DNA from: Mizuhopecten yessoensis
Taxonomy: Eukaryota
Assembly: GCF_002113885.1 (NCBI RefSeq)
Contig: NW_018405634.1
Location: 37,134 to 99,907 of the forward strand
Direction of reading: 5' to 3'
DNA: 62,774 nt
Below are positions 1 through 62,774 of the stretch, one piece after another. Position 1 is the stretch's first letter. Each line of letters opens with the position of its first letter. Position numbers and translations under genes: made by a program. Under the pieces are notes generated by a model. That model did no database searches and had not been told where the DNA came from. It worked only from the letters and a program-made list of their open reading frames with translations.

Positions 1-900
1 TCACCCACGTTATGTACACTTCCGTTCTAGACCCCTGGGTCACCCACGTTATGTACACTTCCGTTCTAGACCCCTGGGTCACCCACGTTATGTACACTTC
101 CGTTCTAGACCCCTGGGTCACCCACGTTATGTACACTTCCGTTCTAGACCCCTGGGTCACCCACGTTATGTACACTTCCGTTCTAGACCCCTGGGTCACC
201 CACGTTATGTACACTTCCGTTCTAGACCCCTGGGTCACCCACGTTATGTACACTTCCGTTCTAGACCCCTGGGTCACCCACGTTATGTACACTTCCGTTC
301 TAGACCCCTGGGTCACCCACGTTATGTACACTTCCGTTCTAGACCCCTGGGTCACCCACGTTATGTACACTTCCGTTCTAGACCCCTGGGTCACCAACGC
401 AATGTACACTTCCGTTGTAGACCCCAGGATCACCCACGTAATGTACACTTCCGTTGTAGACCCAAGGTTCACCCACGTAATGTACACTTCCGTTGTAGAC
501 CCCAAATTCACCCACGTAATGTACACTTCCGTTGTCGACCCCAGGTTCACCCACGTTATGTACACTTCCGTTCTAGACCCCTGGGTCACCCACGTTATGT
601 ACACTTCCGTTCTAGACCCCTGGGTCACCAACGCAATGTACACTTCCGTTGTAGACCCCAGGATCACCCACGTAATGTACACCTTCGTTGTAGACGACTG
701 GGTCACCCACGCAGTTTACATTTCCGTTGTAATCGCCAGGGTCACCCACGCAATGTACACTTCCATTGTATACCCGAGGGTCACCAACACAATGTACACT
801 TCCGTTGTAGACCCGAGGGTCACCAACACAATGTGCACTTCCGTTGTAGACCCGAGGGTCACCAACACAATGTACACTTCCGTTGTGGACCCCTGGGTCA
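1..900. repeat. 39-bp minisatellite, ~23 copies, running off the window start
   Basis: Unit TCACCCACGTTATGTACACTTCCGTTCTAGACCCCTGGG. The first ~10 copies are identical and later ones diverge. Confidence 0.97.
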
Positions 901-1578
901 TCCATGAAATATAAACTTCCTTCGCATCGCAAATGACCTCAAGGTCACTGACGACAGATAAAGCTTCGTTGTTATTAGACCCCGAGGTTAATATCAACAG
1001 ATAACTCTTCCATTGTTATGTGCCATACCGCAGAGTCACTAACAACAATACATTTACAACACCGGACCACTTGACGGTATTTTTTGGGTCTTTGCCAATA
1101 GTTAAACATAACACTTCGTTGTAACATTGACTAGTGACCTAAACGTACTCGCACAACCTATATCTGTGACCTTATCACTGAGGTCTAAAAATACTTTTTT
1201 TGAAAACATCCTACAAGGAGGACAAGTGATATGGTCTAAATGAGATGTTTAAATCCTTGTCAACTTATCAGTAAGATAGAGAAGGTGGGGGATATGGGTT
1301 ACGATTCACCTACCACATTCATGTTACACTCCTACAATATATCAGCTTTGGACAAATAGTTGTTGAAAAAATAAATACTGGATAACGTTTTAAGAAAACA
1401 TGTCACAAACCCTATACTTTCACTTAATTACGTTATAAAAAGTGTCTGCATACACATTGAATAATAACTGAGAACAATTAAAAATATCTTTGTAAATCCC
1501 AGAGCAGTTCATGAGTTATCTCTCATACGATAGCTTGTGCACGAGATAGAAAGAAATTACGGCAACGGAAAGATTGAG

Positions 1579-2125
1579 CATGTAAAGCGGGCCGGTGTCC
1601 TTCATGTAAAGCGGGCCGGTGTCCTTCATGTAAAGCGGGCCGGTGAAATTCATGTAAAGCGAGCCGGTGTCTTTCATGTAAAGCGGGCCGGTGTCCTTCA
1701 TGTTAAGCGGGCCGGTGTCCTTCACGTAACACGGGCCGTTGTCCTTCATGTAACGCGGGCCGGTGTAATTCATGTAAAGCGGGCCGGTGTCCTTCATGTT
1801 AAGCGGGCCGGTGTCCTTCATGTAACGCGGGCCGTTGTCCTTCCTGTAAAGCGGGCCGGTGTAATTCATGTAAAGAGGGCCGGTCTCCTTCATGTAAAGC
1901 GGGCCGGTCTCCTTCATGTAAAGCGGGCCGGTGTAATTCATGTAACGCGGGCCGGTGTAATTCATGTAAAGCGGGCCGGTGTAATTCATGGCCGGTGTCC
2001 TTCATGTAAAGCGGGTCGGTCTCCTTCATGTAAAGCGGGCCGGTGTAATTCATGTAACGCGGGCCGGTGTCATTCATGTAACGCGGGCCGGTGTCCGTCA
2101 TGTAAAGCGGGCCGGTCTCCTTCAT
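1579..2125. repeat. 24-bp minisatellite, ~23 copies
   Basis: Unit CATGTAAAGCGGGCCGGTGTCCTT. Confidence 0.97.
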
Positions 2126-2572
2126 GACGGAGATAACAAAGGAGTTGAAAACACTGTTTGAGGATCTCTATAGTGACAAGCCAATGTTTTTGCTCAAAAC
2201 TGAAGTAAAGCATCGAGGATCAAACCGAACTAAAGCTAGATTCCGACTTTGAACAGTTGTTGCTTGACATGGCAAGTAGGTTACCCGAATGTCGTGATGC
2301 TTAACCAACCTTAGCCCGTTGTGAAGTACTGTGAAACAGCAATATTGCTTATTATCAAATTTTCGGATGCAGTAGGGAGCACAATCAGGGGTAATTTTGT
2401 TATCTATATATTATTCAATTAAAACTTGGTAATAATGCAAATTGTGACAACTCAACAAGTTGATTTGTAGCTGATTTACAAATAAATACAGTCGGTGCGT
2501 TTCTGTGGTAGAAGAAACTGATCTAGTTATTGCAAGGTTTGGTGAAATGCCATTGCGAAGATGGGGACTTTT

Positions 2573-5500
2573 GTAAGTCTAACACCAGACTAGTAACAAC
2601 AACACACAAGTTTGAGTTAGTAGAGATTTATGTAAGTCTAACACCAGACTAGTAACAACTACACACAAGAGTGACTTAGTAGAGATTTGGGGGAGTCTAA
2701 CACCAGACTAGGTAAGTCTAACACCAGAGTAGTAACAACAACACACAGGTGTGAGTTAGTAGAGATTTATGTTAGTCTAACACCAGACTAGTAACAACAA
2801 CTCACAAGTTTGAGTTAGTAGAGATTTATGTCAGTCTAACACCAGCCTATAGTAACAACAACAGACAAGTGTGACTTAGTAAAGATTTATGTAAGTCTTA
2901 CACCAGACTATAGTAACAGCAGCACACAAGTGTGACTTAGTCGAGATTTATGTAAGTCTTACACCAGACTATAACACCAGACTAGTAACACCAACACACA
3001 AGTGTGACCTAGTAGAGATTTATGTACGTCTACGCCAGACTATAGCAACAACAACACACAAGTTTGAGATAGTAGAGATTTATGTAATTTTAACACCAGA
3101 CTAGTACAACAACACACAAGTGCAACAACACACAAGTGTGAAGTAGAGATTTATGTAAGCCTAACACCAGACTATAGTAACAGCAGCACACAAGTGTGAC
3201 TTAGCACAGATTTATGTAAGTCTTAAACCAGACTATAGTAACAGCAGCACACAAGTGTGACTTAGTCGAGATTTATGTAAGTCTAATACCAGACTAGTAA
3301 CAACTACACACAAGTGTGACTTAGTAGGGATTTATGTAAGTCTAATACCAGACTAGTAACAACAACCCACAAGTGTGACTTAGTCGAGATTTATGTAAGT
3401 CTTACACCAGACTATAACACCAGACTAGTAACACCAACACACAAGTGTGACGACTTAGTAGAGATTTACGTAAGTCTAACACCAGACAATAGTAACAACG
3501 ACACACAAGTGTGACTTAATAAAGATTTATGTAAGTCTTAAACCAGACTATAGTAACAGCAGCACACAAGTGTGACTTAGCACAGATTTATGTAAGTCTT
3601 AAACCAGACTATAGTAACAGCAGCACACAAGTGTGACTTAGGAAAGATTTATGTAAGTCTTACACCAGACTATAACACCAGACTAGTAACACCAACACAC
3701 AACTGTGACTTAGTAGAGATTTGGGGGAGTCTAACACCAGACTAGTACAACAACACACAAGTGTTGCTTAGTAGAGATTTATGTACGTCTAACACCAGAC
3801 TAGAAACAACAACACACAAGTGTGGCTTAGTAGAGATTTATGTCAGTCTAACACCAGCCTATAGTAACAACAACAGACAAGTGTGACTTAGTAAAGATTT
3901 ATGTAAGTCTTACACCAGACTATAACACCAGACTAGTAACACCAACACACAAGTGTGACGACTTAGTAGAGATTTAGGTAAGTCTAACACCAGACAATAG
4001 TAACAACGACACACAAGTGTGACTTAGGAAAGATTTATGTAAGTCTTAAACCAGACTATAGTAACAGCAGCACACAAGTGTGACTTAGTCGAGATTTATG
4101 TAAGTCTTAAACCAGACTATAGTAACAGCAGCACACAAGTGTGACTTAGCACAGATTTATGTAAGTCTTACACCAGACTATAACACCAGACTAGTAAAAA
4201 CAACACACAAGTGTGTCTTAGTAGAGATTTATGCAAGTCTAACACCAGACTAGTAACAATAACACATAAGTTTGAGTTAGTAGATATTTATGTAGGTCTA
4301 ACACCAGACTAGTAACTACAACACACAAGTGTGACCTAGTAGAGATTTATGTACGTCTAACACCAGACTAGTAACAATAACACATAAGTTTGAGTTAGTA
4401 GAGATTTATGTACGTCTAACACCAGACTAGTAAAAACAACACACAAGTGTGAAGTAGAGATTTATGTAATTTTAACACCAGACTAGTACAACAACACACA
4501 AGTGCGACATAGTAGAGATTTATGTACGTCTAACACCAGACTATAGTAACAGCAGCACACAAGTGTGACTTAGTCGAGATTTATGTAAGTCTAGCACCAG
4601 ACTATAGTAACAGCAGCACACAAGTGTGACTTAGTCGAGATTTATGTAAGTCTTACACCAGACTATAACACCAGACTAGTAACTACAACACACAAGTGTG
4701 AAGTAGAGATTTATGTAAGCCTAACACCAGACTATAGTAACAGCAGCACACAAGTGTGACTTAATAAAGATTTATGTAAGTCTTACACCAGACTATAACA
4801 CCAGACTAGTAACTACAACACACAAGTGTGAGTTAGTAGAGATTAATGTAAGTCTAACCCCAGACTAGTAACAACAACCCACAAGTGTGACTTAGTCGAG
4901 ATTTATGTAAGTCTAGCACCAGACTATAGTAACAGCAGCACACAAGTGTGACTTAGCACAGATTTATGTAAGTCTTACACCAGACTATAACACCAGACTA
5001 GTAACACCAACACACAAGTGTGACGACTTAGTAGAGATTTAGGTAAGTCTAACACCAGAGTAGTAACAACAACACACAGGTGTGAGTTAGTAGAGATTTA
5101 CGTAAGTCTAACACCAGAATGTAGTATCAACAACACGCAAGTGTGATTTAGTAGAGATTTATGTCAGTCTAACACCAGCCTATAGTAACAACAACAGACA
5201 AGTGTGACTTAGTAAAGATTTATGTAAGTCTTACACCAGACTATAACACCAGACTAGTAAAAACAACACACAAGTGTGACTTAGTAAAGATTTATGTAAG
5301 TCTTAAACCAGACTATAGTAACAGCAGCACACAAGTGTGACTTAGTAGAGATTTATGTAAGTCTACGCCAGACTATAGTAACAACAACACACAAGTGTGA
5401 CTTAGTAGAGATTTATGTAAGTCTAACACCAGACTATAGTAACAACAACACACAAGTGTGACTTAGCAGAGAGTTATGTGAGTCTAACACCAGACTATAG

Positions 5501-7225
5501 TAGCAACAACACACAAGTGTGACTTAGTAGAGATTTATGTAAGTCTAACAACAGACTAGTCACAACAACACCCAAGTGTGACTTAGCAGAGATTTATGTA
5601 AGTCTAACACCAGACTATAGTAGCAACAACACACAAGTGTGACTTAGTAGGGATTTATGTAAGTCTAACACCAGACTATAGTAACAACAACACACAAGTG
5701 TGACTTAGCAGAGATTTATGTCAGTCTAACACCAGACTATAGTAGCAACAACACACAAGTGTGACTTAGTAGAGATTTATGTAAGTCTACGCCAGACTAT
5801 AGTAACAACAACACACAAGTGTGAGTTAGTAGAGATTTATGTAAGTCTAACACCAGACTAGTAACAACTACACACAAGTGTGACTTAGGAGAGATTTATG
5901 TAAGTCTAACACCAGACATGTAACAACAGCACACAAGTGTGACTTAGTAGAGATTTATGTAAGTCTAACACCAGACTCTAGTAACAACAACACACAAGTG
6001 TGAGTTAGTAGAGATTTATGTAAGTCTAACACCAGACTAGTAACGACAACACACAAGTGTGACTTAGTAGAGATTTATGTAAGTCTACGCCAGACTATAG
6101 TAACAACAACACACAAGTGTGACTTAGCAGAGGTTTATGTAAGTCTAACACCAGACATGTAACAACAACACACAAGTGTGACTTAGCAGAGGTTTATGTA
6201 AGTCTAACACCAGACATGTAACAACAACACACAAGTGTGACTTAGTAGAGATTTATGTAAGTCTACGCCAGACTATAGTAACAACAACCCACAAGTGTGA
6301 CTTAGTAGAGATTTATGTAAGTCTACGCCAGACTATAGTAACAACAACCCACAAGTGTGACTTAGTAGAGATTTATGTAAGTCTACGCCAGACTATAGTA
6401 ACAACAACCCACAAGTGTGACTTAGTAGAGATTTATGTAAGTCTACGCCAGACTATAGTAACAACAACCCACAAGTGTGACTTAGTAGAGATTTATGTAA
6501 GTCTACGCCAGACTATAGTAACAACAACCCACAAGTGTGACTTAGTAGAGATTTATGTAAGTCTAACATCAGACTAGTAACAACAACACACAAGTGTGAC
6601 TTAGCAGAGGTTTATGTAAGTCTAACACCAGACATGTAACAACAGCACACAAGTGTGACTTAGTAGAGATTTATGTAAGTCTAACACCAGACTAGTAACA
6701 ACTACACACAAGTGTGACTTAGGAGAGATTTATGTAAGTCTAACACCAGACATGTAACAACAACACACAAGTGTGACTTAGCAGAGGTTTATGTAAGTCT
6801 AACACCAGACATGTAACAACAACACACAAGTGTGACTTAGCAGAGGTTTATGTAAGTCTAACACCAGACATGTAACAACAGCACACAAGTGTGACTTAGT
6901 AGAGATTTATGTAAGTCTAACAGCAGACTAGTAACAACAACACACAAGTGTGACTTAGAAGAGATTTATGTAAGTCTAACAGCAGACTAGTAACAACAAC
7001 ACACAAGTGTGACGTAGCAGAGATTTATGTAAGTCTAACACCAGACTAGTAACAACTACACACAAGTGTGACTTAGGAGAGATTTATGTAAGTCTAACAC
7101 CAGACATGTAACAACAACACACAAGTGTGACTCAGTTGAGATTTTTGTAAGTCTAACACCAGACTATAGTAACAACACACAAGTTACTGTTAGTAAAAAT
7201 ATATGTAAGTCTAACACCAGACACG
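2573..7225. repeat. ~58-60-bp satellite array, ~75-80 copies
   Basis: Unit GTAAGTCTAACACCAGACTA(TA)GTAACAACAACACACAAGTGTGACTTAGTAGAGATTTAT. Confidence 0.98.
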
Positions 7226-7254
7226 TGTGACTCTAGAGACTTACAACAATCGCT

Positions 7255-7826
7255 TTCTAATTACCTAACTACCGATGTACCTCGCCGTGACCCAAACTGG
7301 AGCAAAAATATAACAACGACAGAGCTCCGACGAGAAAGGACTTGACAAATTGACGGTATCGATACCGATGTAGTACCGGCGTTTCCGTTGTGATACCGTT
7401 GTTCTACCGTTGACCTACTTAAGAGCCGTTGTGCTACCGAATACAATGTACCACTTTTCTGTTACTTTAGTGTTTCCGATATGGCGTCAATGTGATACCG
7501 AGGCATCAGTACTACTTCGGTGGTATTCAGTAGAACTACGGTATCACATCGGTACCAGCACATTACTAAGTAAAGCCAACGGAAAGCTGCCGATGCTCGC
7601 TCCGGCAGCGCAACGGCGGAATTTCTTTAGCATGTTCTAAAATGTTCTACCGTCGCCTGCCGATGCCAACTTTTTCGCCAATATTCTGACGCTGTCCTGA
7701 CGATGTACTACCGTTCTTAGCGATTTTTTACCGTTGCGCTGCCGTACTAGTACCGATCCCCGAAAATCGCCAAATGTGTGCTCCGGTATAGCTCCGGCGA
7801 CCCAAATCGGCTAGGTGTGACAGGCC
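7255..7826. mobile_element. Truncated CpG-rich non-autonomous DNA element (one end preserved)
   Basis: Abrupt CpG-rich block ending GTGTGACAGGCC|TTAA, a terminus type seen in Harbinger-like MITEs. The matching other end was not found. Confidence 0.4.
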
Positions 7827-7830
7827 TTAA

Positions 7831-8468
7831 AGGGGCTGGTCGGGGGGGAACAAATGTCATATTTGCTAAAATGGCATACACATGTTTAAAATACCTTCTT
7901 ATGAAATATACCGATTCAAATTTTGCTGAAATTCACTCCCTAAGAGTAAAAATTATAATTATATTAAAGAAATCCTAAATCGTCACTTGACAGTCTAAAA
8001 CTCTCATTTGACCCAGATCAGTGATGTAATCTTACCGCACGCGCGTCATCAACAAGGTCAAATGTAAATATCGCGGCGATATAAAAAGATGCATGCAAAA
8101 GTCATGACAGGCACGAGGTATCAATACCGTTATATATAACAACAAAATATAGGTAGGAATACTATACACTTGCATCATACATGACCTTTGAAAACAATTA
8201 TTTACGTATAGTATTGCTGTCTTGTCCGCTAGTTGAGTCCGACATGGCACATGACGGCGTGCTATTGTTGTTATCTTCACTGCCTCACTTTCGAAACAAC
8301 CACGTGACATATATAAATAGATTTACGCGGGGCTTCCCCGATATTCAGTGGTCATAACTGGACATTGCAAGCAGAACTCGACCATCATATTGCTTTGGTA
8401 TAACTTTTGGAAGGCCAGAGAACGCATTTAGACCCATTTATTTTGTATTTTTTCCCCGACCAGCCCCT
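7831..8468. mobile_element. MITE with TTAA target duplication, Kolobok-like (638 bp)
   Basis: TTAA|AGGGGCTGGTCGGGG ... CCCCGACCAGCCCCT|TTAA. Termini start with purines, as in Kolobok rather than piggyBac. Confidence 0.85.
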
Positions 8469-9811
8469 TTAAGGATCAAGACCTATACTTCTCTGCTTCG
8501 TATGTTATAGTTTTAATGCTACCATTTATATGGAAAAGATAATCATGTCAAACGAAATGTTATTTAGACATTTGTCGGCTTCAGTTTATTGTTTAGTGCT
8601 TATAGCCAGAGTGTTTTGGCCTCGTTGATATAGTACCAAAAGGGTGGTGCCACAGATCCTCAACCACCATCGAAATGAAGCACACACATGGAAAAAAAGG
8701 GTGGGGGGGTCTGCTACCTTATCTGTTAAATGATAAGGTGACTTATCCCAAATACTATATACAGCTTATCTGTGATACATGTTTTTACAAAGGTAAACAT
8801 ATGAACAATAATTTGCAGTCCTCATCACTAGTATATATAGTCGACATATATCACGTAAATTATGATTTTCGGTGCAACGTTTTTCAAAACCAAATCAACT
8901 GTGGCATGTAAATAGCGAAGGTTGGGGAAACAAGCTTGTTACTATCAAGAATTGCAAATTTCACGATCGGAAACACTGTGTAAATGAATCGTCTGTTTGC
9001 ATAGACAAGCATTAACAATAGCAGACTAAGTAAAATATGTAAAGACAGAACCATGACTTTCTTAGGGGGATGCGGCCCCTAGGTACTATTCCCGGGGACG
9101 CACTGGAAGCGTCAAAATCCCAACTCCTTGACTATTTATACAAATCCTTGGCATTGAAAGACAATCATACTAAAATTAAATTGAAAACATTGGGATTGTT
9201 CTAGCAGCAATGCCAACCACCGTGTGATGTGATACGGATCCAAAATGATATAAAATATTTCCGTAATTTACTCACATTTTGTCATGATCACTAAAATATC
9301 TACGTAAAATATGCCCTTTTTAAAGAAATATCTAACACTTGGTTAAAATGCATTTTGAATTATGCATGCAGCTATATCTTTAAACAATTGGTTTCTGCTA
9401 CACGCGAGATCTTGTTTTTATTTTTATCAGTCCGACGATATTCAGTGATAGAGTTTGTGATTGAGTCAAATGCCCATGTTGTGAAAAAAAGAGGAATCTT
9501 GGTTGAAATAAGAAAAATATTTCAGTTCTGATATGCAAAGAAGATATTTCCTGTGACTTTCTGTGATCATGGATTGTATATATATGTATCATTACGTATA
9601 ATACGTTTAATGGACACTGCATCATCATGTTGACACTGTTGGCACTGTGACCGACGCATTTTCTTTATTACATCACTATCTGTTTAAAACATTAAGACGT
9701 CATGATTAAGTATTAGTTCTATTACAAATCAGGTTCTGATTTGATACAGTAACGAAGGTAATAGTCATGCAAAACTCCGAAAGCATACATGCTAGAAATA
9801 GGTATAAACTG

Positions 9812-10047
9812 AAGCACGAACTAGGCAATAGGTAAAGCACGAACTAGGCAATAGGTAACGCACGAACTAGGCAATAGGTAAAGCACGAACTAGGCAATAG
9901 ATAAAGCACGAACTAGGCAATAGGTAAAGCACGAAATAGGCAATAGATAAAGCACGAAATAGGCAATAGGTAAAGCACGAACTAGGCAATAGGTAAAGCA
10001 CGAACTAGGCAATAGGTATGCACGAACTAGGCAATAGATAAAGCACA
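9812..10047. repeat. 23-bp minisatellite, ~10 copies
   Basis: Unit AAGCACGAACTAGGCAATAGGTA. Confidence 0.95.
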
Positions 10048-11144
10048 AAGAAACCATGTTGTCATGTTTTGAACTGGGAGTATACAAAATATCAAACACT
10101 AAAGAAGAAAAGCGTGTTTGCTCATCAACAAAAAGCTGTAGTTACTGACTGATTAACGTGCGATTAATACATCGGGTTTAGTTTGAACCGTTCCAAGACA
10201 AGATAAGGCAACTTTGGTAATTCCTTGGGTTGGCTTGCAACAACGACTAAAACCATGATATATTTCTTTATATTATTAGCAAAAGGAAAAATATTGTATT
10301 TCTCGAAGTTATCATAGAAATATAATATGACTGTGACAAAAAGACTATCATGTTTCTAAATGTTCCTAAAATAGATTTTAATAAAATTCCTTCTTTGAGG
10401 GATTAGGATATTCTGTATAACCAAGACATCGCGCAACCCCGGCCTCCATTGAGATATGTTTTGAGAATAAGTATTATATTGGCACAAGTATGACACAATC
10501 AATTATCTGGCTGGGCACTCGATGATACTCTCCTTGTCTTTGGTATAATTATCACATACCAACTTTATGCAACATGTTTGTGTGGCCTTATTCCTGTCTT
10601 GGTAATCAGGAAGCGCAAGCAGATAGAGATATAAGAGCAAATATTGATTTGTCATAGAGAAAACTCAAAATATTTTCAATTAGAAATAAATTAACGAACA
10701 ATTCTTATAAAATTAGATACAAAAAGATTATGTTTTCGTATTTCTCTGTTACAGTATCATAGGCATAATAGGCATATTTAATGTTTTTAAACTACTTGAT
10801 AGATACTCTCTAGATAGGAAAAAGTACGCTCTCTGGAAAACCTCGTCTTATTCTCCTTGTACTTTTACAATGGTCCAGTTGTAAATCTTGCCATTGTGGT
10901 ATGGATTTTGAGTTCGAATTGCGGATTTGAATTCTCTATGGGGTTTATGTAATGCTTGCCATAATTGCATTGTCGCTTGAAAAGAACATCTGTTAAACTC
11001 TGTCTTAGTTTAGCTTCTATGAACAACAGTGTTTGTTATCGAGATAAAATAGAATATCATTACAAGGAAAACGTGTTTTCCTTTGTATCACTAGATTACA
11101 ACACCCAGTACGAGTATTGAAAGACCCCTTTGTAGCCATGTGTA

Positions 11145-12301
11145 ACAATGGGGTGTTTCGTGTGTACTATGGGGTGTTTCGTGTGTACTATGGGGTGTTT
11201 CGTGTGAACAATGGGGGGGTTTCGTGTGTACTATGGGGGGTTTCGTGTGTACTATGGGGGTTTTCGTGTGTACTCTGGGGTGTTTCGTGTGTACAATGGG
11301 GTGTTTCGTGTGTACTTTGGGGTGTTTCGTGTGAACAATGGGGTGTTTCGTGTGTACTATGGGGAGTTTCGTGTGTACAATGGGGTGTTTCGTGTGTACT
11401 TTTGGGTGTTTCGTGTGAACAAGGGGGTGTTTCGTGTGTACTATGGGGTGTTTCGTGTGAACAATGGGGGGGTTTCGTGTGTACTATGGGGGGTTTCGTG
11501 TGTACTATGGGGTGTTTCGTGTGTACTATGAGGTGTTTAGTGGGTACTATGGGGTGTTTCGTGTGTACTATGAGGTGTTTCGTGGGTACTATGGGGGGTT
11601 TCGTGTGTACTATGGGGGTTTTCGTGTGTACTATGGGGTGTTTCGTGTGTACTATGAGGTGTTTCGTGGGTACTATGGGGGGTTTCGTGTGTACTATGGG
11701 GGTTTTCGTGTGTACTCTGGGGTGTTTCGTGTGTACTATGGGGAGTTTCGTGTGTACAATGGGGTGTTTCGTGTGTACAATGGGGTTTTTCGTGTACTAT
11801 GGGGTGTTTCGTGTGAACAATGGGGGGGTTTCGTGTGTACTATGGGGGGTTTCGTGTGTACTATGGGGGTTTTCGTGTGTACTATGGGGTGTTTCGTGTG
11901 TACAATGGGGTGTTTCGTTTGTACAATGGGGTGTTTCGTGTGTACGATTGGGCGTTTCGGGTGTACTCTGGGGTGTTTCGTGTGTACAATGGGGGGTTTC
12001 GTGTGTACTATGGGGTGTTTCGTGTGTACTATGGGGTTTTCGTGTGTACTATGGGGTGTTTCGTGTGTACTATGAGGTGTTTCGTGGGTGCTATGGGGTG
12101 TTTCGTGTGTACTATGGGGGTTTTCGTGTGTACTATGGGGTGTTTCGTGTGTACTATGGGGTGTTTCGTGTGTACTATGGGGTGTTTCGTGTGTACTATG
12201 AGGTGTTTCGTGGGTACTATGGGGTGTTTCGTGTGTACTATGGGGGTTTTCGTGTGTACTATGGGGTGTTTCGTGTGTACTATGGGGTGTTTCGTGTGTA
12301 C
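11145..12301. repeat. 21-bp G/T-rich minisatellite, ~55 copies
   Basis: Unit GGGGTGTTTCGTGTGTACTAT. Confidence 0.97.
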
Positions 12302-13044
12302 TTTTTTCCATGTGTCTCCATGTCGATCTTTTCTTTTACTGCATATTTGTCAGCTATCAATCTTGAACATGAATACAACCCATACCTGTTTATTTCGTAG
12401 CACACACTACTTAGCCCGTCAAATATGGGCTATAGCTTTAAACAGAGCAGAGTCTGAGTAGAAAAGTATCGGGGAATTTTAGTTAGAGTTCCGACCCGTG
12501 GATCAAGAACGCCTAGAGCTTGCAAAAGGTGTAACTTAATAACAATTTATCTGATATGGAAAAATAAGCTCATTACTACCTGATATTTCAAATATATATG
12601 ACAGAACGTATAAGGACCGGAGGTCTAAAACGTAAACTTAAACACAATACGAAATGATTGGATTAAAGATGCTGCACAACTGCTATCACCCTCTCAAATC
12701 CTCATACATAGTAGCCACATACAAGGAAGAGGTAATGTATGTCTCACTATGAGAACGACCTATTTATACAAAGCAGGTGTTTTACAAATAATAGCTCTTA
12801 AAATAATCGTCATTAAAATAATTTGCTTCTTGGATTTTATGTGAGTAAAGTCTTAAAGTGCTGTTGAAAACAATCGATGCCTTTCGCCAGAAAGTAAGAG
12901 TTCATTAACTTAAAAATTGACTTTACATAGAGTGACTTTTTAGAGTGTAATGACGGCAAAAAATGTAAGAGTTTGACAAGCAGAGCGACAAGAACACACC
13001 GGGAAAGCCGCAATGTTAACACGGAAAAGAGAAGTTAATGAGCT

Positions 13045-13700
13045 GCCTTTAGGGAAATAACACTTTTGGTTGTATCTTGACAACTTTTTGTAGGAAATTA
13101 TTTTTTCTTGGTGAGAATTATCCTTGGAGGAAGATGGTTTCAAATTGTAAAATAAAGATTCCTACCCAGGGTGGGCCCCAAAGGGAAAATTAACCAATAT
13201 TTCAAAAATCTTCTTCAGACTCGGAGGTACTACAGTCATTCTTTCTGCATGGAAAGAAAGATCATCAGGGGCTTTACTTAAATTGTAAATTTTAGAACCC
13301 CCGAGCAATCCGTTCTCCCTTGTGTGTGTGTGTGTGTGTGGGNNNNNNNNNNNNGGGGGGGGGTAAAGTTTACTATAGTTTATATAGGAAAATAACACTT
13401 TTGGGTATATTTTATCCATTTTCAGCAGAAAATTACTCAAACTTAGTCAGAATCATCTTTGGTGAATTAGGGTATTGCATTGTAAAATTGGGATTCCTGC
13501 CCCATCCCCAGGGGGCTAGGGCGGCCTCCAAAGTGAAAATTTACCAATATTTAAAAATTCTTATCTTTGATGACATGACAAGTATTTTGTTACACTTAGT
13601 TTACATGCTTATTTCCACATCACATCTAAACAATAAAATAAAGCTACCAGTACCTATGATATAACTCAGGTGACCGCTAAGGCCATTGAGCCTCTTGTTT
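13045..13700 (+). mobile_element. Partial Helentron-associated (CvA/pearl-type) non-autonomous element
   Basis: Internal tandem sub-repeats. 3' end CAGGTGACCGCTAAGGCCATTGAGCCTCTTGTTT matches the reverse complement of the 26851 terminus type. Confidence 0.65.
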
Positions 13701-14484
13701 CATTCTCAGCTGATTTTAATTGGCACTCAAGAGTCTGAATTGGGAAGGGGGACAAAAAGACAAGGAAAGTAAGAAAAACCAGAGGACATTTTTATTGTTA
13801 CAAATATATATCTAGTATACAAGTTTTTCATTATTGATAATCTTTATATGTATTTCAATATATGTCAGTAAGTGCCTGTTTTATTATCAGAAGTGTTTGT
13901 GATAAATGAGGTCATATTGACTGATACTCTGTATAGCCTCATTTATAAGAATCAATATGTTAATCTGTATGAATTTCTTTATAACATGAATTCAAAATTT
14001 GGAATCGATTTCAGAGTCATTTAAGATTCGTGACTTAATTGAAACCCTACATGCTGTCCTTGGACTTGCCAAGAGACACTGTCATGGGAGTTATTGCCCT
14101 TCCGAGCGCCTTGTTTCACTTCCGTTTTTAAAAACTAAGGGGTTCAAAGTTATTTCGTTCTGACATAGGGTTTCACTTTTCTCACTTTCTTGTGGTTCTT
14201 TGCGACCTAACAATCTATAGTGTCCTTCCTTATACTCATGTAGGTTGTCGGAGTTCGCAAGGGTATCTACAATATATATTGATCAATTCATGTAGAGAGT
14301 ACTAGGTAAATAAATAAAACACACCAATGTTTTACACTAAAACTAAAAATTGCTGCCCGTTGCATTACCATACTATAATTATTTAGACCCATTGCCAGGT
14401 TTCCTCAGACTGTGAAGTAAAGCAAAGCTTTGCACATTCTTTTGTGGACGCAAAAACTTTTTTGGTTGAAAACGCACACATTAC

Positions 14485-14654
14485 CTTGGCAAATCAAATG
14501 GTTTGATGTATTATTGGTGAGATGCAAATTAACGTTAATGTATGCCAGAAACAGCTTCCTTGTGCCAAACTCGTAAACAGGATGTTGTTCATAAACTGTA
14601 TTTGTTGAGTTGCCTTCATAGGTCATTGTTGTAATGAATTTCAATTTCAAGCAA
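14485..14654 (-). CDS. Possible isolated coding exon, unknown product
   Basis: Acceptor tttgcttctcag, 170-nt open frame (CLKLKFITTMTYEGNSTNTV...HLICQ) and donor CAAG|GTAATG. No homology recognised. Confidence 0.25.
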
Positions 14655-14911
14655 CTGAGAAGCAAATACAGATACAGAAGTTAAAACTGTTTTTTTTTCC
14701 TAATTCCCGAAAGTCAAACCGCCTGCGATTACAAGTCACAGTAGTCATGTTATTGATAATTAATTCAACCTCTTTCATTTTTAGAATATAAATTCATTCG
14801 GTAAGAACTGTACAGCGGTTATCTTTTATCCCGTTAACTTGATAATTTATTAATATTTTCTACGAATATTTTTTCACATGACTAAACTTAAATTGACTTT
14901 TTAGCAAATAT

Positions 14912-15030
14912 AGGCATTTGTTAACCTGGGAAATGATGATATTACCTTCGGTCTTCGGCCTCTGGGAATATCATCTCTTTCCTGGGTTAACACATATCCA
15001 TGTTAGCATACACACTATGCCAATAATTGT
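14912..15030. mobile_element. Long-hairpin terminus of a non-autonomous element
   Basis: TGTTAACCTGGGAAATGATGATATT..CTTCGG..AATATCATCTCTTTCCTGGGTTAACA imperfect palindrome. Confidence 0.55.
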
Positions 15031-16429
15031 AATGTCGATTCGCCATAAGTCGCAAACCAAATAAGTCACTTAGAAGTAAATGACTTTGAACATAAACTTG
15101 TGTGAAAAATGGTATGCTCATTTTAAAACCAAATTAAATTTACTTTCAAATGCGAATTTATGTTCACATTTTCAGTATTTTTCTTTCTGGTGGATGCCTT
15201 GTCATGTAAAAACAAGTCGCAACATCGTAAAACATTAAAACGTGGGACGGCACAGTATATATAACATCAGCAAACAATAGGATTGGGTGTTTTATGTGGA
15301 ATCTACGGGTAATACACACACCAAAGCTTTGATAAAGTTGTAGCATGTACAGATAAGGAAAATTCAATAGGTGTCTAGCCACAGAAACATCGCTACTATT
15401 TCAATCCCTGCAAACTGCCACTGCCACAGTGAATTTGTTAGCTTGAACAGCATTTACAAAACAAAACAAAATAAATGAGTATGACTAAACCTCTATTTAT
15501 TGTCGATGTCAAGTAACATCAATACAAACCTTGTTTACTTCTTCATATTTCGCTGGAATTAAAGGTCTCATAAAAATGGCAAATACACATTTTGTCAAGC
15601 AAGAAGACTGTACTGAAAAGTGACTTTGTGAGTCAGCAGGTAGGAATCTGACCTAGAATAAGAGATATTTCTAGATGAATATAATCTGATGCAATGTTTA
15701 CTACCATTCGTCGGTTCTGTTCAAAAGTGTTTTGATGTTCCAGGTGTTACACACTGTAAACGTGTGCTGCTGAGGCTGTTAAAACAGGGGTTGTGACAAA
15801 TATAACCTGTGCTACACCATTAACAAGTGGTGTAACACCTGCCATTGTTATAATGCCAGTTCATTTCTGGATATTTACTAGATAGCGAAACAGTAAAATC
15901 AATCTGAGAATATTTTCATATATTCAAGTTTATTTCCATTTCAGCATAAAATTATATATTTATTAAAACAACGTGCTATATCATGGTAATATAAAAGATA
16001 ACATTGAGATGAAATATACAAAACTTACCTATCGTTACTAAGGGGTGGCACGATTTACCCAAAAAGACCAAAAACACCCAAAAACACCCAAAAACACCCA
16101 AAAACATCCAGATAAGACCACAAAAAAACACAGACGACACTTAAATAATATTCAGTTAACATTATAATGTAGTAACCTAATTTTCTGCATCAACTGTCAA
16201 GTCCTCCAATTCGAATTGAGAGAGTATGTTATATGTGAAAACGCTAAATAGATTGAAATAATCAGAACCTTAAAAAAACAAGTACGAATTTAAAACATCA
16301 AACAATATCCTCTTTAGCGCAAATGCACTCATCAAATACAAAATAAACATAGGCTACCTATGTCAAATAATGTGGAAAGAGTGAGAAAAATACATCGATC
16401 TTCTGAAACTCGTAAGAAACATCCTTCAA

Positions 16430-16590
16430 ACTGTATATGTGCATATCTAAATATTAACAGTTTGAGACATAAATTTGGATATATATCAAACTCGAGCTCC
16501 TTGACCATTATATTGTTGACTTACTTATTATATCCGAAACAAAATTAGACGAAAGTTTCCCGGACCCGCAATTCAATGTAAATAATTACC
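16430..16590 (+). pseudogene. Fragment of a LINE AP-endonuclease N-terminus
   Basis: CAYLNINSLRHKF, then after a frameshift VDLLIISETKLDESFPDPQFNV. Confidence 0.7.
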
Positions 16591-18239
16591 ACATTATTTC
16601 CACATTAAGAGCTTGAAAAAAACCACAATGATCTATATAATTAGAAATAAGCATTTGATCGAGACACAGATATTTAAATATTTGTTGAGCAATAAAGTAG
16701 CAGCTGGTAACATATCGTGCAGGGCATCATTTCTGTATCAGCTGCTACTCAGTATCGAAGCGATTATGATAATGATGTCATCGCTAAGTCAAATTTTATC
16801 CACAGGCTATGCTGTTGCGAACTTAACTAAAATAGTCATGTAGAGCTAATATAAAGGTATCTGCTAAGCGATTGGTCGGGTATTTTTTTACCTGAGACCA
16901 ATCAAATTACTCGCCGAATGGGTTCAATTTTGCCATACATATTCCAGGGGTACAGAGACAGTAAGTGATATCGATTCTTAGACGATCGGTATTGCGTATC
17001 ATATGTACAAATAAAGGTTATCACAAGAATCTCGACCATTACTCTAATGTCATGTCGAGGGAAAGTATTCACATATACATCAATTATACATTCACGCCTA
17101 ACACAAGTATCGGATGAAGCTAACATATCGACGAGTCCTGGAAGGATGGAAAAGCTGTAGGATTGAGTGTAGATCATTGGTGGCATAGTGTATTTATAAC
17201 CAGTTTTTGTAAAGATACAGGGTGGAAGATCGTGCTAGTGGATCCTTGATAGCTACAGTATTGTTTTCGGGGGCATGGTGACATATTATACACACTTTAC
17301 TCGTTATGTAATTTGAAAATAAATTGACCTCTCGAGTTTTTGCTGTTCATATTATTTAGAGGTTGTATGCACCTCAGTAGTACAACAGTAGTTTAGAACA
17401 CTTTGGATGGTGAACTTTTTCGACCCAGTATCACTGATAATTCCTAGAACCCCACACATGTGTATTGTGCAGTGTCACTCATTCTCGGCGTACTGTCTTT
17501 AAAACCAAATTTAACGGGTGCAATCACCAAAAGACTATGTAAACTTGATTTTCTTTGGATCTGAAGTAATAAGTATCTGATTGATCAGTTTGTACTGTTC
17601 TCTCCAATTTGTACTGTTTGTGGAGCTACTGTTTATTAAGTAACGTATTGATATGTATGTGTACTTACTGATGGACCATAAGTCACCAAATCTACCATTA
17701 AATTGAGTTAATGTATATATCAGTCGCTGAAATTGTAGTTTTTAAGTCATAAACGAGGTCAAACTGTACATAACTTAAACATTTATATATTGGATATATT
17801 TACATATTGGATATATTTACAGTATTATTAAAATAAAAGTGTTACACGATAACGTCTTACTTAAACTCGAAAGAAAGATAAGTGTAATATTTGAGATTTA
17901 TGTTATTATTGTCTATTGCCTATTTACCTGATGCCTAAACCTAAAATTAAGATATTATAACTCTTGAGCATATAGTAAAAGCACACCTACGACGCCTCGG
18001 TTTCCTAGCATGTGGTACTTGTACTTGTATCACACATTGGCATACACTTTGAAGAACAATTTCAGTTACTAACATTAAGCTTAGTGATAATATTTTCAAT
18101 ATTGAATAATGTTAAATGTTTGTAGTGTCAGTGTCACACATTGGTTTATAGTGAGGACCACTTGTTACACACCTGGTAGTCTGATTGTATGAATAAAATC
18201 TTATAATTTCTGACATATTACAAGTGATGTGTTAACTTC

Positions 18240-20110
18240 ACTGGATGGTTTGTTAAATGAATGCTTTATTAACTGTGAAGAATTACTCCTTCCCAATTTG
18301 TGTATGTTGTTTAACAATATTTTAGAAGCCGGGTGTTTCCTGCGAATTGGTCATCTGCTATTATGATTCCTGTTCATAAAAAAGGTACACGTAATGACCC
18401 AATAACTTTGGAGGCATCAGCTTAATTAGCTTCTCTTAGTAAACTTTTTTTACTTCTATACTTAATAAACGTATTTTAGATGTTTGTACAAAATATGATA
18501 TTTTGACAGATGCTCAATTCGGATTTCGTCCGGAAATGAGTACGACAGATGCTATATTTGCATTACATACTATTATAACAAAAACATTGTCATCTAGGAA
18601 AAGATTGTATTGTTGTTTTGTAGATTTTCGCAAAGCGTTTGATTTTGTCGACAGGTTAAGCTCATGGCACAAGTTGACTAGACTTGGTATTCGAGGGAAA
18701 ATGATGTCTGTTATTAAGTCGCTTTATAAATCAGTCAAATCCTGTGTTTCAATTAATGGGAAATGCTCCAACTTTTTTGAAAACAATGTCGGTTTATTGC
18801 AAGGGTAAATTTTGTCACCATTACTGTTTTCACTTTTTATCAATGATTTTGAAATGTCCTTTATTAAAAAGGGTGCAACATATTTCGACTTCGGTGAGTT
18901 AAGTTTGTTTCTGTTAATGTACGCAGATGATTTGGTTATTTTTTCGGAATCTGTACAGGGCCTGCAGACTCTTCTTGCTAGCCAAAAATTGTAGTTTTTA
19001 GAAAAGGTGGAAGATTACATAATGATGAAAAATGGTATTACAAAGGAAGTAAAGTCGAATGTGTGGATCAAATTCCTTACCTAGGTGTTATTCTAAATTA
19101 TAAAAATAAATTCACTTCTATCCCAAAACAATTAGCTATCCAAGGATGAAAAGCTATGTTTGCATTATTTTCAAAGTGTTCATCATTAAACTTAAATGTA
19201 AAAACTATGCTACACCTTTTCGATACATATGTAAGCAGTGTCCTTTTTTTATGGAAGTGAAATTTGGTGTATGCATAAAGCTCCAGAGATTGACCATGTA
19301 CATTTACATTTTTGTAAGAAATTACTAAAAGTGAAGAAATCGGCCAATAACAACATGGTACATCTTGAATTGGGACGATTAGAATGATGAAATATTGGTT
19401 TAAGGTCTTAAAATCTGAAAATTGTATCATTTCCACTTCCTATAGATTTTTATTAAAATGTTGTAGTAAAAATGATTTCAACTGGGCTAAAGCCGTAAAA
19501 GATGAATTGAATAATCTAGGTCTTAGTGTGATGTTTGGTTAAATCCAAAATGTGTTATTACCATTGATAAAACAAATATTTTTTTATCAAGGCATACAAT
19601 CCCTAAGGGCCTCAATGGAAAACTCTCCAAAATGTTTATTGTATAAAAATATCATTGATTTTGGAGAATCATTACAATTTTACCTCACAAAATATATACA
19701 ATGTACCAATGAACTCGAATCCGTACATCTACACATTCTTTGGCTGTACAAGTTTGAAGGTATAATAATATACCTAGAGAACGTAGATATTGTAAACAGT
19801 GTAACTCCCCCTCTGCAGTAGAGGACGAATTTCATTTTTATTAGTCTGTTCTAAATTTCAAAATCTCTGATCACGTTTTATCAAAAGCTATTATTGGAAA
19901 AAAACATCTATGTTTAAAGCCGTTCAGTTATTGAGTGTCCATAATATTAAAGAATTGTGTATACTAGGAAAATTCATCTAAGAGGCAAACAAATTAAGGG
20001 TATTATATAATGGAATATGATTGTCTTCATTCTCTGTACATTGTTCATGATTTGTGTATAACATGTATTGCATACTGATGGGCCAATGGCCTAAAGTTCG
20101 AATAAAACTT
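18240..20110 (+). mobile_element. Decayed 5'-truncated non-LTR retrotransposon (RT + C-terminus; RTE-X-like)
   Basis: Motifs AQFGFR, CFVDFRKAFD, GLLQG*ILSPLLFSLFIND, LLMYADD and C-terminal RYCKQC...EDEFHF, with stops and frameshifts. The 3' end has AATAAA near 20101. Confidence 0.9.
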
Positions 20111-21296
20111 GAAGAAAAAGCTTCAAATATTTTTCGGATCTATTGGTAAATACGTGCATTGACGCAGTAATTACGTTTAATGACCAGTTTTTGACGCTTC
20201 AACCTAAGGTCAATACATATATGCAAGTGTATATAAGTAATATTTGACCGAATGGCATTTCTTGAGTTTTATATTTCCATAGTCGAGTGTTTGAATGATT
20301 AATATATTAGCTTAGTTTCAGGTTGACATTAATTCAGTGTTGTTCCCTTATAATGATGCTAACTTGCACATGTGCTTTCCTGCGAGATGCATATCATGGT
20401 CCCGTGTGAATTCCTGAATTTTTCTAACTGCTTAACCATCAGGTTGATTTATATCTGGTTTCAAATTTCAACTAAACAGTAACAAATACTGTTTCAGTTC
20501 CGATTCCCTCGTGTCGTCATGCTCTTTCAAAACTGTATGCCTAGATAGTCTGTAACTCATTTTAACCATATTTACAGGGTAAACACTGCGTTCCATTGTT
20601 TACAGTTGCATCGTCACGGTTTTCAGTACTGTGATCTTAATATGCAGCTGTGTAGTTCATATTGGCTTACGGTGTCCATTACCAAATTTTAAAGGTGCAG
20701 AAGTAATGATTGATTCATTTATTGTATGTATATTCAAATAAAATCCGTCAATGGTTTGCAGTGGTTTAATGCAAGAGGTCGTTTGGCTATTTCGGTTCAC
20801 AGTTTTGGAAAACCCTATAATTGGTTTCATTAACTTGGTTTATTAACAAGGCAATACATACTTTGTTCTTAATTATAATACGGTACATTCAAAATGTATT
20901 TTCAAACAAACAAAAGATAAAGATACCTCATGTGTGGTAACTTTGGTACGTGAGATGGCATGTTTTAAACTGCCCATAGCCCTTTTTAACCAACACTTTG
21001 TTACTTACAGCACCCCCTTAAGACTCTTTAGGGCATGAGCTTTAAAATTAAAAATTCCATTAAAGGGCTGCTTTATGTCCTAGCTATTGCTTTAATATAA
21101 AATGCATTAACTGACCAAATAAATGTAACAAAGACGTTCAATTAATGTGTATGTTATTTTCTCGTTAGACAGGATAGTTATGTAGATAACGTGAACTGTT
21201 TGGGGAGTGTTTCACCTACTTCAGGGTGGGTTGTATCCTAATAAACTGTGATACTATAAATAAAGGTGGCGCCAGGACTGCATCTCCCTGGGGGGG

Positions 21297-21395
21297 NNNN
21301 NNNNNNNNNNNNNNNNNNNNNNNNNNNNNNNNNNNNNNNNNNNNNNNNNNNNNNNNNNNNNNNNNNNNNNNNNNNNNNNNNNNNNNNNNNNNNNN
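21297..21395. other. Assembly gap flanked by G-runs (other gaps at 13343-13354 and 33347-33869)
   Basis: Runs of N. Confidence 0.99.
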
Positions 21396-22589
21396 NGGGG
21401 GGGTTGAATGTTTTATAAATGTTGCAGTTATATGGTCATAGTGACGTATGTATCAATAAAAACTATCTTCAGTATTTATTCATCGATAAAAGGCACTCAA
21501 TGTTGACGAGTGTTTTACTTTTTTATTCAGTTTGTTGAAGTCGAGCGTCGATGGCATACTTTATACATACACTTAACAGGAAATGGGATATACTTGAGAC
21601 ATCCCTAAATTGTTTATTTATTTTGTATCCGCTGGCATGGATTTGATTTATTCAGTTTTACGCCCTAATAACAGCTTAGGTTAATCGATGTGCCTCCATG
21701 CGTAAAGTGCATGTTTGCATGTCTGAAATACCACTTAAATACCACGCCGCAGGCACCCAGCACTGTATTCCACCAGGCCACATTATACTTACAAAGAAGT
21801 AACCAGTTGTTGACAAATTTATCAGGGAAGAACACCTAATAGTGTTTAGGGCGGTGGTATGTTCCGTCCTTGGGACAGAACATATTGCTTTCTTCAATTG
21901 GACGGAAGTTCGGCACCGAGGCTTAAACAAGATGAGGTATTGCAAGACAAGGTGTTAGGATACAGAACGGATATTACGAAGTAAAGAGGAAATATAAAAA
22001 TCCAAAACGTGGCGAAAGCTGGGTTTATTTCTAGATGTGTATGAGCCCAAGTAAACAAAAATGATTTTTTTATCCAAAACATAACATGTCACTGAAGAGC
22101 ACTTGGGTGAATATTTTGATCATTTCGTCAATTCATTGAAACCACTCTCTTTTGACACTGGACATATCACTAAATGTATCATTGCGTCGCTATATTTAAT
22201 TGCAGCAAGATAATTTTGCTGTACAAGTTAATAATGATCAATAAAACGAAAATAACATACTCATTATATCAGCGCTGAAGCCCATTTGGTTTTGTTATCC
22301 CCAAAAAGTTGAAAAAACTATACGGCAAAACAAGAAGCACCCACAGAAATATAAGGCATCAACATTATTGTGCATTCTCGTTGAGAAATTCCAATGGGGA
22401 GTCGGACATCATCAGCATCGCACGAGAATCTACATGTCATCAAGCCAACATCACCTGGACATCGCACGAGAATCTACATGTCATCAAGCCAACATCACCT
22501 GGACATTGCAAGTCATTCCTCTTTATCTAATGTCATTGAACGGTGAAGAGCATGTCACTGTCCATCGGACATTTTGTTATATCTCAGGA

Positions 22590-23790
22590 CATTGATATTC
22601 TGCCATATCGATGACCAAGTACTAGCTGAGCTTATAGCAACTGGCTATGAGTTATTCCACAATGCTAGACTCAACATACATGGTGGTGGGGTTGATGTTC
22701 TGTTTCAGAAAATGTGGGACATCTCTCTCCAGAACATGATGATGCAACCTCACGTTGAGCACATGACTTGTTTTTTTTATTGCTGGCGATAACTAATCAT
22801 ATTATGTGTCATTTACAGGCTTCCTCCATCTAAACATAACGGTTTCAGAAATGCCCTTGTTTTTTTTATAAAACATGTGAAAGAAGCTACACATTCCCAC
22901 GGCCACACACCAGATGTGGTCATTCCAAGGGAAGATAGCTCGGTCATGCATGACGCAATTTTATAGATGGATATATGGCTTAATGTTCATAGAAGGATCT
23001 ATAGATAAATGATGTAAAGGGAACCAATATGGTTATCATCTTGCTGTCGTACCAACGCTAAATTGAAATTAGCTAGATCGTGCAAGGAGGAGGTCACCTT
23101 CCGTAAATTCCGCAAAATTTCCACACAAGATGTCATCAATGACATGCGGTCTTCTTCTTTAGTCTACTGAAGGTGGAGTTCGTGATCTTGTTGTAGCGTA
23201 TATATCCGGTATGGAAGCGCTGATAGAGAAACACGTATATCTACAGACATGGAACAATTCCGGCTAGTTAGTTCACTTCTCATTCAATCCAGGAAGGCTT
23301 ATTTTTCGAAAAGAATCACATAATGTAGTGAGGACCATTAGCAGCCTTTTAGACGCACATAAACCATTATGTGTGAAAAAGACTTGTCCAACAAATTCAG
23401 TTACTACTTTCTGAATAAAATCAGCACGATCAGGAAAAATATTGGCGGAGTGCACTCTTCTGCTGACAATGATACCTCTGCCATGACTGCTGACATTACA
23501 TTTGATAGAGAACCATTCGCAAAGCGCTCACCAACAACACATGACAAGTTATGCAATATCATTATGACCTCGCAATCGAAGTCCTGTGAGCTGGATCCGT
23601 TTCCCACAGAGCTACTTACGCAATGTCTTGCCGCACTGCTTCCGTTGATTACCTCAATCATGAAAATGATATTGGCTGACTCAAAAGTTCCATTGTGTTT
23701 CAAGAAGGCTCACATGAAACCACTGCTGAAGAAGCCTGAAATTCACAAAGAGGAACCGAGTAACTACGCCCACTATCAAATCTATCTTAA
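22590..23790 (+). mobile_element. Decayed L2/CR1-type LINE (endonuclease and RT N-terminal fragments)
   Basis: Motifs GYELFHNAR..GGGV, CVIYRLP, THSHGHTPDVV and KSCELDPFPTELL...KPLLKKP...SNY. Confidence 0.85.
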
Positions 23791-25103
23791 GTTTATAAAC
23801 AACATAGCTTACATGATATAGACGTTTTCTTATATAACGTTAATATATGTTAAATTGGCTTACAATATGGATGGGGAAATTATTCAACAACATATGGGAA
23901 ATTCAAAAATTGCAGAACATAGAAAAGATTAGTTTACATTGTTGTCGTTGTTTGATATATTCGATTGATGGTCGATGGTTTAGCTATGTCTAGTTCTAGT
24001 ATCGAAGGGTTGATAGGTCGAATAACCAAAATTGTTCATGTGATGGTTCTTTCGTTTTCAGCTTGATAATTCGAAATTCAGTTATATAATTATAAACATA
24101 TCGGTTAGAATGCTGATATTTTACCTGGATGTTTTTTCACGGCAGGTTCTACATATTTCACATCCGCTCTAAATAAAAACCTGACACGTGACATTTTATA
24201 TCATCGCCAATCCATGTTAAGTAGGCGGGAAAGCAACCCGGTGGCCGTTTTGTCTATGTTTGTTCGTACTTTGGTGGCATCCTCTAAAGTATTGTCATCA
24301 CTTATATAACAGGAAAACGACACTAACTACAGATAATACTAACAATTAACCAAAGACAAAATGAAAACAAGCATTACAATTAGTATATCAAACAAACACA
24401 GAAGCAAAACATTTTGTTTATTGTTTGGTTGTTTATTTTTCTGGCTATTCGAGATAATTGAAACTTAATAGTGTGAATGTGTCATCATTATAGAAATTAA
24501 TTTTTTGTTCAATTCTCGCATAGTAGTAAATCTGAAGTGGCTGTGTTTATTCGAAAATTACCAATTCAACTAAAGTCCTTTGACTCAAAACAAAAGTGAT
24601 TGAGCTCTGGTCCGGATATTACATCAGGCTGATAGTGACCTTAGCAGAAGATTATGTTATCGTACACAAATATTTTACAAGTCCCCACATGCTTCTATTT
24701 CCGCTTGTTGACAACCTGACCTGACGTCTCGACAATGACCTTCCTCTACATAGGTCGCCTGTGTTGGTTACGTAAACAGAACATTATCGTTCTTGTTACT
24801 GACCTGTCCTGCTTTACACCCACATGTACAACACCTGTCTGTGTGCTGTAAATTTGAGCTCACATAAAATAGTATCATACATTTTTCCCTTTCATAGTAG
24901 AAAATCGTATCTACATAGAGTCTGAAACGATCCTCTGATCATTCCATTTGAAAGCATGAACAACAATCCTAGTTTGGAAATAAATATTAATTAATTTTGG
25001 CGATCTTGTTTAAAAGATTGTTTAGTGAAAAGTTGTCGTAGGTATCACCAGTGCCCTAAGGTTCAAAATTTAGTTCGTTGATTGCGCTATCGACCTAACC
25101 ATA

Positions 25104-25960
25104 AAGTCTGGTTCGTATTGTGAACTATCATTGTCAATACGAACATGTATAAAGTGTAGTTCGTATATGGAACACTCGTTCTCACCACAAAGTCTGGTTC
25201 GTATTGTGAAATGTCATTGTCAGTTCGAACAGTGCCCTGTGGTACATATAAAGTGTAGTTCGGTTATGGAACACTCGACCTCACCACAAAGTCTGAAATG
25301 TCATTGTCAGTACGAACAGTGCCCTGCGGTACATATAAAGTGTGGTTCGGTTATGGAACACTCGACCTCACCACAAAGTCTGGTTCGTATTGTGAAGTGT
25401 TATTGTCAGTACGAACAGTGCCATATGGTACATATAAAGTGTGGTTCGGTTATGGAACACTCGACCTCACCACAAAGTCTGGTTCGTATTGCGAAATGTC
25501 ATTGTCAGTACGAACAGTGCCCTGCGGTACATATAAAGTGTAGTTCGGGTATGGAACACTCGACCTCACCACAAAGTCTGGTTCGTATTGTGAACTGTTA
25601 TTGTCAGTACGAACAGTGCCCTGCGGTACATATAAAGTGTAGTTCGGTTATGGAACACTCGACCTCACCACAAAGTCTGGTGCGTATTGGGAAATGTCAT
25701 TGTCAGTATGAACAGTGCCCTGTGGTACAGATAAAGTGTAGTTCGGTTATGGACCACTCGACCTCACCACAGAGTCTGGTTCGTATTGTGAAATGTCATT
25801 GGCAGTAATAATAGTGCCCTGTTGTACATATAAAGTGTAGTTCGTATATGGAACACTCGTTCTCACCACAAAGTCTGGTTCGTATTGTGAAATGTCATTG
25901 TCAGTAATAATAGTGCCCTGTGGTACATATAAAGTGTAGTTCGATTATTAAACACTCGGC
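25104..25960. repeat. 99-bp tandem repeat, ~8.5 copies
   Basis: Unit AAAGTCTGGTTCGTATTGTGAAATGTCATTGTCAGTACGAACAGTGCCCTG...CTCACCAC. Confidence 0.95.
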
Positions 25961-26850
25961 ACTTTGTGTCTTGTGGTAGAAATCAGTATTTTTGTTAACA
26001 ATTAACGTCGGTATATTTTATACGTCCTCGGTCCTATGGACTTACTTCCAATGGCGGTCGATGGTAATTCTTTTCTTTTTTCATATTTGGAAAGATTTTC
26101 TATCACCGAAAGGTCAGTGAAACTAGTAGGATGTTGTCAATGGCTGCTAACGGATATCCTTATTACCTGAATGTTCTCGACAGTGTTGCTACAGTGTGTA
26201 CACTCTATGAGTTAAGGTTCTAAATGGATTTCAGATTCTTTAAATATCCTACCTAATTTTGGCATGGTTTCTCTGGCTCGGTTTTAAACGTCTTCAAAAA
26301 TGGTTATTCGTGCCTAAGAATTTGTCCTGAAGACGTGTTTCTAAAGTTCAGCACAACTAGCAGTTGACAAATTCAGATTTTGTTTTCTTCTTCAAATGTA
26401 TTTAAATTTTCATTTGAGCTACAACCCCAAATTACAATGCTTAGACAACGCAATACCTAATATTAAGAACTAACTAACGTTCGATTTAAATTACATAAAA
26501 GCATAACCACTCTATCAAAATACAAAAACGAGTATAGCAGTTTAAACTAATGACGTTCTAGTCCTATACCACTCATTGCCATTTCTAACAAACCTGATGA
26601 AGTTCTGACGGTTGTCAGCACAATTATTGCGTGTTACATGACCAAAACATTATTTGCTAAAGTTTAACATTCCCGCATAAGGGTATCCAAAGTTAAATCA
26701 ACATTAAATAAGAATGCCTCCCCAAATGCTCTCGATGTCGGGACGTTTTCGCCCACGTGACACACGAGTAACCTCGGAGAAACAAAGAACCATGTTTCCC
26801 TACCACAACGACGGTGATAAATGTTTAATATATTCCCAGAGGATGATACA

Positions 26851-27817
26851 AACAAGAGGCCCAGTGGACCTGCATCGCTCACCTGGTATAAATCTTACAC
26901 TTGTAACCTTAAAAGTGATCTAAAATAAAGCTACAGGCAAAATATCAGTATTTATGATTAAAATTCATTCAAAAGGTCCATTTATTTATTTTTTAAACAT
27001 TCCATCCCTGTGATTGAAAGTCGAACAAAGTCATTATGTTGAACAAATTCTATAGCCTTTCATCTCAGGATGCAATTTGCAAAGTATCAACATCCTGGGA
27101 CCCATGGTTATTCAGAAGAGGTCGTTTAAAGATTTTAAACAAATTTGACTCCTGTGACCTTGAATATTAGTCAAAGTCATTCACTTTAACAAACATAGTA
27201 GTCCTTGATCCAGCATGCTACTGACCAAATAGCAACATCCTGAGCCTTTTGGTTATTCAGAACGAGTTGTTTAAATATTTTGAACATATTTGCTCCTTGT
27301 GACCTTGAATATGGGTGAAGGTCATGCAGTTGAAAAAACTTTGTAGCCTTTCATCTCAGAATGCTACTGGCCAAATATCATCACCCTGTGCATTTTGGTT
27401 ATTCAAAAGAAGTTGTTTAATGTTTTTCACATATTTGACCCCTGTGACCTTGAATATAAGTGAAGGTCATTCATTTGAACAAACTTGGTAGCCCTTTACC
27501 CAAGCATGCTACTGACTAAATAGCAACATCCTGAGCCTTTTGGTTATTCAGAACGAGTTGTTTAAATCTTTTGAACATATTTGCTCCTTGGGACCTTGAA
27601 TATGGGTGAAGGGCATGCAGTTGAAAAAACTTTGTAGCCTTTCATCTCAGAATGCTACTGGCCAAATATCATCAACCTGGGCATTTTGGTTATTAAGAAG
27701 AAGTCGTTTAAAGTAAAATATTGACGCCGGACGACGGACGGACGACGGACGGACTGACGACGGCCGCCGCGCTACGGCATAAGCTCACTTGGCACTTCGT
27801 GCCAGGTGAGCTAAAAA
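26851..27817 (-). mobile_element. Full-length Helentron-associated non-autonomous element (CvA/pearl-type) with internal tandem repeats and GACG microsatellite
   Basis: Terminus AACAAGAGGCCC..CGCTCACCTG, several long internal repeats, (GACG)n, hairpin AGCTCACTTGGCAC-TTC-GTGCCAGGTGAGCT and an A-run. Confidence 0.85.
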
Positions 27818-28039
27818 TGCAACATGCATGTTATTGTGACGTCCATTTAAATTTTGTTTTCTTGGTCAGTAACATTTTATTAACATATGATTAACCTATT
27901 CGTACCAAGTGATTTTTATATCGTTCTCGTGCCCATTATTCATGTAAATGTCTGAAAAAATATGTCAGACTCGTTCAACGCGAAAACATCGATCATCATT
28001 TATTTATATATATTTAGTTATGTAACAGGGTTGATTTAT

Positions 28040-28190
28040 TTGCTCAATTAAAAGTATGCATGTAAAGGTTATTGCATGGTTTTCGAGTAACAAGGGATTT
28101 ATTACACCCGAGCGAAGCGAGGGTGTAATAAGTCCCGAGTGACGAGAAATCATGCAATAACTGGCTTACTGCATGCTTCCCAACTCGAAC
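28040..28190. mobile_element. Long palindromic hairpin element
   Basis: GTTATTGCATG..TTATTACACCC-GAGCGAAGCGA-GGGTGTAATAA..CATGCAATAAC. Confidence 0.65.
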
Positions 28191-31100
28191 AAAACAGAAA
28201 AGTTGAGTAAAAAAATGTTCACCTGGACAATCTTTTTACCTCCCCTACACTGCAGATAATTTACATGTACCTGTGTGAGTGAGTACTAATCATAAAAAGG
28301 TAAGATTCTCAATAGCCCAGTCTGGGTGTATCCTTCATAATGGATACAAGTGTTTTTGGATCACTATCCAGGTCCAGTGTTAGGGAAGTTAAGGAGTGTC
28401 TGTTCAACAATTAGAACAAAATACGGGAAGCAATGTTGAATTTCTGACTACATTTTCAGTTTAATTTTCAAGATGTGGCAAAGGTACAGGATATTGAAAC
28501 CATTTTCATGCATACAATGTAAGGGTTTAACAATCCATAAGGAATTCCAGTTCTTTCAATGATATTAATTTGAATGTGCAATTTTGTATAAAAGAACAGC
28601 TCCTAAAGATTATAAACTTTTAAAACTTTTCCAGGAAATGCTTATCCTCTCACGTGATTAGGAAATCTTTTTTGTGTTTTTCAATCATGAAATTAACATT
28701 TTTAACTTCATTTTCCCCCTTATTTTAAAATGTGTCAACTAAGTTTATTCTTTCCACTGTATTGACTTCATTGTTACTCACTGATTGATTATCTCCCCTT
28801 TCTTATAGCATTTGTGACCACAGTCCACTGGGCACACACCCTTTCATGGTCATGTAATCATGATTGGCCATGAAAGGGGATTATGTGTGCAGTGGACTGT
28901 GGTAACAAGTGATTTATTGCCCACACTTTTCCATTGTGAGAGGTGGGAAGTATGCAGTAAATTAATTCATGAATGGAATATTTGTAATAATGTCCGTGTT
29001 TATATAATTCACGACGCAAGACGTAATGTCTCATCTTTACGCTCCGCGCGGGATTTATTCGTGCGGGCGCGGCGCTTTGTTTGAACGTATATATGTACAT
29101 GTATTGTGGCGTTTGAAATGTGAGTTGTGGTCAGTGACAGGTAAGACACGTGACGGACTTGACGGACTTTGACGAAGTTATTTGTTTGGTCGAAAGTTTG
29201 TGTCGTTAGTACTCGTGTAGGTTTGTTTAAGCTTTCGGTCACTTTTTGAAATTGATTTGAAAGGAGAACAGGTCGGAAGATTCAGCTTGATATTAATAGG
29301 TCTATTTTCGTTAAGTTGAAATGTTAGATGTTATTCTTATATCAATGAATAATTCCTTGTTGGAAAATGTAATAAATAAGTACCAGAAAGAGTTGTAATT
29401 TTATTATCTTAGTACTGGTCATTGAATTGTTGAGATTTGTAGATTGTATTTTACCCGAAGGTGACATATAATTATGCATGTAGAGCTTATACTATTTTTA
29501 TTGTGTATTTCAGAATGTTTCTATTTATAAGCATTAAAATGCGATAGAACCGAACCCAGCGGCTTTGTCTTATTTTCGACAACTTCCCACCCGCTACAGT
29601 TATGCAATTTTTCAAAGGCATCAAATTTGCCTGCTTATACAACAGTAACAGTGCCTGAAATATGACTTTAATTGGTATGTAACACGTACGGGTTTTATTG
29701 GCGAGTTGTCGGAGTAGCCTAATCTCACAGTGGAAGGCTTCAGTAATAACATAACATATCAGCTTCCTTTCGAGAAACACTTTGACAGCCCCATGAGAGT
29801 GCGCATGCGTTAAAGATCATTACCGGTAGAAGATGTAGCAATAACGTCATTCGCAGATTATTTTGCCATGAACTATGTGAACTAAAAGAGAAAGGCACTG
29901 TTCGAAAGTTCGTGCTGTCGGGTCAGTAATTGTCTCTTGGATATATTAAGAGTGTAAGTGATTAGACTCGGGGTCATAACATATTTTATTTAATCACAGA
30001 CAAAAACTAAACAAAAAGACTTCGAGACATTTTTACGTCAAAACCTTTCAAGTATTTCTTTGTGATTAAATCACATTCACTAAAGCCAGGCAGTACCAGA
30101 TCCTGTATTTAATACAATGATAAGCCGAAACTCATCGGTTGCTATCTACAAATCAAACTCACGTATTAAAAACAAAGACTGGTTGCAAACATTTTAGCGT
30201 GATTTTACACTATGTTAACGTGACGTCCTATTCTGTGGTCGACATCGTTCTGTCCGCGATTATTGATCAGGTTTAAGTTTTCGGGATACAAATTGAACAC
30301 TTTAATAAGGGGTGATGACTAGTTTTGTATTGTAGAATACATCTGATACATAAAAAGGACATTTGTATGTAGGAAATAAAAGCAATACCACCCATGAGTT
30401 TATCTGACGTCACAGACTGCGTCAGAAGAACACTTGTGGTCACGGTATTGCCAACGTATAACGTCTTATTTGTTCGGCTAATAAACTTATATAAATCATC
30501 CAAAACTCCATGAATAGGAATCAAAACAGCCTCAAAAATGATGGCAGCCATATAGTAAATGAATGGGAGCATTGCGGTCCCCTCGTTTTCACCACACGTC
30601 GTTTCAAAATACTTAAAATAATAATTACTTTGAATTGAATGATAAAAAAATAGGATTTCAGTAGTTATGCAACAATTAAATTATCTAGCTGGTGATCTTG
30701 TGTCATCCATTTAAAATACTTTATAAGTTGACTAGTGTCTCACGTTGTTGTTGGCGCGAGTCCCCCGTAAATAATTCGCATAAATTTATCTTACATACTT
30801 AATAGTTGACTGAAAAGGACACATTCTTTTTTGACAATATTTTAGACCTCTTTTTGAGGACTTGCATGATAACTATGACCTCAATGTCAAATAATTTTAG
30901 TTCGTGGAGAGTTTTTCAAAGATTGATAGAGAATGACGCAAGGGACCCTAGGAACGGTTATTGGCGGATGTGGCACATACGGCCACTGTTGAGAGCTGAA
31001 AAACAATTTATCATTAATCAAATATTGCAAAAAAAATGACAATGGAACAAAATAGTACAGAGCAATTACCTGAGTAATCGTTTTTTATTAGATTAAATAA

Positions 31101-31942
31101 ATAGATGGACATATAAATAAACAAATGCTTGTGTTTGTATATATCAGCTATGAGACAAACATCCGGGCTGTTCCCTATATGTCCGTCAATCTGTAATCTT
31201 TTTGTACAGATTCTACTCCGACACCAGAAGCCGTCAATAAGCCGGCCAACTGTTGTTGTACCCAAGACGACCCTAGACAGTACTGACTGTTAGTTCTAAG
31301 CCAGCCAATATATCAGCTTGATTTACCTGCAACTACAAGTATATAGACTGAAGCCGGAGACAACAACTTCAGCGTTTATAGACATCAATTATCATGACTC
31401 TACCGGCAAATCTGTATGATTTTGTACATGAGGAACGTATAAACTATGTAACTAGAACTCAACGAAACGGGTATGGGCAATGTAAAATGTATCATATACA
31501 GTTAGTGTCCACAGGGTCTATTGTCACTGAAGTAGTATTAGGCCAGTTAAAGGTCCAAGCAATGTATGGTTTTTAGTTAATACCCAATAGGTCAAGTGAT
31601 TTATCCATAAACATTGGGTAAACTAGTGTTGAACCACGAACAGGCTAGCTCTAGGTCCCGACCAGGTGTAATGTATAGTTAGAGCCGGTATCCATTGGAT
31701 CTTGCTGTTAAACTGTTAAGGCAATTTCTAGATCAAGGCCTTGTCGGAAGCCATACATTCTATGCCTAACAGGTCTTGTGATTGAACAGCAATATGTCGA
31801 TTCAGCCAATTAATCAGTAAATATTAGAGAAACAAAATGCATTTTAATGTCACCATTACTTGTATAGAGTAGATAAAGGACATTTCAAAGGCACGGCCAT
31901 GAAAACGTTCATGCAATATATTCAGCAGTTTTCCACTCTGGT

Positions 31943-32269
31943 CATCCTTGATACTCCAGGGGTTACACTCACTTTCGCTCTCTGCACCTCTGGAATATAT
32001 CGTAGCAAAATTGAAGGAACAAGAAGACTAGTTCGACCCTTTGATGTACATAAAAAGATTCTCGCGGTCACGTAACTGTAAAACTTGATTGACGTTGAAG
32101 ACGTGTTTCTCCTTTGCCATCTTCATTGGACAGGTATCAGCCTAGCAAATGGTCAGGTATTTTTTTTACCCGAGACCAATCAAACAGCTGTCTTTGTGCC
32201 TTCAATTTTGCTATGACATATTCCAGGGGTGCAGAGAGCGAAAGAGAGCGTAATCAAGTATCAAGGATG
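31943..32269. mobile_element. MITE with ~80-bp imperfect TIRs; related fragment at ~16875-16960
   Basis: CATCCTTGATAC..TTTCGCTCTCTGCACC..AGCAAAATTGAAGG is mirrored at 32191-32269. Confidence 0.75.
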
Positions 32270-32577
32270 CAATCTGGTTGGCAGTCATGTTACTTATACG
32301 GTACCATACAAACATATTCACCAAGGTTTACAAACAGTATAAGGCTCTTTATCTTCAGTACATATACTTCTAAAATGAAAGTAAAAACAATGGATAATAT
32401 TAAAATTACATCACACACATTTTGCCACAGAGGCAATCAATCTATCAAAAGTATAATTCAATCAACTTTAATTGCAGTTATCACTTATACCATTGTCATT
32501 GCTTTGAAGGAATTTTGCTGTTTAGTAGCTGCAAGCATGGCATTTTCCATTGTCGCATTCATGCTATATAACTAAGT

Positions 32578-32583
32578 TTTATT
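32578..32583 (-). terminator. Probable polyadenylation signal of the EFCAB12-like gene
   Basis: AATAAA on the minus strand about 90 nt downstream of the stop codon. Confidence 0.5.
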
Positions 32584-32671
32584 GATGACATGTCATATTT
32601 TTGCACAAAGGTATCAAAATACGGAAATTTGCATACTAAAATGAGTATGATATATCACTTGTTACTTCATA

Positions 32672-32945
32672 TCACAGATAACTGTATTTGCGGGCGAATG
32701 GGTCATGAATGCCCGATTGTACATAACCATTATCATTAATTGGCCATGCACTATTCTCCCGCTGTAGTCCTGGGTACACGCTGGGTTCTCCCTTTACGTG
32801 GGAGAATACACTGTGTGTGCCGTCTGCTATTTCTGGCTCGTTGTACGGCGGCATGCAGAGCCGTACCCTGTCCATGAGGTGACCAGGCCAAAATGCATTC
32901 TGATTCGTTGTACCATGTAACTGCTGGTATCTAATGGCCAAGTGA
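32672..32945 (-). CDS. EFCAB12: EFCAB12-like last coding exon (HLAIRY...NAFWPGHLMDR...RKYSYL*)
   Basis: Acceptor tttctttgcag|T (phase 2). FWPGHL motif. TGA at 32674-32672. Confidence 0.9.
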
Positions 32946-35900
32946 CTGCAAAGAAACAATCAATAATCCCATTTAAACACTTACACGAGATAAACAACCA
33001 ACCGTTCTAGTCTTTATACAAGTGCAGAAACATAAATCGGAGTTTAAACAAACAAACAATTAAGAATTCCGGCAAGTACAAAAACAACCAATTATTGTCT
33101 ACAGACAAGTACACAGACAACCAATTATTGTCTACAGACAAGTACACAGACAACCAATTATTGTCTACAGACAAGTACACAAACAACCAATCATTGTCTA
33201 CAGACAAGTACAGAGACAACCAATTATTGTATACAGACAAGTACACAGACAACCAATTATTGTCTACAGACAAGTACACAGACAACCAATTATTGTCTAC
33301 AGACAAGTACACAGACAACCAATTATTGTCTACAGACAAGTACACANNNNNNNNNNNNNNNNNNNNNNNNNNNNNNNNNNNNNNNNNNNNNNNNNNNNNN
33401 NNNNNNNNNNNNNNNNNNNNNNNNNNNNNNNNNNNNNNNNNNNNNNNNNNNNNNNNNNNNNNNNNNNNNNNNNNNNNNNNNNNNNNNNNNNNNNNNNNNN
33501 NNNNNNNNNNNNNNNNNNNNNNNNNNNNNNNNNNNNNNNNNNNNNNNNNNNNNNNNNNNNNNNNNNNNNNNNNNNNNNNNNNNNNNNNNNNNNNNNNNNN
33601 NNNNNNNNNNNNNNNNNNNNNNNNNNNNNNNNNNNNNNNNNNNNNNNNNNNNNNNNNNNNNNNNNNNNNNNNNNNNNNNNNNNNNNNNNNNNNNNNNNNN
33701 NNNNNNNNNNNNNNNNNNNNNNNNNNNNNNNNNNNNNNNNNNNNNNNNNNNNNNNNNNNNNNNNNNNNNNNNNNNNNNNNNNNNNNNNNNNNNNNNNNNN
33801 NNNNNNNNNNNNNNNNNNNNNNNNNNNNNNNNNNNNNNNNNNNNNNNNNNNNNNNNNNNNNNNNNNNNNATTGTCTACAGACAAGTACACAAACAACCAA
33901 TTATTGTCTACAGACAAGTACACAGAAAACCATTAATTGTCTACAGACAAGTACACAAACAACCAATTAATGTCTACAGACAAGTACACAAACAACCAAT
34001 TATTGTCTATAGACAAGTACACAGACAACCAATTATTGTCTGCAGACAAGTACACAGACAACCAATTATTCTCTCCAGACTAGTACACAGACAACCAATT
34101 ATTGTCTACAGACAAGTACACAAACAACCAATTATTGTCTACAGACAAGTACACAGACAACCAGTTATTGTCTACAGACAAGTACACAGACAACCTATTA
34201 TTGTCTACAGACAAGTACACAAGCAACCAATTATTGTCTACAGACAAGTACACAGATAACCAATTATTGTCTGCACACAAGTACACAGACACCCAATTAT
34301 TCTCTCCAGACAAGTACACAGACAACCAACTATTGTCTACAGACAAGTACACAAACAAACAATTATTGTCTACAGACAAGTACACAGACTAACAATTATT
34401 GTCTACAGACAAGTACACAGATAACCAATTATTGTCTGCACACAAGTACACAGACACCCAATTATTCTCTCCAGACAAGTACACAGACAACCAACTATTG
34501 TCTACAGACAAGTACACAGACAACCTATTATTGTCTACAGACAAGTACACAAGCAACCAATTATTGTCTACAGACAAGTACACAGACTAACAATTATTGT
34601 CTACAGACAAGTACACAGACAAACAATGATTGTCTACAGACAAGTACACAGACAACCAATGATTGTCTACAGACAAGTACACAGACAACCAGTTATTGTC
34701 TACAGACAAGTACACAGACAACCAATTATTGTCTGCACACAAGTACACAGACAACCAATTATTCTCTCCAGACAAGTACACAGACAACCAATTATTGTCT
34801 ACAGACAAGTACACAAGCAACCAATTATTGTCTACAGACAAGTACACAGACAACCAGTTATTGTCTACAGACAAGTACACAGACAAACAATTATTGTCTA
34901 CAGACAAGTACACAAACAACCAATTATTGTCTACAGACAAGTACACAAGTACACAAACTTACAAACATGTATCATAGGTAACATATAAATATACAAATAA
35001 CCAATCAGAATTTACAGACAAATATTACAACTACAAGAGGATACCAAAGTATCAACCAAACCCGAAATTCGAACACAAAAACCGGGTATTTAGCTTACAC
35101 TTGTAATCTTAAAAGTGGACTACAATACAGCTAAAGGCAAAATATCAGTGTTTGATTCAAACGAATCTGGGCATTTCGGTTATTCAGAAAAAGTTGTTTA
35201 AGTTTTAAACATATTTGACCCCTGTGATCTTGAATACCAGTGAAGGTCATTTATTTGAACAGACTTGGTAGCCCTTCATCCCAGCATGCTACTGGCCAAA
35301 TATCATCACTCTGGGCATTTTGGTTATTCAGGAGAAGCTGATTAAAGTTTTTAACATACATGTATTTGTCTCCTGTGACCTGGAATATAGGTGAAGGTCA
35401 TTTATTTTAATAAACTTGCTAGCCCTTCATCCCAGTTTGCTTCTGGCCAAATATCATCACCCTAGGCCTTGCGGTTATTAAGAAGAAGTTGTTTAAAATA
35501 AAATATTGACGCCGGACGCCGGACGCCGGACGCCGGACGCCGGACGGACGACGGACGACGCACCACGGCATAAGCTCACTTCGCCCTTCGGGCTAGGTGA
35601 GTTAAAAACGTAGGAAGGAGAATTAGGCCAGATATCCTGGAAGGATAAAGTCTTCAGCTTTATCGTTGACAATCGCCAACGAAACAACAGCACACACTAA
35701 TGAGCATAATTCAACTTCGACCTCAAAATGTCACAAGGAAGTAGCTTATTTCCAAGACCTCAAAATGTCACAAGGAAGTAGCTTATTTCCAAGACCACAA
35801 GATGTCACAAGGATGTAGCTTATTTCCCAAGACCTCAAAATGTCACAAGGAAGTAGCTTATTTCCAAGACCTCAAGATGTCACAAGGAAGTAGCTTATTT

Positions 35901-38900
35901 CCAAGACCTCAAAATGTCACAAGGAAGTAGCTTATTTCCCAAGACATCAAAATGTCACAAGGAAGTAGCTTATTTCCCCAAAACATCAAGATGTCAACCA
36001 TAGAACTTGTTCATAATCTTTATCCCTAACATCTTGTAAGTTTGGCCGTCAGCAGTCGACATCTATCACGGAAATCATGATATTCGGAGCAAGCTCGTGA
36101 ATACCGAATCAAATTCCACATGTAAATAGCATAGGTTGGAGAAGGAGGAATGTTGTGATCAAGAAAGGGAAATTCATGATAGGGATCCGAAATTTGGCCT
36201 TGATAGAGGAGTCAGTAGTGTCCTTGAGAGTTCAAGCTCAGATGGGTATATATGATGGATGTGGTCAATAAATTTATAGTTGTTAAGAGTGAGTAAAGAA
36301 TAATAACAGTGCGGTAAGTACAATTGTAAATTCCCCATTTTGAAATGGAAATGAAATATGACCAGTCTGAAACATCAAACAAATCAATCAAATCACCCGT
36401 TTTAGCGGCTGACTTGATATATCATGTTCGTTGACTGTAAGAATGATCCTATTTTTTATGATTGACTTATCAACCAACGTTGTGTACCGTACGTCTAAGG
36501 TCTTTATACAATACTGCAGTTCCATGTCTACCGATGCACGTGACATCCTCCGTTTCGATCTCACAATATCAATAGGTTCGACAGCTATATATCATACGAT
36601 ATACAAGGACAGTATATCAACAACAATTCACATCTGTCGTGTGCTTGTATTTCTTGGGGAATCTATGCATGTAGTTTTTGACCAGACAATACAACTTAAA
36701 GTAGTAGCCTTGTTATACAGTCAGAACGATCTGAAGAATTCTAACATATAAAAATCTTCTGACATGTTTATGACGTAAACTAGACCCCTGATCAGTCGGG
36801 AAGAACCCCGCGAAGAACATGTCGTAAACTATCACCACATGAAAAAATTACGTGTCAGAAGACGGGAAGATGAGGTGGAAACAAGACATTAAACCAGCGT
36901 ACTAATCATTGATATCTATATCTATATATATATATATTGGTATGTTTTAAAGAAAAACATGTTCTTGAAGTAAAGTAACAAAATCTACTTTACTTTAATA
37001 ATGTTAACATACAGTTTAATGTTGGTAAAAATCAAATTTTAAATGACTGAATCATTCAAATACTTGTCTACTGTAAAGTTCTGTTTTTTCACGGTCCCTC
37101 TTTTTTGCATATTCGCTAAAATAGCCAATTTTGTTGTATTAGTAATTCGCGAATTTCAAGTCCATAGGCACACTGTGCTGAGGTAAAAATGGATTATTTT
37201 CGTTCGAATTTCGCCAGATATCAGTTTCATAGCAGAAAAATGATCAGGGGAAAAACCGTGCAGGTTAGAACCCCGCGAAAAATACAGCATTTACAGTATA
37301 GAAATATCAGCGTACAGTGGATTCTTAGGCCTGCAATAAAAGTATTGAATTATAATTCAAATTTGACCAAAAAAATATATATTTCTCTACAATTTATGAT
37401 GATCAATAGCAACGTATTGTGTCAATTAAAAAACAGACGGAAAAACAGACAAGAAGATTACTAAAAGACACGTGATATTCTCCTACTGCAATACGTATAC
37501 CCTAATGAAGCTTTTTACCAGCGACTGTATAAAAAAAAAAAAAAAAAAAAAAAAAAATAACCCGATCACCATACAGAGCTACAGTCTAAACCAACACCTG
37601 AAATAACCGTTTATATAAATTATACCAAATACACATATATCTAACTGCTTCACGCAAATAGTTTCCTACACATTATTGAGCAGAAGTTTTCATATACCAA
37701 ATTCCAGTCTGACTGAGTCAATGAATAGTTCTTTCAGAAATATTTGCTGAAAACCATCAAAGTGTGTTAAAGTTGTTGTGAGGGTTGAAAATACCTGCTA
37801 GAACTGGAGTAAAGACACTTAGTGTGAGCAGTATGACTATAGATCGCAAAGATAATTTTGTTGTACTAAAATAAAACGCTTTTTGAACATCAAAAACTAA
37901 CGATGCATATTAATGTAGAAAGGTGCGCATCAGAATCTTCCCAGTGACATTTATTACTGGGGTAAATCTCATTTAAAGGTGATGACGGCAGGGACATTTA
38001 TGAATGGAGTAAATCTAGTTTACAGGTGATGACAGCAGGGACATTTATCACTAGGGTAAATCTTGTGTACAGGGAATGACAGCTGGGACATTTATGACTG
38101 GGGTAAATCTAGTTTACAGGTGATGACAGAAGGGACATTTATCACTGGGGTAAATCTAGTTTACAGGTGATGACAGAAGGGACATTAATCACTGTGGTAA
38201 ATCTAGTTTACATGTGATGACAGAAGGGACATTTATCACTGGGGTAAATCTAGTTTACAGGTGATGACAGAAGGGACATTTATCACTGGGATAAATCTAG
38301 TTTACAGGTGATGACAGAAGGGACATTTATCACTGGGAAAAATCTAGTTTACAGGTGATGACAGCAGGGACATTTATTGCTTGGGTACATCTAGTTTACA
38401 GGTGTTGACAGAAGGGACATTAATCACTGGGGTAAATCTAGTTAACAGGTGATGACAGAAGGGACATTTATCACTGGGGTAAATCTAGTTTAAAGGGGAT
38501 GATAGGAGGGACATTTATCACTGGGGTAAATCTAGTTTACAGGTGATGACAGAAGGGACATTTATCACTGGTGTAAAACTAAACTACAGGTGATGACAGA
38601 AGGGACATTTATCACTGGGGTAAATCTAGTTTACAGGTGATGACAGAAGGGACATTTATCATAGGGGTAAATCTTGTGTACAGGGAATGACAGCGGGGAC
38701 ATTTATCACTGAGGTAAATCTAGTTTACAGGTGATGACAGCAGGGACATTTATCACTGAGGTAAATCTAGTTTACAGGTGATGACAGCAGGGACATTTAT
38801 CACTGAGGTACATCTAGTTTACAGGGGATGACAGCAGGGACATTTATCACTGGGGAAAATCTAGTTAACAGGTGATGATAGGAGGGACATTTATCACTGG

Positions 38901-41900
38901 GGTAAATCTAGTTTACAGGTGATGACAGCAGGGACATTTATCACTTGGGTAAATCTCGTTCACATGTGATGATAGCGAGGACATTTATCACTGGAATGGA
39001 ATGAAAGAACAGCTGGAGTCTGGAAGACAAGGCGAGAGGATTTTACGAAAAAGGAAAAGAATGAGGCATGAGTTTCAAGGAAAGTTGGGATGAAGTAGGA
39101 AAAGACAACAGTAGGAGTAAGGGATGGGAAAATTGGATGAGGAGGGGAGGAAAGGTAGGAAAGGAGGGAGAATCTGGAGACAGGGGAAATGAGGAATTCA
39201 TAGTGATCAAAGGAAAGGATGTGAAAGAAAGAAAGGAACGAGACTGGAAGGTCAGAAGATAGACTTTCTATGAGAAAATTTGCAGATTGAAAAATAATGA
39301 GGCAAGAAGGCTAGGGGACATTCAGAGGGAAAATGATTATGAGATGCCTGAGGCAGAGAGTTAGAAGAAAAGACAGAAAGATTAGTGAAAGGTCAGAGGA
39401 GAATGTCAATAGGCAGTGGGGGCAGAAGAGGAAATACAGAGAGAGAATGGTTGGGGAATTTCAGAGGAGGGAGGGTCAGAGGCACAAGAGATAAAGGAAA
39501 GTTAGAATTAAAAGGGTTATGGGAAATTTAAGGATAGAAGGGTTCGGAGTTGAAAACAGGAGGGTTTGGGGAAGGTAAGAAGCAGGAGGATAAAGAAAAA
39601 TAAATAAGAAGCTGGAGGGTTAGGGGAAGGTCAGAAGCAGGAAGATTAAGAAAAAGAAAAAAAAAGAAGCTGGGGAAAATAATTATATGTATGGGTGTGT
39701 GAAAAAGGAGGGTGAATAATGGGTAATGATGTGAGGAGGTTAATAAAAGGGTTATTGGAAATGCAGTAGTACGAAGTGACAGGGATATAACAATAAGGAC
39801 AATGAGGGAGGTGAAAGAAGGTTAGGGGAATGGGAAGGATTAGGGGTAAGGATAGGGTGAGGGATAAAGGGGGTAAGGGTAGGAGGAAAGGAGGTGCAAG
39901 TGGGGAAGCCAAGTATTTACAAACACAAAATAAGACAGCAAGTGAGAATTATATGGAAACAGAAGTGCATAAATTTAAAAAATCCTTGTAATACCAATTT
40001 AAAAAAATAATATTGACAATGATTCTTACCAGAACGGTGTAGAAACAATGGGTCACTTTATTTACAGCAGACAAAAGTGATTAAATTACAAGGACACAAA
40101 CCTCTCTTTTAACAAAACTAACGTTTCAACAGCAAAATCTAAAGGCAGATATGGGAGAAAATTCTGAAATCCATCATGGACTCAAGATCTTTTCTGTGAA
40201 AAAGATCCAAAACTTGAAAAGATAACAACATAGGTACATTTGACAAAAACCCATATTGTTGATACTTCTTTTTCTTGGAGACAGTGTTATCCTATCTGGT
40301 TTCTTGTTGCTTTCCCAGTTAAAGGAAATTTGCCAAACTCTGTTTAATCTTTGGAGCTAAACTTGTAATAATTATATTCTTGAGGTCAAGATGTACCACA
40401 ATCATTTCAGTTTACTCCAGATTATCCTTGAGATCTAGATTTGATACAAGTCTTAACATTCCTTTACATCATTGTACAAAGTATTAGTTACAAGAATCAA
40501 TCAATCATTAACTTGTGAATGGAAAGGGCTTACAAAAGTCTTCTCATTTTGTACATTTACTTGTAACAATAAACTAGATTTGAAAAAAGATGAAATTACC
40601 TTGTGAGTTTGTCATACTCCTCAAATGTCATCCAGCAGTCAACACGCCGCCTGATGACTGCTTTGCCTGTAGACAGGTTCTCCTTGGTACCAGTGGCCGC
40701 CACAGACGAACGCTGGGGATACTTGTGACGGCTGTCAATGAGCAGTTTACCGCTACGTGACCTACGAACTTTATCCTTGTGCTTGACCTCTATTGGCGTT
40801 CGGGGTCGCTTTGGAGGGTCTGCGTGGTGACTAGACAAAAGAGGTGCACCAGGCGTCTTGACACGTCTCTCTATGGAAACTCTAGGGTGGTCAGGAGGGT
40901 GAAGCAGCACTGGAAAGGAATAAGACACATGTAGCTATACAACACTGTGTCATATCTTACACCTAATTAGGAACGGATATATTTCAAATTAACTCTCAGT
41001 ACATTTACACTTCTTTCTACATTTCGACTCTAATCAACTAAATTATGTAAATAACTAATAATTATCTCTGTCCCACTGCATGCAAAACACAAGAAATATA
41101 TGCTGCAGATTTTCATACATAGTCTCTCTCCTCCCCTTAATTTTGTTTTGGATATAGCTGTAGCAAAATTGAGCCAGAGCCCAGTTCATTAGAGCAACAG
41201 TATTACAACCTAAGGTCCAGGGTTTGGATCCCAGTCGAGGTCTGCATAACTTCTACACTCAAAACACTGCTGTTGATTATATTTTGTTCATTTGATCTTT
41301 ATTATTTTTCAAAAAATCCCTCAGGATAAGGTTTTCTTTTCAAACATGATCTATCAAAACAAGTTTCTAATGTATTATGTTACAGATTTTGGTAGTGGTA
41401 AATTTAGACTTTAATCCTTTCACCACTGCAAACCATAAAGGATTCATCCAGATTAATGTATGGTAGATTATACTAAAGTTACATACAGTAGGGGTGAAAG
41501 GGTTAAGTACATACCACTTTCCAGCAGGGGTTTACTGAGGGTGATGTCCCCCTCCTGTATATTATTTAAGTACATACCTCTCTCTAGCAGGGCTTTACTG
41601 AGGGAGATGTCCCCTTCTGTATATTATTGAAGTACATACCTCTCTCTAGCAGGGCTTTACTGAGGATGATGTCCCCTCCTGTATATTATTGAAGTACATG
41701 TACCTCTCTCTAGCAGGGCTTTACTGAGGGTGATGTCCCCCTCCTGTATATTATTTAAGTACAGACCTCTCTCTAGCAGGGCTTTACTGAGGGTGATGTC
41801 CCCCTCCTGAATATAATTTAAGTACATACCTCTCTCTAGCAGGGCTTTACTGAGTGTGATGTCCCCTCCTGTATATTATTGAAGTACATGTACCTCTCTC

Positions 41901-44900
41901 TAGCAAGGCTTTACTGAGGGTGATGTCCCCTCCTGTATATTATTGAAGTACATGTACCTCTCTCTAGCAAGGCTTTACTGAGGGTGATGTCCCCCTCCTG
42001 TATATTATTTAAGTACATACCTCTCTCTAGCAGGGCTTTACCGAGGGTGATGTCCCCTCCTGGATATTATTGAAGTACATACCTCTCTCTAGCAGGGCTT
42101 TACTGAGGATGATGTCCCCTCCTGTATATTATTGAAGTACATGTACCTCTCTCTAGCAGGGCTTTACTGAGGGTGATGTCCCCTCCTGTATATAATTGAA
42201 GTACATACCTCTCTCTAGCAGTGCTTTACTGAGGGTGATATCCCCTCCTGTATATTATTGAAGTACATACCTCTCTCTAGCAGGGCTTTACTGAGGGTGA
42301 TGTTCCCTCCTGTATATAATTGAAGTACATACCTCTCTCTAGCAGAGCTTTACTGAGGGTGATGTCCCCTCCTGTATATTATTGCAGTACATACCTCTCT
42401 CTAGCAGGGCTTTACTGAGGATGATGTCCCCTCCTGTATATTATTGAAGTACATGTACCTCTCTTTAGCAGGGCTTTACTGAGGGTGATGTCCCCTCCTG
42501 TATATTATTGAAGTATATGTACCTCTCTCTAGCAGGGCTTTACTGAGGGTGATGTCCCCCTCCTGTTTATTATTGAAGTACATACCTCTCTCTAGCAGGG
42601 CTTTACTGAGGGTAGTGCTCTGCACCTGACACATGCGCGTGATCTCGTAATACTCTTTCAGTTTGAGTTGCCTGTACTTGTCAATCATAGAGGCAGTTTC
42701 CCCCTGTAGAGTGGACTTCATACAGTGGTTGTCAATGGCACGATCACCAATCTTAATGATTCCTGGGGGCGTGTCTTCTTGGATCTTCTTTGGGGACTGT
42801 CAACACAAACACATCACAACTGATACCAGAGACAAATACTATTTCACTACCTGTCATATATCAATAAACAATTGAACACAATCTGAAATAATAATACAAT
42901 TAAGACCATACTATGACAAAATAATAATAACAGATGGCTGTATTTCTTATTTGTCATCATATTTTAATCAGGTATCTATTATCAAATGTTATTTGGCAAG
43001 ATAAATACCAATTCAAATGTCAGTTTTATCTAATGATAATGACCAATTAACATATATTTAATTTGCTGAAACTAGCATTGCCTTATTGATTTTCTTGCTG
43101 TTTATAATTCAGATGCTACCTTTATATCAAAAATTATATTAAAAATGCTGTATTGATAAAATCAATGATTTTAAAAAAAACACTCTGTTACCATACCACC
43201 ACCAGACTATTACAAGTACGTATCTTATGAATATATACCTGTACTTACAACCCTGTCATTGACACCATCTGTTGATTAAACATATCCTCTAACCTTATCA
43301 CAGTACAACACCCATATACTCTTCCACACAATTTAAAAAAAACTACAACAGGTAAACACTCTCCTCTTTGAAATCCAATGGTTCCTCTTTTGATATAAAA
43401 AAGAATCTATTCTACCCCCTTGGAATGTGCCATGACAAATAGATAGCTACTGTATAGCACCTGTTTAGCCATTTGATTGGTTAAGACATAAAAGAAAAGT
43501 ATGTATGTCTGTATGATTCCTTTATCTTATATGAAAAAGACCAAAGGAATGTATGCCTGTATGATTTTTCTATCTTGTATGAAAAAGACCAAAGGTATGT
43601 ATGTCTGCATAATTAATTTATCTTGTATAAAAAAGACCAAAAGTATGTATGTCTGCATGATTCCTTTTTCTCGCACCTCAGACAGAGATATCCCACGTCA
43701 TACCCAATGCCGATCTGTCTTGTACCTTTACGTGACATTTCACAGAATTTTTACACTGCAATGTATTCATCCGCTCATTAACTGCTTAAAATTGACAATT
43801 TGCATTATAAATGTTCTGTTTTGTCGTTATATGTATAGTTTTGATGTTGTTAGATATTTGATGTTGTAGATAAAATATAATCTACACTGTGAAATACTTT
43901 AAAATCTATGTAAGGACGGACTACATTTTTACGCGGAAGCATTCAAATGTAGCTTTAGTAGTGAAGAGATCCTTATCATTTGAAGCCCAAGGCGGGATAC
44001 TTGTAGTTTTTAGAAAAACTGAAACGTTCTTTTCGAACTAAAAGGTGCGAGAAAAAAATCAATTACCTGTAACTGAGCGAGATCGGGTAATCTCAGTTTC
44101 GGGCAAGATTCTGTAACATCCCAACCTCGGCTTACACCTCAGATGGGATTTTGTTACAGAATCTTAACCCTCGACTAAGATTAGCCGATCTCGCTCAGTT
44201 ACAGGTAAAAGAATGTATTAATCTTGTATAGAAAAGACCAAAAGTATGTTGTCTGCCTGATTCCTTTATCTTGTATGAAAAAGACCAAATTAATAATAAT
44301 AATTTGAGGTTCTTATAATTATACTGCTTTATCACAACCTATTTTTTAGGTTGTCTCAAAGCGGTTCACAAATTATTATCCGTGGTAATAGGGCCTTTGC
44401 ACCCAGCCAATAGCATACAGCCGGTGCTGCCATTTCGGCGTTCACAGCTAGCATTCAACAATTCTAGCACTGCTCAACCACGTACCCATTTACAGCTGAG
44501 TAGACTGGAACAAGCGGAGTAAAGTATCTTGCTGAAGGATACAACCATGTGCCGTGACGTGACCCAAACCTGCAACCCTTCGATCACAAGCCCTGCATCC
44601 TACAACTAGACTACCGTGCCTCCAAACATACATACCAGAGGGTATGTATGTCTGTATGATTCCTTTATCTTGTATGAAAGAGACCAAAAGTATGTATGTC
44701 TGTATGATTCCATAGCAGTATCTGAACTAGTCCACCTGTAGAATCATACAGAGCCTTCAATTTTGTCATGGCACTTTCCAAGGGTATAGGGTGGAACTCT
44801 TTGATTCCAATTTGAGAAGATATACTTTGTACCATCACCACTTTAAGTACACCAATGCCACATTAGAAACTTACATGACATTGTACAGTGAACATGTTGT

Positions 44901-47900
44901 CAGTAGTTATATAGATTATACCCATTTACTAGGTTAGACTATATTAGATGTACACAATATGACATGACTATATAAAATAACTTCCATCCTGTACCCTAGA
45001 GAAAACCTTACCTTCAAAATGTCATATCACACCTCAGCCAAATGCTTGTATATTTTGTAATTTTAGAAAAACTAAAAAACCCACAACAACCCAAATTCTT
45101 AGTGTGACAAATACCAAGGCTAACAACACAGGCTGCCTGAGTACACGACTTTACCAAAGGGTCCTCCAATTCCAGGTCCGACAAAACAAGGTCATCAGAT
45201 CGAGGCTTTAAATCCTCTAGTCTTAGTACCTCCTGACAATACCACAGTTACATACAATACTGTTAATTCTATATCTTAAGTATACCTGGAGTCTCTTATA
45301 GAAACAATGATATATATTATAAATCACGTTTACCAAAACATTATAATTTATATAATTACCTATACAAACAGTGATATTATAGAAATCACTTGTACGTATA
45401 CATTAATTATATAGGCACACATACAATACTAGTATAAATCACTTTTACACATACATTATATATATATAAATAACTTTTACAAATGACATGTGCATAATTC
45501 CAAATCAGATTAACAATTATGTAATCTACAATCAAACACACACACAGGTAATCCCACATCTAACTGACACACAGGTAATCCCACTTCTGACTTACACACA
45601 GAAAATCCCACATTCCCAACACACAGGTAATCCCACATCTGACTTACACACAGGTAATCCCACATCTAACTGACAAACAGGTAATCCCACAGGTAATTAT
45701 CAAACGTCTGACTTGTATAGCAAAGGTGATCACAGGTAATCAATTATCTTTCAACTACTGGTGATTCTTTGTACGTTACTAGTGCAATTGTGTGATTTTT
45801 TTTTCATACTTTACCAGTAAGAAACACTGGTCAACTTTGACTTACCATTTTGTGTGTTTGGCTTGAACCCTTTAGGGCTTCCCTGTCTCGCTTTCGCAAA
45901 TCTACCATAGCTTCATCAGACTTGAGCACCATTTGTTCAGGGCGGGTATCGATATCTGGGGGATGGAGGAACTGGGGAGTGCTACTGCGACTCTGGGTGA
46001 GGACAGTGTGAGTGCTTCCCTGGCCACTCTCCTTACCCGAGTCTATCCTCTTCTTTCCTCCATCCGCATCCCCCTCAACTGTGGCAGTTTGACCCTCTAG
46101 CTTTGATTGGTCAGTTCCGACTGAGCCCTGACCAGCTGACTTGGCAGACTTCGGGGCAGATCGTGCACTGGACTTGGCAGATTTCGGACCAGACACCACA
46201 GTGCCTTTGGTGAGGTCAGACACTTCATGCTCTGGGCCAGTCTCCAACACTGGTGACCCTGGCACAAAAACAGCAGAAGGGAGGTAACTCCATGACAACC
46301 TTGATTAGTCAACCATGTTATACACATGCAGTTATGGGGTTTATAAAGATACTATGTACATGGACAGCAAACACAATGGGTTTTAATTTTTTTTTCATAC
46401 TGTTAAGCTCATAGTTTAATTCATATATATTCATCAATGAACCTATTATCAAGGAAAACAATAAAAGCTGATCATGTAATATCTTGTAAAATTGTGGAGT
46501 TGTTTTTCTGTGATTATTTGTTAAATTGCTCATACAAATTAATATTTGTTATTATCGTTCTTGATTATCATTATAAAGTTATGTACTGCTACTGTGTATT
46601 TATGCAGTCCAAAAAGCAAGCTGATCCTGTCAACTCATATACTAGATGTGGACTAAAATGTACCTTCGCAGTGTGAATAAAACAGGGTCCTGATTAGTGT
46701 GACACTATGATGCACTGAGTATGCATTTATATTGTGTGACAAAACAGGGCCTTGAAAGCCATTTTTATGCTCTGGGCATATGGTAATATAATTATATATG
46801 GTAGTCGGCCAGTGTATGATCTGAAGTGGCTGTCCATAGGATATTGGAATCTGATTTTTTGGCATACATGTTTATCATTGTAATGATAATGACACCTGTA
46901 TACCTGCATGAGAATTGGTCCCTTTAGATGACAGCGATGTTGTTTCCCTCGATAGTTCCTTGCGTCTGTTCTCACGGCGTTCTCGACGCCAACTGTCAAG
47001 TCCTCGCGCCAGCTCCTTGTAATCCAGCTCCTCATCAAAGTTTTCATCAAGGGATAGAATCAGGTCCTCCAGTAGGGGCTCAGACAGTGGAACTTTGGAC
47101 TGTAACCATAAATAGGACAATGGAAACTTGATCAGGAGAACCTCTTCTGCTGCTCTAGTATAAAATAGTAGGTCAGATTTCCTAATATCACCAGAAATGT
47201 ATCCATTCACGATCATAAAAATGTTATAAACAGGTTTAAATATCAATCAAGCTAATTAGATAAATACTACTGTAGTAGAACACCAAGGAAATAATGCTGT
47301 GAATTAATTACAGGTGTATGTGTGTCATTAGAGGAGGGGTGTATGTGTGTCATTGGAGGAGGGGTGTATGTGTGTCATTGGAGGAGGGGTGTTGTGTGTC
47401 ATTGTAGGAGGGGTTTTGTGTGTCATTGGAGGAGGGGTGGATGTGTGTCATTGTAGGAGGGGTGTTGTGTGGCATTGGAGGAGGGGTGTATGTGTGTCAT
47501 TTGAGGAGGGGTGTTGTGTGTCATTGGAGGAGGGCTGTTGTGTGTCATTGTAGGAGGGGTGTTGTGTGTCATTGTAGTAGGGGTGTTGTGTGTCATTGGG
47601 GGAGGGGTGTTATGTGTCATTGGAGGAGGGGTGTTGTGTGTCTATCCCGGGGTGTTGTGTGTCATTGGAGGAGGGGTGGATGTGTGTCATTGTAGGAGGG
47701 GTGTTGTGTGTCATTGTAGTAGGGGTGTTGTGTGTCATTGGGGGAGGGGTGTCGTGGGTCATTGTAGGAGGGGTGTTGTGTGTCATTGTAGTAGGGGTGT
47801 TGTGTGTCATTGGGGGAGGGGTGTCGTGTGTCATTGTAGGAGGGGTGTTGTGTGTCATTGTAGTAGGGGTGTTGTGTGTCATTGGGGGAGGGGTGTCGTG

Positions 47901-49640
47901 GGTCATTGTAGGAGGGGTGTTGTGTGTCATTGTAGTAGGGGTGTTGTGTGTCATTGGGGGAGGGGTGTCGTGTGTCATTGTAGGAGGGGGGTTGTGTGTC
48001 ATTGGAGGAGGGGTTTTTGTGTGTCATTGGAGGAGGGGTGTTGTGGGTCAGTGGAGGAGGGGTGTTGTGTGTCATTGGAGCAGGGGTGTATGTGTGTCAT
48101 TGGAGGAAGGTTGTTGTGTGTCATTGGAGGAGGGGTGTTGTGGGTCAGTGGAGGAGGGGTGTTGTGTGTCATTGTAGGAAGGGTGTTGTGTGTCATTGTA
48201 GCTAATTAGATAAATACTACTGTAGTAGAACACCAAGGAAATAATGCTGTGAATTAACTCGAGGTGTATGTGTGTCATTAGAGGAGGGGTGTCTGTGTGT
48301 CCTTGGAGGAGGGGTGTATGTGTGTCATTGGAGGAAGGTTGTTGTGTGTCATTGGAGGAGGGGAGTTGTGTGTCATTGGAGGAGGGGTGGATGGGTGTCA
48401 TTGGAGGAGGGGTGTTGTGTGTCTATCCCGGGGTGTTGTGTGTCATTGGAGGAGGGGTGTTGGGTGTCATTGGAGGAGGGGTGTTGTGTGTCCTTGGAGG
48501 AGGGGTGTATGTGTGTCATTGGAGGAGGGGGGTTGTGTGTCATTGGAGGAGGGGTGTTGTGGGTCAGTGGAGGAGGGGTGTTGTGTGTCATTGTAGGAGG
48601 GGTGTTGTGTGGCATTGGAGGAGGGGTGTATGTGTGTCATTGGAGGGGGGGTGTTGTGTGTCATTGGAGGAGGGGTGTTGTGTGTCATTGTTGGAGGGGT
48701 GTTGTGTGTCATTGGAGGAGGGGTGTTGTGTGTCATTGGAGGAGGGGTGTTGTGTGTCATTGGAGGAGGGGTGTTGTGTGTCATTGGAGGAGGGGTGTCG
48801 TGGCAAAGAGATTCACGTTGTTGCATGCTTTTTGGGGGAGATAAAAGCTGATTTCATAATCACAATTGTTTATTAGAAAACGAAATGCATACATACTTGT
48901 CGAATAGATTTCCTGAATTCATCCCGAGACAACCTCCAGTTCTTGTCCTTGTCTGTTTGTGTAAACAAATCTATCAGTCTCATTTTGTTCCGTTTAAGAA
49001 ATAGGTCCAATATACGGATACCAAGTGGTGAGGGGACCTTGACACAGGGAACACTCTTGATTTCAGCACTAATGGGGGTCTCTGGGGGAGGAGCCATCTC
49101 CACCTCTTTTGGCATCCTCTCTTGCTCCATACGTCGCAGAACACGCTTCTCCAAGGCAGTTTTCTTTGGCTTATTTCTCAACCAGTCTTCACTGAGTCCC
49201 ATGTTTTCTATGTTATTTCGAAACTTCTGTCTTTCTTGGATCCATTTTTTGTATTGAAACTCTTTATCTTTTTCAACTTCTCTCTGAATTTCCTCTCGGT
49301 CATACTCAAGTTTATCCACTAAGGGCTCAGGAGGTTTCACCACAGTATTGATAATAAGTGGGGCAGGTTTAGGTTTCTGGTTTAAGTAACATCCCAGTCG
49401 GTGTCTCATCTTTGTTTCCATTGGAGGAGCAACAATGACCCTCTTTCTGCTGAGTGGGCCACCAAATATCTTCACTGCAGCCTTATAATGCTTGACATGT
49501 GGCAGGTCCCTGTGCTTGAATAGACCCATACGCTCATCCTCTGGGATGTGGTCAAGGTTGTATTCATCAAACAACCGATCAAGGGGGAAGCTGATATCTG
49601 AATCCATGGCGTCCAGCGCCCCACCCCTATGTGGTGGCAT
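32672..49640 (-). CDS. EFCAB12: EF-hand calcium-binding domain-containing protein 12-like; spliced CDS complement(join(32672..32945,40600..40909,42586..42796,45846..46258,46904..47099,48897..49640)), 2148 nt, 715 aa
   Basis: Six ORF segments are joined by GT-AG introns with consistent phases (0,1,0,1,2). There is a paired EF-hand (DKDKNWRLSRDEF / DENFDEELDYKEL). Motifs recalled from vertebrate EFCAB12 occur in the same order: RKRVIVAPP, WLRNKPKKTALE, IGDRAIDNHCMKSTLQG, LLHPPD, MTFEEYDKLT, NAFWPGHLMDRVRL. Confidence 0.9.
33085..34947. repeat. 33-bp minisatellite in the last EFCAB12 intron, containing an assembly gap (33347-33869)
   Basis: Unit ACAGACAAGTACACAGACAACCAATTATTGTCT. Confidence 0.97.
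35085..35608 (-). mobile_element. Second, truncated copy of the 26851-27817 Helentron-associated element
   Basis: Same internal repeats, (GACGCCG)n and terminal hairpin AGCTCACTT..GGTGAGTTAAAAA. Confidence 0.85.
35718..35995. repeat. 37-38-bp minisatellite, ~7 copies
   Basis: Unit GACCTCAAAATGTCACAAGGAAGTAGCTTATTTCCAA. Confidence 0.95.
36040..36290 (-). mobile_element. Penelope-like retroelement RT fragment
   Basis: The minus strand reads IYPSELEL ... FPFL/DHNIPPSPTYAIYMWNLIRYSRACSEYHDFRDR, typical of Penelope-like RT C-terminal regions. Confidence 0.75.
37071..37296. mobile_element. Small TA-flanked MITE (Tc1/mariner-like)
   Basis: TA|CTGTAAA ... TTTACAG|TA. Confidence 0.6.
37945..38995. 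repeat. 47-bp minisatellite, ~22 copies
   Basis: Unit GGGACATTTATCACTGGGGTAAATCTAGTTTACAGGTGATGACAGAA. Confidence 0.97.
39000..39910. repeat. ~0.9-kb purine-rich low-complexity tract
   Basis: Strong G/A excess on the plus strand with no fixed period. Confidence 0.85.
40600..40909 (-). CDS. EFCAB12: EFCAB12-like coding exon 5 (VLLHPPDHP...EEYDKLT)
   Basis: Acceptor ttcctttccag|TG (phase 1). Donor AAG|GTAATT (phase 2). Confidence 0.88.
41415..41502. mobile_element. 88-bp piggyBac-like MITE
   Basis: TTAA|TCCTTTCACC ... GGTGAAAGGG|TTAA. Confidence 0.7.
41505..42612 (-). repeat. 62-65-bp minisatellite made of the EFCAB12 exon-4 3' end plus splice donor, 18 copies
   Basis: Minus-strand unit ACCCTCAGTAAAGCCCTGCTAGAGAGAG|GTATGTACTTCAATAATATACAGGAGGGGACATC. 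The first copy is the real exon end. Confidence 0.95.
42586..42796 (-). CDS. EFCAB12: EFCAB12-like coding exon 4 (SPKKIQED...TLSKALLER)
   Basis: Acceptor gttgacag|TCC (phase 0). Donor GAG|GTATGT (phase 1). Conserved IDNHCMKSTLQG motif. Confidence 0.88.
43665..44220 (+). mobile_element. Non-autonomous element with subterminal inverted repeat and long 3' hairpin (Helentron/HINE-like architecture)
   Basis: TTTTTCTCGCACCT ... AGGTGCGAGAAAAA, then a ~145-bp hairpin TTACCTGTAACTGAGCGAGATCGG...CCGATCTCGCTCAGTTACAGGTAA. Inserted into a T-run of the minisatellite unit with no clear TSD. Confidence 0.7.
44290..44623 (-). mobile_element. tRNA-headed CORE-type SINE
   Basis: Minus strand shows a degenerate A/B-box head GGAGGCACGGTAGTCTAG..., CORE-like TCCTTCAGCAAGATACTTTACTC..CTGTAAATGGGTAC, an L2-like tail CGCTTTGAGAC and an (ATT)n end. 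Confidence 0.75.
45540..45692. repeat. ~27-bp minisatellite, ~6 copies
   Basis: Unit ACACACAGGTAATCCCACATCTAACTG. Confidence 0.85.
45846..46258 (-). CDS. EFCAB12: EFCAB12-like coding exon 3 (low-complexity S/G/K region, then FLHPPDIDTRPE...THKM)
   Basis: Acceptor tttttgtgccag|GG (phase 1). Donor ATG|GTAAGT (phase 0). Open frame of 137 codons. Confidence 0.85.
46904..47099 (-). CDS. EFCAB12: EFCAB12-like coding exon 2 (SKVPLSEP...TNSHA, second EF-hand)
   Basis: Acceptor ttacag|TCC (phase 0). Donor GCAG|GTATAC (phase 1) matches the next exon. Confidence 0.85.
47313..48800. repeat. 24-bp G-rich minisatellite in two blocks within an EFCAB12 intron
   Basis: Unit GTGTCATTGGAGGAGGGGTGTTGT. Interrupted at ~48200-48262 by a copy of the flank 47250-47312. 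Confidence 0.97.
48897..49640 (-). CDS. EFCAB12: EFCAB12-like coding exon 1 (MPPHRGG...RKSIRQ, 248 codons, includes first EF-hand)
   Basis: ATG at 49640 with an in-frame upstream TAG. Donor CAA|GTATGT after 48897 (phase 0). Acceptor tttgtttacag precedes 49738. Confidence 0.9.
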
Positions 49641-49969
49641 GCTGCTTATCTACCAAATGACCAACTTACTAAAGCACTGGATGTTTTTTTCAATTCGAGT
49701 TGTAGAAACAGTGCATACTTTACCCATGGAGAAGCTGTCTGTAAACAAAAAAAAATCACATTCAATTAATGTTGTTGACAAATGTTTTCTCTTCGGTTAC
49801 AGTTCATCTATGGTATATATACATGTATGGCTATGTTCTATGTGTGCAGACTATTCTAGCTGTAGTCAATAACTGTAGGATTGAAGAAATTACATTTCTG
49901 ATGTGTGTTCCACTGTCGCATCCTGTCAACATTCAGGGTTGGTTTTTATGTAACCATATGTAATTATTA

Positions 49970-50560
49970 GCTATTAGGGGTAGACATTGATAGTTGTTTT
50001 AAAGTTTCACACTCATATATCAAATGTATGTAGAAAGGCCTCCATACAATTGAGTGTGCTTAAAAGAATTGGAAATTACCTTACCAAAATGGGCAAAGTC
50101 ACTATTTCCAAATCTTTTATTTTATCTAATTTTAATTTTGTCCTCTATCTTGGCATTTTTGCAACAAAAGCAATACTAGAAAGACGGAAAAAGTTCAAGA
50201 GAGAACCCTGCGTTTTATTTATAGAAAATGATTTTATTACCCCGGTTAAAGACATTTTAATTAGAAATAACTTACATTTTTTACATGTTTGCAGGCTCAA
50301 GACAATGGCTAGGGAGGTCTACAAAAATGTTAATAATATTGCACCTGATTTTTTAAGAGATCTCATGCAGTAGTTAGAAACCAAGTTCTATATAATTTCA
50401 GGAAGATAGATACCAAGGGTAAATACCACTACTTTTGGTAAGAAGTCTTTTTGCTTTGAAGCTCCCCCGGTATGGAACAGTCTACCTAATGAGATACAAG
50501 TATTTTGTAGACTGATTCACAACTAGGATGGTGAACTCTGCAAATGCTCTTTATGTTCCC
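49970..50560 (+). mobile_element. 3' fragment of a CR1/L2-group LINE, antisense to EFCAB12
   Basis: Motifs LGVDID..FHTHISNVCRKASIQLSVLKRI, KSFILSNFNF and PVWNSLPNEI. Confidence 0.85.
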
Positions 50561-51788
50561 GACTCCTTTTTAGGTTGTAGTTTTTTAACTTCAAACTGGT
50601 CATCTAGCCGACTGGAGTAGGTGTTTACTTTGTTTGCTTGCTATATTTGTTTGAACCTTGTGATATCCTCCATGACTAAATGTGATTAGTTAATTGTCAT
50701 GGGTTTTATATCAGTGTCAATACAACACACCTTTTAAACCGTTGTTTTTGTCATTGCATGTTACTTTTATTGCGTTGCTTATTCCTATTTTGTGTTCTCT
50801 TTGAAGTCCATTTAAAAATGACTGCATTATTATTTTATAATTTGGTGTTATAGGGCTAGGTAGGGATTGGCCCAACCACCTGTCCTGCGAAACCCCACAC
50901 ATATATCGTTTAATCTTTTAGTGCAGGAGCCTGTATATATTGTTATATTAACACCAACCTAGCTATCTTATATAACTTAAGTGTATTTTATTTAGCTCAC
51001 CTTTATTTTATTCATCCATGTAAGCCTACATTTACTTGCATGCTATGTTCTTGTTTGTTTTAAATTATACCAATGTTTGTTGCAGCAAATACTCTACCGA
51101 GCTTATATTTGTATATTTATTGTACCTGTATGCGACGTTAATTATAAACAGTGATTAATCGAAGCTAAGTATCGCGTGCATACTTAACCCCCTCCGCAAA
51201 AAAAAGCCATTTTGGTCTCTGTGGAGTATAACATATAACGTTAGATAGATACTAGATAGTAATAAATAGTCTTGTATCTTGTACCATTCAAACTCGTATG
51301 TTGAGTTGGAGCCAAATTTGTTTGATCCAGTGGTAATCAATAAAACTTAATATTTTGTTCTTGAATTTGAGGAATTCAGGACAGACTTAAAGCAGAATAT
51401 TGTTTTCAACGTTTACATTTGACTTTATGATCGTGTCAAATGAGTTGAACGAGTTACAAAACGTGGTTACGTCTGAGCACAGAATGCATTAGTCAATTTA
51501 GTGTACATGCTCAAGCAATTAACTTAAAGCATGTGATCTGGTTCATGAATAATAATATCATATGTCCATTGTTATGCCTGCGTTCATTACCTTTCCTATT
51601 AAAATTCCTATTAAATTAGTACGGGCCCAGAAGTCAAAATCTTATTATATGGACGTCAAATGGGAATGAAACAAGTTACTTTTAGATAAAAGTCAAAGAA
51701 TACAACTATATTTAACACGCCCATAATATAAAACGTCCACATTTAACAAACAATACTTCAGTCATCTCGTATGATACCATTTAAATAC

Positions 51789-51870
51789 CGTGCATTTCAT
51801 ATGGTCGTTTCAGTCCGTATATATCGCCATCTTTGTTGCTCCATAAACAAATCGGTCGCGCCATCTATCG
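51789..51870 (-). promoter_or_regulatory. Candidate promoter / non-coding first exon of the EFCAB12-like gene
   Basis: Cluster of YY1-like CGCCATCTT (51825), X-box-like GTTGCTCCATAAAC (51835), forkhead ATAAACA (51843) and CTCF-like GCGCCATCTA (51858). Possible donor CACG|GTATTT at 51789. Coding exon 1 starts with a strong acceptor, so an upstream exon is implied. Confidence 0.4.
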
Positions 51871-52260
51871 TTCAAAACAAGGGACGTAATGGTGTTGCAA
51901 GTTGTTCTAATTATCTCCCTTGTGCCTTGTAGTAGTGAAAAACAGCTCCTTACACAACGGATTTTATTGCAGTGAGTCGTTCACCGAAATTAAATATTAT
52001 ATTTTGTTCCACTTAATTGCATTAGCTCTTGGTCCATAGATACATGTAAGTCACTTTGATTTATAATTACTTGTAAATGGTGGAAATTAAAATGAAATTG
52101 TCAGTAGACGAAGGGGAACCTATTAGATTTATAAAAACGCGTTTGACACAGTGCCTCACCAACGTCTGTTAAAAAAACTACATGGAAATCAGAGGGAAAA
52201 TTCTGAACTGGATAAGAGCGTTTAAGAAGGAAACACAGCAAAAAGCTGTGGTACATGGAA

Positions 52261-52702
52261 GAGCGACCGGTTGGGCAAAAGTAAAATAAGCGGAGCACCC
52301 CATGGCAGATTTTATTCTTCCCGCGCGCGCATTGCGTCACGTCACAGGTAGTGGGAATCCGTGCTCCACGGATTCCACGTCTACCCGTGACCACTACCTG
52401 ACACGTCACCCGACCCACACACTCCAGCTATCACCCGTCGAGAGAGGAGCTCTCAATTGCACGTTACCAAGCATCACGCCATAGTCCCTGGTAAGTCTGT
52501 GTTTTATCATTACTTCATTCCATTTATATGTAGTCATATTCATGTCATTGTAAATAAGTGTATATGATAGGGTGTGTACAGCGAGAGTGTATTTATACCT
52601 GTTACATATTATTGTTACAGGATCCCTTGTACCCATCATCATCATCATCTACATTATTGAATAAAGACATCAAAGAATCATCAAATAGTCTCGAGTTCTA
52701 CA
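52261..52702 (+). mobile_element. LTR-like segment (5' boundary uncertain) followed by a tRNA-Lys PBS
   Basis: AATAAA at ~52660, ends ...GAGTTCTACA, then T plus a perfect TGGCGCCCAACGTGGGGC (52704-52721), the PBS for tRNA-Lys(CTT). Confidence 0.7.
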
Positions 52703-52726
52703 TTGGCGCCCAACGTGGGGCGCCAA

Positions 52727-53149
52727 TTTAACAGAGTGCATGATTAATTAAATATAAAGCACTGCCACCGCATGGGACCTCTGGCTTACTAGTCTTACGC
52801 TCAACCGATCGAGCTAAAGAGAAGTTCTCCCTAGCCGAGACGGTAGGAAGCGGCTAGTATTTTACCAGGTGACATTGGCGCCCACGTAGGGACCCGGGAG
52901 ATATGACAAAAATACTCAGCAATACTTGCAAAGGAATCTCTATGATCCCTGGAAAACTCGGGACGAGTTTTTTCTTAAAGGGGGAGTATGTCACCCTGGT
53001 AAAATACTAGCCGCTTCCTACCGTCTCGTCTAGGGAGAACTTCTCTTCAGCTCGATCGGTTGAGCGTAAGACTAGTAAGCCAGAGGTCCCGGGTTCGATC
53101 CCATGCGGAGGCAGTGATTTATATTTAATTAATCATGCGCTCTGTTACA
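52727..53149 (+). mobile_element. Miniature LTR retroelement (TRIM; Helenus-like, tRNA-derived LTRs) with its two LTRs in inverted orientation
   Basis: Left repeat 52727-52874 is the reverse complement of the right repeat 52989-53149 (TGTCACC...TGTTACA). Degenerate PBS at 52876. PPT AAAGGGGGAG at 52977-52986. tRNA-like A/B boxes at 53040-53113. Confidence 0.8.
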
Positions 53150-53602
53150 TTTATAAACGATTTACCAGAACATGCCGAAACAATAATCAGATTATTTGCA
53201 GACGACGCCAAATTGATAGACAGAGCAGGGTTACTACTGGAAACAGATAGAGTGCAAAGGGATGGAGATAAACTAGGAAACTGATCAGGAAAATGGCAAT
53301 TTAAATTCAATGCTGCTAGATGTAAATCACTACATATTGGTCACAACAATGGAAAAGTCTACAGTATGAAAGAAAATAGGACGGAGAAAGACATGGAGCA
53401 ATTTTGGGAATAAAAGGATTTTTGAGCAATTTTTGAATTCAACAAATATATCTGGTTGTGTGGCAAAAGTCTACAGTATGATAGGTATGGACAAGAACCT
53501 ATGTTAACCATTTACCACTAATAAGACCCAATGGTGCAAGCCAACGCTTGGTGAATACTGCGTAGAGCCGACATCGAAGGATCAAAAAGCAACGTCGCTA
53601 TG

Positions 53603-54043
53603 CAGGTCCAGTACACTCTGCCGATTGAGCTATATAGCTGTAAAGACCTATAATAGCTCTATTGACCTATCTGAAATAGGTCTTTTGAGCTATTTTCAAG
53701 TGATTTTCTTTTTTAAGGAAAACGAAACAAAGTCGCATTTAAAAGAAGATTGTATCATTAGGTTGATAACAATAGACATTAAAAATGAGTATTCTTTTTA
53801 AAAAATAATGATGTAAAAAAATCGGAAATTTTACATTTATGAAAAATGAAAATAAACATCTAACTGTATTCTTTTTGTAGTCAACATTACCATTAACCTT
53901 ACTGTTTTATGCGACTTTGCTTTAATTTAATGAAATTTGAAATCTGAGAAAATATAGCTCAATACAGCTATAATTTATAGGTGTATATAGCTATATAGGT
54001 CTTTATAGCTATATAGCTCAATCGGCAGAGTGTACTGGACCTG
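53603..54043. mobile_element. MITE with long TIRs and a 5-bp TSD (CTATG)
   Basis: CTATG|CAGGTCCAGTACACTCTGCCGATTGAGCTATATAGCT ... AGCTATATAGCTCAATCGGCAGAGTGTACTGGACCTG|CTATG. Confidence 0.9.
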
Positions 54044-55879
54044 CTATGTGCCACGCTTAATGAACCAAATTGTCCGTGTCGTGTTAAGCAGGTGTTGTAC
54101 AACCAATTAGTGAGCGTCCATCCACTAGGAGGAATTTAAGTCCCTCACATTTCTTTTGCAGTTGCTTTCCGTTGGTTCCATTTCATTCTGGTGGGATCGT
54201 ATAGAACCCAATGTACTACATACCGGTAATGGCAATAGAAAACACAACAAAGGCTACAAATTGGTGAAAGCATATAAAGATCTGACATATAAAATATAGA
54301 AAGAGGAGGAATTATATGGACCTTTCAAAACAATACAGTTCGATACTGTCGACAAGGAGGCGTTCTTTGATATAGAAGATCAATCACGAACCAGAGGGAA
54401 TCAATTCAAACTGTAAAAACAAAACAAAAAACAAAGTTGAACGGCAGGAAAAACTGGGGTGTTTTTTTAACAGAATTATCTCAGACTGGTACAGCCTACC
54501 GAACGCTTTAGTTGAAGCTGAAACCTTAAACAGTTTCAAAAGCAAGATCAACGACCACTGGATGAACACGGCAATGACATCCGAGCCAGGCGGTTACTGC
54601 TAGGTGGGAAAAATCGAAAAGTAAAGTATTCATATGAATTTACAAAATATCAGCTGGGAAACAGGTTTCATGCACTCCTAAATCGCAATAGACCATTCAT
54701 TATGTAGAATATGGAACTTTCATGTATTTCCTCATCCCAAAACTAGGAACATGATCCTACCAAAAAAAAACACGAAAACAATCAAGGATGATCAGAACAC
54801 CTGAAGTATGAATGTAGATGCAGCTGACTGGAGATTGAATGAGGCTACTCGCTAATCTAGCATAGTGCTGTATATCGGACAACCGACAAGTTCAGAACCA
54901 AAACAAATGAGAACAAATAAATGTGATTGTAGATAAGACAATGTGATGTAACTTTTTAGATAATGCTATAAATAATGCGCCAACCCAGGCATACATAATG
55001 CGCAAACCCAGGTATATCAAGGAAGAAACAACAAAAGAACGGTCTCACTAGCCGCGCCTATCCAACGACCGGAGGGACAGTACGGACAGTAAATTACGTG
55101 TATAAAGTACATGCATGATAACGCTAAATATGGATTTAATCTTGATATTGTGTTGATTGTATGTCCGGCGAAATTTCTGGCGTTTAGCATGGATTACTCT
55201 TAATTGCAGTGGTGTGATGACGTTTCGGCTTCCAGGTAAATCTCTAATACCGAACCAATCCCATTTGGCTAAGAACTAATCCAGAAAAGAAAAGAAATAT
55301 TTTTACTATTTTTAACTACCGTCAACATTGTATAAAACAATACATAACCTCCGACCCCAAGGTTGACCACCATACGCAAACAGATTGATTGACGAACAAA
55401 CAAGACAACTATATACCTACTCTACTACATAAGCAGGAATAAAAGAAGGCATATTTATGTTTGGTGGTTTGTGTTAATGTTTTAATTAAGTCTTTCTTCC
55501 TAAGTAAAATTAAATAGAAGAATAAAAAACAAAAACAAAAACGATCGAACTATCCCATTTTTTCAGTCATGTTACCTGAACTTACATTATTTTTTAAGTA
55601 ATATGACACATTACACATAGGCAGTAATTAAGAAATAAAGGGTGACGATATTTATAATCAGTTGACGTGGATTTCTTTGACGTTAACCATTGTTCTGTAT
55701 CGCTAAGCAGGACGTGCTTGAAAGACTTGTTGGCATACATGTTTTTTTTATACCCTTTATCGTTTTATAATACTTCAAGACCACGTATATATTCTTAACC
55801 ATGTCTGAGTTCAGGTAGGTCATGGTCTAAACATTGGTACATTTTAACAACATAATTACTGATTTTATCCCTACATATA

Positions 55880-56365
55880 GGGCGTAAGAATTGTACCTGC
55901 ATGATCGTAAGAGGCGACTAAATTTGGTATCTTATCTTTTCTCTTCTTTCTAAACACTTTCTTCTACCTAATGTCTCCCTTGACAATGCCTCACTTTTGG
56001 CATTTAGTTGAGTGTTCGCCCCTGTGAGGAAGCTTTGGGTTCTGTCCCCTGGCCGAGACATACCAGAGTCTGTAAAAATGGTAGTTTCTACTCCCACTTA
56101 ACGCTCAGCAATTTAGGAGTTGGACGACTGGTTCGCCCGTAGTCAGTATAATTTGACCGGGTGGGGTGTCCTGCCGGGTGTCTTCGGCAGTATGTTTCAG
56201 TGGGGTAGCACTATAAAGTCGGCATCAGTTCCGCGCTGTCACAAGAAGACAAACACGAATATATCACTGCCTCCCAAAACACAAACGCATACACTACATG
56301 CATGCATCTTGCACACAGGGGAGGCCGTCCTTAAATGACCATAGCTGTTGATAGGACGTTAAAGT
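55880..56365 (+). mobile_element. Composite SINE (Meta-like segment + degenerate tRNA head + V-domain-like body)
   Basis: TCGTAAGAGGCGACTAAA; degenerate head TTAGTTGAGTG..GGGTTCTGTCCC; GACTGGTTCGCCCGTAGTCAGTATAATTTGACCGGGTG; tail GCTGTTGATAGGACGTTAAA. Confidence 0.65.
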
Positions 56366-56505
56366 TAAAGAATGCTAAACCCAAACCCAATTACTGATTT
56401 TTTTCTTATAGTGTGAAAATACAAGACTCTCTGTTCTCGCTTTTTGAAATTAGCACAAATTGGCTAGCATATCAGAAATGGTAATCCATTTGCGACCATA
56501 CTCTT

Positions 56506-57035
56506 TAACATGAGCATATTACTGATTACATAATTTCTGTTCATAGTCGTAACATGAGCATATTACTGATTACCTAATCTCTGCTCATAGTCGTAACATG
56601 AGCATATTACTGATTACATAATCTCTGCTCATAGTCGTAACATGAGCATATTACTGATTACCTAATCTCTGCTCATAGTCGTAACATGAGCATATTACTG
56701 ATAAAATAATCTCTGCTCATAGTCGTAACATGACCAAATTACTGACTACATAATCTCTGCTCATAGTCGTAACATGAGCGTATTACTTATTACATAATCT
56801 CTGCTCATAGTCGTAACATGAGCATATTACTGATAACATAATCTCTGCTCATAGTCGTAACATGACCAAATTACTGATTACATAATCTCTGCTCATAGTC
56901 GTAACATGAGCGTATTACTGATTACATAATCTCTGCTCATAGTCGTAACATGAGCATATTACTGATTACATAATCTCTGCTCATAGTCGTAACATGGGCG
57001 TATTACTGATTACATTATCTCTGTTCATAGTCGTA
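56506..57035. repeat. 44-bp minisatellite, ~12 copies
   Basis: Unit TAACATGAGCATATTACTGATTACATAATCTCTGCTCATAGTCG. Confidence 0.96.
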
Positions 57036-57174
57036 AGGAGAACGTCCCAAGAAGAGGCGATAATCTTACAATGCCGCCTGAAGGTTTTATATAATAAACT
57101 CGATACACGTGGACAGATGTTCACGTTGATTTTCTGTTCCAAGTTGTCCAAGCATTGTTAGCTTAAAAACGCTT

Positions 57175-57685
57175 CTCGCAAGCTTTTTGTCTTCACGCGA
57201 GCTTTTTGTCATCACACAAGCTTTATCTCTTCATGCAAGCTTTATATCTTCCCACAAGCTTTGTGTCTTCCCACAAGCTTTTTGTCTTACTACAAGTTTT
57301 ATGTCTTCACACAAGCTTCATGTCTTCCCATGAGCTTTAGGTCTTCACACAAGCTTTGTGTCTTCCCACAAGCTTTGTGTCTTCCCACAAGCTTTATGTC
57401 TTCCCATGAGCTTTAGGTCTTCACACAAGCTTTGTGTCTTCCCTCGAGCTTAAGCTGTGTCTTCATAAATGCTTTATGTCCTCACATGACCTATGTGTCT
57501 TCATAAAAGCTTTGTCTTCACACAAGTTTATCTTTTCCCACGACCTTTATGTCTATATAAAAGCTTTGTCTTCCCACGAGCTTTATTTCTTTATAAAAGC
57601 TTTGTCCTTACATATAAGCTTTGTGTCTTCCCACGAGCTTTATTTCTTCCCGTAAGCTTTGTCTTTACACGAGTTTTATGTCTTA
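57175..57685. repeat. ~19-20-bp degenerate minisatellite
   Basis: Unit CACAAGCTTTGTGTCTTCC. Confidence 0.9.
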
Positions 57686-59029
57686 ACATAATCTATTTCA
57701 ATTTTATTTATGTAAACCTGTTACAGATACAGGCTTTCATCGCATAGCGTAAACATAAAATCCGGAAGATATAATAATTGGGGCGATATATCTGACGAAT
57801 TTGACGAGTATCATTTTATTCTAGTGTTTAATTAATTCTTATTCTTATATTAGAACAAAATATTCTAAGTCATTTTTCTGGCGTCGTCCTTCTGTCTTCA
57901 AGCTTGTACAATTCCTGCCTGTAAGGAATGTAAAAGAACTGAATAACCTTGGTAATTGTTTGTGTATCGCCACTGCCAGGCGTGAAAGCTACTAGTAAAA
58001 TCATTGTGTTTTATGACACGGGTGTTACACATTGTTCAGCCTCCGTTATCTTGTATACAATTCATTTACTATGCATACAATTCATTTACTATGTAATACT
58101 CCTATCAGCTGTACTGCTATTTTAATCCTAATTTGTTGAGTTCAGCTTTGAGCTCGGGTATTTAAAATCCAACAATCATTTCACAATATCGTTTACTCTT
58201 ACATGTTTTAAAAATACAATTATTCGAAGTGCTTAATTTTAACCAGTATTTAATCATTCGAAGTTTCTACAAAAAAGATAATATCAATCTTCCTAACTGA
58301 AGTTCTACATGTCACGGTGGTCAAGCTAGTGGTTTAGCTTCCCATGTACATATTTTATATTAAATTACTATTTTATAAATACTTGCGCTGTGTGTGTGTG
58401 TGTGTGTGTGTGTCGGTTTGTATATATCTGTCACGGTGGGTGTTATTGTGACGTGTGAGAGGTGAGAGATAATATTGGCTGAGAGAGACACTTTGACCCT
58501 GCATGAACCCATTTGCACGTGGGAGTCTCACCTGAGCACCCGACGTGTATTTCAACACCAGTCTTGAGTTAACCCTGTAGGAAGCAGCAATAATTAACTG
58601 TAGCTCTAGATCTAAGGCTGTAAGGCTACTATTTTCAATACATTTTTTATCTAAAATATTCTTAACAGCTGTAAATAATATATTGTTAAATACATTTCAG
58701 GATAGTATATACATACTTCTACTTAAATTAATAACTTACAAATATATGCCCGTGGGTATATGTACAGCCCACGTGGTCACATGACATTGTCGCTATATAT
58801 ATAACTAGTAGGATCAACGTGGGTATGAAAATAACGTTAGGGGACTTGGGTAGAATCACGGGATTAGGTGTTATCTAAGTCCGTGATAGAATTAAATTCA
58901 TAACTAATAATAGTATAGACTTATGTAGGTAACTGATACATACAGTATAAATTATAGTGAACAAATTATCATTTACACGTAATTTGGATGTATAGTCGCT
59001 TGTATAATTTTATTTCAGGTCGCCGTTTC

Positions 59030-59138
59030 CTCGTGTCTCCGTGTACATGTGTCTCCTTGCCAATGTGTCTCCTTGTACATGTGTCTCCTTGCCAATGTGT
59101 CTCCTTGTACATGTGTCTCCTTGCCAATGTGTCTCCAT
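59030..59138. repeat. Short ~16-bp tandem repeat with alternating variants
   Basis: TGTGTCTCCTTGCCAA / TGTGTCTCCTTGTACA. Confidence 0.85.
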
Positions 59139-59215
59139 GTTGCGTTTTAAGTGTAATAAATAAAACCAACTATATTGACAAATTGTCTTGGAATACTATA
59201 TATATATATGTATAT

Positions 59216-59356
59216 TGTAGTACGGAAAACCCATTAAATAGTATTAGTGTACTCGTGTGACATTGGCGCCCAACGTGGGGCCCCGGGTAACACTGACAAG
59301 AATCGCTTTGACCTCTGCAAAAACTCGGGACGAGCTCTTACCTGGAGAGTTCTACA
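59216..59356 (+). mobile_element. 141-bp remnant of a miniature LTR element with a perfect tRNA-Lys PBS
   Basis: TGTAG...GTGACA-T-TGGCGCCCAACGTGGGGC(59264-59281)-CCCGGG..TGACAAGAAT..AAAACTCGGGACGAG..GAGTTCTACA. The internal part is similar to 52893-52976. Confidence 0.7.
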
Positions 59357-59529
59357 GTATCATAAAAAAACACCTTTAATTGTTTCCTATTTCACCACCA
59401 GTTCTGAATACAACTGTTTTCGTCGTTTCTGTATTGAAATTGAGTTGTACTTCTTATTATATAACTTCAAGGCTTCTAAAATCTGTTGTAGCTTTTCTGG
59501 TGTCCCCGCAAATAGCACCGTATCAACAT

Positions 59530-59770
59530 GAGAATTTGTTACAGCTATATTTGGACCTAAACTAAGGTGTTTAGAGTAATTTTACACGCTTGGTGGGTTT
59601 CGGTAAAAAAAAAAAAAATGCCACATATAATGAAGAAGGGCGGGTAAGCTCTCGATGTCGAGCATATTGGGGGTGGCATTACCCCCTAAAATCGATCTAA
59701 ACCCCCCAAACGTGTAAAATTAATCCAAACACCTTAGTTAAGGTCCAAATATGGCTGTAACAAATTATCA
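59530..59770. mobile_element. MITE with ~70-bp TIRs just upstream of GSTM; partial second copy at ~60365-60432
   Basis: AATTTGTTACAGCTATATTTGGACCTAAACTAAGGTGTTT is mirrored by AAACACCTTAGTTAAGGTCCAAATATGGCTGTAACAAATT. Confidence 0.8.
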
Positions 59771-59894
59771 GATCCCTGCACATGTGTGTGTGTTCTACAT
59801 ATGATAACACCGACAAGGTATCCCAAGCGGCCTCACAAGTACTACGCCTCGCGCACTGTCTGTACGCCGAGCAGGACAGATCAACACAATCAAC

Positions 59895-59930
59895 ATGCCG
59901 ACCAGATTAGGCTATTGGAAAATACGAGGG
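59895..59930 (+). CDS. GSTM: Mu-class glutathione S-transferase, exon 1 (MPTRLGYWKIRG)
   Basis: Diagnostic LGYWxIRG N-terminus with the catalytic Tyr. caacATG context. Donor GGG|GTAAGC. The 36-nt coding length is as recalled for vertebrate GSTM exon 1. Confidence 0.9.
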
Positions 59931-61159
59931 GTAAGCCTTTCTAACAAAGACATACTAGACATACTTCATTATAATGGTAGTGTTTTTTAATGCTAAACAC
60001 GAACTTGTATGTATATTACTTGCAAATATGAAACCGGCATGGTATGTACAGTATGTGTCACTCACTAACTATTTGACGAGATGAGAGTGTGTGATGTTCA
60101 CGTGTACATGACACACCTGTGGCGGTGCACCTAACACACGTGAAGTAACAAATAATTAGCGTCCCTAGAGCTAGATCTAACTAGGATACAACATGTATTT
60201 TTATCTTGTAGGCGTAGCATGTTGCTGTAACTCCGCACTGCGGAGAAGTTATAGGCTAGCCCGAAAATGTCTGGCTCGTTAACGTTGTTAGGAGACAATC
60301 AAATGCAAGCCAATAGATAAATATATATATATATCATCATTGGGGGTCATTTTTACTAAAATGCGATCTAAACCACGTACTAAAACATGTAAACTTACTC
60401 TGAACACCTTAGTTTAGGTCCAAATATAACAAACACGTTCTGAGGTCACTGTGTCAGAGACGTATATATTACGTAATATATAAAACGTAATATATACACG
60501 TCTCTGGAAGTGTGTGCCTAGGGCACAGGTACTAGCCTCGTCTGTCAATACACCTATTATATTAAATAAGTATGGAGGAGACAGATGGATTAATATATAA
60601 CAAACTCTTCCTTTGTAATTTGACAGAAAACACTAAAACTATATATACAATGACAACAATATGATGGATAAGTGTAAAAGCTAGCCTGAATGTTGGCCGG
60701 ACAGAAATGTAATGCAAAGGGCCAGAGGAAACTTTTAGTGTAAAACATGTGTCAAGTTTTACAGGCGAGACACTTTGTCAAGGCTGCACAAAAAACACCT
60801 TTATCTTTTGAGCTATCAATATTAGGTCACTTGGAAGGTTAATCTTTCTCTTTTTTTGTGTGTGTGTTTATATTTGGGGTTAACAGAGATGGAACAATGT
60901 TACTAGTCCATATGTAAATTCCACTTATCCAATACTATATACTATTCCACATGATAAGTACTGTAATATCTGACGAGTCGCTATGACATAGTGTATCATT
61001 TAGAGGACCAGAATGAAGATTTACTGGTAGTTGGACGAGGAATGAGGTGCACGTGTATTAAACTACATTTTAATTGTTTTACCTCATCATATTTTCTCCA
61101 ACACTGCATAGATGCATTCCGCTTTTTATTAGGGAAAGATTATAAGACTCTTTCGTGCA

Positions 61160-61690
61160 CTAAGGGGTGTAGGATTGGGAAATTCCACCTGAGGGGTTTT
61201 CAAATTTGGTAAAACCTGAGGCTTTGCCAAGGGTTTTGCCAAATTTGAAAACCCAGAGGGTGTAATTTCCCTTTCCTACATTTCTATGGATGAAAAGAGT
61301 ATTTTTCTCTCATTTAAACCACCAGAGAAACCATGAAAATGCGTTTGGATTGGCCGCCATTTTGAAAATATCAATTTTTCCCCTCAACTTTTAATACGAA
61401 AACAAATTAGCCAGCCAGATTAAGCAAATCCCATATTTGCAAACTGCACTTAAATATTAATCTCATCTTTCTAACATGTACTGTAAATATATTGTAAAAG
61501 GTTTTAATTTCATCACGTCGCCTTTTCCGCATTTGGGGCATCGGAGAGTTCAAAATTTGTGATGTCATGTCATTGTTGAGCCATTGTGATGTCACGTCAC
61601 GTGAAATGGGGTGTTAGATAGAAATTTCCTACACCCCTTTCTTGACCTGGACAGCTCTATTGTACACACAGGGAAATGAGTGAAAAAAAT
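61160..61690 (-). mobile_element. Hairpin + subterminal inverted repeat element (same architecture as 43665-44220, opposite orientation) in GSTM intron 1
   Basis: Hairpin GGGTTTTCAAATTTGGTAAAACC...GGTTTTGCCAAATTTGAAAACCC. Inverted pair TTTTTCTCTCATTT (61302) / AAATGAGTGAAAAA (61674). Confidence 0.65.
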
Positions 61691-61741
61691 GTCAATGAAA
61701 AGACACATACATGTGTTGTTATTCTGAAAGCATTGCCATTG

Positions 61742-62028
61742 TGTCATCACTTCCCACAGGGTAACCAGGGTCATTTCCTCAGTGTCATCACTTCCCACAG
61801 GGCAACCAGGGTCATTTCCTCAGTGTCATCACTTCCCACAGGGTAACCAGGGTCATTTCCTAAGTGTCATCACTTCCCACACGGTAACCAGGGTCATTTC
61901 CTCAGTGTCATCACTTCCCACACGGTAACCAGGGTCATTTCCTCAGTTTCATCACTTCCCACAGGGTAACCAGGGTCATTTCCCCAGTGTCATCACTTCC
62001 CACAGGGTAACCAGGGTCATTTCCTCAG
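61742..62028. repeat. 41-bp minisatellite, 7 copies, in GSTM intron 1
   Basis: Unit TGTCATCACTTCCCACAGGGTAACCAGGGTCATTTCCTCAG. Confidence 0.95.
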
Positions 62029-62485
62029 TTTAAATGTCTCACATTTCACGCACCCACAGTGCAGTGGGTTCACCATTACAACATTGTTTGATGACTGGAA
62101 AAATTGAAGTGTGAAACTATGAATGATATACTTCAGAAATCTTATAGAGGGTTTAGATTTCTCTTGTCTGCAAATTCTGATCTATTTCATGTAACTTGGT
62201 GCTGTCACTGGTACCAAACCCTGCATACCCCCTAAATGTTCATGTTTGGTTTCATTTTCTCTTCAGTTTCTTTCTTGTACATTGAACATTTACTTTAGTT
62301 ATTGCATACTTGGTTCCCTGGCCCAGGACCCTGAAAGTCTTAACATTAACAAAAAGATATTTGACATGTAAGCTATTTCAATGCCCTTAAAATTATGCAT
62401 ACATTTATGACATGTGCCTCGATCTTGCTGTGGTAGCTTACCAACTGGGCTATGTGAGTACTATATGAGATAACACATGTTTCAG

Positions 62486-62561
62486 CTTGCCCAACCCGTC
62501 AGGCTCTTGTTGAGGCATGCAGGGGAGGATTATGAAGATATCCTTTACGAACAAGGAGATG
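62486..62561 (+). CDS. GSTM: Mu-class glutathione S-transferase, exon 2 (LAQPVRLLLRHAGEDYEDILYEQGD); gene continues beyond the window
   Basis: Acceptor tgtttcag|CTT. 76-nt exon. Donor GATG|GTATGT. The RLLL motif continues exon 1 in phase 0. Confidence 0.9.
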
Positions 62562-62669
62562 GTATGTAACTTATGTTTGTAAATATCTTTGGCCGATTTT
62601 CTTAATTATGTCCAATAAAAAGTATCCTTATCTACATATCAATTTAATGTATGATATCGTACCTACAAA

Positions 62670-62774
62670 TTATGTATGACACATTGTAGTATGTGTTATA
62701 TATGACATTGTAGTATGTGTTATATATGACATTGTAGTATGTGTTATGTATGACATTGTAGTATGTGTTATGTA
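62670..62774. repeat. 24-bp minisatellite running off the window end, GSTM intron 2
   Basis: Unit ATGACATTGTAGTATGTGTTATAT. Confidence 0.9.

Follow-up and report, generated by a model that had tools for sequence, protein, structure and literature searches.

A Gypsy LTR joined head-to-head to a Helenus LTR at a tRNA-Lys primer-binding site within a single insertion in Mizuhopecten yessoensis

The closest described relatives of the locus reported here are the Helenus (TRIMp3) families Helenus-1_MiYe and Helenus-3_MiYe, which are already known (Kojima 2024, PMC10886601). In the available text of that paper, Helenus has a tRNA-like LTR, a tRNA-Lys primer-binding site (PBS), a PPT, a 4-bp target-site duplication (TSD), and a Gypsy partner inferred from PBS likeness alone; how a TRIM depends on its autonomous partner is stated as not known, transcription by RNA polymerase III is left unproven, and the words "chimeric" and "inverted" each occur 0 times in the main text. 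Template-switch complex elements and TRIM chimeras are known as well. The complex elements of Sabot and Schulman (2007, PMC1950507) are portrayed, in the sections available, as three LTRs within one TSD that arose by reverse transcription, with all LTRs direct, the outer two alike, and the switch at the minus-strand jump. TRIM chimeras of sugar beet and pear (PMC13570524, PMC4079214) carry LTRs from another family and form multi-LTR arrays with or without a TSD; their donors are other TRIMs in direct orientation, and the accessible portions of the two papers contain neither a PBS-level mechanism nor a tRNA-copy signature. Finally, the part of PMC5371799 available describes the plus-strand strong-stop DNA of Ty1 and Ty3 as a tRNA-tailed LTR that is unproductive for transfer, the genomic PBS staying uncorrected. 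In Ty3, the first such DNA copies the tRNA (12 nt of it, in yeast) and builds up after its displacement as a dead-end product; the minus strand terminates with the R-U5 complement (PMC5371799).

We analyzed a 62,774-nt stretch of a M. yessoensis contig (NW_018405634.1), hereafter the window, whose positions are used throughout. At 52316-53149, a LINE fragment is interrupted by a block that runs from a Gypsy LTR through a tRNA-perfect PBS, an inverted Helenus LTR, a Helenus-type PBS, an internal region, and a PPT to a Helenus LTR. Its features are as follows.

52121-52319, + strand: left half of the host LINE reverse-transcriptase fragment (target site), 72-81% to five related copies
52316-52702, + strand: LTR-A, a Gypsy LTR, 2.8-3.9% substitutions against five other copies
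52704-52721, + strand: PBS 1, exact 18-nt complement of the tRNA-Lys(CTT) 3' end, by sequence match
52708-52725, - strand: mirror PBS, the putative product of switch 1 (overlap GGGC/GCCC at 52718-52721; new bases 52722-52725)
52727-52874, - strand: inverted Helenus LTR, a mosaic (Helenus-1 U3; Helenus-3 tRNA-like part and U5)
52875-52988, + strand: Helenus-1-type internal region, 114 nt, 87-93% to 39 other copies
52876-52893, + strand: Helenus-type PBS (PBS 3)
52977-52988, + strand: PPT of the Helenus internal region
52989-53149, + strand: 3' Helenus LTR, same mosaic as the inverted copy (A-box-like motif near 53048; B-box-like motif at 53092-53101)
53150-53153, + strand: right copy of the 4-bp TSD (TTTA), the left copy being read in contigs of runs X2 and X7
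53150-53437, + strand: right half of the host LINE fragment, 70-78% to related copies and recognized by translation

The block shares with the Helenus of PMC10886601, as far as its text is available, the tRNA-like LTR, tRNA-Lys PBS, PPT, and 4-bp TSD, but its 5' LTR is inverted and a Gypsy LTR stands ahead of it. Like the complex elements in the available sections of PMC1950507, it has three LTRs with a TSD around the whole complex; unlike them, its outer LTRs are unrelated rather than near-identical, its middle LTR is inverted, and the joint is the PBS. The yeast species in the text seen of PMC5371799 is a biochemical by-product, whereas the tRNA-tailed LTR in the window was apparently joined to another family's cDNA and integrated. 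Among titles and the opening lines of abstracts, a partial coverage of the literature, we found no report of a head-to-head PBS fusion or of a two-family LTR element made by second-strand transfer, and, within similarly partial coverage, none of a tRNA-perfect PBS as a mark of two-family elements; neither of the first two appears in the available text of PMC12312487, PMC6934838, PMC6894440, or PMC6088434. The locus is a non-coding, rearranged single insertion with no predicted function, a rearranged derivative of Helenus parts rather than a canonical Helenus member. As one dead copy, its worth lies in the evidence it offers for pairing TRIMs with helpers.

The initial annotation placed an LTR at 52261-52702. 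An LTR is indeed present, but it starts at 52316; position 52261 falls in LINE sequence, which fills 52121-52319 and shares its last 4 nt (TCTT) with LTR-A. Complete copies of LTR-A are about 427 bp long, at least about ten occur among the best matches, and solo copies carry a 4-bp TSD. The copy in the window is without its first 34 nt, lost by a 42-nt deletion between two TCTT, and a search for the missing start elsewhere in the window gave no match. As an autonomous owner of this LTR, we found a Gypsy (Ty3) family whose copy L009/L063 has a TG...CA LTR, a PBS, the order gag-protease-RT-RNase H-integrase, and a second LTR. Its domains are, in order, PNMA gag (E 5e-11), protease (E 2e-4, below cut-off), RVT_1, RT_RNaseH, and Integrase_H2C2; the integrase core gave no match in this copy, and its 3' LTR stops after 84 nt. 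LTR-A and Helenus have in common the primer, the last 7 bases of the PPT, TGT...TACA termini, and a 4-bp TSD, bearing out the proposal that two different LTR families sharing one primer, here a Gypsy family and a Helenus TRIM, meet at this locus. Another Gypsy family, LTR-B, agrees with the Helenus PPT over 9 bases. We also note that the motif CCTGGTAAG (52487-52495 in LTR-A) occurs in LTR-A, B, B-like, D, and E and that CCTGGTAAA lies near the start of the Helenus LTR; the two are possibly a shared splice-donor or promoter motif.

The short element was assigned to Helenus by by-eye comparison with the published supplement sequences, as available, and by diagnostic columns among genomic copies: the internal region and U3 resemble Helenus-1_MiYe, and the tRNA-like part and U5 resemble Helenus-3_MiYe. 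Its A- and B-box-like motifs are the same as in the published LTRs in that supplement, the B box being absent from the inverted copy through a 12-nt deletion, and neither ARAGORN nor Rfam called a tRNA in the Helenus LTR. The internal region of 114 nt (52875-52988) is short and non-coding, with PBS and PPT, and the TSD at this locus is TTTA; in ordinary Helenus copies with both ends, a 4-bp TSD is exact in 7/14 and has one mismatch in 3 more. Two direct LTRs of the family, the usual arrangement, are not found here, the 5' copy being inverted. Both LTRs are mosaics, with 9/9 diagnostic columns of Helenus-1 type up to position 46 and of Helenus-3 type from position 52. Among 164 distinct LTR copies from the fetched loci, these are the only 2 with the mosaic, and each is the other's nearest copy. 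A genome-wide 35-base pattern allowing 1 mismatch gave 4 matches: the two LTRs of the block, a solo mosaic LTR at C262, and one family-3 copy. The mosaic is thus rare rather than unique to the locus. Its switch point lies just before the tRNA-like part, where the predicted Pol III start would place the U3/R border. The solo mosaic LTR (L206, G000:C262, near 561864) sits between a 7-bp duplication, compared to the usual 4 bp.

The two Helenus LTRs differ by 6 substitutions over 148 aligned bases and by two deletions, a divergence about equal to that between LTR-A copies (2.8-4.7%). This suggests that the structure is old and argues against an assembly or library fold-back artefact, since a fresh fold-back would not differ so. 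Inverted repeats are prone to such artefacts, and in 3/4 sequencing runs no listed contig spans the inversion; we nevertheless consider this explanation very improbable, also in view of the run that does, described below.

The perfect 18-nt PBS on the + strand at 52704-52721 is present as annotated (0 expected from 100 shuffles), and its 18-mer is the reverse complement of the last 18 nt, CCA included, of this genome's own tRNA-Lys(CTT), which was identified from 8 pattern matches in the genome, 4/4 of those fetched being called tRNA-Lys(ctt). A further PBS had been read on the - strand. It matches at 16/18 positions (52708-52725; 0 in 100 shuffles), yet it does not count as a third site in its own right, since the opposite strand of PBS 1 supplies 14 of its 18 bases, and only 4 bases, the spacer, and the LTR end are new. 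The PBS reported at 52876 is real (52876-52893) but has the Helenus-type form, one base shorter and with 3 mismatches to the tRNA type, a form shared by 83 of the 84 sites that fit the Helenus PBS pattern. Thus the inverted LTR (52727-52874) does have outward-facing PBS starts on both sides, and the claim of three PBSs within 200 bp holds for PBS-like sites, which amount to two PBSs and one mirror junction. The near-self-complementarity of the PBS, likewise claimed, amounts to 12 pairs at -15.0 kcal/mol, which is ordinary for its G+C content, self-pairing being equally stable in 16% of 2000 shuffles. Two tRNA-type tails pair at -15.0 kcal/mol, a tRNA-type with a Helenus-type tail at -14.3 kcal/mol, and a tRNA-type tail directly with the Helenus minus strand at -20.3 kcal/mol.

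One double template switch, at the PBS quasi-palindrome and then at the LTR terminal repeat, explains all three PBS-like sites. Switch 1 has the overlap GGGC/GCCC. Switch 2, at 52874/52875, is also required and was absent from the first reading; it lies precisely at the LTR's first base and goes through ACAT, with 6/7 bases of the LTR terminal repeat.

Searching the genome for the fused PBS and its flanks, as the initial annotation had advised, yielded two more fused PBSs. Both are self fold-backs, and the window alone joins two families head-to-head. A tight pattern found 2 sites (control 0). A loose pattern found 5 compared to 3 in the control, with the PBS core behind an LTR end in 3/5 and an unrelated spacer in 2/5, so that the loose pattern by itself is not a signal above control. 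At C5578, an LTR with an 18-nt PBS and a 14-nt fold-back has inserted by itself into a repeat, at the cost of one base and without a TSD; the 3 other PBS-bearing copies of its family agree with the tRNA over 15 nt only, which favors a tail copied from the tRNA. At C2733, the fold-back is short and iterated. A family of inverted-LTR Helenus copies was sought and rejected: the junction pattern, which misses the window's own junction where one base is absent, gave 5 matches with no Helenus LTR at any. A MITE-like element with 51-bp terminal inverted repeats lies at 53602-54044 of the window, and a copy with the same ends lies inside the LTR at C5578.

The junction of LINE and LTR-A in the window lies at TCTT (52316-52319). 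Related LINE copies, five of which run unbroken from the left half into the right half, have 4 more bases after TCTT and then TTTA, which resumes at 53150; one related copy matches RVT_1 at E 1.8e-5, below the curated cut-off. Past 52319, contigs of runs X2 and X7 read those 4 LINE bases, TTTA, and the LTR-A start. Together with the related LINEs, this left junction indicates that TTTA flanks the whole block, from LTR-A through the 3' Helenus LTR. An X1 contig departs from the window at the same place with an overhang equal in length. The 42-nt deletion in the window allele removed the left TSD along with the 34 nt of LTR-A; X4 has the same allele, and the deletion came after integration. A 5-bp TSD, suggested by TTTAT on either side in the window, was ruled out, as the left copy is the LINE's own sequence and the true left TSD is deleted.

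One TSD around a two-family block implies that it integrated once. The usual origin of complex elements, according to the available sections of PMC1950507, is recombination of neighboring insertions, and separate Gypsy-A and Helenus insertions close together in the LINE could have been fused by deletion and inversion, with no co-packaging. Such recombinants are described there as being without a TSD, whereas here the LINE is continuous, with one 4-bp duplication and no bases lost in the undeleted allele. Two further two-family elements also retain exact TSDs in the assembly (L085, TATT; L192, ATCA). The shared TSD largely refutes an origin from separate insertions, which we regard as improbable. 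It is instead very probable that both families were in one cDNA before integration, as is required whether the inversion arose during reverse transcription or by a later chromosomal switch.

We favor, at a probability of roughly 0.55, the reading in which both switches occurred during reverse transcription, with Gypsy plus-strand strong-stop DNA co-packaged with Helenus. The Gypsy strong-stop DNA (LTR-A plus an 18-nt tRNA copy) would pair head-to-head with the same tail of Helenus via the quasi-palindrome, and extension to the template end, the first base of the Helenus LTR, would yield the inverted LTR. The new 3' end would then use ACAT to re-anneal to the Helenus minus strand, at its U5/PBS border, and copy PBS, internal region, PPT, and LTR. 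Both outer ends would be normal LTR ends, which integrase could insert as a block with a 4-bp TSD. By analogy, Ty3-type intermediates would supply both substrates, a free tRNA-tailed Gypsy LTR and a Helenus minus-strand U5/PBS border, and the stable imperfect Helenus PBS suggests a genomic PBS that stays uncorrected as in Ty3. PBS 1 as a tRNA copy and PBS 3 in the Helenus genomic form fit the meeting of a plus strand copied from the tRNA with a minus strand of Helenus. That the inversion ends precisely on the first base of the LTR also speaks for this order of events. Against it, switch 2 has 4 exact bases only, and of the 12 non-standard loci with a readable 3' LTR end, just 2 (L085 and L192) have a TSD at the LTR start in the assembly. 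The proposed joining at the PBS by annealing or template switching in reverse transcription thus agrees with the one TSD, as for one integrated cDNA, and the inversion itself would, slightly more likely than not, date from that stage.

The same final sequence would result if a direct three-LTR chimera had integrated first and replication or repair had later changed strands once, moving from PBS 1 to PBS 2 on the other strand, copying the middle LTR backwards, returning at the terminal repeat, and deleting the first internal region. The inversion would then be chromosomal, and co-packaging would still hold. The precursor would read LTR-A, PBS, internal region, PPT, Helenus LTR, PBS, internal region, PPT, Helenus LTR; a simple two-LTR precursor with one PBS is ruled out because both PBS types occur in the block. 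Locus L008 has the first six of these parts in direct order, with LTR-A joined directly to a Helenus internal region; it terminates in a Helenus LTR followed by a perfect PBS and lacks a TSD. Helenus often forms tandem arrays (at each of 9 loci, 2-4 of the 84 sites lie together), and the -14.3 kcal/mol pairing of a tRNA-type PBS with the Helenus plus-strand PBS would serve the switch. End-joining repair leaves iterated fold-backs, and the one at C2733 resembles such a product. The absence of a fused junction from X2 contigs is as expected from an uninverted allele. This history nevertheless needs two extra events, tandem formation and the later switch, and a tandem formed by a second jump of the minus strand would carry a Helenus-1 R-U5 in its middle LTR, barring a mosaic parent, whereas the middle LTR here has that of Helenus-3. 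The solo LTR at C262 may point to such a parent, able to form tandem arrays. X1 has the inversion with a left junction unlike the window's, so the inversion extends beyond the window's allele. Overall, we hold a later chromosomal switch to be unlikely, although a serious competitor of the reverse-transcription reading.

We compared contigs, not raw reads, of four runs (X1, X2, X4, and X7) with the window. The fused PBS and the second junction are spanned in 1/4 runs, X1, where three overlapping contigs pass through the inversion (52692-52758 with 0 differences, 52729-52802 with 0, and 52836-52902 with 1). The shorter sides of the spanning contigs measure 29-31 and 28 letters, at or under the 31-letter matching rule, which leaves some room for an artefact; against one, X1 covers the whole inversion in this overlapping fashion and differs from the window at the left junction. 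No spanning contigs are among those listed for X2, X4, and X7. X2 contigs cover both flanks and the internal region yet show no fused junction, which reflects either the simplification of contigs or an allele without the inversion. At depth 4, X4 leaves 52644-52715 uncovered, neither X4 nor X7 has cover on the right flank, and X4, carrying the deleted allele of the window, was not treated as an independent run. With such coverage holes, we did not take the lack of junction contigs in X2, X4, and X7 as disproof. The block at 52316-53149 is a real, rearranged insertion. In X1, contigs across the element and the initial 200 nt of the flank to its right (52690-53375) reach a depth of 70-300, compared to 28 and 9 on the outer flanks.

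The Helenus PBS pattern occurs at 84 sites genome-wide: 73 after a direct Helenus LTR or LTR end (L131, with a 17/18 tRNA-like site, counted among them), 7 after other sequence, 3 unreadable, and 1, this locus, after an inverted LTR. Chimeras are commonly of the direct kind, the head-to-head arrangement being a dead end. The genome holds 22 tRNA-perfect PBSs, of which 10 precede a Helenus-like internal start. Non-Helenus sequence lies upstream of 8/10 of these compared to 7/80 Helenus-type PBSs (Fisher p = 3e-6; 1.5e-5 when L178 and L188, which are nearly identical, count as one; 1.2e-3 with better-verified LTRs only), sites that are not fully independent, as L180 and L184 share private changes. 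Foreign LTR identity rests on other copies for A, B, B-like, and E, on termini and a TSD for L192, and on termini or poly(A)-like motifs for the rest. L123, L124, L139, L148, and L079 were rejected as foreign LTRs because they look like 5'-truncated Helenus copies; the first four are included in the 7 non-Helenus cases, which works against the enrichment. Helenus thus seems to travel with several Gypsy families. The suggestion that the TRIM was co-packaged with the family of the upstream LTR draws support from the single TSD and the shared primer, PPT end, and termini, but the partner is not exclusive, as several LTR families are joined to Helenus internal regions.

We tentatively propose, and give this slightly less than even odds, that the shared tRNA primer site acts as a universal joint between unrelated LTR families, through which tRNA-tailed plus-strand strong-stop DNAs of many Gypsy families become attached to Helenus cDNA, either in direct order (PBS to anti-PBS) or head-to-head (via the tRNA-Lys quasi-palindrome), and are integrated. 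If so, the genome would be a readable fossil map of the helper particles that carry a TRIM, Helenus would ride promiscuously with any family using its primer, and Pol II and Pol III LTRs could be swapped by this route. Elements bounded by a TSD, with a Gypsy LTR at one terminus, a Helenus LTR at the other, and a tRNA-perfect PBS as their mark, would identify partners directly and could be counted in any assembly. Two-family elements also suggest that integrase tolerates the ends of two unrelated families and that inter-family second-strand transfer is frequent enough for LTR reshuffling.

Several other rearranged elements came to light. At 58310-59347 of the window, a second chimera combines an LTR-like repeat of 953 bp (TG...CA) with a tRNA-perfect PBS at 59264 and some 65 nt resembling the Helenus-1 internal region; it ends before the PPT, is flanked by a 9-bp direct repeat (58301-58309 and 59348-59356), and looks like an aborted, aberrantly integrated cDNA. 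L179 (G000:C1642, near 192724) is an inverted Helenus unit in which a partial 5' LTR folds back into a direct U5, followed by a tRNA-perfect PBS and a gag-like fragment; here, too, an LTR piece lies between outward-facing PBSs. At L100/L174 (G000:C5575, near 1503729), a Gypsy 3' LTR, with RT-RNase H and integrase pieces, leads directly into a Helenus PBS, internal region, and LTR start. L149 (G000:C4304:128300-132100) holds two Helenus arrays of three LTRs each, which diverge in opposite directions and are separated by about 1 kb. Minisatellite arrays with units of about 19, 24, 33, 44, 60, and 78 bp occupy 1-7200, 11100-12300, 33000-35000, 48000-48800, and 56400-57700 of the window.

What the first reader, a model, noticed from the sequence alone, without database searches (positions are those of the whole stretch)
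52727..53149. Miniature LTR retroelement with tRNA-derived LTRs in inverted orientation
Seen: a 148-bp and a 161-bp repeat that are reverse complements of each other. The right copy reads TGTCACC...TGTTACA. They flank a ~115-bp core laid out like an LTR-element interior: T + PBS-Lys-like TGGCGCCCACGTAGGGAC, AAAACTCGGGACGAGTTTT, PPT AAAGGGGGAG, TA, then TGT. The repeat contains a tRNA-like Pol III cassette (A-box AGCTCGATCGG, loop CTAGTAA resembling tRNA-Thr(AGT), B-box GGTTCGATCCC). The left copy has lost 12 nt spanning the B-box between two TCCC repeats. Established: TRIMs with small-RNA-derived LTRs exist (Cassandra with 5S, Helenus with tRNA), and LTRs are normally direct repeats because strand transfer requires it. 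Inference: this is either a one-off inversion/template-switch product or a family of PBS/PPT-bearing, TIR-like elements with TG..CA ends that moves by a non-canonical route.
Basis: partly seen in the sequence, partly recalled or inferred. Interest (0 to 1): 0.8.

Follow-up and report, generated by a model that had tools for sequence, protein, structure and literature searches.

The report
Rearranged copy of a known TRIM
This is one scrambled, dead copy of Helenus, a published family of tiny LTR retrotransposons with tRNA-like repeats in the Yesso scallop; a copying accident flipped its left repeat, and it is not a new kind of mobile element.

Summary
A 148-bp copy (52727-52874, minus) and a 161-bp copy (52989-53149, plus) of one LTR flank a 114-bp PBS-hairpin-PPT core. 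The left copy lacks 12 nt, including the B box.

The family is already published. Core and LTR match Helenus-1_MiYe and Helenus-3_MiYe (Kojima 2024, PMC10886601), described from an assembly of the same species. In this genome the LTR has about 1500 candidate copies. Every sampled element has direct LTRs, 4-bp target-site duplications and often tandem arrays.

The inverted arrangement occurs once. No other locus spans either junction or the whole 423-bp unit.

Left of the inverted LTR lies a 22-nt PBS-PBS quasi-palindrome (52704-52725). It fuses the LTR head-to-head to a 5'-truncated LTR (52316-52702) of a Ty3/Gypsy element that uses a tRNA-Lys(CUU) PBS.

The inverted piece is exactly LTR plus PBS, the make-up of plus-strand strong-stop DNA. 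I read the locus as a one-off product of two template switches. One was guided by the PBS quasi-palindrome, the other by the LTR's terminal inverted repeat. Reverse transcription is the more likely setting; DNA repair or replication is the alternative.

No target-site duplication is visible. Short-read contigs from other animals support some junctions but not the palindrome. Interest is low.

The parts
52140..52319 (+). Left flank: decayed non-LTR (LINE) reverse-transcriptase fragment. Its last 4 nt (TCTT, 52316-52319) are shared with LTR_B as microhomology.
   Evidence: Related LINE copies L080-L083 (about 77-81% identity) carry both flanks next to each other. They read GATTTTAT-TCTT-AATC-TTTATAAACG, encoding GPILFLIFINDLP.
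52316..52702 (+). LTR_B: the LTR of a Ty3/Gypsy-type retrotransposon, ending ...TTCTACA. It lacks the first 34 nt (TGTAACCAAGG...) of the roughly 420-425-bp full LTR.
   Evidence: About 10 copies at 93-96% identity. The alignment shows the missing 5' end. Other copies have 4-bp duplications (L056 TAAA, L060 TTTG). The copy on C2248 (L085) bounds an element of about 6.5 kb with PNMA-like gag, protease, RVT_1, RNase H and integrase zinc domain.
52704..52725 (.). 22-nt PBS-PBS quasi-palindrome TGGCGCCCAACGTGGGGCGCCA. The plus strand holds an exact 18-nt tRNA-Lys(CUU) PBS (52704-52721) belonging to LTR_B. The minus strand holds the PBS (52725-52708) that follows the inverted Helenus LTR. The two overlap by 14 nt. 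Linker T at 52703 and A at 52726.
   Evidence: Direct reading and repeat I10. The exact 22-mer occurs only twice in 988 Mb, with 0 matches to the reversed control. The PBS matches the 3' end of a host tRNA-Lys(CTT) gene.
52727..52874 (-). Inverted Helenus LTR (148 bp). A-box motif intact, B box lost in a 12-nt deletion between TCCC repeats. On the minus strand it is followed canonically by a linker and a PBS.
   Evidence: It shares 11 non-majority states with the right copy and is its nearest relative (95.9% over ungapped columns).
52875..52988 (+). Helenus-1_MiYe-type internal domain (114 bp): T, PBS for tRNA-Lys(UUU) at 52876-52893, conserved stem-loop 52953-52971, PPT 52977-52986, TA.
   Evidence: Direct reading. 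It matches the published 115-bp Helenus-1_MiYe-I sequence in Data S1 of PMC10886601. The PBS matches the 3' end of host tRNA-Lys(TTT) genes.
52989..53149 (+). Helenus 3' LTR (161 bp), TGTCACC...TGTTACA. The first 40 nt are identical to the published Helenus-1_MiYe LTR. The D-arm and 3' end are of Helenus-3_MiYe type. B box 53092-53102 is intact; the A-box motif carries a T>C change at 53048.
53150..53400 (+). Right flank: continuation of the same LINE reverse-transcriptase fragment (FINDLPEHAETIIRLFADDAKL). No target-site duplication with the left flank.
   Evidence: Contigs from three other studies cross 53149/53150 (X1 record 8, X12 record 16, X5 record 31).

Best explanation
The locus is a single, old, immobile, rearranged copy of the published scallop TRIM family Helenus. 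Its internal domain is of Helenus-1_MiYe type and its LTR is a Helenus-1/Helenus-3 mosaic.

Layout on the plus strand: [Gypsy LTR_B, 5'-truncated] - T - [PBS/PBS 22-nt quasi-palindrome] - A - [Helenus LTR, inverted] - T - PBS - core - PPT - TA - [Helenus LTR, direct].

Shown: every internal breakpoint falls on a natural end of a reverse-transcription intermediate. The inverted block is exactly LTR + linker + PBS, which is the make-up of plus-strand strong-stop DNA. LTR_B + T + 18-nt PBS has the same make-up.

Inferred mechanism:
1. A virus-like particle held both a Gypsy (LTR_B) template and a Helenus template.
2. Two plus-strand strong-stop DNAs annealed 3' end to 3' end through the nearly self-complementary tRNA-Lys(CUU) PBS (GCCCAACGTGGGGC, 12 of 14 pairs).
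3. Extension gave LTR_B-PBS/PBS-inverted Helenus LTR.
4. The new 3' end (...GTGACA) looks like a U5 end (...GTTACA) because the LTR has terminal inverted repeats. It switched onto the PBS end of a Helenus minus strand and copied PBS-core-PPT-LTR.
5. The composite entered a LINE fragment. Its left end was then lost or truncated at a TCTT microhomology.

The element does not transpose in this form.
For: Family identity:
- Core and LTR match Helenus-1_MiYe and Helenus-3_MiYe in Data S1 and Table S1 of PMC10886601.
- Sampled canonical copies have LTRs of 159 bp in direct orientation, internal domains of about 105-125 bp, tandem arrays, and 4-bp duplications (L009 TACA, L013 ATAA, L018 TATA).

Uniqueness:
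- Only the window spans the inverted-LTR|PBS junction.
- Only the window spans the palindrome|LTR junction.
- Only the window matches the whole 423-bp unit; all other best hits cover PBS-core-LTR on one strand.

One source for both LTRs: they share 11 non-majority states and are each other's nearest relative.

Breakpoints at natural cDNA ends:
- Exact 18-nt PBS, then GCCA-A, then the LTR end.
- The inverted LTR is flanked by 15-nt inverted repeats made of PBS start plus LTR terminus (I12).

Evidence that these templates mix:
- C5424 (L044) carries the direct chimera LTR_B-PBS-Helenus-3 core-PPT-Helenus-3 LTR-PBS.
- The window LTR is itself a Helenus-1/3 mosaic.

Recurrence of the PBS palindrome: a second exact 22-mer at C5578 sits inside a 42-nt palindrome after a third LTR family.

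PBS identities are confirmed against host tRNA-Lys(CTT) and tRNA-Lys(TTT) genes.

An independent run holds a contig across the inverted-LTR|PBS junction (X1 record 5, 39+28 nt) and the inverted copy with its 12-nt deletion (X1 record 4).
Against: - The order of events is inferred, not observed. A DNA-level process using the same microhomologies predicts the same sequence.
- No target-site duplication is visible and LTR_B lacks its 5' end. Integrase-mediated entry of the composite as one cDNA therefore cannot be shown.
- The Helenus PBS at 52876 is of tRNA-Lys(UUU) type. That type pairs poorly with the CUU-type PBS. The model needs the Helenus strong-stop DNA to have carried a CUU-type PBS copy, as the Helenus LTR on L044 does.
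- No listed contig crosses the palindrome (52703-52728) in any of four runs.
- No long reads were available.
Confidence: 0.5

Rival explanations
1. Same one-off product, made at the DNA level after integration. A canonical chimeric or tandem array (LTR_B-PBS-core-PPT-LTR-PBS-core-PPT-LTR) was rearranged by foldback priming or replication template switching (MMBIR-like). The switches used the PBS quasi-palindrome and the LTR terminal inverted repeats. One core-PPT was deleted and the middle LTR inverted.
For: A direct array of this kind exists at C5424, and tandem Helenus arrays are common. Foldback inversions of 2 to about 150 bp, primed at short inverted microhomologies at breaks, are documented in yeast (PMC11724301). 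The left boundary shows a TCTT microhomology with no duplication, which is a repair-type junction.
Against: It needs a specific ancestral array at this site plus two switches that both land exactly on LTR/PBS boundaries. Foldback copying of a chromosomal 3' LTR should run into the flank (TTTAT...). Instead the copy stops at the LTR end and continues with a PBS. The inverted unit is exactly strong-stop-DNA-shaped.
Confidence: 0.33
2. Assembly artefact. The short-read assembler joined repeat copies wrongly at the near-palindromic PBS or inside the roughly 1500-copy LTR.
For: The genome is highly fragmented (82,659 contigs). The LTR is highly repeated. No listed contig crosses 52703-52728. Depth there is near zero in three of four runs. 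Three runs diverge from the window after 52319.
Against: The two arms differ by 6 substitutions and 2 indels, so they were not collapsed. A contig from an independent 2022 study crosses the inverted-LTR|PBS junction (X1 record 5). Another reproduces the inverted copy with its private 12-nt deletion without any difference (X1 record 4). The right junction is seen in three further studies. A second PBS palindrome exists elsewhere.
Confidence: 0.08
3. Nested independent insertions followed by deletions. A minus-strand Helenus or solo LTR was inserted by integrase next to a plus-strand Helenus and a Gypsy LTR, and the rest was deleted.
For: Nested and tandem TRIM insertions are frequent in this genome.
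Against: The 4 nt flanking the inverted LTR are CCAA and TTGG. These are reverse complements, not a direct duplication. All three internal boundaries coincide to the base with LTR ends or PBS ends, which random deletions would not produce. The two LTRs are each other's closest relatives.
Confidence: 0.05
4. A new TIR-like PBS/PPT element that transposes with inverted LTRs by a non-canonical route.
For: The LTR termini are inverted repeats (TGTAAC...GTTACA). Both outer ends of an inverted pair would therefore end in CA and could in principle be used by integrase.
Against: No second copy of either junction or of the unit exists among the best-scoring candidates in 988 Mb. There is no target-site duplication. 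The left arm is fused to another LTR rather than to host DNA. Each arm has lost one Pol III box.
Confidence: 0.02

Closest known systems
Helenus-1_MiYe and Helenus-3_MiYe (Helenus TRIMs of Mizuhopecten yessoensis; Kojima 2024, PMC10886601)
   Same: The same sequences. The 114-bp core matches Helenus-1_MiYe-I (115 bp). The first 40 nt of the LTR are identical to the Helenus-1_MiYe LTR, and the rest is of Helenus-3_MiYe type (159 bp). Also shared: tRNA-like A and B boxes in the LTR, a tRNA-Lys PBS, a PPT, and 4-bp duplications in canonical copies.
   Different: In this copy the 5' LTR is inverted and fused through a PBS palindrome to a Gypsy LTR. There is no duplication. The paper's main text does not mention inverted copies (0 occurrences of 'inverted').
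Cassandra (plant TRIM with 5S rRNA-like LTRs) and Ajax
   Same: They share the TRIMp3 idea: a TRIM whose LTRs carry a small-RNA Pol III promoter (PMC10886601).
   Different: They carry a 5S-derived cassette rather than a tRNA-derived one. Cassandra is found in plants and Ajax in nemertean worms, and both give 5-bp duplications. There is no sequence relation.
biv-TRIM (Satovic et al. 2019, PMC6934838)
   Same: A TRIM of bivalves with solo repeats and tandem arrays.
   Different: biv-TRIM has no recognisable tRNA PBS. The family here has exact tRNA-Lys PBSs and tRNA-like LTRs, so it is a different family.
Plus-strand strong-stop DNA and aberrant strand transfers of retroviruses and LTR retrotransposons (textbook knowledge, not tested here)
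   Same: The inverted block equals U3-R-U5 plus an 18-nt PBS copy. The junctions lie at the 3' end of the PBS copy and the 5' end of U3.
   Different: Normal transfer pairs PBS(+) with PBS(-). Here two PBS(+) ends appear to have paired through the near-palindrome. I found no paper describing this.
Foldback inversions at DNA breaks (PMC11724301)
   Same: An inverted duplication primed at a short inverted microhomology, with capture of the other end at 0-5 bp of microhomology.
   Different: Those events copy local chromosomal sequence. Here the copied unit has retroelement-intermediate boundaries and joins two different LTR families.

Membership tests
Helenus (TRIM with tRNA-like LTRs; Kojima 2024) | Sequence identity to a named Helenus family of the same species | tested here: met
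   The core matches Helenus-1_MiYe-I. The LTR matches the Helenus-1_MiYe LTR at its 5' end and the Helenus-3_MiYe LTR over the rest. This was read by eye against Data S1 of PMC10886601, with no computed alignment. Genome copies of 159 bp (LTR) and about 107 bp (core) fit Table S1.
Helenus (TRIM with tRNA-like LTRs; Kojima 2024) | tRNA-like sequence with box A (TRGCY...YGG) and box B (GGTTC) in the LTR | tested here: met
   41 of 45 copies keep the A motif and 39 of 45 keep the B motif (these counts include the two window copies). In the window the right copy has B intact and A mutated (T>C), and the left copy has A intact and B deleted. No copy is called as a tRNA by ARAGORN or Rfam, in line with the paper's view that most are non-functional.
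Helenus (TRIM with tRNA-like LTRs; Kojima 2024) | Two direct LTRs around a short PBS...PPT internal domain, with no ORF | tested here: not met
   Met by the family. Not met by this copy, whose 5' LTR is inverted. This copy is a rearranged derivative, not a canonical member.
Helenus (TRIM with tRNA-like LTRs; Kojima 2024) | 4-bp target-site duplication (animal Helenus) | tested here: not met
   Canonical copies have 4-bp duplications: L009 TACA, L013 ATAA, L018 TATA. The window composite has none. Its flanks read ...GATTTTAT[TCTT] and TTTATAAACG, with AATC of the LINE missing.
Helenus (TRIM with tRNA-like LTRs; Kojima 2024) | PBS complementary to the 3' end of a host tRNA | tested here: met
   The reverse complement of 52876-52893 equals the 3' end (plus CCA) of host genes typed tRNA-Lys(ttt) (L089, L090). 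The reverse complement of 52704-52721 equals that of tRNA-Lys(ctt) (L087).
   Junction and whole-unit searches of the 988-Mb genome return only the window itself. Only the best 40 candidates per search are scored, but a full-length copy would rank first.
   The left arm abuts a PBS palindrome and another LTR, not host DNA. The 4 nt on either side of the inverted LTR are CCAA and TTGG.
Ty3/Gypsy LTR retrotransposon (for LTR_B) | LTR-bounded element encoding gag, protease, RT, RNase H and integrase, in that order | tested here: met
   L085 carries PNMA-like gag, gag-asp_proteas (weak hit, 22.2 bits, below Pfam's cut-off of 28.2), RVT_1, RT_RNaseH and Integrase_H2C2 on the strand of LTR_B. That copy's 3' LTR is only a fragment.

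The most novel reading that the evidence does not exclude
The nearly self-complementary tRNA-Lys(CUU) primer-binding site lets two plus-strand strong-stop DNAs prime on each other. This would give head-to-head LTR-PBS-PBS-LTR molecules that occasionally reach the germline. The window and C5578 would be genomic fossils of this otherwise undescribed failure mode of plus-strand transfer. It would also show co-packaging of a Gypsy element with its Helenus parasite.
Probability: 0.35. Interest if true: 0.4.

Novelty: already known. Interest (0 to 1): 0.2.

Why it matters
It matters little for element discovery. The TRIM family, its tRNA-like LTRs, its PBS and its 4-bp duplications are all published for this species. 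The copy is a useful warning that an inverted-LTR look can come from a single rearranged insertion.

Two smaller points have some value:
- The breakpoints sit exactly on strong-stop-DNA ends, and the PBS-PBS palindrome recurs at a second locus. Together these hint at a specific failure mode of plus-strand transfer for elements primed by tRNA-Lys(CUU).
- The physical fusion of a Gypsy LTR with Helenus parts, here and at C5424, is circumstantial evidence for which autonomous element mobilises Helenus-1/3 in scallops.

Tried and rejected
- **tRNA call in the LTR.** ARAGORN on the window and on 23 loci, and Rfam at E<=10 on 1 kb and on 101 nt, returned nothing. I kept only "tRNA-like boxes".
- **5-bp duplication TTTAT (52311-52315 / 53150-53154).** Rejected. 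The family makes 4-bp duplications. Related LINE copies also show that TCTT after TTTAT belongs to the LINE, so the match is part of the target sequence and not a duplication.
- **Integrase insertion of a minus-strand solo LTR.** Rejected. The flanks are CCAA and TTGG.
- **Simple inversion of the 5' LTR between its own terminal repeats.** This does not remove the non-canonical junction. It only moves it to the other side, so it explains less than two template switches.
- **biv-TRIM identity.** Rejected. biv-TRIM has no PBS.
- **Right-flank search.** The tool failed as busy and I did not repeat it, because loci L080-L083 already gave both flanks.
- **Literature on PBS palindromes or head-to-head strong-stop dimers.** Nothing specific was found.
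- **Long-read confirmation.** Not possible. All served runs were short-read contigs, and both the run search and read laying are limited to one call each.
- **Consensus or repair.** Only natural copies and the published sequences were compared.

Full report
**1. Observation**

The repeat finder reports arms 52774-52869/52995-53090 (96 nt, 98% complementary) and 52725-52777/53099-53151 (53 nt, 92%). blastn joins them into one 164-column alignment interrupted by a 12-nt gap.

Direct reading confirms the layout:
- Right copy TGTCACC...TGTTACA, 52989-53149.
- Its reverse complement, 52727-52874.
- A 114-bp interior with T + TGGCGCCCACGTAGGGAC (52876-52893), the stem-loop AAAACTCGGGACGAGTTTT (52953-52971), AAAGGGGGAG (52977-52986) and TA.
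- The left copy lacks GGGTTCGATCCC between two TCCC repeats.

The tRNA likeness is partial. The D-arm/A-box and T-arm/B-box regions are recognisable. ARAGORN finds no tRNA in the window or in 23 related loci. Rfam gives no tRNA match at E<=10.

**2. The family is known and canonical**

The window lies in a 988-Mb eukaryotic genome of 82,659 contigs. The right LTR has about 1500 first-look candidates.

In the loci fetched, the element is an ordinary TRIM:
- LTRs of 159 bp, TGTAACCC...CTGTTACA, in direct orientation.
- An internal domain of about 105-125 bp.
- Frequent tandem arrays of LTR-core-LTR-core-LTR, up to four LTRs.
- 4-bp target-site duplications (L009 TACA, L013 ATAA, L018 TATA).

Kojima 2024 (PMC10886601) described exactly this kind of element as Helenus: TRIMs with a tRNA-like sequence in the LTR, 4-bp duplications in animals, and tRNA-Lys among the PBS types in bivalves. 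Its Table 1 and Table S1 list Mizuhopecten yessoensis, assembly ASM211388v2, with Helenus-1 to Helenus-4_MiYe.

Comparing the sequences printed from its Data S1 by eye with the window:
- The core is Helenus-1_MiYe-I (115 bp).
- The first 40 nt of the LTR are identical to the Helenus-1_MiYe LTR.
- The D-arm and the last 50 nt or so are of Helenus-3_MiYe type.

The genome hits agree. Helenus-1-type copies match PBS-core-LTR up to LTR position 129, and Helenus-3-type copies match the whole LTR. The window copy therefore belongs to a Helenus-1/3 mosaic lineage. The match also identifies the organism as the Yesso scallop.

I confirmed the primer assignment in this genome. The reverse complement of the core's PBS is the 3' end of genes that ARAGORN types as tRNA-Lys(ttt). 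The reverse complement of the upstream PBS is the 3' end of a tRNA-Lys(ctt) gene.

**3. The inverted layout is unique**

An 81-nt query across the inverted-LTR|PBS junction (52835-52915) matches over its full length only in the window. Every other hit covers one half only, in the pattern expected of canonical elements.

The same holds for a 111-nt query across the left junction and for the whole 423-bp unit.

Only the best 40 candidates are scored per search, so counts are lower bounds. A second full-length copy would nevertheless have ranked first.

It is met.

**4.

Immediately left of the inverted LTR the sequence reads ...TTCTACA-T-TGGCGCCCAACGTGGGGCGCCA-A-TTTAACAG... (52696-52734).

- On the plus strand this is the end of another LTR, then T, then an exact 18-nt tRNA-Lys(CUU) PBS.
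- On the minus strand it is the end of the inverted Helenus LTR, then T, then a PBS.
- The two PBSs overlap by 14 nt in a 22-nt quasi-palindrome (I10).

The upstream LTR ("LTR_B", 52316-52702) has about 10 copies at 93-96% identity. In full it starts TGTAACCAAGG... and gives 4-bp duplications. On C2248 it bounds an element of about 6.5 kb with PNMA-like gag, a weak protease hit, RT, RNase H and integrase zinc domain, which is the Ty3/Gypsy domain order. In the window it lacks its first 34 nt.

The two Helenus LTRs in the window share 11 states that are in the minority among 43 other copies. They are each other's closest relative, at 95.9%. The next best, L002, is nearly as close at 95% and 93%.

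**5. Insertion site**

The composite (52316-53149) interrupts a decayed LINE reverse-transcriptase fragment. Related LINE copies at about 77-81% identity read GATTTTAT-TCTT-AATC-TTTATAAACG, encoding GPILFLIFINDLP.

The window reads GATTTTAT-[TCTT]-CCCGCG(LTR_B)...(Helenus LTR)TGTTACA|TTTATAAACG.

- The right end is exactly the LTR terminus.
- The left end lies in a 4-nt microhomology.
- AATC of the target is missing.
- No duplication is present.

Two histories fit. In the first, the composite was captured or joined with a truncated left end. In the second, integrase inserted it normally with a TTTA duplication, and a later deletion of about 45 bp between two TCCC-like TCTT repeats removed the duplication and the LTR_B start. 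I cannot decide between them.

**6. Mechanism (inferred)**

All three internal breakpoints coincide with natural ends of reverse-transcription intermediates. The inverted block is U3-R-U5 + linker + PBS, which is plus-strand strong-stop DNA. LTR_B + T + 18-nt PBS is the same kind of molecule.

The CUU-type PBS is nearly self-complementary: GCCCAACGTGGGGC pairs with itself at 12 of 14 positions.

My preferred model runs as follows:
1. Two strong-stop DNAs, one from a Gypsy template and one from a Helenus template, anneal 3' end to 3' end.
2. They are extended, giving LTR_B-PBS/PBS-inverted Helenus LTR.
3. The new 3' end, ...GTGACA, mimics a U5 end (...GTTACA) because the LTR has terminal inverted repeats.
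4. That end switches to the PBS end of a Helenus minus strand and copies PBS-core-PPT-LTR.

Supporting observations:
- A direct chimera, LTR_B-PBS-Helenus-3 core-PPT-Helenus-3 LTR-PBS, exists at C5424. So these two kinds of template do recombine.
- The window LTR is itself a mosaic.
- The exact 22-mer palindrome occurs only once more in the genome, against 0 matches to the reversed control. At C5578 it lies in a 42-nt palindrome after a third LTR family of 194 bp.

One weakness is that the Helenus PBS in the window is of UUU type, which pairs poorly with the CUU type. The Helenus strong-stop DNA would have had to carry a CUU-type PBS copy, as the Helenus LTR at C5424 does.

A DNA-level process would give the same sequence from a pre-existing array. 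Foldback priming or replication template switching at the same microhomologies are candidates, as documented for breaks in yeast (PMC11724301). I rate this only somewhat less likely. Such a process has no reason to stop copying exactly at LTR and PBS ends.

**7. Is the locus real?**

Only short-read contigs were available.

Supported by independent runs:
- In a 2022 study, one contig (X1 record 5, 52836-52902, one difference) crosses the inverted-LTR|PBS junction with 39 + 28 nt. This is just under the tool's 31-nt rule.
- Another contig (X1 record 4, 52729-52802, no difference) reproduces the inverted copy with its private deletion.
- The right junction is crossed in three further studies: X1 record 8, X12 record 16 and X5 record 31.

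Not supported:
- The left LINE|LTR_B junction is crossed only in X2, a 2016 run that is probably the assembled animal.
- No listed contig crosses the palindrome.
- In X1, X5 and X12 the flank contig departs from the window right after 52319 for 36 unprinted letters. This is unexplained (note).

An assembly artefact at the palindrome is therefore not excluded, though the inverted LTR next to the PBS is independently supported.

**8. State of the copy**

Each arm has lost one Pol III box. The A-box motif of the right arm carries T>C at 53048, and the B box of the left arm is deleted. The arms differ by 6 substitutions and 2 indels. The copy is old and inert.

**9. Verdict**

The element type is already published for this species. 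The inverted layout is a one-off rearrangement and not a new mobile class. The only mildly new point is the suggestion that a quasi-palindromic tRNA-Lys PBS can cause head-to-head joining of strong-stop DNAs.

Noticed in passing
window 59257-59350: Another LTR end (GTGTGACA) + T + exact tRNA-Lys(CUU) PBS + an 88-nt Helenus-like internal domain. It has the same AAAACTCGGGACGAG stem and a weak PPT. No ORF of 100 aa or more lies downstream.
   Followed up: partly
window 53603-53900 (arms 53630-53696 / 53946-53998): A very high-copy MITE-like repeat with 752 first-look candidates at 95-98% identity and its own inverted arms.
   Followed up: no
L044 1258-1861 (G000:C5424:1197540-1198165, minus strand): A direct chimeric element: Gypsy LTR_B - PBS(CUU type) - Helenus-3 internal domain - PPT - Helenus-3 LTR - PBS(CUU type) - unrelated sequence.
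   Followed up: partly
L084 928-969 (G000:C5578:829327-829368): The second PBS-PBS palindrome in the genome. It reads GGGGTACA-AA-[22-mer]-TG-TGTACCCC, 42 nt in all, directly after a 194-bp LTR of a third family and followed by an unrelated repeat. It looks like a snap-back at the same PBS.
   Followed up: partly
L085 524-7085 (G000:C2248:202524-209085, minus strand): A Ty3/Gypsy-type element of about 6.5 kb carrying LTR_B, with PNMA-like gag, a weak protease hit, RVT_1, RNase H and integrase zinc domain. Its 3' LTR is only a fragment. It is a candidate autonomous partner of Helenus-1/3.
   Followed up: partly
window 52250-52345: In three non-reference runs the contig carrying the left flank stops fitting the window at 52319 and runs on for 36 letters that were not shown. 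This may be a full-length LTR_B allele or an empty-site allele.
   Followed up: no
L088 97-171 (G000:C3085): A gene with the tRNA-Lys(CUU)-type 3' end is typed by ARAGORN as tRNA-Glu(ctc). It is probably a Lys-derived gene with a changed anticodon.
   Followed up: no
window 48873-49640 (minus): A 255-aa ORF that looks like a host exon. I did not examine either.
   Followed up: no
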